DNA of 31,490 nt from positions 46,415 through 77,904 of IMG/VR virus record IMGVR_UViG_3300035663_000007, one strand, 5' to 3'. The translations under genes and the position numbers were made by a program. Of this stretch, positions 1 to 31,490 are shown piece by piece (positions within the stretch are counted from its first letter, which is position 1; the number at the start of each line of letters is the position of its first letter). Source of the stretch: a virus. Under the pieces are notes generated by a model. The model was not told the origin of the DNA. It ran no database searches and was given only the letters and a program-made list of their open reading frames with translations.

Positions 1-2412
1 GCTTGTTACTGCTACACCCTCAAGATATAAGACACCCTCTCCTGATGGTGGTAACGAGGTTATGTTGTAGCTTAGGACTTTTTGGGGTGAACTTATGGGA
101 GTGGAAACGGATGTTTCACCAAGCCACAATAACTCCATCAAAAGTGAGTTTTCTTTCTGGGAAAAGTCCATACTGATCCCATGTGCTAAATGACAATAAG
201 CATCCTCACATTCCTTTACATCTACCCTGAAAGTGGGTTTAAAACTGCCAGAAATCCAATCTTGAGTAAATGGTAAAATCAACTCATGTATATAACTTTG
301 CCCCTGCCTTAGATAGTATATAACTTCTCCCACGGCATTAACAATTTCACCCGTGATCACTTCCCCTAAATCGGTAATTTCTCGACTAGGTAAAAACTCA
401 GAACTTTTGGCATCTTCCCACTTTTTGCGGTAAACAACGGGCTTATCAATCCATTTTTCAGTGGCGTTTTTGTTAACTTCGTTGCCTCCGCTACCTTCGC
501 TGGCTTTTCCTCTGGGTAAATACTCGGTAGCGGGGGGATTTGCTAAACCTTCACGACTTGATTCTGTTGTGGTTCTTTTTCCCGTTAACGCCAATCTTTT
601 TTCTGATGAAACTAGACTCTTAGGGATATCAATAGTTTTGACTCTGACATCTTCATTTGATGGCTGACCGGGTTCTAGTTCTGTTGGCTCCCCCGGTGTG
701 CGTTTAAGTCTTGTAAAGACTACCTGAGAAAAAGTTGGGATACTTTGCTTCCAATCTTCTAGGTGTTGCAACCGCTTTTCTTCTTCTCTCTGTACCCCTG
801 CACTATTGACTCTATTTAAAGCGTCAAATTCCACCAATGAATGTGTTTGATGATTATTCCCCCACTCACTCCATGTTTCTATAGATGACGATGTTATAGA
901 GTATCCATCGTATATGTTGTTACTTAAACGGGGTGGGACAAAATCTACTAATATTTTGTATTTTGGCTCCTTGGTTTGTATTGTTGTTTTATAAAGTTTT
1001 TGTTTTTTGTAATAGTTTCTAGTTGTCTCTGTTTTGTCTCTTATTAAAGTCGTGTCAAACTTTGCTAAATCAGCATAGGTACTTATTGATCCTGCTGGTG
1101 AAAATATCTGCAATGCCCCAAAACCAGAGGGATCTATAACATAGTCAAGGTGATTCCCGTAGTAAGCTCCAAATACTTTTCCCCAAACATTGTACTCGGT
1201 GACTACTTTTTTTAATAAAGCCCCTGTACAAGCGTCATAAAATTGTTCTTCAACCTTTCTATAACTAGGATTTATCCAGTCGCTAGGGCTATGATCTGTG
1301 TCTGTTGATTCAGGGAAAAGAGATCCATACCTTTCCTCGGTTGTCGTTATTATTGTTTTCTTAAATCTCCCAACATATTCGCATATTTTTGTTCTAACAA
1401 CGTCAACACTAACCAACGCATCACCATCACTATTTATTGTTGTCTCTGGCCCTGTTTCGGTGATAGTTTCACAGTGCATAGGAACTATGTTTCCGTCTTC
1501 ATCTTCTATCGTTTCCTCTTGAATCGCATTCTCGTCCAGTTCCTTAACCCGTCCTAAAACAATCAATTCTGAGATGGGGTTTAAGCCATTTTCTACCGGA
1601 CTATAATCAATATCATCAACTCCTGAAACGTAAAACTTTTCACGGGGCGGGTCAATATTAATCCTAGAAATGATCGCCCGACCCGCGTAATTTGACCAAA
1701 TATAAGAGGGCGTTAAACTCTTAAAAGCTAAATCACCGCAAACTGACAATAAAGAACCTGACACCGTGTAAGGGAGTCTAATTGACCCCATCACGGTTCC
1801 CTGAATTGATATTTCCAACCGCCGCATTATCTCGGAAATGATGATAATGTTTTGCTCCGTTCCTTCCTTCTGCCATTGCTCCCACCAAAACTTATCTTTT
1901 TTCTTATCCTGCTGGTCATTGAATTTTGTCTCGTCGTAATCTTCCTCACCAGGAAAACCACACGCCTCTATTTTTTCTTTTTCTTCCTCTGGGATTTCAG
2001 TCTCAATATCATTTTCTTCCTCAAAATCATTCCTGAAATCATCTATAGACTTATCTCGAAGCAACCCCAATATATCCCTCAATTCAAGCCTTAATCGCTC
2101 CGTATGGGGATTGTATAACGCTTTATAGATGTACATTTTAGGAATGCACTTGGGACGCTCGTAATTTCCTGAATCATTAACAACCCTCAAATCAACAACC
2201 CGCCCAAAACACCAAGTCACCCGATTTTTTCGATTGTCAATATTTGTAGGATTATTCGGAACCCACGCTATCTCTGCTGTTCCCTCCCAAGTCACCAAAC
2301 CGCCCTGATCTAAACTGGTGTAATTACAAGACAGGTTCATAAAACCAGGGTAAGCGTTGCCCTGATAATCCAAAAATCGAGAGCATCTTGCAGCAGCGGG
2401 TACGGGAGCCAT
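1..2412 (-). CDS. Large putative tail/virion protein, 3'-truncated by the window edge (>=804 aa), absent from the ORF track
   Basis: ATG at 2412 reads MAPVPAAARCSRFLDYQGNAYPGFMNLSCNYTSLDQGGLVTWEG...; no in-frame stop in the lines checked down to base 1. It ends in LSYNITSLPPSGEGVLYLEGVAVTS, which resembles the start of a cadherin/Ig-like repeat. Confidence 0.75.
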   Translation of the reverse strand, partial: MAPVPAAARCSRFLDYQGNAYPGFMNLSCNYTSLDQGGLVTWEGTAEIAWVPNNPTNIDNRKNRVTWCFGRVVDLRVVNDSGNYERPKCIPKMYIYKALYNPHTERLRLELRDILGLLRDKSIDDFRNDFEEENDIETEIPEEEKEKIEACGFPGEEDYDETKFNDQQDKKKDKFWWEQWQKEGTEQNIIIISEIMRRLEISIQGTVMGSIRLPYTVSGSLLSVCGDLAFKSLTPSYIWSNYAGRAIISRINIDPPREKFYVSGVDDIDYSPVENGLNPISELIVLGRVKELDENAIQEETIEDEDGNIVPMHCETITETGPETTINSDGDALVSVDVVRTKICEYVGRFKKTIITTTEERYGSLFPESTDTDHSPSDWINPSYRKVEEQFYDACTGALLKKVVTEYNVWGKVFGAYYGNHLDYVIDPSGFGALQIFSPAGSISTYADLAKFDTTLIRDKTETTRNYYKKQKLYKTTIQTKEPKYKILVDFVPPRLSNNIYDGYSITSSSIETWSEWGNNHQTHSLVEFDALNRVNSAGVQREEEKRLQHLEDWKQSIPTFSQVVFTRLKRTPGEPTELEPGQPSNEDVRVKTIDIPKSLVSSEKRLALTGKRTTTESSREGLANPPATEYLPRGKASEGSGGNEVNKNATEKWIDKPVVYRKKWEDAKSSEFLPSREITDLGEVITGEIVNAVGEVIYYLRQGQSYIHELILPFTQDWISGSFKPTFRVDVKECEDAYCHLAHGISMDFSQKENSLLMELLWLGETSVSTPISSPQKVLSYNITSLPPSGEGVLYLEGVAVTS

Positions 2413-2451
2413 AGTTTAATATAGAATAAATGAATAAAACCAAAATTAATA

Positions 2452-2874
2452 ATGATTTGCACTTATCAAGATACTGCTATTCTACTCAGAAATTGGCTAT
2501 TTGATTCAATTGAAATCGGTCAATACAATTTCGCGGGGGGATTGACAGCACCCGCATTGACAATTGTCGGGAATCGAGCCAAGCAATCCCCATCACCAGG
2601 GACGGAAGTTAAGGGTATAGAGGGGGTGATCTTTTATCCTGAACCGCAGGACAATCAGTACATGGGGTCTGTCTCGGTTATTGACCGATGGGAAGTTCAG
2701 ATCCGACAATGGGACGTAAACAATACCATTTTAGAAGCAAAAGACATGGCGATCGCATCCTGCCCATTTCCCATTATTAGCAGTATTAGAGTTGCGGGGA
2801 ATGGCACGACCGGACAGCCGGAAATTTATCGGTTAGTTTTGGAGGTGTCGAGATATGTTAATCAAATTCATTAA
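2452..2874 (+). CDS. Phage protein, possible tail terminator/completion protein
   Basis: 140-aa ORF with a beta-rich pattern, of typical size, upstream of the tape measure gene. Function is inferred from context only. Confidence 0.5.
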   Translation: MICTYQDTAILLRNWLFDSIEIGQYNFAGGLTAPALTIVGNRAKQSPSPGTEVKGIEGVIFYPEPQDNQYMGSVSVIDRWEVQIRQWDVNNTILEAKDMAIASCPFPIISSIRVAGNGTTGQPEIYRLVLEVSRYVNQIH

Positions 2875-3322
2875 AAAGGCTTTATTCATTGCTTGCTTAG
2901 TTACTCTATCAAGCTGCAACACTTCTCCTATCAACGTCTCTGGCAGTATTTCTTTAAAAGAACCTGATACAACATGGAAGCCCTACATAGAAAGAGATCG
3001 GGCTTTTCTTTATGTTTGGTTTTGCCCTAAAGACGTCAAATTAAGGGAACGAACTGAAAACGCTGAGTATGTTTGGCTCGTGACATATAAAACTAAACTT
3101 ATTGCCGAAAAAGAATGTTTTAGTGCTGAAACAAACATTAAAAACCTAACGTACTCCATTAAAAACCTACCCGCAGGGCGTTATGATGTTAGTGTTGTAC
3201 TTTATAGCTATAATCCAGATCCTTACAGGTTAGAGACGATGATCTGGTTTGGTTATACTGGTAACAAGTCTAAAGAATTAAACTTTGACATTGTTGACGG
3301 TCAAAATTCATATTATTATTAG
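2855..3322 (+). CDS. Predicted lipoprotein
   Basis: Basic N-terminus, hydrophobic core and lipobox LSS-C21 (MLIKFIKKALFIACLVTLSSC). Confidence 0.7.
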   Translation: MLIKFIKKALFIACLVTLSSCNTSPINVSGSISLKEPDTTWKPYIERDRAFLYVWFCPKDVKLRERTENAEYVWLVTYKTKLIAEKECFSAETNIKNLTYSIKNLPAGRYDVSVVLYSYNPDPYRLETMIWFGYTGNKSKELNFDIVDGQNSYYY

Positions 3323-3334
3323 GAGTTATTTAAA

Positions 3335-6300
3335 ATGACAGTTATTGGATCGGTTGAATTTGAAGCGTCGTTAAGTCTTGACAAGTTTAATCGCGATATT
3401 AATAATTTAATTGCCAAAAATAAAGGGTTAATAATTCCCGTCAATGCTGTCCTGAATTTTGACGCTAAAAATCAAATTACAAAAATAGGACTTCCCCCTT
3501 TAAAAGTCAAGGTTGACGACAAGGAATTAACCCGACTCAATCAGCACATTGAACTGAAGCGAAAGCATCACAAAGAAGTTCAGCAATATTTTAATAGCAA
3601 TCCTTTGGCTGTTAAGGTTAATAAGCGTGGGATAGACGACTCTATTCAAGCAATTAAGATGCTGAAAGAAGAGATTAAAACAGTAAGAGAGTTATACAAA
3701 TACATTGGGAATACAAATATTACAGGGGGAAGTGTTAAGGGATCTAATTATCGTTCCCCTTCCGGTAGTGGAACTAATTCTAGTTACCCGTCTTCAGTTT
3801 TGCTAACAGAAATAGGAGAGAGTACGCTAACAAAACTTGAGGTGATACTAGGAAAAGCTATTAGAAAAAATTCCCCTGGGGGATTTCTTAAAACAGCGAT
3901 AGGATTTGGATTGGGTGGTTTATTGCTCCCGTTGACAAAAAATATAGGTGTAGGAATTTCTGACGCTTTAACCGAAGTATTTTCAGGGATAATTGGAGAT
4001 TTTGAATTAGTAGGATCTTCTATAGGAAGAGGGATCGGAGAGAATTTTTTACTAATAATAGAAAAAAACCTTTATGAAATCATTAGAGATGCGGGAAAGG
4101 GTTTTTTTGGAGAGGAGCAAGTTAGGGAGAGGCAGTTCGCAGCAAGATCGTCAAGACAGGAAAAAAAAGATTCCATAAAAACAAGGGCATTTAATCAGTC
4201 ACAAAGAGAAACGTCGCCTAATTCTCCTTGGCAAACAAAAATCAATAGTGAGGTTGCTATATTACAGGAGGCAGAAAAAGAAATCCAAAAATACGAGGAA
4301 CAGATATCCGAGAAAGCGAAGTCCCTTTTCAATGCTTTTAAAGGGGATAAAATAGAAGAAGAGTTGAAAGAAATAGAGGAAAAATCCAAAGGCATTGAGG
4401 AGAAGCTATTAAAAAACCTGGAAGAAAGGGGAAATTTAAAACCGGACGATACTTCAGGGTTGTCTAAAAGTCTTGCTGAGAACAAATCCTTGTCTGACTC
4501 TCTTGATAAATTGGCGAGAAGGGCAAGCCTTTTGAAAAAAAGACACAAAGAAACAAGTGAGTCTGTAGAGAACGCCATAAGAGAGCAGGTAAGGCATTTA
4601 GAACAACTAAAAGCTAGATTTAAAGATCAGGCGTTATTGCTATTACAAGCTAGTGATACAATGCAAAACGCCTACGCAAACGTTGTAAAACTTCGGAATT
4701 CAGGAAATAAAACAGAGAAAGAAAAAACCGGAAACTCTCAAGTTTTTGAAACGAAAGCCCAAAGAAATTTATTTTCTCTGATTCAAATAATAGCTCAACA
4801 GACAGGGTTAAAAACCCCATTAAAATCGGAAACTCCAAAGATTATTCCGATGTCAGAAAATGACATGAGAAGCGGGGCATATTCCCCTGATGATAACTTT
4901 ATTCGACTTAGTGAGGAAGTCATAAAAGCTTTTGATTCCATAGACCTAGAAGGACTTCTGAGTTTATCAGAAGAAAAATTGAATATTGTTGTCCATGAGC
5001 TTATCCATGCTTTTCAATATAATTTTGGGAAAGAAGGGGCTTCTTCTTCTAGTACAAAAGAATTGATGACGATTGAAGACGCAAAAGATAATCTTAGTGA
5101 AGAACAATTACGAAAAATAAATAGAGGAGTTTCAATTTCTGTTAGGAGTTATCAAAATAGTGAAATAAGAGAGAAGGGCAAATCTCCGTCTATTGAAGAA
5201 TTAGAGAAAGTCAAAAGACAGGAGATGGACGCTTATATTCGTGCTGAGTTATTGACTCGAAAAGTTTTAGATCAGATGACAAAGAAAAGGCAGCAAATAC
5301 AAATAGAAAATCAGACTGGCTTTCGAGGGGGGAGAATACCTGATTTTCAGAGCAATCCAGTAAAATCTGTAGCCGAACTAATAAACTTATCCAGTCAAGA
5401 TTTTTTAACGAAAATTGAAGCTCTTTCAGATGAAGAATTGAGCCAGCTTTCAGACGAATTTATTGCTTTAATTGGTGTTGTGAAACAATTTCAGGAAAAC
5501 TTTACATCATCATCGAATAGGTTGACTAAAATAAAAAATGTATTAGAAAACACAGATCTTGAATCGACAGATATAGAGCAGTTAGGAAAGTTGTCTAAAT
5601 TTGCCCAAATTGCATCTAATGACTTAGCCTCAATCCCAAGTGATCTGACCGAATTATCAAATGCTTTGTCAGAACTTATTAAAACAATAGAAGACCCAAA
5701 GATCAAGGCAATTGTTAGTACGTTTTTAAAAAGAATAGATAAATCTCAAGGTACTTTATCTACTGTTTTGAAAATACAGTCCGCCCCATTAGAAGAAGGT
5801 GGTGTAGTTCGCGCAAATCCAAGAGAGGCAAGTGACGCAGCGTTAAACCTCTTGTCTGATGCAATACAAATTACAGAATCACAAAACAAACAAGAGGAAG
5901 CGATTATAGATGCAAGGATAAAATATTTACAAGAAGTAATAAAAGTAGAAAAAGAACAGGGGCGTGTTGCTGTTGACTCACAAAAAAAATTAAATGCACT
6001 CATTTTAAAAAAACAGGAAATAGAATCAAAAAAACCGAAAAAACAGGGCGTTGATGACACTCCTATAAAGGGGTCTGTAGAACCTCCTGTAGTCAATCAA
6101 AGTGAACCTATTATAGAACCTATTGTAAAGCCTATTATAGAACCTGTGATAGAACCTGTGATAGAACCTATTATAGAACCTATTATAGAACCTGTGATAG
6201 AACCTATTATAGAGCTAGTAGATATTCCTTTCTCAGAAAAAGATAACGGGGAAGATTATGAATTAGATATAGAAGAGATACAAAGTATTGCTCACGATCT

Positions 6301-9300
6301 AAAGACTTTTTTTAAAAAAGACTCGTTAATAGAAACACTTAAAAATATCGGGGAATCACCCACTGGTAAAACTTCGGAAGAAATTTCTTTTCAGTTAGCA
6401 AAAACGGCGAAAAAAACCGCAATTCAGGAAGCTTATTATACATCTGGATCGAGCGGGTTAACTTCTGTTGGGAAAAAGAAAGAATCTGATCTAACAAAAG
6501 AACGGCTACTAGAAAAAAGTGGTTTTAAATTACTTAAGGAAATATATAAAAAAGCTCAAGAAGGGATTAGTCAAAAGCAAAAAGAAATAAATAATTTAAT
6601 AAAAGGGTTAAAAGATATTTCAGGTGAAAAAGAATTGTCGAATGCTTTGACTGATATAAAAGTCAAATCCTATGATGTTTTGGATGCCATTTTTGATGCT
6701 GTAACTCAACTTGAAAACATAAAAGAAGAGTATAGCATTCCTCAATCAATAGGGCAAAATATTCAGGGGATGATATCAGCATTGAAGGCTTATGGAGAAA
6801 GAGCGGACTCTATTGCTGAAAACCTCACAAAAGAAGAAGCCAAGCTAGGGAAGGCAGAAAACATAGAGCTACCCGACTTAAAAATTCCAATGCCTCAACT
6901 ACAGATTCCCGAAAAAATGCAAGTTCAGTCAGGACAACAGGCTTTGTTGGGGATTGGAGCATTGGGGGTTGGCGTGTTTGGAACCCAAGGGGGTGCAATG
7001 GCATCAACTGGTGGCTTGGCTGCTGGATCTGTTGCGGCCAGTCCTATAGCTGTTCCCGTTGTTTTAACTCTTGCCGCAGGGGCTGGGGCTATTGCAGTAA
7101 GTAAAGCTGTCCAACCCTTCCTAGAAAGAAATGCCCCTGAGATTGCAAAAGTTTTATATTTTGACATAGGGAAAGCTATTAAAGGTTTTGGGGTAAAGGT
7201 TAAAAACCTTTTAGGACAAAAAACACCCGCAGTGCTAACACCCACTACACCAGATCCTAGTACATCAAAAACACCCCCTTTTGATTTAGTAGACATAGAG
7301 AATGATATTAACAAAAAAGAGGCTGATTTTTTCAAGGACGCGATAGAAGAAGGTGAAGATTTTAAAGATCTTCTCATAAAAATTAGAAGCAACATAGAGA
7401 GTCTAATAGACGGAGGATCAATAGATCCATCTGTTTTAATTGCTTTAAATTCTATAGAGGAAAACATTGAAAAAATAAATGCCATAGGGTCTGATCCTTT
7501 TGAGTTTGAGGGGATATTAGGACTTGATGGAGCTACAGAGGGTTTGGATTCTATCTCAGAAGCGTTAGTGGAAATTGCTGCAAATCTCCCCCCTGATGCA
7601 GAAAAAGCACAAGAAGCTGTCGCAAGAATGTTGGAGTCAGTTGGAAAACTAGAAAACGTTGAATCTGGATTAGATCGTCAAGAAACCAGATCATCTTCTC
7701 CTTTGAAAAGATTTATAGACGAAATCAAAAGTCTTTCGGATATTAGTAATAAAAAAGATCAGCCATTCTTGTCTTTACTTGTCAAGTTTAGGAGGGCTTT
7801 TGTTAGTTTTAATACATTAGATTTTTTTAAAAACCAATTTCAAAATATTGCTTCAGGGACTTTTGAAGTTACAAAACGCTTTCAAGTATTAGAAAACACC
7901 ATTAACTTTTTGTCAGGAGGAACAAAAGCAGGTGCAAAACAAATCGCATTCTTAAGAAGTGAAATTGAACGCACATCTTCAGCTATAGAGCCAGCCCTAC
8001 AAAGTTATAAAAAATTAGCAGCCAGCACCCGAAACACTCCGATGGAAGGGAAGATAACAAATCAATTAATGTCTGGACTAATGCAAGCTGGGACGGTATT
8101 TGGATTAACGGGAGAAGAATTAGAAGGCTCTATCCTTGCAATTTCTCAAATAGCAGGGAAAGGTTGTCACGGGAAAGGTTCGCTAATTAGAATGGCTGAT
8201 GGCTCTACTAAAAAAGTAGAAAACATTAAAGTGGGGGATTATTTGATGGGAGTCGATAAAACCCCTCGAAAAGTTTTAATGTTGGCACATGGCACAGAAG
8301 AATTATGGAATATCAAGCCCAAACATGGAGACTCATTTGTCGTTAACCGCAGTCACAAGATGAGACTCTTTGACGAGAACGGCGTTAAAAACACTGTTAA
8401 TTTATTTGATTACATTGAGCTAAGTCCTAAAGAAAAAGCAAACTATAAATTAATTAACGAACATTGGAATATAGAAGAATTCACGATTGAAAGGTTAAAC
8501 GTTGGGGAGTTTTTCGGGTTTTTTATTAGTGGAGACCATCTCTATTTAGATGCTCAGGGATACGAGCATCACAACACTGTGAGCATGGAGGAACTCAGAG
8601 GGCAGTTGGCCGAAAGAATTCCGGGTGCCTTCCAAATTGCAGCGAGATCCATGAACCTTACGGAGCAAGAACTATTTAAACTTATTGCGACTGGACAACT
8701 TGCTGCTACGGATTTTCTTCCTAAATTTGCCAATCAATTATCTTCAGAAACAGCAGATGGTGTAGCAGGAGCTTCCAATACCGCCCAATCTTCCTTAACC
8801 CGATTAAAAACCGCTATCACAGAAATACAGGTTGCTGCTGGGAAAGAGTTTCAAGGAATCCTGATCACAGGGATGAATGTATTGAGCGGGGTCATAAAAG
8901 GAGTTACTCAATACGCAGGAACATTCTCACAAATTATTCAGACTGCTACTGCTGTGGCATTGGGCAGGTTTTTACCTTCTGTTGTTAGATTAGTAAAAGG
9001 GTTATGGGATATCCACGCAGTATCTTTTACCGTCACAAAAGCTGTAAGGGGTTTAAGATACGCTATCAACAACTTCATAGTCCCTTCTGTAGCTAAATTC
9101 GCTACAGTCACAGCAGTTGTCTGGTTAACAATCGAGGCATTTAAAATATTAGCTGATGTCTGGGATACCTTTTTCTCCAAAACAACGGTACAAACTTGGT
9201 CAGAATCCCTAATCAAAAACCTCCAAAAATCAAGACAAGAGGTTAAGGATTTAGTTAAAGAACTTAATAAAGGAAAAGCTACACCCGCTCCTGGAGGGAA

Positions 9301-12300
9301 GCCAGAAACAGAATACTCGATAACTAAAAAGCGAATTGCTGACGAGAGAAAAAGCGAAAATGCTTTACAAAAAATAAATAGATTTGCGAACCCGTTAAAC
9401 GCTCTTAATGCTATTAATCCGTTTGCTGCAACAGAAAATGCTCAAGACAAAGAACTTAGAGACAGTCTAAAGCAGACTGTTGTTGACGCTAGACAGGTTA
9501 AACAACTCCAACAAAGCAGAGCGTCGGGAGCTTTGAAAGAGCTCTTTGATTATATTGATCCAGCTAAAAGCAAAGACAATATTACCAGAATTAAAGAATT
9601 AAATGCTCAAGTTGAAATACTACGGCAAAAATCTAGCTTAACCAAAGACCCAAAATCGCAATCACAAATAAATGATCAAATAGTGCAAATTCGGAAATTA
9701 AGAGATACGCTAGGGCAACCGTTATCTGATGGTTTAATTAATGTAAATATAGAATTAGAAAACTATCAGAAATTAGCCAAGGAAACTAACGATAGCAAGT
9801 TAAGAGCAGAAGCCCTCGCTACTATTGAAGTATTGAAAGCCTACAAGATTGAACTTCAAAATATCGAGAGGCAAACCGGAGCGCAAACAACTTTATCCGA
9901 GCTAATGAAGGTATTGGCTAATATTAGAGTTGAGATGGAAATGTTCAATCGTGTCGCCTCTGAATTGGCAGATAAGAATCTTCGAGCGATCGCTGAAACA
10001 GAATTTAAAGGTTTTACCAAGGATGTTTTTGCCGCAAGTTCTGCAAGTTTAAAACGATCTGAGAATGCTTTGGAATTAGTGAACAATAAAATAAACATCT
10101 CCAAAAATGCAATCAAAGGACTTAAAGAGCTATTACAAGACCCATTAATGTCGCAATACGCGGCGAATTATGGCGGTGACAGTTTAGAGAGGTTAAAGAT
10201 TGAGTTAGAGGGTGTTGATGAAGCTGATACACAGCGACGCAAGGCGTTAGAGGCCTTGATTTTGCTACGGGAACAAGAGTCAAGTTTGATTGGTTTGCAG
10301 CGAGAGGAAGCCGAAGCTACTCTGGCATTAGAAAAAGAAAAGTCTCAAACGTTATTGAGTCGATTTGATTACTACAAAGCCGAAGCTCAGGGAAAAGTTC
10401 AGGTTGGGGAATCTCGGAGCTTACTAGGAGTTGCCAAGGGTCAATTATCGGGACAAATTAAGCCCTACGAAGTTGACGTAGCAAAAGGAAAAATATCTTT
10501 AGATACTGCAAAACAGAATGAACAAATTGCCAAAATATCTTTAGAAACCTTGCAAGGATATTACCGCAAAGGGTTGATATCTGCTGAGGAATTCGCAACC
10601 CGCCGCCGTGATTTGGAACTTCAATCTGTACAGGCCGTTCAACAGGTAGCCGAACAGGAGTTACAGTTAAGACAAGCCGTTCAACAGCTTCGCCTTGATT
10701 TATTAGACAGAGAAAATCAAAAAATTGAGCATCAACTCAAGCTCAGGGAATCCCTAGCTCAAATTAATCAGAAAAATAGCCAGATTCAAAGGGAAGTCGT
10801 ATTAGATACTCGGACTAGATCCGGTGAAGATGCCCAGACTCAAACCACTCGCCAAACAGAGGATGAAACACTTGCTGTTCAATTCCAGACCAGTACAGCC
10901 TATGAGCAGGAATTACAGCGTCGTTTATCTATTCTGCAATCTCATTATGCTAAGCGTGAAATAACCCAACGGGAATATGAAGACCGCTCTCGGCAGATTG
11001 AACAGGATATAACCTCAACTACACTCCAATTAAAGGACTATGAGCTACAGCAACACCAACGAATCAACCAACGGACTATCGAAGACAGAGATAGAATGTA
11101 CAGCCGGATGGTTGAAGATTTTGAACGGGCAACCAAGAAACAAGAAAACATTCTCCAATTAAGTGCTATTCGTCAAGAGCAAATTGTTAGACAAAAACAG
11201 TTAGGGCAAATTGATTTAATTGGAAGTCAAAGAGCCGAGCAGCAATCAGCGATCGCACTCACTCAAATACAAGGAGATCAAGCTAAAAAGCAACTCAAGG
11301 AAACATTAACCCAGATTAAACAAGTTGCCAAACTCCGTCAACAGAACGCCCTAACCGAGCGAGAAGCAGAGGAAAGAACGGCGGATCTAACCATAAAAGC
11401 TGAACAGTTAAAACTTGATTTAATTAATAAACAAATTGAGAAGGTTAAGCAATTAAAAGACCTCAAAATTTTAGCTCTTGATGATGAATCATCTCGAATT
11501 GATCTCATTTTCCAGCAACAGGAAATGGGATATTCCTACGGGTTAGAAAAACGCAAGCAAATAGTTGAGAGTTTAGACCGAGAGAAAACTGTGATGGAGG
11601 CTCAGGTCAAATTACAGCAGTCGTTATTCAAAGGTGAAGAACAGAGAAGACAAGCCGCGCTTGATCGATCTCGTAGTGCCGAGGATTTATTGGGGCGGTT
11701 GCCAGACTTGCAGAAACGGGCTGCGGACAATTCCATTAATTTTGCTGAATACAAAGGAACTCGTTACCTGATGGATCTAATTCGGAAAATGGCGGGCGCG
11801 GGGTCTGGCAGCACATTCTTATCCGAGTCTGATATTCGTGATTTGCGGACTAAACAATTCAACCAATCAGCTTTAGAGGAAAAGAAACTTTTAGAGATGA
11901 AAACTCGGCAATTGGAGCAACAGCAAAAGATTCAAAATGCTCAAATGCAATTGCAAAAAGTGATCAACAAACTCACAGCCGAGAATGCCATTATGGAGGC
12001 GAGTATTAGCTTGAACAAGGCACGACAAGCCGAATTACAGGCTAAAATTGCACTGGAAAAAGCTAATGTCAATGGCGACCCAAGGGAGATTCAAAACGCA
12101 CAACAGGCTTACGAATTGACCAAACAGGGGACTCAGTTAAGTCAACAACAGTTAGGGATTGCTGTTGATAAGTTGACGGTATCCAATCAGATTGCAGGGA
12201 TTGATCAACAGGCTTTGGCATCTGACCAGAATAATGAAAGGTTTGCATTGCAAGAAGCAAACCGGAAGGCGTTGCAGGACACGGCGCTAAGAGGAGGTGA

Positions 12301-12568
12301 GTTGGCATCTCAAGGGGCTATAAACGTCGATCAGATAATTCAGGTAGATATGTCTTCTATCAAATTTGATTTATCCCCAATCACTCCGATGGTAGACCTA
12401 ACTTCTCAAATCAATACCAAACTGGACTCGCTCCTTACTGCAATCGAGGGACTGATCAACAAACCGACCGCCCCAAATGTGGAGAATTTAACCGTTGTAT
12501 CCAGTGACCCAACAGGTGATAGTCGTCAAGTTTTGGCTGACTGGACACGGGCTAAAAATATGTATTAG
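3335..12568 (+). CDS. Tape measure protein with metallopeptidase-like domain and mini-intein
   Basis: RBS AGGAG upstream; TMP-like N-terminus (MTVIGSVEFEASLSLDKF); tape-measure motif AISQIAGKG/TVSMEELRGQLAERIPGA split by an intein; long Q/E/K/L coiled-coil C-terminus; hydrophobic segments. Confidence 0.9.
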   Translation: MTVIGSVEFEASLSLDKFNRDINNLIAKNKGLIIPVNAVLNFDAKNQITKIGLPPLKVKVDDKELTRLNQHIELKRKHHKEVQQYFNSNPLAVKVNKRGIDDSIQAIKMLKEEIKTVRELYKYIGNTNITGGSVKGSNYRSPSGSGTNSSYPSSVLLTEIGESTLTKLEVILGKAIRKNSPGGFLKTAIGFGLGGLLLPLTKNIGVGISDALTEVFSGIIGDFELVGSSIGRGIGENFLLIIEKNLYEIIRDAGKGFFGEEQVRERQFAARSSRQEKKDSIKTRAFNQSQRETSPNSPWQTKINSEVAILQEAEKEIQKYEEQISEKAKSLFNAFKGDKIEEELKEIEEKSKGIEEKLLKNLEERGNLKPDDTSGLSKSLAENKSLSDSLDKLARRASLLKKRHKETSESVENAIREQVRHLEQLKARFKDQALLLLQASDTMQNAYANVVKLRNSGNKTEKEKTGNSQVFETKAQRNLFSLIQIIAQQTGLKTPLKSETPKIIPMSENDMRSGAYSPDDNFIRLSEEVIKAFDSIDLEGLLSLSEEKLNIVVHELIHAFQYNFGKEGASSSSTKELMTIEDAKDNLSEEQLRKINRGVSISVRSYQNSEIREKGKSPSIEELEKVKRQEMDAYIRAELLTRKVLDQMTKKRQQIQIENQTGFRGGRIPDFQSNPVKSVAELINLSSQDFLTKIEALSDEELSQLSDEFIALIGVVKQFQENFTSSSNRLTKIKNVLENTDLESTDIEQLGKLSKFAQIASNDLASIPSDLTELSNALSELIKTIEDPKIKAIVSTFLKRIDKSQGTLSTVLKIQSAPLEEGGVVRANPREASDAALNLLSDAIQITESQNKQEEAIIDARIKYLQEVIKVEKEQGRVAVDSQKKLNALILKKQEIESKKPKKQGVDDTPIKGSVEPPVVNQSEPIIEPIVKPIIEPVIEPVIEPIIEPIIEPVIEPIIELVDIPFSEKDNGEDYELDIEEIQSIAHDLKTFFKKDSLIETLKNIGESPTGKTSEEISFQLAKTAKKTAIQEAYYTSGSSGLTSVGKKKESDLTKERLLEKSGFKLLKEIYKKAQEGISQKQKEINNLIKGLKDISGEKELSNALTDIKVKSYDVLDAIFDAVTQLENIKEEYSIPQSIGQNIQGMISALKAYGERADSIAENLTKEEAKLGKAENIELPDLKIPMPQLQIPEKMQVQSGQQALLGIGALGVGVFGTQGGAMASTGGLAAGSVAASPIAVPVVLTLAAGAGAIAVSKAVQPFLERNAPEIAKVLYFDIGKAIKGFGVKVKNLLGQKTPAVLTPTTPDPSTSKTPPFDLVDIENDINKKEADFFKDAIEEGEDFKDLLIKIRSNIESLIDGGSIDPSVLIALNSIEENIEKINAIGSDPFEFEGILGLDGATEGLDSISEALVEIAANLPPDAEKAQEAVARMLESVGKLENVESGLDRQETRSSSPLKRFIDEIKSLSDISNKKDQPFLSLLVKFRRAFVSFNTLDFFKNQFQNIASGTFEVTKRFQVLENTINFLSGGTKAGAKQIAFLRSEIERTSSAIEPALQSYKKLAASTRNTPMEGKITNQLMSGLMQAGTVFGLTGEELEGSILAISQIAGKGCHGKGSLIRMADGSTKKVENIKVGDYLMGVDKTPRKVLMLAHGTEELWNIKPKHGDSFVVNRSHKMRLFDENGVKNTVNLFDYIELSPKEKANYKLINEHWNIEEFTIERLNVGEFFGFFISGDHLYLDAQGYEHHNTVSMEELRGQLAERIPGAFQIAARSMNLTEQELFKLIATGQLAATDFLPKFANQLSSETADGVAGASNTAQSSLTRLKTAITEIQVAAGKEFQGILITGMNVLSGVIKGVTQYAGTFSQIIQTATAVALGRFLPSVVRLVKGLWDIHAVSFTVTKAVRGLRYAINNFIVPSVAKFATVTAVVWLTIEAFKILADVWDTFFSKTTVQTWSESLIKNLQKSRQEVKDLVKELNKGKATPAPGGKPETEYSITKKRIADERKSENALQKINRFANPLNALNAINPFAATENAQDKELRDSLKQTVVDARQVKQLQQSRASGALKELFDYIDPAKSKDNITRIKELNAQVEILRQKSSLTKDPKSQSQINDQIVQIRKLRDTLGQPLSDGLINVNIELENYQKLAKETNDSKLRAEALATIEVLKAYKIELQNIERQTGAQTTLSELMKVLANIRVEMEMFNRVASELADKNLRAIAETEFKGFTKDVFAASSASLKRSENALELVNNKINISKNAIKGLKELLQDPLMSQYAANYGGDSLERLKIELEGVDEADTQRRKALEALILLREQESSLIGLQREEAEATLALEKEKSQTLLSRFDYYKAEAQGKVQVGESRSLLGVAKGQLSGQIKPYEVDVAKGKISLDTAKQNEQIAKISLETLQGYYRKGLISAEEFATRRRDLELQSVQAVQQVAEQELQLRQAVQQLRLDLLDRENQKIEHQLKLRESLAQINQKNSQIQREVVLDTRTRSGEDAQTQTTRQTEDETLAVQFQTSTAYEQELQRRLSILQSHYAKREITQREYEDRSRQIEQDITSTTLQLKDYELQQHQRINQRTIEDRDRMYSRMVEDFERATKKQENILQLSAIRQEQIVRQKQLGQIDLIGSQRAEQQSAIALTQIQGDQAKKQLKETLTQIKQVAKLRQQNALTEREAEERTADLTIKAEQLKLDLINKQIEKVKQLKDLKILALDDESSRIDLIFQQQEMGYSYGLEKRKQIVESLDREKTVMEAQVKLQQSLFKGEEQRRQAALDRSRSAEDLLGRLPDLQKRAADNSINFAEYKGTRYLMDLIRKMAGAGSGSTFLSESDIRDLRTKQFNQSALEEKKLLEMKTRQLEQQQKIQNAQMQLQKVINKLTAENAIMEASISLNKARQAELQAKIALEKANVNGDPREIQNAQQAYELTKQGTQLSQQQLGIAVDKLTVSNQIAGIDQQALASDQNNERFALQEANRKALQDTALRGGELASQGAINVDQIIQVDMSSIKFDLSPITPMVDLTSQINTKLDSLLTAIEGLINKPTAPNVENLTVVSSDPTGDSRQVLADWTRAKNMY
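4830..5280 (+). other. Zincin-like metallopeptidase domain within the TMP (boundaries approximate)
   Basis: GAYSPDDNFIRL strand motif, VVHELIHAFQ (HExxH at 4994-5008), downstream EMDAY glutamate helix. Confidence 0.7.
6104..6211 (+). repeat. In-frame 12-bp tandem repeat, 9 units, encoding (E/K)P(I/V)(I/V)
   Basis: GAACCTATTATA / GAACCTGTGATA units give EPII EPIV KPII EPVI EPVI EPII EPII EPVI EPII. Confidence 0.95.
8165..8575 (+). mobile_element. Mini-intein (137 aa, no homing endonuclease) in the tape measure protein
   Basis: Starts CHGKGSLIRMADGSTKKVENIKVGDYLMG (block A); VNRSH (block B His); ends HHN followed by Thr+1. Removal restores the TMP motif. Confidence 0.92.
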
Positions 12569-12588
12569 CAGGCGATCGCAACACCTCA

Positions 12589-12673
12589 AAAAAATATTTT
12601 CAGAAAACGCTTGACATATTCTGGATATCTGTACTATATTAATTGTAAGGATAAAACACAAGCAAAGGACAAA
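12589..12673 (+). promoter_or_regulatory. Sigma70-type promoter + RBS, repeat copy 1
   Basis: TTGACA (12611-12616), 18-bp spacer, TATATT (12635-12640), A-rich upstream tract, AAGGA RBS. 12589-12659 is identical to 13514-13584. Confidence 0.8.
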
Positions 12674-12678
12674 ACGAC

Positions 12679-13221
12679 ATGGCTATTCAATCACTGACAA
12701 AAAGATACTTACAACTAAAATCTTTAATGTCCAAGTTCAAAAGCGTCAAGTCACTAATTAGAAAGTGGGCTTTTGAGTTAACTCAGCTAGAAGGGAAAAT
12801 CGAAGATTTCTACAAAGGAATAACAACCAAGCCCGTCAAACAAGTCGAGAAAGTTGCAGAAACAATCACAATAAATGTTGGCTCACAAGTATTAAACTTC
12901 CCCGTAAAAAATGAGGGTGATAGCGAAAAATTCAAAATAACAATCAAAAGTATTCAAAAATTAATTGCTAACGCCACAGCTAAGTGGAGTGATGAATATG
13001 GCGAATATTGGCAGTTTAATGGTCGAGCATCTTACGGGGTTATGATGGGTTTACAAGAGATGATGAAAGTTTATAAAAATAGTTCAGGCAACGGTGGACT
13101 AAAATTAGAAGATATGTCTCATACATACATGATTAATTGGCGGTTTCCTGGAAACTTTGTTAGTCAAGCTAATAAGGTTTTATTAACTTGCGACATCTTG
13201 ACTAATAATCGCAAGCCCTAA
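12679..13221 (+). CDS. Hypothetical accessory protein
   Basis: 180-aa ORF with its own promoter and RBS; no recognisable motif. Confidence 0.75.
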   Translation: MAIQSLTKRYLQLKSLMSKFKSVKSLIRKWAFELTQLEGKIEDFYKGITTKPVKQVEKVAETITINVGSQVLNFPVKNEGDSEKFKITIKSIQKLIANATAKWSDEYGEYWQFNGRASYGVMMGLQEMMKVYKNSSGNGGLKLEDMSHTYMINWRFPGNFVSQANKVLLTCDILTNNRKP

Positions 13222-13231
13222 CCAAGAAACA

Positions 13232-13255
13232 AGCCACCGAATAAACCCGGTGGCT
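13232..13255 (+). repeat. Intergenic hairpin, copy 1 (AGCCACCG...CGGTGGCT)
   Basis: 8-bp perfect stem with no U-tract; shares AAACAAGCCACCG with the 14308-14337 copy. Confidence 0.75.
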
Positions 13256-13284
13256 GTAAAGATAAAACACAACCCCATCATAAT

Positions 13285-13515
13285 ATGAATTGTCCAGAAT
13301 GTAACACCGCAATGTGGCTAGACGGATTTAAGAGAGGTCGTCAAGCCTACAAATGCCCTGAATGCCACAAACAGCTAACAGATCCCGCACAACAGGGAAA
13401 AGCAGGGCGACCCAGTGGCACATCAAAAGGTCGGACTTGCACCCTCTGTGACAAACCCCATTACGCCGGGGGATTGTGCCAAATGCACTACAGGAGGGAG
13501 AGACGGAAGAAATAA
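13285..13515 (+). CDS. Small double zinc-finger protein (InsA-like ribbon + GRP + C2CH finger)
   Basis: CPEC...GRQAYKCPEC, GRP motif, CTLC...HYAGGLCQMHY, basic tail. Confidence 0.75.
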   Translation: MNCPECNTAMWLDGFKRGRQAYKCPECHKQLTDPAQQGKAGRPSGTSKGRTCTLCDKPHYAGGLCQMHYRRERRKK

Positions 13516-13599
13516 AAAATATTTTCAGAAAACGCTTGACATATTCTGGATATCTGTACTATATTAATTGTAAGGATAAAACACGAAGCAAAGGACAAA
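13514..13599 (+). promoter_or_regulatory. Sigma70-type promoter + RBS, repeat copy 2
   Basis: 71-bp exact repeat of 12589-12659, followed by the same AAGCAAAGGACAAA. Confidence 0.8.
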
Positions 13600-13603
13600 G
13601 ACA

Positions 13604-14293
13604 ATGACAATGACAACCGCATCACCCGCAAGAGAATTAAAAAAAGCACTCAAAAAAGAGTTCCCCGGCATTAAATTCACGGTTAACACCACAAGATATA
13701 GTGTCGATGTCAGATGGGAGATAGAGCTTAAAACAGAAGCTACAGTCGCAAAGGTTGATGCAATAACAAGTAAATACGATACAGTTCAGATTTCTGGTAG
13801 CACGGTTTATTTTAATGTTCGATATGAAGGGTACGGGATCAACCTATATCCCACATATACAAAAGAAAGAGAAGAATGGGCGATGAACCTAACAAAAGCC
13901 AATAATAGCGAGATGGTTTGGAATGGAGCGAGAGGAACTTTTGACAACTTCTTAGGAAAAGAAGACCGTGCCACAACAAGACAATACTACGAATACCTTA
14001 AAAACGGGGTTGAGCTTAAAGTGGAATCTACCGTGACCGACACAGACGAAGCAAAAACACCCGACAAAACGGAATCCACCTCGGTATCAGTCGAATCAAC
14101 AACGGAGTCCAACCTAGTTCAATTCTCAACATTCAAAAAAGCCACACCCGCACCGACACCCCAACAAAACCCCGATGACGTTTTCTTCTCTGAAATCTAC
14201 CAAGCCTGGGTTAAAAAGTTGATAAATAATGGGGAGTTTAATAAAATCAAGTCCTTTGAGGATTGGTACGCGATCGCTATTCAGGCTCTGTAA
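13604..14293 (+). CDS. Protein with LPD29-like (large polyvalent protein-associated) N-terminal domain
   Basis: ARELKKALKKEFPGIKFTV...SVDVRW matches my recollection of the LPD29 pattern; T/S/E-rich linker near the C-terminus. Confidence 0.6.
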   Translation: MTMTTASPARELKKALKKEFPGIKFTVNTTRYSVDVRWEIELKTEATVAKVDAITSKYDTVQISGSTVYFNVRYEGYGINLYPTYTKEREEWAMNLTKANNSEMVWNGARGTFDNFLGKEDRATTRQYYEYLKNGVELKVESTVTDTDEAKTPDKTESTSVSVESTTESNLVQFSTFKKATPAPTPQQNPDDVFFSEIYQAWVKKLINNGEFNKIKSFEDWYAIAIQAL

Positions 14294-14312
14294 ATCAACC
14301 AGCCAATAAACA

Positions 14313-14337
14313 AGCCACCGGATCAAATCCGGTGACT
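14313..14337 (+). repeat. Intergenic hairpin, copy 2 (AGCCACCGGAT...ATCCGGTGACT)
   Basis: 11-bp stem with one mismatch, homologous to 13232-13255. Confidence 0.75.
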
Positions 14338-14373
14338 GCGACAAATACACCATATTAAATAGGGACTAAAACA

Positions 14374-14553
14374 ATGATCAAAGTTGAAGACATTAAAGAA
14401 TATCAAATCAGTAATTCAAACTCACAATTACCAATCCTAAGAGTGAGAACAATTTACGGGAAAACAGAAATCTACACAGGAAATCAAGCTATTAAAAACC
14501 TAAGAATAATCAAAGAGGTTTTTGACAGAATCGAGCAGGAATTAAACCATTAA
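14374..14553 (+). CDS. Small hypothetical protein (59 aa, below the ORF-track cutoff)
   Basis: AGGGA RBS; MIKVEDIKEYQISNSNSQLPILRVRTIYGKTEIYTGNQAIKNLRIIKEVFDRIEQELNH; followed by a terminator. Confidence 0.65.
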   Translation: MIKVEDIKEYQISNSNSQLPILRVRTIYGKTEIYTGNQAIKNLRIIKEVFDRIEQELNH

Positions 14554-14559
14554 CTACCA

Positions 14560-14589
14560 AAAAGGCACGGATTCAAACCCGTGCCTTTT
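14560..14589. terminator. Intrinsic terminator, probably bidirectional
   Basis: AAAAGGCACGG-attcaaac-CCGTGCCTTTT. Confidence 0.8.
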
Positions 14590-14598
14590 AAGTATTCA

Positions 14599-14697
14599 AT
14601 TCCAAATCCCAGTTAAGAATAATTCCTGTTCCTCAATCAACTTCCATTCCAAATCCCAGATAAGAATAATTCCTGTTCCTCAATCAACTTCCATTCC
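14599..14697. repeat. Intergenic 47-bp tandem duplication (2 copies + 5 bp, one mismatch)
   Basis: ATTCCAAATCCCAG(T/A)TAAGAATAATTCCTGTTCCTCAATCAACTTCC at 14599 and 14646. Confidence 0.95.
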
Positions 14698-14720
14698 TGC
14701 CTATCCTCTGGCTTGCTTAT

Positions 14721-14795
14721 TGTGATATAATAAAGATGCCCTCACGACACGGCAAATGTCCGAGGGTACGAGTTCACCTACTGTAGAGGCAAACT
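14721..14795 (+). promoter_or_regulatory. Extended -10 promoter + bulged-hairpin leader, element A
   Basis: TGATATAAT, then CCCTC-AC-GACA-[CGGCAAA]-TGTC-C-GAGGG, then GAGTTCACCTA and a GAGG RBS. Confidence 0.65.
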
Positions 14796-15500
14796 ATGTC
14801 TAGTATATCAGGACAAGACTTTTCTATAATACAATCAACATCTCTTACTTTTCAAAACGGAATAACTGTCAAGATATTTAAAGGCGTAACAGGTGGGTTT
14901 TATGTCAACACTGAAGGGCTATCAACTATCCTTGGTTTAAGCCCGTTAAGTTTGAAAGAAAAATACAATATAACAAAAGAGTATTATGAGACATCGGAAA
15001 TAGTAATGTTTGCTCGTCAAGAGGATCTTGATGGGAATAAACTTGCTTGGAAAAGTTTAATAGATCAGTTCTTTACCCCCAAAGCAATTGAAAAGGTATT
15101 TAATGGCGAAATCAAAATTAAGCAAGAAAGAATATCTCATAAACAATGGACTGAAGAGTTCTTAAAGGATCTAAAACCTTTAAAAGATAAAACATCCTAC
15201 AAATTACTGGAAAGAAACATACAAGAAAAACTGAGTAAACGATTTGGGTTTGCAAAGGAAGTTTCTACACCCATTGGACGGATAGATATTTTGGGTGATG
15301 ATATCTTGTGCGAAATAAAGTCAGGATCTCAATGGAAACATGGACTCGGACAATTGTGTGGATATAGTCAATACTATCTTACTCATAGACTTTACCTTTG
15401 TCTGTTTGACATCAGCAAATCAACTGACATAGAGGTTGTTAAGCAAGTCTGTAAAGAATTTGGGGTTACGGTTGTCAACGATCATTTTAAGTTACTATAA
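14796..15500 (+). CDS. Antirepressor-like protein with C-terminal PD-(D/E)XK nuclease-like domain
   Basis: EVSTPIGRIDIL...CEIK...WKHGLGQL..Y restriction-endonuclease-fold pattern; the N-terminus resembles phage DNA-binding domains (weak). Confidence 0.6.
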   Translation: MSSISGQDFSIIQSTSLTFQNGITVKIFKGVTGGFYVNTEGLSTILGLSPLSLKEKYNITKEYYETSEIVMFARQEDLDGNKLAWKSLIDQFFTPKAIEKVFNGEIKIKQERISHKQWTEEFLKDLKPLKDKTSYKLLERNIQEKLSKRFGFAKEVSTPIGRIDILGDDILCEIKSGSQWKHGLGQLCGYSQYYLTHRLYLCLFDISKSTDIEVVKQVCKEFGVTVVNDHFKLL

Positions 15501-15518
15501 TTTAGTAACGTTGTTCAT

Positions 15519-15589
15519 GTGGTCAATTTCCTTTTATTGATTACTTCCCCTGGGTGTTAAGCGCACCGCGAGGGGTTTTTATTATATCA
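15519..15589 (-). promoter_or_regulatory. Extended -10 promoter + bulged-hairpin leader, element C (faces the 3' end of 14796..15500)
   Basis: Minus strand: TGATATAAT-AAAAA-CCCCT-CGC-GGTG-[CGCTTAA]-CACC-C-AGGGG...AAGGA...ATG of a 7-codon ORF (15495..15518). Confidence 0.6.
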
Positions 15590-15608
15590 TAATAAGTTTG
15601 TCCAACCC

Positions 15609-16013
15609 TCACAACAAATACCTCAATTCATTCTCAAACATCTCTACCGGATCTAACCTCTTAACCGCCCGTTCTGTCCAGTCCCGACCCGGTATCCAAC
15701 GCCCGACCCGATAAGCTCTAAAGCCCGTTAAAATGCGTCCCGCGTAGGGTTCTCCAGTTTCGGGACTGTGAGGGTTCCATTCGTAATTAGCAACAGTTTT
15801 ACCGCCCTGTTTTGAAACGTTTAAAATCTGAGAATTATTAAAACGCCCAGTGTCAATAATATCCTGATTATCTAACCCTAGATCAGAAAATTCGTTAGGA
15901 TCTTCTATCACAGCATGAAATTCATTATCAAGAGCCACGACAACCTCAGCGAAAGCATCGTCAACGGCTTTTAAAACTTTATTTAATGCAGATTTGTTGA
16001 TTTTAATACTCAT
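15609..16013 (-). CDS. Putative neck/tail-completion protein (HK97 gp10-like)
   Basis: DTGRFNNS motif, YA...G..., PGRDWTERA C-terminal pattern, position in the morphogenesis module. Confidence 0.6.
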   Translation of the reverse strand: MSIKINKSALNKVLKAVDDAFAEVVVALDNEFHAVIEDPNEFSDLGLDNQDIIDTGRFNNSQILNVSKQGGKTVANYEWNPHSPETGEPYAGRILTGFRAYRVGRWIPGRDWTERAVKRLDPVEMFENELRYLL

Positions 16014-16019
16014 AAAACC

Positions 16020-16415
16020 TCAACTATCAATCCACCACCCCTCAATTTTAGTCCCTGTATATCCTTTTTCCCAGGGTTGCTGATTATGGATATTAGCTGA
16101 AAACTTCCCCTTTTTGCCGTCAATTTCTGCGTCAAACTCGCAAGGTAAAACAACGCTATCAGGAAACACCATTGGCTCCACAAGGTAGCCTTTCATATAG
16201 CTTTGAGATAATCCCATTCCCCCTGGTCTTTGTTGTTTCAAATCCCCTTTAGAACCTGTCTCCTTGAGGTAACAGATAAAGGGCTGTTTATGGCTAGAGG
16301 GAACTATATTGCCTAGGTTGTCTGTTGTTAAGCTATCACTGGCAACCTCTACATATAGAGTCGCCTTCAGTAGATACCTGTCCAGATGTGGCAAAAAGTA
16401 ACTTTTTCTAACCAT
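16020..16415 (-). CDS. Putative head-closure/head-tail joining protein
   Basis: 131 aa, DNLGN motif near the N-terminus, adjacent to the gp10-like gene. Confidence 0.5.
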   Translation of the reverse strand: MVRKSYFLPHLDRYLLKATLYVEVASDSLTTDNLGNIVPSSHKQPFICYLKETGSKGDLKQQRPGGMGLSQSYMKGYLVEPMVFPDSVVLPCEFDAEIDGKKGKFSANIHNQQPWEKGYTGTKIEGWWIDS

Positions 16416-17052
16416 AAATAGCCCCTTCTCTGATTAGTTCACAAGCCAAGTTAACTTCATAGTTTTTGGCATCTTCAGGAATTTCAATTCGATAGGCTTG
16501 GCGGGTGTCGCAGTCATAGACAACATGAACCCCTGGCTTGATATGGGAATCAAATACCGCGATGTCGCATTGTACCCACTCAAGATTAATAATCTCAGGA
16601 CAAAGCAATAGTATTCCCACCGCGATAAATGCCCTAGGAGGTTTAGCCTTGCCATCCGTAACTCCCTCTAATAATTCCATCGAGGGCATCTCAGGAATAG
16701 CCCATGATGGAATTTTTTGAGAGTCTAACAATGACTGGAATGTGTTGCAGCAAGCCGTTGAGAATTTCTTATCTTGGGATTTGAAGAAACAGAAATCCTC
16801 AGTGCTTTTGTAGGGGGGTTTCGTGACGTTAAATCTATAGAGAAGGGATGAGAGTTGAGCGATTGCAATTTCCTCAAAGTGTAATCGCTCCCTCTCGAAT
16901 TTCTCCCCGTACTCTAAAGCGTTAAGGATCAACCAGACTGGCTGGTTGCCAAAGTTTTCTGACTTGAATCGGATTTCTGACGGCCAGAGCCTTTGGATTC
17001 TCCAATAGATTTCTCCCCAATCAGTTCTACTGGTTCTTCGGAAGCCTTTTTT
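16408..17052 (-). CDS. Tail assembly chaperone C-terminal (T) part, expressed by -1 frameshift from 16929..17678
   Basis: The frame of the listed 16408..16932 ORF stays open upstream (RTDWGEIYWRIQRLWPSEIRF...) to the slippery heptamer at 17046-17052. Confidence 0.75.
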   Translation of the reverse strand, partial: KKGFRRTSRTDWGEIYWRIQRLWPSEIRFKSENFGNQPVWLILNALEYGEKFERERLHFEEIAIAQLSSLLYRFNVTKPPYKSTEDFCFFKSQDKKFSTACCNTFQSLLDSQKIPSWAIPEMPSMELLEGVTDGKAKPPRAFIAVGILLLCPEIINLEWVQCDIAVFDSHIKPGVHVVYDCDTRQAYRIEIPEDAKNYEVNLACELIREGAIYG

Positions 17053-17678
17053 ATATCTTCCTCAGTGATTTCCTTGGCTTCTGTTGTCACAGCGTCGGGG
17101 TCTTTACCGCCGTTCCGTTGCCGTTCAATAAAAGCCCAAACATCCTCAATGTAGCCCCAACTCAACCGATTTTCGGTATCAGAATCAGACCATTTCTTAA
17201 TCTCTTGAATCGCACCTAATAGAGAGGAACGTTCAGGGCTGTCATCTGACAACAAATCAAATTCATCCTTTAGGGATTGCCAACACCGATTAGCAATTGC
17301 AACGGTACAAACTGCCATTTTCTTAGCAGATGATTCCCGATCTAATTGTACTGACATCTCCCCAATATCAGAAGCGTATTTTAGCCGAATCTCCTGATAG
17401 TCAATCTCACTATTGTCATTTTCTTCTGATGATGAAGTAATAACTTCGTAGGCTTTTGTGAGCTTGATTTTTTCGGCTTCGGCAATAGTCCGAGCTAACT
17501 TTGCCACCAAGGTAAAACCAGGGGAAAATTTATCGGAAACCTCGTCAATTCTAGCTTGTTCACTAGCGAGTAAAGCGTTTTTACCCTTCTCACCTTTATG
17601 GACAAAAAACTTCACCCCCTGAATTTCTTCATAGCTTTCATTGCTACGTTTTGACTGAAGAAAAAACGGTAAACCCAT
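16929..17678 (-). CDS. Tail assembly chaperone (G-like)
   Basis: Acidic helical protein directly after the tail tube gene, with an in-frame A AAA AAG slippery site. Confidence 0.75.
   Translation of the reverse strand: MGLPFFLQSKRSNESYEEIQGVKFFVHKGEKGKNALLASEQARIDEVSDKFSPGFTLVAKLARTIAEAEKIKLTKAYEVITSSSEENDNSEIDYQEIRLKYASDIGEMSVQLDRESSAKKMAVCTVAIANRCWQSLKDEFDLLSDDSPERSSLLGAIQEIKKWSDSDTENRLSWGYIEDVWAFIERQRNGGKDPDAVTTEAKEITEEDIKKASEEPVELIGEKSIGESKGSGRQKSDSSQKTLATSQSG
17046..17052 (-). other. Programmed -1 ribosomal frameshift site A_AAA_AAG
   Basis: Minus strand GAT ATA AAA AAG GCT in the correct phase; the -1 frame has a TGA a few codons upstream and is open downstream to 16408. Confidence 0.8.
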
Positions 17679-17704
17679 AATAAATCCTTTGTAAACTCCC
17701 TTTA

Positions 17705-18457
17705 TTAAACTGTTACAACTAATGGAGATCCATTAAAGGTTACGGTAACGATACCGCAATATTTAAAGTCAATATTCCCCATAATGATTCCTTTGGAAGA
17801 TGACTCAATCGGATCAGAGGTAATATTAGCAATTCCTGAATAAATAAACCCAGAAGTATAGGCGGTGTCACCAGGGCAAGTTGGGGTCGGGTAAGCTACT
17901 TTTAAAAATACTTTTCCAGGTGCGCCGACTTGATATTGCAGCCTTGCTTTTTTGACGTTCATATAACCTGCATCAAGGTTCATAAACATCCCCGTTGTGG
18001 TGATGGTTTGACCTAATGAAGTTTTAGCATAGTCTCTCCATCCGTCGTTATCAAAGTTTTCCAGTTCGGTTTCGTCATCTTCAGAACTATTGTTGACCGT
18101 TGACCGCCCGCCCAATTTAGTCGGCCATACCGCAGTTGACGCGGCTGTGATGTTTTTGGGTAATGCTTTGACCGTGATCGATGTAGCACCCGCCGTGATA
18201 TTTCCATTAACCTCTACCAAGGTTTCTTCACCTGTAACTGAGTCTTTAAACAGCAGGAAAGGGGAAGTTACTTCGGGACGGGTTAGAAATGTTGCAGCCG
18301 TGATGGGAATTGAGGTATCCCCCGCATCCGCTCCCCCTGTTGCTACAGTGAAAGTGCCAGATTGAGGTGCAATCAAAGAACAAGGTACGGGTGCAACCCA
18401 GATCCGTGTACCTTCACCTTGAGTTCCTGCTAAGTAAAACGGTTTATTTGTTGACAT
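17705..18457 (-). CDS. Major tail (tube) protein with an inserted beta domain
   Basis: GEGTRIWV N-terminus, ENFDNDGWRDY, YSGIANITS...G pattern of siphoviral tube proteins; T/A/G-rich insertion; AGGAG RBS. Confidence 0.75.
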   Translation of the reverse strand: MSTNKPFYLAGTQGEGTRIWVAPVPCSLIAPQSGTFTVATGGADAGDTSIPITAATFLTRPEVTSPFLLFKDSVTGEETLVEVNGNITAGATSITVKALPKNITAASTAVWPTKLGGRSTVNNSSEDDETELENFDNDGWRDYAKTSLGQTITTTGMFMNLDAGYMNVKKARLQYQVGAPGKVFLKVAYPTPTCPGDTAYTSGFIYSGIANITSDPIESSSKGIIMGNIDFKYCGIVTVTFNGSPLVVTV

Positions 18458-18476
18458 TTTGTTCTCCTATTATTGA

Positions 18477-18905
18477 TTAAGGTGTGGGAGTTGGAACGGT
18501 TAATGTGTAGTCTTCGGTAATTTTGAATCTACCTTTAACCGTCCGAACGATTGGGGGTGTTCCGGTTGTTGTTGCCTGAACATCAAAAACAAATTGTTGC
18601 CCAGGTTCTAAACCTTCCGAGTCTTCGGGGTCTGCAATAATTACAGTTACCTTTTTCACGAAGTTATTAACATCAACAATTGTCACCCCTGCGGTGATGG
18701 TTTTTGATGCGATAACAACATTTTGAGGAACAAGTTTAAGAGTTCCTTTAACCACTAATCCGGTTAAACTTCCCCCGGTTATAGTTCCCTTTAAAATCAC
18801 GGTATCTTGTCTAGGGAACTCAGGATTAACGTTGTCATTAACACCCTGACCAGTTCTTTCAAACTTGAAACTCATATCAAGCAAAGATTCAACCATCGCA
18901 ATCAA
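18477..18905 (-). CDS. Virion structural protein, beta-sandwich (BppU N-terminal-like)
   Basis: FVFDVQAT...VRTVKGRFKITEDYT C-terminal pattern. Confidence 0.5.
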   Translation of the reverse strand: MIAMVESLLDMSFKFERTGQGVNDNVNPEFPRQDTVILKGTITGGSLTGLVVKGTLKLVPQNVVIASKTITAGVTIVDVNNFVKKVTVIIADPEDSEGLEPGQQFVFDVQATTTGTPPIVRTVKGRFKITEDYTLTVPTPTP

Positions 18906-19554
18906 ACCTCAAATAACCACAAATGGGTTGATATTTTCGGGTTGATTTGTTGCCAACTCTAAAGGAATATTTGCACTCATCCCCTGGAATATTTTGGGTT
19001 TCGTGAGGGAGAATGAACACAGTCCCAATGATTTGTTCCTCTCCATTGGCTAAAATTGTGGTGTCATCCTCAGAAATCCCACCGGGCATTAGTTCAACTT
19101 TTTTACTAATAACGGGTGTATTTCCTAGTGTTAAAATCTCAAATTCTGCAAAGAGATAACCTAGACGATATCCTGTCAAGATATAAGTCAGATTGAAACT
19201 AGCACCTTTCTTGATTGTTGAGGATTCAATAGGGACTAAATCATCAACAAATAACTCAACTTTTGGAGCCGGAACAGATGGAGAAAACACCCAAGGGACT
19301 ACGGTGGTTTCCGTTTCTGGGTTAATCTCAGCAATTCCGTGGCGGTGTCTCTCATATTTGTTAATAGTTATTTTTAACAAACTAAAAGCCGTTGTTATCA
19401 AAGGGGAACGATCACGCCCTGTAGTTGCGGATGCTGTTTGGGTGACTGCATCCATTCGGATTAAGGCACCGCGCTCCCTTACCAAATCCAGAGCCGCGAC
19501 TTCTGCGGTTTGACTAACCACCGGAATTGTTGCCGAACCTAAAATTAGTGGCAT
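18889..19554 (-). CDS. Putative virion structural protein
   Basis: GGAGG RBS; coupled within the structural operon; beta-rich C-terminal half. Confidence 0.55.
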   Translation of the reverse strand: MPLILGSATIPVVSQTAEVAALDLVRERGALIRMDAVTQTASATTGRDRSPLITTAFSLLKITINKYERHRHGIAEINPETETTVVPWVFSPSVPAPKVELFVDDLVPIESSTIKKGASFNLTYILTGYRLGYLFAEFEILTLGNTPVISKKVELMPGGISEDDTTILANGEEQIIGTVFILPHETQNIPGDECKYSFRVGNKSTRKYQPICGYLRFDCDG

Positions 19555-19563
19555 AATTCCCTC

Positions 19564-20361
19564 CTAAATTAAGGTATGGGTAATCTCACCCGCTAGGAAT
19601 TTGAATTGATCATTGAGATCAATAGCCTTGGCAACATCCAAAGCACCCCCTGCGAGAAATTGACCGCCCGTTTGAGAATCATGCCAACCGAAATGGGTCT
19701 GAGTTCCTTGATTAGCTGTTGCCAGAGGAAACAAGATGTCCGAGCTTAGGAGTTTTTCACCCCCTGACCACGGCGAAAAGTTCACTGCGCTATTGGCTAC
19801 AGCTTGACGCGTATAACCCCCTACCGTGGGTTCAGTTCCCCCTGCGGTTGCTGTTGGTGCTGTCAGGTAGTGGGCTGCGTAAATAGTCGGGAACACGGGG
19901 ATCGGACTGATGTTATAGCAGTCATTCAAGATTAAATTCTTGAGATAATTGCTATACAGTCCAGAGATAAAGGTATGATTCAATCCCCCTGCGAGTACGA
20001 TTAGGCGATCGCGTACCATTATTGTCTCAACGTCTTCGGCGTGCCAAAAGACGTAACAGTTCCCCGCTACAGACGAATCGAACAAACCGAATCCGACAAT
20101 TTGACCCCAATTAGCGGTGGCACGGGGGTAGGTAATATCAAGTAACTGGGTAATTGTTCCCGTTGTTGAGTCGCTAAAATAAGTGCCATTCAGTGCTACT
20201 CGGTTATATCCCCCGCCCGCAGGTTCAGACCCAGGGCCGTTAACCGATGGGGTAGTGATAAACGCTGCCAAATAGGGAGAATGTGAACTTTTAGAGTTGC
20301 CTCCAAAAATGTGATCGAGATATTTCTGAGCAGCGAGATTGGTAAAAGATCCTGTAGCCAT
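19564..20361 (-). CDS. Virion/tail-fibre-associated protein with an internally duplicated domain
   Basis: Two ~130-aa homologous halves: EPAGGGYNRVA...ITYPRATANWG...FGLFDS..AGN and EPTVGGYTRQA...ILFPLATANQG...FGWHDS..GGQ. Confidence 0.7.
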   Translation of the reverse strand: MATGSFTNLAAQKYLDHIFGGNSKSSHSPYLAAFITTPSVNGPGSEPAGGGYNRVALNGTYFSDSTTGTITQLLDITYPRATANWGQIVGFGLFDSSVAGNCYVFWHAEDVETIMVRDRLIVLAGGLNHTFISGLYSNYLKNLILNDCYNISPIPVFPTIYAAHYLTAPTATAGGTEPTVGGYTRQAVANSAVNFSPWSGGEKLLSSDILFPLATANQGTQTHFGWHDSQTGGQFLAGGALDVAKAIDLNDQFKFLAGEITHTLI

Positions 20362-20698
20362 TATTATCTTCTCCTATTGAGAAGGGATTGAATTGAGAGA
20401 TTGATTTGTAGCCGATTGTTTTGGCTAATTCTCGTCTGAGTTTTTCCAAGTGATAACCGATGTCACACCTGCGATGTTCTTTCCATTCAATGACATCTAC
20501 TCGGGTTAATCCTGTAGCCGCTTCGTCTGATTTATCCTCAAAATCTTTGATTCTAAGAATTAGCTTTTGGGTTTGTTGAACCCAAGCCTCAGAGCGAGTT
20601 TCTAAGGTTTCTAGTAGAGTCATTACAGGCGTTTCTTCGGAAATGTCAACTCGTAAAATTCTCAAAACTTCCCATTTTTCCTCTAAAGTAAAGGGCAT
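20291..20698 (-). CDS. Putative head-tail adaptor protein
   Basis: Helical 135-aa ORF just downstream of the capsid gene; overlaps the next gene by 71 bp. Confidence 0.45.
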   Translation of the reverse strand: MPFTLEEKWEVLRILRVDISEETPVMTLLETLETRSEAWVQQTQKLILRIKDFEDKSDEAATGLTRVDVIEWKEHRRCDIGYHLEKLRRELAKTIGYKSISQFNPFSIGEDNNGYRIFYQSRCSEISRSHFWRQL

Positions 20699-20707
20699 TT
20701 AATCCCC

Positions 20708-20947
20708 CTATTTGACCGGACAATCAGATGGTTTTGGGGTGACAGGACAAATATACTTTCCCGAATCATCCGTCAGTCTTTTTGACCCACAAACGGGACA
20801 GGAATAGCCAGCGTATTTTGGATAAATAGGCTTAATGCCCTGGACTTTTTCTTGTTTTTTAGTCTCCGGTTTTGGCTCCGCTTTGGGTTGAGTTGGTACC
20901 GGATCTAAAATTGTTTCCTTGATGGGTTCTTTCTCTGAACTTGCCAT
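20708..20947 (-). CDS. Small P/K/E-rich protein with a C-terminal zinc ribbon
   Basis: GGAG RBS; CPVC...ICP...DC. Confidence 0.65.
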   Translation of the reverse strand: MASSEKEPIKETILDPVPTQPKAEPKPETKKQEKVQGIKPIYPKYAGYSCPVCGSKRLTDDSGKYICPVTPKPSDCPVK

Positions 20948-20959
20948 TTATTTATGCTC

Positions 20960-22837
20960 CTAAATAGCAACGTCAAGAGTCCGAACTTCAACAACTCTTA
21001 ATTGTTGATCGTTAGACATTGGGGGATTAGAAGCCGGATCTACATCCAAAGCAGCCGCGCATTCATACGAGTTCCAGATGAATCGGTTAATCCGTCCAAA
21101 ACCGTCCTCTTTGGCTCGTTTAATGGTGAACGGCATGGCGATTGAACGCCCGATGGTGTCACGCCCTGCGACAAAGGATGACCGAGTGGTTTTAGCACCT
21201 GCTCCGGTAGTCTCGGATTGCACACCCTCAGTACCTACAATTCCTGCACCAAAAGCGTTTGACACAAAGATGTGGAAGTTGGCAACGCTGAACTGATATC
21301 CGTCTGTTCTTCCCAAATCATTCATCGTGGTCTGTTTCAGAAGCGACGTTAAATCATTCATCGCCACGCGGGAGGTGTACCGACTATTCTCTTGTAGGGA
21401 ATTGGTCAGTGCCGCAGCCGAGAATGGGTTAGTCACTAGAATATAATGCCCATCATCAAGCGGGGGAATTTGGAGACTCCCATAGCAGTAAGCATAGAGG
21501 TTGGTCAAGAAAGTGAGATTAAGTAATCCACTGTCACCCACGTTCACGTTGCCTACGGTCGTTGTCACAACACCGTTATCGTTATAAACAATCCGAGTAG
21601 TACCACCCCATAGCTCACGAATCAGTAAGTCTTCAAACTGATTGTAGTTATAGCCAAGATTTCTCTCAATGAATGGCATCAAATCCATCAAGGAAGTCCG
21701 CATATAGAACTCAGCAACGGTGAGGGGTGGCATGGTAGCATCCTTGCCTAGACCATACTCCTCTAAAATCGCTTTGACGTGACCCGCCTCAATAGCTTGA
21801 TTCGTGGCAGTGATATCTACTAAAGGATCTAACTTCCAAGCATTAGTAGAAGTTGCCGAAGCAGAATATCTAACTCGGGGGATTTGAATCGTGTCTCCGA
21901 CGTTATATCCCAAGGAAATATTGCGATTTGCAAATTGCCAGAAGATAAAAGCAGGAGAGTGGTTGACGCGAGTCAGCGCGCTTAAAGTTTCCAGGAAAAA
22001 CGGTGAAATAGTTGTAGGGCTGGTATTATCTGAATTTCGCCCTTGCAACAAACCGCCACGCTTCATTTGTTGATCCAATCCATCAATAATAGAATCTCTA
22101 TTTTGACGAACAAATCTATCCAAATTTCCTGTATCTTTAAACTCTACAATCTCACCCGACAAGGGATTAACAGCAGTAGACAGAGGACAATCAGCTTTAC
22201 TTTCCAGGATACGCTTAACTTCTCTATAGGCATCAAGCCCTGAGATTGAGCGAGTCCGACCTTCTACTTGCAGATAAGGTGAGGGTTTATAATCTGACTG
22301 AATTTGTTGAACGTTTTGATCTACAACGTTTAAATCAAAGCCTGTATCAGCAAAAATCCGAGTCCAATCTGCTGTTTTTTTGCGCTCCTCTTTAATACTT
22401 TCTTGATGTCTTTTTTCAGCTTCAATCAACTGATCTTTAACTTGTTCAGCTTCTTCTTTGGCTTTTTTAAGTTCATCAAGAGCTTGCTGAATAATCACAG
22501 AATCCTTGTCAGCTTGCGCTTTTTCTTTCTGCTGAATCAAGGATCTTAGTGCCACCATATCAAGTTCAACAGTTTTTCCGTCTTCCCCAACTTCAATCAC
22601 AGGATCTTTTTGGGGTTGAATAACGGGAACATCTACTGGACTTTCAGCATTATCTTTTCCGACAATTAAACTCGGTTTTTCCATAGTTGGATTTTCAATT
22701 GGAAGGTCTTCTGGCTTGGGAGCTTGATCGGTCTTGCGTTTTTGCTTTGCAGCATTTAAACGTTTGATTGCATCCGTTTCCACTCCCGACTCACTATCAG
22801 AAAACGTATCCTTTAATATATTTAAGGCACGCTTCAT
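20960..22837 (-). CDS. Major capsid protein with long N-terminal scaffold-like extension
   Basis: C-terminal ~360 aa show HK97-fold-like cues (GDTIQIPR, EYG, NQFED, LVTNP); N-terminal acidic/coiled-coil region; lies downstream of the protease gene. Confidence 0.75.
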   Translation of the reverse strand: MKRALNILKDTFSDSESGVETDAIKRLNAAKQKRKTDQAPKPEDLPIENPTMEKPSLIVGKDNAESPVDVPVIQPQKDPVIEVGEDGKTVELDMVALRSLIQQKEKAQADKDSVIIQQALDELKKAKEEAEQVKDQLIEAEKRHQESIKEERKKTADWTRIFADTGFDLNVVDQNVQQIQSDYKPSPYLQVEGRTRSISGLDAYREVKRILESKADCPLSTAVNPLSGEIVEFKDTGNLDRFVRQNRDSIIDGLDQQMKRGGLLQGRNSDNTSPTTISPFFLETLSALTRVNHSPAFIFWQFANRNISLGYNVGDTIQIPRVRYSASATSTNAWKLDPLVDITATNQAIEAGHVKAILEEYGLGKDATMPPLTVAEFYMRTSLMDLMPFIERNLGYNYNQFEDLLIRELWGGTTRIVYNDNGVVTTTVGNVNVGDSGLLNLTFLTNLYAYCYGSLQIPPLDDGHYILVTNPFSAAALTNSLQENSRYTSRVAMNDLTSLLKQTTMNDLGRTDGYQFSVANFHIFVSNAFGAGIVGTEGVQSETTGAGAKTTRSSFVAGRDTIGRSIAMPFTIKRAKEDGFGRINRFIWNSYECAAALDVDPASNPPMSNDQQLRVVEVRTLDVAI

Positions 22838-22933
22838 TTTAAGATTGGTAGGTATGCAATTCTGAGTTTATCCCAAGCGTTTAAGCGAAGTGATACAATT
22901 TATTCAGAAGTGATATAGATTGAGGGGGTAGGT

Positions 22934-23185
22934 ATGCAAACGAAGCCCAAAAGCCACAATATTCCTAGTGGCTCCGAGGATAATATAAACGAATTTAGCT
23001 TAGGAGAATTGATATTAATTGCCAGAAACCGAGCCAACTTATCCCAGGAAACGCTAGGGAAAAGGGCAGATATTGCCCGATTGAGTATTCATAGATATGA
23101 GCATGACCTGTCAGTCCCATCTTGTGATCGGCTTGAGAGGATAGCCAAGGTTGTCAATCATCCGATTAATTGGTTCTATCAATAA
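22934..23185 (+). CDS. XRE/Cro-C1 family HTH regulator
   Basis: ARNRANLSQETLGKRADIARLSIHRYEHDLSVPSCDRLERIAKV is a canonical HTH_3 pattern. Confidence 0.9.
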   Translation: MQTKPKSHNIPSGSEDNINEFSLGELILIARNRANLSQETLGKRADIARLSIHRYEHDLSVPSCDRLERIAKVVNHPINWFYQ

Positions 23186-23199
23186 ATTGATTGGTTCTA

Positions 23200-23877
23200 T
23201 CAATGATCATAATTTTCTGGTAGCTCAACCTTAGCACCTGGTAGATTTGGGATTAGAACTAGACTAACTTCTCCCAAATCTTTAGAGCCTTTCCTGATAT
23301 AAAATGGGGCTGTTATTTCGGTATCTGGTTCTACTAGGGATGGGATAAGATGGGGACAAGCTGCGTCATAAAATGAGCAGTCGCACAACGGACACCATAG
23401 ATCCTCTATTGTGAAATGTCCTAAAGACACATAACAAATAGTTCCCATCCAAAGGGATTCTAAGATAGGAGAATCAACAGAAACGAACGCTTTTAACTCT
23501 AATTTTGCATAACCTTCATCGGCAACAATCCATCGGTTTAAATCAAAATTCCCCGCTTTTGTCAGTTCCTCAAACGGGGTTTCTTCCTCTGATTCAAACT
23601 CAGCAGAAAATACCCGTCCCTGAACTTTGCTGATATTTTCCCAGTCGTGATCTAGGGTTAGAGTGATTCCAGGTGCTAACATCGCTAGACTTCTCAGGGA
23701 ATCCAAAGACCACTTACCCCGACTCCTGTTCATCAAATTGTCAGCAGCCATAATTTCTACAACAACAATCTGATGGGGTTCAGCATTAGAGAATTGCTTA
23801 ATCTTCTCCATTTCTTCAGGTGTGGGATGGGGAAAGCCAATTCTGGGATTTGCTTGAATATTTGATGTTGCAAACAT
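23200..23877 (-). CDS. Putative prohead (capsid maturation) protease with Cys-rich insertion
   Basis: DHDW...GRVF, VSLG (candidate catalytic His/Ser), CPLC...CPH insertion, EVSLVLIPNLPGAK; upstream of the capsid gene. Confidence 0.7.
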   Translation of the reverse strand: MFATSNIQANPRIGFPHPTPEEMEKIKQFSNAEPHQIVVVEIMAADNLMNRSRGKWSLDSLRSLAMLAPGITLTLDHDWENISKVQGRVFSAEFESEEETPFEELTKAGNFDLNRWIVADEGYAKLELKAFVSVDSPILESLWMGTICYVSLGHFTIEDLWCPLCDCSFYDAACPHLIPSLVEPDTEITAPFYIRKGSKDLGEVSLVLIPNLPGAKVELPENYDH

Positions 23878-23948
23878 ATTTGTAGGGATTTCTAATACAA
23901 TAAGGTTAAATCAATTCTAGTTTAAAACAAACTACATAGGAGAAAGTC

Positions 23949-24149
23949 ATGGCTGTTCATGTTGATAAAAATAACCCCCAAGAAATTATCATTTCTTCTC
24001 GCGGGTCAAATGGTCGATTAGCTGAAGTCGGGGTGATAACTGTAACCTTTGCGGGCACTCCCGAAGTTGCCACCATTGCCATTGTACCCACATCGGGCGA
24101 GGCTGTACTTGGTGGCACAACCGCCGCCGTTACCCTAACTTTTGACTAA
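23949..24149 (+). CDS. Small T/V/A-rich protein, possibly structural
   Basis: AGGAG RBS; 66 aa with a beta-strand pattern; opposite strand to its neighbours. Confidence 0.6.
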   Translation: MAVHVDKNNPQEIIISSRGSNGRLAEVGVITVTFAGTPEVATIAIVPTSGEAVLGGTTAAVTLTFD

Positions 24150-24831
24150 AGTTGGCACAATCAAAAGTCCCAAACCGCTTGACAAAATCTCGCGGTTTTT
24201 CTTTGGCGAATTTCTTGGTGCAACCACAATTTGATCCGCATTCGCACCGCTCCGTAGGGTTGGGAAGTGTGTCTATAGGTTGCCACCCCATGCCTTCATA
24301 AGTTATGCAAGGTTGGCAAGATTCCTTTTTGGTTCTGACCCTACACTCCCAAGAATAACCCGCTTTCTTGTGTCCTTCAGTTCGGGCTTTTTCGTGTTGA
24401 CCTGATCCGGCGTTGCTATACATCTCTAATCGCCTAAAGAAATCAGCTTTGCTAACTCCGGTAGTTTGGATTTCCTTAGCAAATTCCCTCAAATATTTGT
24501 ATTCCTTTTTGAGTCGATTGCCAATTAATCCATAGTCCCGTTGATTCATAGAACCTTTACCACCGCGACCAAGTAGGTATGATTGAATATGCAAGTTTTT
24601 GAGTGCGATCGCGGTCATTTCTTCCCAAGTTGAGAGGGATATTTTACCATTGACCAATAATTCCCCGATGGTCTTAATATCCCCCTGTGTCGCCTCAATG
24701 TTGCGCTGCATCATGAACTTAATGGCAGTGGCGGGTACGAATTGACCCCGCCCCGCTCCTTGTTTGTAATGGTAGCGTTGAGTTTTAGGATTGAATAAGT
24801 AATCCATTTTCCCGTGCCTTTTCAGTTTCAA
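24130..24831 (-). CDS. Head morphogenesis / minor capsid protein (MuF/gp7-like)
   Basis: C-terminal ESCQPC...LPNP...CECGSNCGC pattern. The true start may be the Met at 24807. Confidence 0.65.
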   Translation of the reverse strand: MKLKRHGKMDYLFNPKTQRYHYKQGAGRGQFVPATAIKFMMQRNIEATQGDIKTIGELLVNGKISLSTWEEMTAIALKNLHIQSYLLGRGGKGSMNQRDYGLIGNRLKKEYKYLREFAKEIQTTGVSKADFFRRLEMYSNAGSGQHEKARTEGHKKAGYSWECRVRTKKESCQPCITYEGMGWQPIDTLPNPTERCECGSNCGCTKKFAKEKPRDFVKRFGTFDCANFSQKLG

Positions 24832-25006
24832 TCATTCTTGTAGATGCCAAATCTTTTTCATATTTCAACTTAACTTTTACTAAATTATCAAGCTGATCAG
24901 GTGTCAATTTAACCTCCCCACCATAATCATCATTTATAATCCATAAATCCCCAAGTTTAGCAAGGGTTGGACAACATCTGTTTGAGCATAGTTCAATTCT
25001 TTCCAT
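24785..25006 (-). CDS. Small hypothetical protein
   Basis: 73 aa, CSNRCCP motif, coupled to its neighbours. Confidence 0.6.
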   Translation of the reverse strand: MERIELCSNRCCPTLAKLGDLWIINDDYGGEVKLTPDQLDNLVKVKLKYEKDLASTRMIETEKARENGLLIQS

Positions 25007-25380
25007 TATTTAGATCCTAAGTTAAATATTTCAATTGGGGTTTTGTAGTCGGGAATCTCCAAAGTTTTAGGAGTCTTAAAATCTCCCTCTAACTCCTCTA
25101 TCTGGGATTCAATTATATTCTCAATCGACACCGAAACATAAGCATTAAATAAACCCGCAAGAATCCCTGTAACGGGACTAAATGGCATTCCCAGAACAAA
25201 ATAAACTAGCACGGAACTCTCAAATGTCTGGCAGTATGGACAATTAAACAACTCCCTAAAAAGTTGGTGTTTCTGTTTAAGTGATTCCCTAATCCTATCA
25301 AGCAATTTGTACTTAAACAAAAACCATCTTAAACCAAGAGACAATAACAGGAAAACTAAAACACTTTCAAAATTAGGCAT
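25006..25380 (-). CDS. Membrane protein, DUF1360-like
   Basis: Two or three hydrophobic segments flanking ELFNCPYC. Confidence 0.6.
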   Translation of the reverse strand: MPNFESVLVFLLLSLGLRWFLFKYKLLDRIRESLKQKHQLFRELFNCPYCQTFESSVLVYFVLGMPFSPVTGILAGLFNAYVSVSIENIIESQIEELEGDFKTPKTLEIPDYKTPIEIFNLGSK

Positions 25381-25382
25381 AA

Positions 25383-25943
25383 TTAATCTTCTGAGATTTC
25401 TTGAGTTTGTTCTTTTTCAAGGTTTTCAAAGTATTCGATTAATACCTTGTTTTGATAGAGTTGATCATCTACCATTGCCAGAGTTTTCAAAACTTCCATC
25501 CCATTTCGAGAGTGAACTTGTGCTCCTGACTTGGTGGCTTTAGAACAAGCCTTTAGGGAGTCTCTTTCACTGCTGACTGCTTCTTTATAGGCATTGTTGG
25601 AAAGGGTGAGGGAATATGCTCCGTTAGTCTCTAGGGCTTTCCTGAACGCTTGCCATGTTTTTTGTTTTTCCTCTAAATCCTGTTGATAAGCCATTCTGTC
25701 CTTTTCTATTGTTGCCTTAATTATTTCTGCCCGTTCGGCTAGGAGTTCGTGTCTGATTTGCTCCCAAATAGGTAGTTTTTTCCATCGCCTTAAATTTGTT
25801 TCTGAGATGTTAAGCCGCCTACCAATCTCTCGGTTATTCAGGTAAGGGTTCTCAATAACCTCCCTGACCGCTTCCCTGATCCTTTCAATGTTTGGTACTG
25901 AAGCAATAGTTTTATTTAGCGCATGGTGACGCAATAACAACAC
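25383..25943 (-). CDS. HTH protein, probable terminase small subunit
   Basis: NNREIGRRLNISETNLRRWKK HTH followed by coiled coil; first gene of the head module; start codon uncertain. Confidence 0.55.
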   Translation of the reverse strand: MLLLRHHALNKTIASVPNIERIREAVREVIENPYLNNREIGRRLNISETNLRRWKKLPIWEQIRHELLAERAEIIKATIEKDRMAYQQDLEEKQKTWQAFRKALETNGAYSLTLSNNAYKEAVSSERDSLKACSKATKSGAQVHSRNGMEVLKTLAMVDDQLYQNKVLIEYFENLEKEQTQEISED

Positions 25944-25985
25944 TTTAAAGTTAACATGGTTAAAAGTCTTATTGCAAACTAATTT

Positions 25986-26633
25986 ATGAGTAAATTAATA
26001 GTTGAGGATGTGAAAGCCCCGTGTCTAACTTTTCCAATTCATGAAACCTTCCAGCAAAGCATTCAAGGTGAGGGTTTTTGGTCTGGGACTCCGTGCGATT
26101 TTATCCGGTTGTACGGGTGTCCGGTGGGATGCTGGTTTTGTGACACTGGATATAGCTCTAAAGAAACAGGTAAACCACCAACAAAAACTTTTAAAACCAT
26201 TGAGGATTTAATCGGGGAATTAAGATCCGAGCATATTGTGATTTCCGGCGGCGAACCTTTCATCCATAAAGAGTTACCTGAGTTGGTCGAGACTCTCAAT
26301 GGTGCTGATAAATTTGTTGCGATTGAGACATCAGGGAGCTTCTTTCAACCCGTTAATGATGCCTGGATAACCCTTTCCCCAAAGGAGCATCTGAACAATC
26401 GTTACCCCGTTTTAAATGAGTTATGGGGTATGGCTAATGAAATTAAGATCGTAATCTCAAAAGGTGACGAAGTTGATTTTTATAGGAGCAAATTAGAGGA
26501 TCTGAATATCCCTATCTATTTGCAGCCCGAGTGGAACTACAAAAAGGGAACTTTACCATTAACATTAGAATTAGTTAAAGAACACGGATATAGGTTGTCA
26601 TTACAAACTCACAAAATCATAGGGGTTCAATAA
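25986..26633 (+). CDS. queE: 7-carboxy-7-deazaguanine synthase (radical SAM)
   Basis: SIQGEG, FIRLYGCPVGCWFCDT (CxxxCxxC), ISGGEP, IETSG, LQP, LSLQTHK. Confidence 0.97.
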   Translation: MSKLIVEDVKAPCLTFPIHETFQQSIQGEGFWSGTPCDFIRLYGCPVGCWFCDTGYSSKETGKPPTKTFKTIEDLIGELRSEHIVISGGEPFIHKELPELVETLNGADKFVAIETSGSFFQPVNDAWITLSPKEHLNNRYPVLNELWGMANEIKIVISKGDEVDFYRSKLEDLNIPIYLQPEWNYKKGTLPLTLELVKEHGYRLSLQTHKIIGVQ

Positions 26634-27043
26634 TGTGGACATTAGTTAAGAAGTTTACCTTTGAAGCCGCGCACAAACTTTCTAACCATCAAGGGAAATG
26701 CTCAAGGTTACATGGTCATAGTTGGGTGGGATTTGTTTATGTGTCAGGTAATGAGCTAAAGCAGTCAGGAAGTGAAACCGGAATGGTGATAGACTATGGG
26801 GAGATAAAAGGAATTATTAATCCCTTGGTTGATGATTATTTGGATCACTATTATCTGAATGAATCAACAGGATTAGAAAACCCTACCAGTGAAGAAATTG
26901 CCAGATGGATTTATGACAAAATCAAAACAAAACTCCCAGGACTTGTCGCAGTTAGGGTTGATGAAACCTGTACAAGCCAATGCTTCTACTCTGAACTTAG
27001 CGATCTCTCAAGTAGAATCAGCAATGGTGTTGTTATGGGGTGA
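26633..27043 (+). CDS. queD: 6-carboxy-5,6,7,8-tetrahydropterin synthase
   Basis: FEAAHKL, CSRLHGHSW, GMVIDY, LDHYYLN, NPTSEEIA, VDET. Confidence 0.97.
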   Translation: MWTLVKKFTFEAAHKLSNHQGKCSRLHGHSWVGFVYVSGNELKQSGSETGMVIDYGEIKGIINPLVDDYLDHYYLNESTGLENPTSEEIARWIYDKIKTKLPGLVAVRVDETCTSQCFYSELSDLSSRISNGVVMG

Positions 27044-27536
27044 ATTGCCAGAAGGGATGAAAGAGACACCTTCAAGGGTTGTCAAATACTGGGTAGAGAT
27101 GTCTCAAGGGATAAATATTAACCCATCGGAATCCCTGAGTAAAGTATTTGATTGTGACTATGATCGAGTCGTAATTGAAAAAGGCATTCCCTTTACTTCA
27201 TTATGTGAGCATCACCTATTGCCGTTCTATGGTGTCGCCCATATTGGCTATATTCCTGATAAAAAAGTTGTCGGGTTGTCAAAACTCCCTAGAGCTTTAG
27301 AAGTTTTGGCAACCCGACCACAAATTCAAGAAAGATTGACCGAACAATTGGGAGATTTGATCTTTAATGTTTTAGAATGCAAGGGCGTTGTAGTCATATT
27401 AGAAGCTGAACACAACTGCATGAGTTGTAGGGGTGTTAAAAAGCATGGGGTTAAGACTATTACAAGCTGTTTAAGAGGTGTTTTTATGACCGATTCATCA
27501 GCTAGGGCAGAAGTATTGAGTTTAATTAAAGGGTGA
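26961..27536 (+). CDS. folE: GTP cyclohydrolase I (start uncertain; frame open from 26889)
   Basis: ETPSRV, SLCEHHLLPFYG, GLSKLPR, RPQIQERLT, HNCMSCRG. Confidence 0.95.
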   Translation: MKPVQANASTLNLAISQVESAMVLLWGELPEGMKETPSRVVKYWVEMSQGININPSESLSKVFDCDYDRVVIEKGIPFTSLCEHHLLPFYGVAHIGYIPDKKVVGLSKLPRALEVLATRPQIQERLTEQLGDLIFNVLECKGVVVILEAEHNCMSCRGVKKHGVKTITSCLRGVFMTDSSARAEVLSLIKG

Positions 27537-27540
27537 CACT

Positions 27541-27738
27541 ATGAAGATACATTTAATTATTCCTATCAAGGGGGGGGGGAGTCAAGTTGACTTTGCATCA
27601 AGTGTTTTATTAGAGCAGGAATACACTAACAATTTATTCTCTTTTGCTTACCAAGAGTATGAAAAATATCAGCATCAATATTGGAATGGATTAATCAATC
27701 ACGTCAACAATACAAGGAATGAAAACAATGGACAATAA
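27541..27738 (+). CDS. Small protein paralogous to the N-terminal repeats of the TGT-like protein; contains a G10 tract
   Basis: MKIHL...NLFSFAYQ...W aligns with RIHLA...HLFSYAYQ...W in 28419..29531. Confidence 0.7.
   Translation: MKIHLIIPIKGGGSQVDFASSVLLEQEYTNNLFSFAYQEYEKYQHQYWNGLINHVNNTRNENNGQ
27570..27579 (+). repeat. G10 homopolymer (candidate slipped-strand phase-variation tract)
   Basis: ATCAAGGGGGGGGGGAGT, in codons 10-13 of the small ORF, in an AT-rich background. Confidence 0.85.
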
Positions 27739-28438
27739 ATGTTTGGTAATTTTAAGTGGTGGTCAAGATAGTACGACTTGCTTGGCGATCGCAAAAAGCA
27801 AATTTAAAGAAGTTCATGCAGTAAGTTTTAATTATGGTCAACGACATTTAACCGAGATAGAGAGCGCGATCAAGATAGCTAAAAAGTTAAACTTAACTTC
27901 CCACGAAATCATTGATCTAGGTCAAGGGATTTTAAAAGGTAGTTCCCCGTTGGTTAGCAACAATGAATTGGGAGTCTATAAAAGCGTTAATGAATTACCT
28001 GGTGGTGTTGAGCCAACTTTTGTTTATGGTAGAAATATTCTATTTTTAACTATTGCAGCTAATCGCGCCGCCGTTATGGGTATTAATGATATCTTTATCG
28101 GTGTCTGTGAAGCTGATTATGCGGGTTATTTTGATTGTAGACTAGATTTTATCAATGTCATGTCGAAAGCGTTAGGAGAGGGTGTTTATGGTTCGCCCGA
28201 TGCTTTTAAAATTCATACTCCGTTAATGAGCTTGACTAAAGCCGAATCGGTATTGTTAGCTAAGGATTTATTGGGTGATGATTTTGATTCAGTGATGGAA
28301 TTGACCCATACTTGTTATGCGGGTGTTAAGGGCGGATGTGGTAAATGTCACGCTTGTTTGATTCGTGACAGAGGTTTTCAAGAGGCGGGAATAGTTGACC
28401 CAATATGGAAGTTTAGAAATGTATCTGTATTTAGTTGA
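27719..28438 (+). CDS. queC: 7-cyano-7-deazaguanine (preQ0) synthase
   Basis: LSGGQDSTT, FNYGQRH, TFVYGRN, YFDCR, TPL..LTKAE, THTCY...CGKCHAC..R. Confidence 0.97.
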   Translation: MKTMDNKCLVILSGGQDSTTCLAIAKSKFKEVHAVSFNYGQRHLTEIESAIKIAKKLNLTSHEIIDLGQGILKGSSPLVSNNELGVYKSVNELPGGVEPTFVYGRNILFLTIAANRAAVMGINDIFIGVCEADYAGYFDCRLDFINVMSKALGEGVYGSPDAFKIHTPLMSLTKAESVLLAKDLLGDDFDSVMELTHTCYAGVKGGCGKCHACLIRDRGFQEAGIVDPIWKFRNVSVFS

Positions 28439-29531
28439 TCACTCATCCGAACGCGGACAACGCAAAGTTCTTACTGAGGAGAGATATATAAGCTATTTGC
28501 AATCCTACGCATTCGTTGGACAAGCGGGTTTTATTGACACTCAAAAATATTGGGAGGAGTTATTGAGGATTCATTTAGCTGATACAACAGCAAAACTAAA
28601 TGGTGACGTTAACATAAAAGAAGTTTTAGTTGATGAAAACAAACCAGAACATCTGTTTAGTTATGCCTACCAAAACCACGAATCTCAATGGTCTGATTCT
28701 TGGAATCAGACCATTGAGAAAAACAAGAATATGAATATACATTTAGCGGGTCATTCTGTTAACGTTGACATGGACAAAGTGGTGAAGCCTTTACATGAAA
28801 ACCATTTAACAACATTTGCAGACCAGAAAGAAGTTAAAGATACTTTGTCCAAAATGGACAAAGTATCTGACTTAAGACCTAGAGTAATAATTGACTCAGG
28901 AGCATTTACAGCTTTTACAACTGGGAAAATAATTAATCCTAAAGATTATGCTACATGGTCTTTAGACTTTCAGAAGCGATGGGAGCATAAAATGAAATCT
29001 CTAAGTTTTATGAACCTGGACGTTATTGGTAATCAAGATGATAGCTGGAAAAATCAATCAATACTTGAATCGTTAGGAATGAAACCGATTCCTATTATTA
29101 CTTTTGGATGTGATAAAAAGCATTTAATTAGAGCATTAGATAACTATGATTATATAGCTTTAGGCGGTTTAGTTCCCCATAGTAGGAATAAAATCAAACT
29201 TCAAAAATGGTTAGATTATTGTTTCAACATAATCATGGGAAGATATAAAGAAACGGGTGTTATGTCAAGGATTCATTTACTCGGTATAACAACTGATTGG
29301 GTACTGAAAAGATATCCCTGCTATAGTTCAGATTCGTCATCATGGGTTGCTTGTTTAAGGTTTGGCGGCGGTGCTGCTGCGGGTTTAGATAAAATACCTA
29401 GATATAAAGAATCAGATGCTGCGCTATCAGCAACAATTCACACCTTAAGATCGGAGGTGGTAAAATATAAAAAGATGGAAACTGAAGCTACAAATTTATG
29501 GAAATCAAGGGGGATAATCTGGGATGACTAA
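28419..29531 (+). CDS. TGT-fold (DpdA/archaeosine-TGT-like) putative DNA base-exchange transglycosylase with N-terminal repeats
   Basis: IIDSGAF, NLDVIG, IALGGLV, IHLLG, SSDSSSW motifs; directly follows queC. ATG at 28419 preferred over the TTG at 28395. Confidence 0.8.
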   Translation: MYLYLVDHSSERGQRKVLTEERYISYLQSYAFVGQAGFIDTQKYWEELLRIHLADTTAKLNGDVNIKEVLVDENKPEHLFSYAYQNHESQWSDSWNQTIEKNKNMNIHLAGHSVNVDMDKVVKPLHENHLTTFADQKEVKDTLSKMDKVSDLRPRVIIDSGAFTAFTTGKIINPKDYATWSLDFQKRWEHKMKSLSFMNLDVIGNQDDSWKNQSILESLGMKPIPIITFGCDKKHLIRALDNYDYIALGGLVPHSRNKIKLQKWLDYCFNIIMGRYKETGVMSRIHLLGITTDWVLKRYPCYSSDSSSWVACLRFGGGAAAGLDKIPRYKESDAALSATIHTLRSEVVKYKKMETEATNLWKSRGIIWDD

Positions 29532-30201
29532 TTACAAAGTTGAAAGAGGGATTTTAATTGATATTATTAATATTGAGCCTAACCCGTGGAATCCCAACAA
29601 AACATCTGAACGTCAACAAGAGGCAATCACAGAATCATTAAATGCCTATGGTCAAATAATTGAATTGTTAGTTAGACCGCATCCAGAGAAAAAGGGTAAA
29701 TATCAGATTATTGATGGGGAGCATAGATTAGTCTCTTTGAGCAGTAAAGAACAAAAGGTATTTGTTAACATTATTCATGGCTTACCCGACGCCGAAGCTA
29801 AAAAACTAACCATTATCTTGAATGAGACTAGGGGGAGTGCTGACAAGATTGAGCTTGCTAAACTATTAGAAGACATCAACAATGACTTAGGAATTGAAAC
29901 AATTATAGGGTTGCCATATAGTTCTAACGAATTGGATGAGTTAATAAAATTAGCTGATATTGATTGGGATAATTTCGCCAAGGGTGATGATAGCGACGAG
30001 TTTGACGAGAACGATCCTACAACTGATCCATCTGAATTGATTACTGTTGTGGCAAAGATATCACCGGACGTGATGGAAAAAGCTCAGGATGTATACAATC
30101 TGGTAAGCGAAGAAATGAAGGGCTTAAACAAGGATAAAGCTATTGCCTGGGGTCAAGTTTTGGAGAGCTTGGTTGTAAACTATTTGGGGTTGTCGGAGTA
30201 A
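29524..30201 (+). CDS. ParB/Srx N-terminal domain protein
   Basis: PNPWNPN, SLNAYGQI..LLVRP, YQIIDGEHR, LNETRG; acidic C-terminal linker. Confidence 0.9.
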   Translation: MTNYKVERGILIDIINIEPNPWNPNKTSERQQEAITESLNAYGQIIELLVRPHPEKKGKYQIIDGEHRLVSLSSKEQKVFVNIIHGLPDAEAKKLTIILNETRGSADKIELAKLLEDINNDLGIETIIGLPYSSNELDELIKLADIDWDNFAKGDDSDEFDENDPTTDPSELITVVAKISPDVMEKAQDVYNLVSEEMKGLNKDKAIAWGQVLESLVVNYLGLSE

Positions 30202-30211
30202 ATTGATTTAA

Positions 30212-30239
30212 CACCCTCTGGATTGAATGCCAGAGGGTG
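30212..30239. terminator. Hairpin ending the modification operon
   Basis: CACCCTCTGG-8nt-CCAGAGGGTG directly after the ParB stop; no good U-tract; overlaps a HIP1 site. Confidence 0.55.
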
Positions 30240-30288
30240 CGATCGCCATAGCTTTAATCGGGAAATTGTTAGACTAATTAATATTAAC

Positions 30289-30370
30289 TGTGATATAATA
30301 TTAATAGTAAATTACCCTTCGCGGTACTACAAATACCCAAGGGCTGTAAATTCTAGTTAGGAGAATCCAC
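30289..30370 (+). promoter_or_regulatory. Extended -10 promoter + bulged-hairpin leader, element B
   Basis: TGATATAAT, CCCTT-CGC-GGTA-[CTACAAA]-TACC-C-AAGGG, AGGAG RBS within a second weak hairpin. Confidence 0.65.
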
Positions 30371-30661
30371 ATGACAGATTTTAACAAAGAATTGGCATTA
30401 TCACTCGTCAATTCGGAAGATAATTTTCCTATTGACTTTGAGGAGGCTTGGCAATGGTTGGGCTTCTCTACCAAGGCATCGGCAAAACGTAAACTCAATC
30501 ACTTTAACGAGGGAATCGACTTTTCAACATCTAGATCAAAACCTTCTAATGGCGGTCGTCCCATCGAAGTAATTTATTTAAGTGTTGCGTGTTTTGAAAG
30601 AATGAGAGCCTATCAGGAATCAAGGAAAAATAAGGAACGTCACGAGCAACTGATGTACTAG
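30371..30661 (+). CDS. Antirepressor-like (AntA/AntB-type) DNA-binding domain protein, possibly truncated
   Basis: FPIDFEEAWQWLGFS...GIDF...GGRP...YLSVACF pattern. Confidence 0.7.
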   Translation: MTDFNKELALSLVNSEDNFPIDFEEAWQWLGFSTKASAKRKLNHFNEGIDFSTSRSKPSNGGRPIEVIYLSVACFERMRAYQESRKNKERHEQLMY

Positions 30662-30713
30662 GTGAACTCACGTCCCCGAATGCAGAAACATTGCGGGGAC
30701 GCTTATTATAACA
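30659..30713 (-). promoter_or_regulatory. Extended -10 promoter + bulged hairpin, element D (faces the 3' end of 30371..30661); may also act as a terminator
   Basis: Minus strand: TGTTATAAT-AAG-CGTCCCC-GC-AATG-[TTTCTG]-CATT-C-GGGGACG-TGAGTTCACCTA. Confidence 0.55.
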
Positions 30714-30715
30714 AT

Positions 30716-31147
30716 TTAATCAGTCCCAAACTTTTCCCTGAGTGCCAACATAGCTTTTTTCTTCTTATGTCTGAGATATGATTCGGCATCGGTCAGGTTC
30801 CGACCTGGATAGATTCTCGGCCTCCCTACGGGCTTGGGGTCTGAGGTCGTGATTTTCTCATGGATTCTCGGTCGCCCCTCTGGTTTGGGATTTGAAATTT
30901 GGGACGCTCCGCAGGGTGTACAGCGCCACTTCTGCCTCCCGTCCGAATGAACCCCGTTTTTTTTCATCTTGTGTCCGCACTTTGGACATGGCGGGTTTTT
31001 CTTGGCTTCATTGGATTTTCGATTCCGCAACCAACAGGGATTGCAGAAATACTTTTGTTTTCCGGTTGGCGTTATCCCAGACTTCCACATCTTCCCACCG
31101 CAAGTTAAGCAGCGCGGGTTGTATTTTTCCGTGTTATCTTTGTCCAT
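30716..31147 (-). CDS. Tandem InsA-like zinc-ribbon protein with GRPR (AT-hook-like) repeats
   Basis: CLTC...GKQKYFCNPC; CPKC...GRQKWRCTPC; two PKPxGRPRI repeats. Confidence 0.75.
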   Translation of the reverse strand: MDKDNTEKYNPRCLTCGGKMWKSGITPTGKQKYFCNPCWLRNRKSNEAKKNPPCPKCGHKMKKNGVHSDGRQKWRCTPCGASQISNPKPEGRPRIHEKITTSDPKPVGRPRIYPGRNLTDAESYLRHKKKKAMLALREKFGTD

Positions 31148-31213
31148 TAGTAGCCTGTTCTGTAGGTTTACTCAAGTCCCCAGATGTGGCAAAACATCGT
31201 GGGGATAATTTTT

Positions 31214-31450
31214 CTAGGTACTCAATACAATTGTAGCCGGATAAATTGCCATGTAATCGTTTTCACCTAAGCTAATTTTCTGCTGCTCAACTAAAGAAAA
31301 AATTGCAAACCAGAATACTTTTTCACTTAATCCCAAATCCTTCTGAGCTTTAGAGGGATAGATAAATACTGCCCTCTTTCCTAGGAATTGAGGGATTAAC
31401 CATTTTTCCACAATGGTGATCGCATTCTCTAGTTCTTGAGTATTAATCAT
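31214..31450 (-). CDS. Hypothetical protein
   Basis: 78-aa ATG ORF, co-oriented with the zinc-ribbon gene. Confidence 0.55.
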   Translation of the reverse strand: MINTQELENAITIVEKWLIPQFLGKRAVFIYPSKAQKDLGLSEKVFWFAIFSLVEQQKISLGENDYMAIYPATIVLST

Positions 31451-31490
31451 AATTTAATCAGCACAAAACTATTGTTTTATTATATAATAT

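Follow-up and report, generated by a model that had tools for sequence, protein, structure and literature searches.

Could one catalytic barrel be completed by any of several exchangeable pieces? The question is raised by the window analysed here, a stretch of 31,490 nucleotides that makes up the final 31.5 kb of a viral contig of 77,904 nt (IMG/VR record IMGVR_UViG_3300035663_000007, positions 46,415 to 77,904) and encodes a DpdA-like protein with three copies of a short unit before its core, together with a fourth copy in a gene of its own. Motif-specific exchange of G by DpdA has been described for the phages CAjan (GA, GGC) and iggy (GA only) (PMC6884629, PMC7544227 and PMC10484667, in part; throughout, "in part" means that the statement rests on a portion of the source), and how DpdA chooses its target sequence is stated as an open question (PMC7544227, in part). 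The architecture described below is real, conserved and unusual, and a function in specificity is plausible from the sequences and models. On balance, we favour by a small degree the reading that the modified motif is varied by quarter-barrel cassettes that compete with one another and are switched through slippage and recombination.

The gene cluster and its DpdA-like protein

On the + strand, the window carries in order a queE-like gene, queD, folE, a 65-aa open reading frame (ORF), queC, a 370-aa DpdA-like gene and a ParB-like gene. The features outside the repeat are as follows.

25986..26633, + strand: queE-like radical SAM gene (Pfam Radical_SAM, E 7e-13), named from its cluster context
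26633..27043, + strand: queD, PTPS family (PF01242, E 1e-35)
27024..27536, + strand: folE, GTP cyclohydrolase I (PF01227, E 4e-61), with a putative start
27719..28438, + strand: queC, preQ0 synthase (PF06508, E 8e-61; phrog_1550), starting at 27719 or 27728
28869..29531, + strand: DpdA core, six strands β3-β8 (phrog_887, E 3.5e-36)
29524..30201, + strand: ParB-like gene (PF02195, phrog_723)

The FolE/QueD/QueE/QueC/DpdA set has been tied to dPreQ0 (PMC6884629, in part), and a ParB-like gene is a frequent neighbour of phage dpdA, adjoining it in Mufasa8, Sonali, phiSM and Nicole72. The Pfam search of the 370-aa protein gave no match; its nearest named Atlas cluster (score 0.92) carries PF23859 on 29% of its members, and its core HMM matches CAjan DpdA at E 3e-39. 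The landmarks of the core are D159 (in DSGAF), D201, G249-G250 and D305; these, as well as S160 and F163, were assigned by motif and are invariant in 78 aligned sequences. In CAjan DpdA, the pocket and catalytic residues are D63, S64, F67, D105, H132, G153-154, F189 and D206 (PMC7544227, in part). Among them, D63, S64, F67, D105, G153-154 and D206 have counterparts here, while H132 and F189 correspond to T228 and L288. As to the zinc site CXCX2CX22H, the 370-aa translation contains no CXC motif. Judged by its modelled TGT-like fold, its catalytic and pocket residues and its folE/queD/queE/queC cluster, the protein would be assigned to phage DpdA1.

A promoter scan was at chance level (15 matches versus 14.8 expected). 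In the RNA samples X15-X18, a fraction of 0.48-0.72 of the words of 27000-29600 is present, as word counts only, from which no expression is inferred. The host is likely a cyanobacterium and the virus a freshwater phage, because the named homologs come from Chlorogloeopsis and Dolichospermum, a 625-aa protein has 33% identity to the major capsid protein of Cylindrospermopsis phage Cr-LKS4, the sequencing samples containing the stretch are from lakes or freshwater, and in the genome CGATCG, which is linked to the cyanobacterial HIP1, is over-represented while GGCC, GATC, CCGG, AAGCTT and GAATTC are avoided.

Four copies of one unit

An earlier note, made from the letters of the window, had described a unit repeated four times, once as a free ORF and three times ahead of the DSGAF motif. 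All four copies are found at the proposed places, and DSGAF lies at aa 159 (nt 28893), after M3, which is the core-proximal module.

27541..27738, + strand: free-standing gene of the presumed quarter-barrel module, 65 aa (module HMM 30 bits), its 3' end overlapping the queC start
28419..28562, + strand: module M1, A-like type, loop DHSSERGQ, ATG start (AlphaFold2 fold, pLDDT about 90)
28563..28730, + strand: module M2, B type, loop DTTAKL, candidate internal TTG start (HMM 59 bits)
28731..28868, + strand: module M3, D type, loop GHSV, without Trp, candidate internal ATG start (HMM 54 bits)

The likeness among the copies is significant. Five of the six pairs fell below p 0.05 against shuffles (free versus M2, the best pair, p = 2e-4; free versus M3, 0.004; M1 versus M2, 0.007; free versus M1, 0.02; M2 versus M3, 0.03), M1 versus M3 being not significant at p 0.06. 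Profiles decide the matter. The module HMM, seeded with 274 homolog segments that included M1-M3 and no free ORF, gave 30 bits (E 2e-8) for the free ORF and 40-59 bits for the seed members M1-M3. The profile-profile comparisons (hhalign) connect all module types: the free type matches the A type, which M1 resembles, at 98.8%, the B type (M2) at 98.4% and the D type (M3) at 58%, with A versus D at 90% and B versus D at 82%. The weakest connections are those of the free type to C and D (52-58%), and reversed-alignment controls against canonical N-termini stayed below 0.4%. At the DNA level only one of the six pairs reached p = 0.01; therefore, the duplications are old.

Pfam and PHROGs gave no match for the free ORF or the M1-M2 region, Atlas gave no usable match for the free ORF, and a sequence search of solved structures with A3 gave 0 matches at E 1. 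A scan of the rest of the 77.9-kb genome found no further module. Among longer proteins, the free-module profile matched two, both of them DpdA arrays, in a weak search that scored 7994 candidates.

A quarter of the barrel

The unit is almost certainly the first quarter (β1-α1-β2-α2) of the phage DpdA (β/α)8 barrel. In the AlphaFold2 model of the full 370 aa, M1 supplies two strands and the core six, with M2 and M3 looped out at low confidence, and M1 consists of strand 2-6, helix 14-20, strand 25-29 and a helix from 36 (pLDDT about 90). The earlier note had taken the unit for the first beta-alpha segment of the barrel. A barrel segment it is, but since M1 contributes two strands and two helices to a TGT-like fold whose core has six strands, it comprises two βα units rather than one. 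It should be noted that a pLDDT of 79 was reached by only one of the five full-length models, and that M1 may owe its place in the model to the alignment, where its columns were filled with stacked first modules.

A fold search with the model returned arcTGT, DpdA, Cap10 and TGT as top matches (Z 17.8-16.1; first unrelated row 13.4), including 1iq8 (Z 17.8, rmsd 3.3, 234 aligned) and the bacterial DpdA 7ui4 (Z 16.4, rmsd 3.3 Å over 236 residues). In the DpdAs of CAjan and EC151, DSGAF is preceded by a single stretch of about 58 aa built on this plan. The module HMM matches canonical DpdA weakly (EC151 4.4 bits, CAjan none); as profiles against 21 canonical N-termini, the types match at 94.7% (A), 92.8% (C), 76% (B), 62% (D), 56% (free) and 13% (E). 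That the four modules form a separate barrel of their own was ruled out, because module number varies from 1 to 5 among homologs.

The predicted complex of the free module with core residues 149-370 scored 0.88, and the best of three controls 0.03. That mark is reached by 116 of 157 solved pairs and 2 of 215 mismatched pairs, although the complex may pass by likeness, because both pieces come from a solved fold class. Contacts agree between runs by at least 91%, the partner pLDDT is at least 79, and in the docked module residues 29-35 pair with β3 and residues 3-4 with β8. For M2-M3-core, AlphaFold2 left both modules undocked (pTM 0.63; aa 1-100 free of strands, at pLDDT 38-59), so that M2 is undocked in both AlphaFold2 models, full-length and M2-M3-core. 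The suggestion that modules complete the barrel in cis and in trans thus holds in prediction for M1 in cis and for the free module in trans, either of which would occupy the one slot, and not for M2 and M3; since M2-M3-core docked neither, interchangeability is predicted for two of the four units only. Probably at least two units are able to fill the slot. Competence of the D type would rest on natural proteins in which D is the sole module (P0059, P0067 and P0186), whereas that of the B type, core-adjacent in 1 of 111 proteins and sole module in none, is unsupported.

The pocket and catalytic residues named for CAjan DpdA are all located after the module, in the core. Consequently, a change of base chemistry by the modules, which the earlier note had included in its idea of varied base specificity, is unlikely, and the target context is the likeliest variable.

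Module types and their shuffling among relatives

Among 259 homologs found, the 120 listed ones were examined: 3 have no module, 26 have one, 38 two, 26 three, 21 four and 6 five. This comparison of module number, proposed in the earlier note, shows two to five modules of distinct types in 91 of the 120. The recurring types, with letters that are labels made in the present analysis, are recognized by the loop after β1: A, d.S.eRGQ; B, tdTTArl; C, GlPS.N..IQ; D, GHsAt; E, tTsHE; F, G and H are rarer. Loop conservation within types is partly circular, because the types were named by loop motifs; unsupervised clustering gave the same main groups. Identity is 0.45 within a type versus 0.29 between types in one protein, and distinct types persist across cores only 40-60% identical. 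A broad type is repeated within a protein in 3 of 84 multi-module proteins, at only 40% identity. Types A, C, D and G each occur as the sole module of some protein, and D is the last module in 50 of 111 proteins.

A quick tree built from 111 cores shows that the arrays change faster than the cores do. The identical cores of P0011 and P0045 carry ABCD and AE, and sister cores carry different arrays as well (P0001 ABD versus P0006 AE; P0003 BCD versus P0004 ABC; P0002 ABCD versus P0005 ABE; further P0019/P0043, P0037/P0050 and P0015/P0040). In a minor contig of lake sample X12, 120 nt of M3 are replaced by 114 other letters, and module starts within one array have 5-16 identical bases in common. 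A six-frame scan of 177 sequences for module inversion placed all module matches on the strand of the core. Some distant DpdAs also have tandem units (three in L123, an array with no homopolymer runs, and two in L024); β2 is the first element of many others. Unclassified or missed segments and partial proteins inflate the total of 46 architectures in 111 proteins, and counts of loci and proteins are not independent because the loci are related. Besides, the last module of L100 is interrupted by a stop, and L101 carries a frameshift at a place with no long run.

A homopolymer run in the free module

The free module contains a G run that is absent from the earlier reader's account of this ORF.

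27570..27579, + strand: ten consecutive G (G10) in the free module's β1-α1 loop, a longer G/C run than any other in the genome of 77,904 nt

It is the only G/C run of at least 7 in the window. The module is in frame at G7 and G10 and out of frame at G8, G9 and G11, and the OFF frames end after 15-23 aa. Four near-identical lake samples, from four studies, have G9, G9, G8 and G7, with 0-5 other substitutions in 2351 nt, and this DNA may itself have come from sample X5; in relatives, L003 has G8 and L001 G6. These lengths were read from contigs, one per sample (the 24 samples listed all being in contig form), and reversibility is presumed.

The free module has 19 short homologs. With the duplicate contigs L097 and L102 set aside, the window and eight loci contain 14 free modules; in 13 of them, nine OFF and four ON, a run of 6-10 G or C lies between the start and β2, and the ON share is near the one-third in frame expected from drift. 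Three different free types, all with runs of their own, occur in L006, and two each in L100 and L101; both modules are OFF in L100 (G7, C9) and ON in L101 (G8, C8), and they are identical over the 35 codons compared. The protein sequence of the free module is under strong purifying selection, OFF copies included, since 1 of 87 nonsynonymous and 8 of 18 synonymous sites differ between the window and L001 (OFF), and 1 of 87 and 5 of 18 between L100 and L006 (both OFF). In 36 module-bearing loci hand-picked from 177 scanned, 19 of the 26 G/C runs of at least 7 lie in modules, which cover 5.7% of bases (binomial p 1e-18, inflated by related loci). The module-bearing loci L082, L099, L103, L109 and L112 have no free module. 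The G runs outside module matches that were inspected as possible hidden modules, in L036, L082 and L112, lie in folE or queE-like genes; a fourth such run occurs in L022.

As in contingency loci, the run shifts the frame among near-identical genomes and the OFF alleles are not decaying. The free gene is very probably a slippage-switched protein.

Internal start codons

28553..28557, + strand: GGAGG, a Shine-Dalgarno (SD)-like site before TTG 28563

The GGAGG that had been noticed 5 nt before TTG 28563 is present, with an anti-SD duplex of -10.2 kcal/mol versus a control median of -2.5. The observation that in-gene copies begin at potential start codons extends to the relatives, where 36 of 38 distinct internal junctions read ATG, GTG or TTG, the exceptions being one ACG and one GTT directly after ATG (47 of 50 in a looser count); for comparison, core codon usage is 0.23 for GTG and 0.13 for TTG. 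The first residue of 173 internal modules is M in 120, V in 38, L in 13, T in 2 and I in none, and position 3 is I in 125. An old inherited ATG would explain the single-step GTG and TTG, but not the absence of Ile at module starts. The SD test gave a p of 8e-4 that is inflated by related loci, and the conserved Trp codon confounds its signal.

An upstream module is frameshifted and the downstream array intact in L007, L014, L015, L017, L101 and L113, as well as in sample X8 at 28484 (depth 318), where M1 is frameshifted and the free gene OFF. There are contrary cases: the TTG of M2 reads TTA in X12, L017 has ACG at an internal start, and M3 has a weak SD (-2.7).

Proposed mechanism

The repeat, the diversity of types, the shuffling between sister genomes, the run that shifts the frame and the start codons with which modules begin are all seen in the sequences, and the following mechanism would connect them. 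With one slot in each core, modules would compete and one genome would make a mixture of enzyme forms. Replication slippage would switch free modules on and off, and recombination at the short β1-coding stretch would add, drop or swap fused modules. Internal starts would yield shorter isoforms and, where a frameshift hits an upstream module, could keep expression going. The DNA beside the target G might be read by the loops that follow β1 and β2, which are specific to each type; in bacterial DpdA, the surface that binds DNA is formed in part by the β1/α1 insertion, and the β2/α2 insertion lies alongside the active site (PMC10164549, in part).

We lean slightly towards the view that the module type changes the motif. 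Module choice is then likely to change which guanine contexts receive preQ0, and the phage could likely vary the DNA sites hidden from host defences. The fullest version, a DpdA core completed by any of several competing pieces, from a cis array and from mini-genes gated by poly-G/C, each with its own motif, is more tentative, and we put it somewhat short of an even chance. Against a part of the module in motif choice, one module suffices for two motifs (GA, GGC) in CAjan. The CAjan-iggy comparison is uninformative, because the differences are not concentrated in the module (46 of 60 identical, versus 72% overall). CAjan gp36, directly upstream of dpdA, was considered as a hidden free module explaining the two motifs and is not a module; the EC151 match upstream of dpdA is a helical gene of the same kind.

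The benefit would be bet-hedging between restriction enzymes, blocked by the modification, and defences that attack modified DNA. There is a reason to hedge, since preQ0 modification blocks restriction enzymes (PMC6884629, in part) while the Dag1 glycosylase attacks dPreQ0 phage, whose escapers lose dpdA and become restriction-sensitive (bioRxiv 2025.10.29.685425, in part).

Alternative explanations

The modules might instead control only the dose or the ON/OFF state of the enzyme, by completing or blocking the barrel or by coupling translation of the free ORF to queC, so that the amount rather than the site of modification varies. In relatives as in the window, the free ORF runs past the start of queC, its OFF frames stop early, Dag1 selects for loss of modification (bioRxiv 2025.10.29.685425, in part), and the single CAjan module already serves two motifs. 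But there is a separate SD-like site for queC at 27728, purifying selection acts on the protein sequence that follows the run, distinct types persist across diverged cores, and L006, L100 and L101 keep several different free types, each with its own run, in one locus. Control of dose alone is unlikely, though it is the strongest competitor of exchangeable specificity.

Slightly less likely still is a silent cassette reservoir, in which only the core-proximal module works and the others are stored alleles moved by recombination. The rapid turnover of arrays, the alternative core-proximal module coexisting in X12, the frequent last position of the D type and the identical bases at module starts would all suit such a store. 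It is at odds with upstream modules that stay in frame with their own start codons, with the preference of AlphaFold2 for the distal M1, and with free modules whose protein-level selection and frame switches would be needless in silent donors.

It is improbable that the modules change the kind of substrate, to another base precursor, RNA, or a protein as with Cap10. Cap10-CdnD (9ntn) does tie with DpdA in the fold search (Z 16.2 versus 16.4), but the residues named for the CAjan pocket and active site all follow the module (PMC7544227, in part) and the cluster is the set tied to dPreQ0 (PMC6884629, in part). Least probable of all is non-adaptive duplication debris with run-length differences due to assembly error: homopolymers are error-prone, the lengths come from contigs only, and L100 and L101 carry the lesions described above, yet the position of the runs is shared by different module types and lineages, their enrichment in modules is strong, four samples differ at the tract while nearly identical elsewhere, and purifying selection, type conservation and start-codon conservation all hold.

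Comparison with known systems

The reading of exchangeable quarter-barrels that compete for one slot can be set against several known systems. With phage DpdA1 of CAjan, iggy, 9g and Rosebush (PMC6884629, PMC7544227 and PMC10484667, in part), the protein here has in common the gene set, the TGT-like barrel, two catalytic Asp motifs and phrog_887; CAjan, iggy and EC151 have one N-terminal quarter before DSGAF, whereas here three fused types and a free, run-switched one are present. Bacterial DpdA (7ui4) has a similar fold, with Ins1 and Ins2 falling in the region covered by the module, and a ParB-like partner nearby, as here; it differs in its zinc motif CXCX2C, missing here, and in its one fixed N-terminus (PMC10164549, in part). 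Unlike in the bacterial Dpd system, dpdC was not found alongside the DpdA-like gene here.

In bacterial methyltransferases, recognition parts are exchanged by shuffling of type I hsdS, and phase-variable mod genes are switched by repeats. Whole folded domains are swapped there, often by inversion, whereas the piece here is a quarter of a catalytic barrel in direct orientation and, unlike those domains, is predicted to act in trans too. In engineered (β/α)8 fragment complementation and alternate-frame-folding switches, a duplicated segment competes for one fold slot; those systems are made in the laboratory, whereas the present one would be natural, with many alternatives.

Phages do have homopolymer frameshift switches, as here, in the poly-A of T2 agt and the poly-G of Fletchervirus receptor-binding proteins, and T2 agt is a slippage-switched DNA-modification gene caught between two restriction types (bioRxiv 2025.10.21.683753, in part). 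There, a whole gene is switched on or off, whereas here the run gates one alternative structural piece and leaves the core intact. A list of DpdA subfamilies includes no such feature (bioRxiv 2023.04.13.536721, in part), and the literature search found no description of tandem, free or phase-variable DpdA modules; subscription papers and supplementary tables could bear on novelty.

With many natural alleles of one 50-aa piece on near-identical cores, the question of DpdA specificity becomes a simple swap experiment. Base-exchange enzymes that can be programmed for labelling DNA might also result. Should the pieces compete for one slot, they would be a natural example of a TIM barrel with exchangeable parts smaller than a domain, and would give phages a way to diversify their DNA modification that goes beyond on/off switching. 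If the proposed mechanism is true, DpdA specificity would be programmable with the type library (A-H and more) as a ready-made code, and the phage population would hedge combinatorially over the restriction sites it shields and its visibility to defences against modified DNA. By analogy, the system would work like a contingency locus combined with specificity-domain shuffling, with the exchanged part inside the catalytic fold and moved without inversion.

Module arrangements among DpdA homologs

Tandem pairs of dpdA cores that differ in their N-terminal modules were found at eight homolog loci (L007, L011, L027, L040, L085, L110, L140 and L151), and such paired cores with unlike modules are an alternative route to the same module diversity. 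Tandem modules also occur in distant DpdA homologs, where three ATG-started copies are present at L123:5730-6200 (best segment 27% identity) and two at L024:4885-5140 (best segment 41% identity), both arrays being free of homopolymer runs. In the viral genome itself (G000:C1), the whole-genome scan located four further G/C runs of 7-8 beyond the window, at 2847, 19258, 27783 and 38822.

At two further loci, a partial sequence similar to the folE 3' end separates two free modules (L100:5050-5150 and L101:4930-5030), which is likely a scar left by recombination-driven tandem insertion. The homolog protein P0104 carries M1-M2-M3 at 99% identity to those of the window, followed by unrelated sequence in place of the core; this may reflect a genuine fusion or a chimeric sequence.

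Many distant DpdA homologs (L072, L081, L094, L121 and others) begin with β2 (MxVxxLxSYAF), with no β1-α1 at their N-terminus. Nicole72 has two dpdA genes (genes 2 and 4 in the L183 entry), in which a strand may lie close to the C-terminus. The β2-starting homologs and the Nicole72 pair may be circular permutants.

Other features of the window and genome

Two further genes of the window are as follows.

3335-12568, + strand: tape-measure-like protein, 3077 aa, with Hint domain PF05203 and then a TMP_3 match
30716-31147, - strand: zinc-ribbon-like ORF with a match at E 1e-37 to phrog_6422 (restriction alleviation protein, Lar-like)

The Hint domain (E 4e-11, aa about 1611-1748) ends in HHN-T immediately ahead of the TMP_3 match, and is probably a mini-intein in this tail protein. 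The Lar-like ORF adjoins the modification cluster. Across the whole genome, GGCC (54 sites versus 264 expected) and AAGCTT (4 versus 54) are strongly avoided, as are GAATTC, AGATCT, CCATGG and ACCGGT, despite the presence of the DNA-modification cluster.
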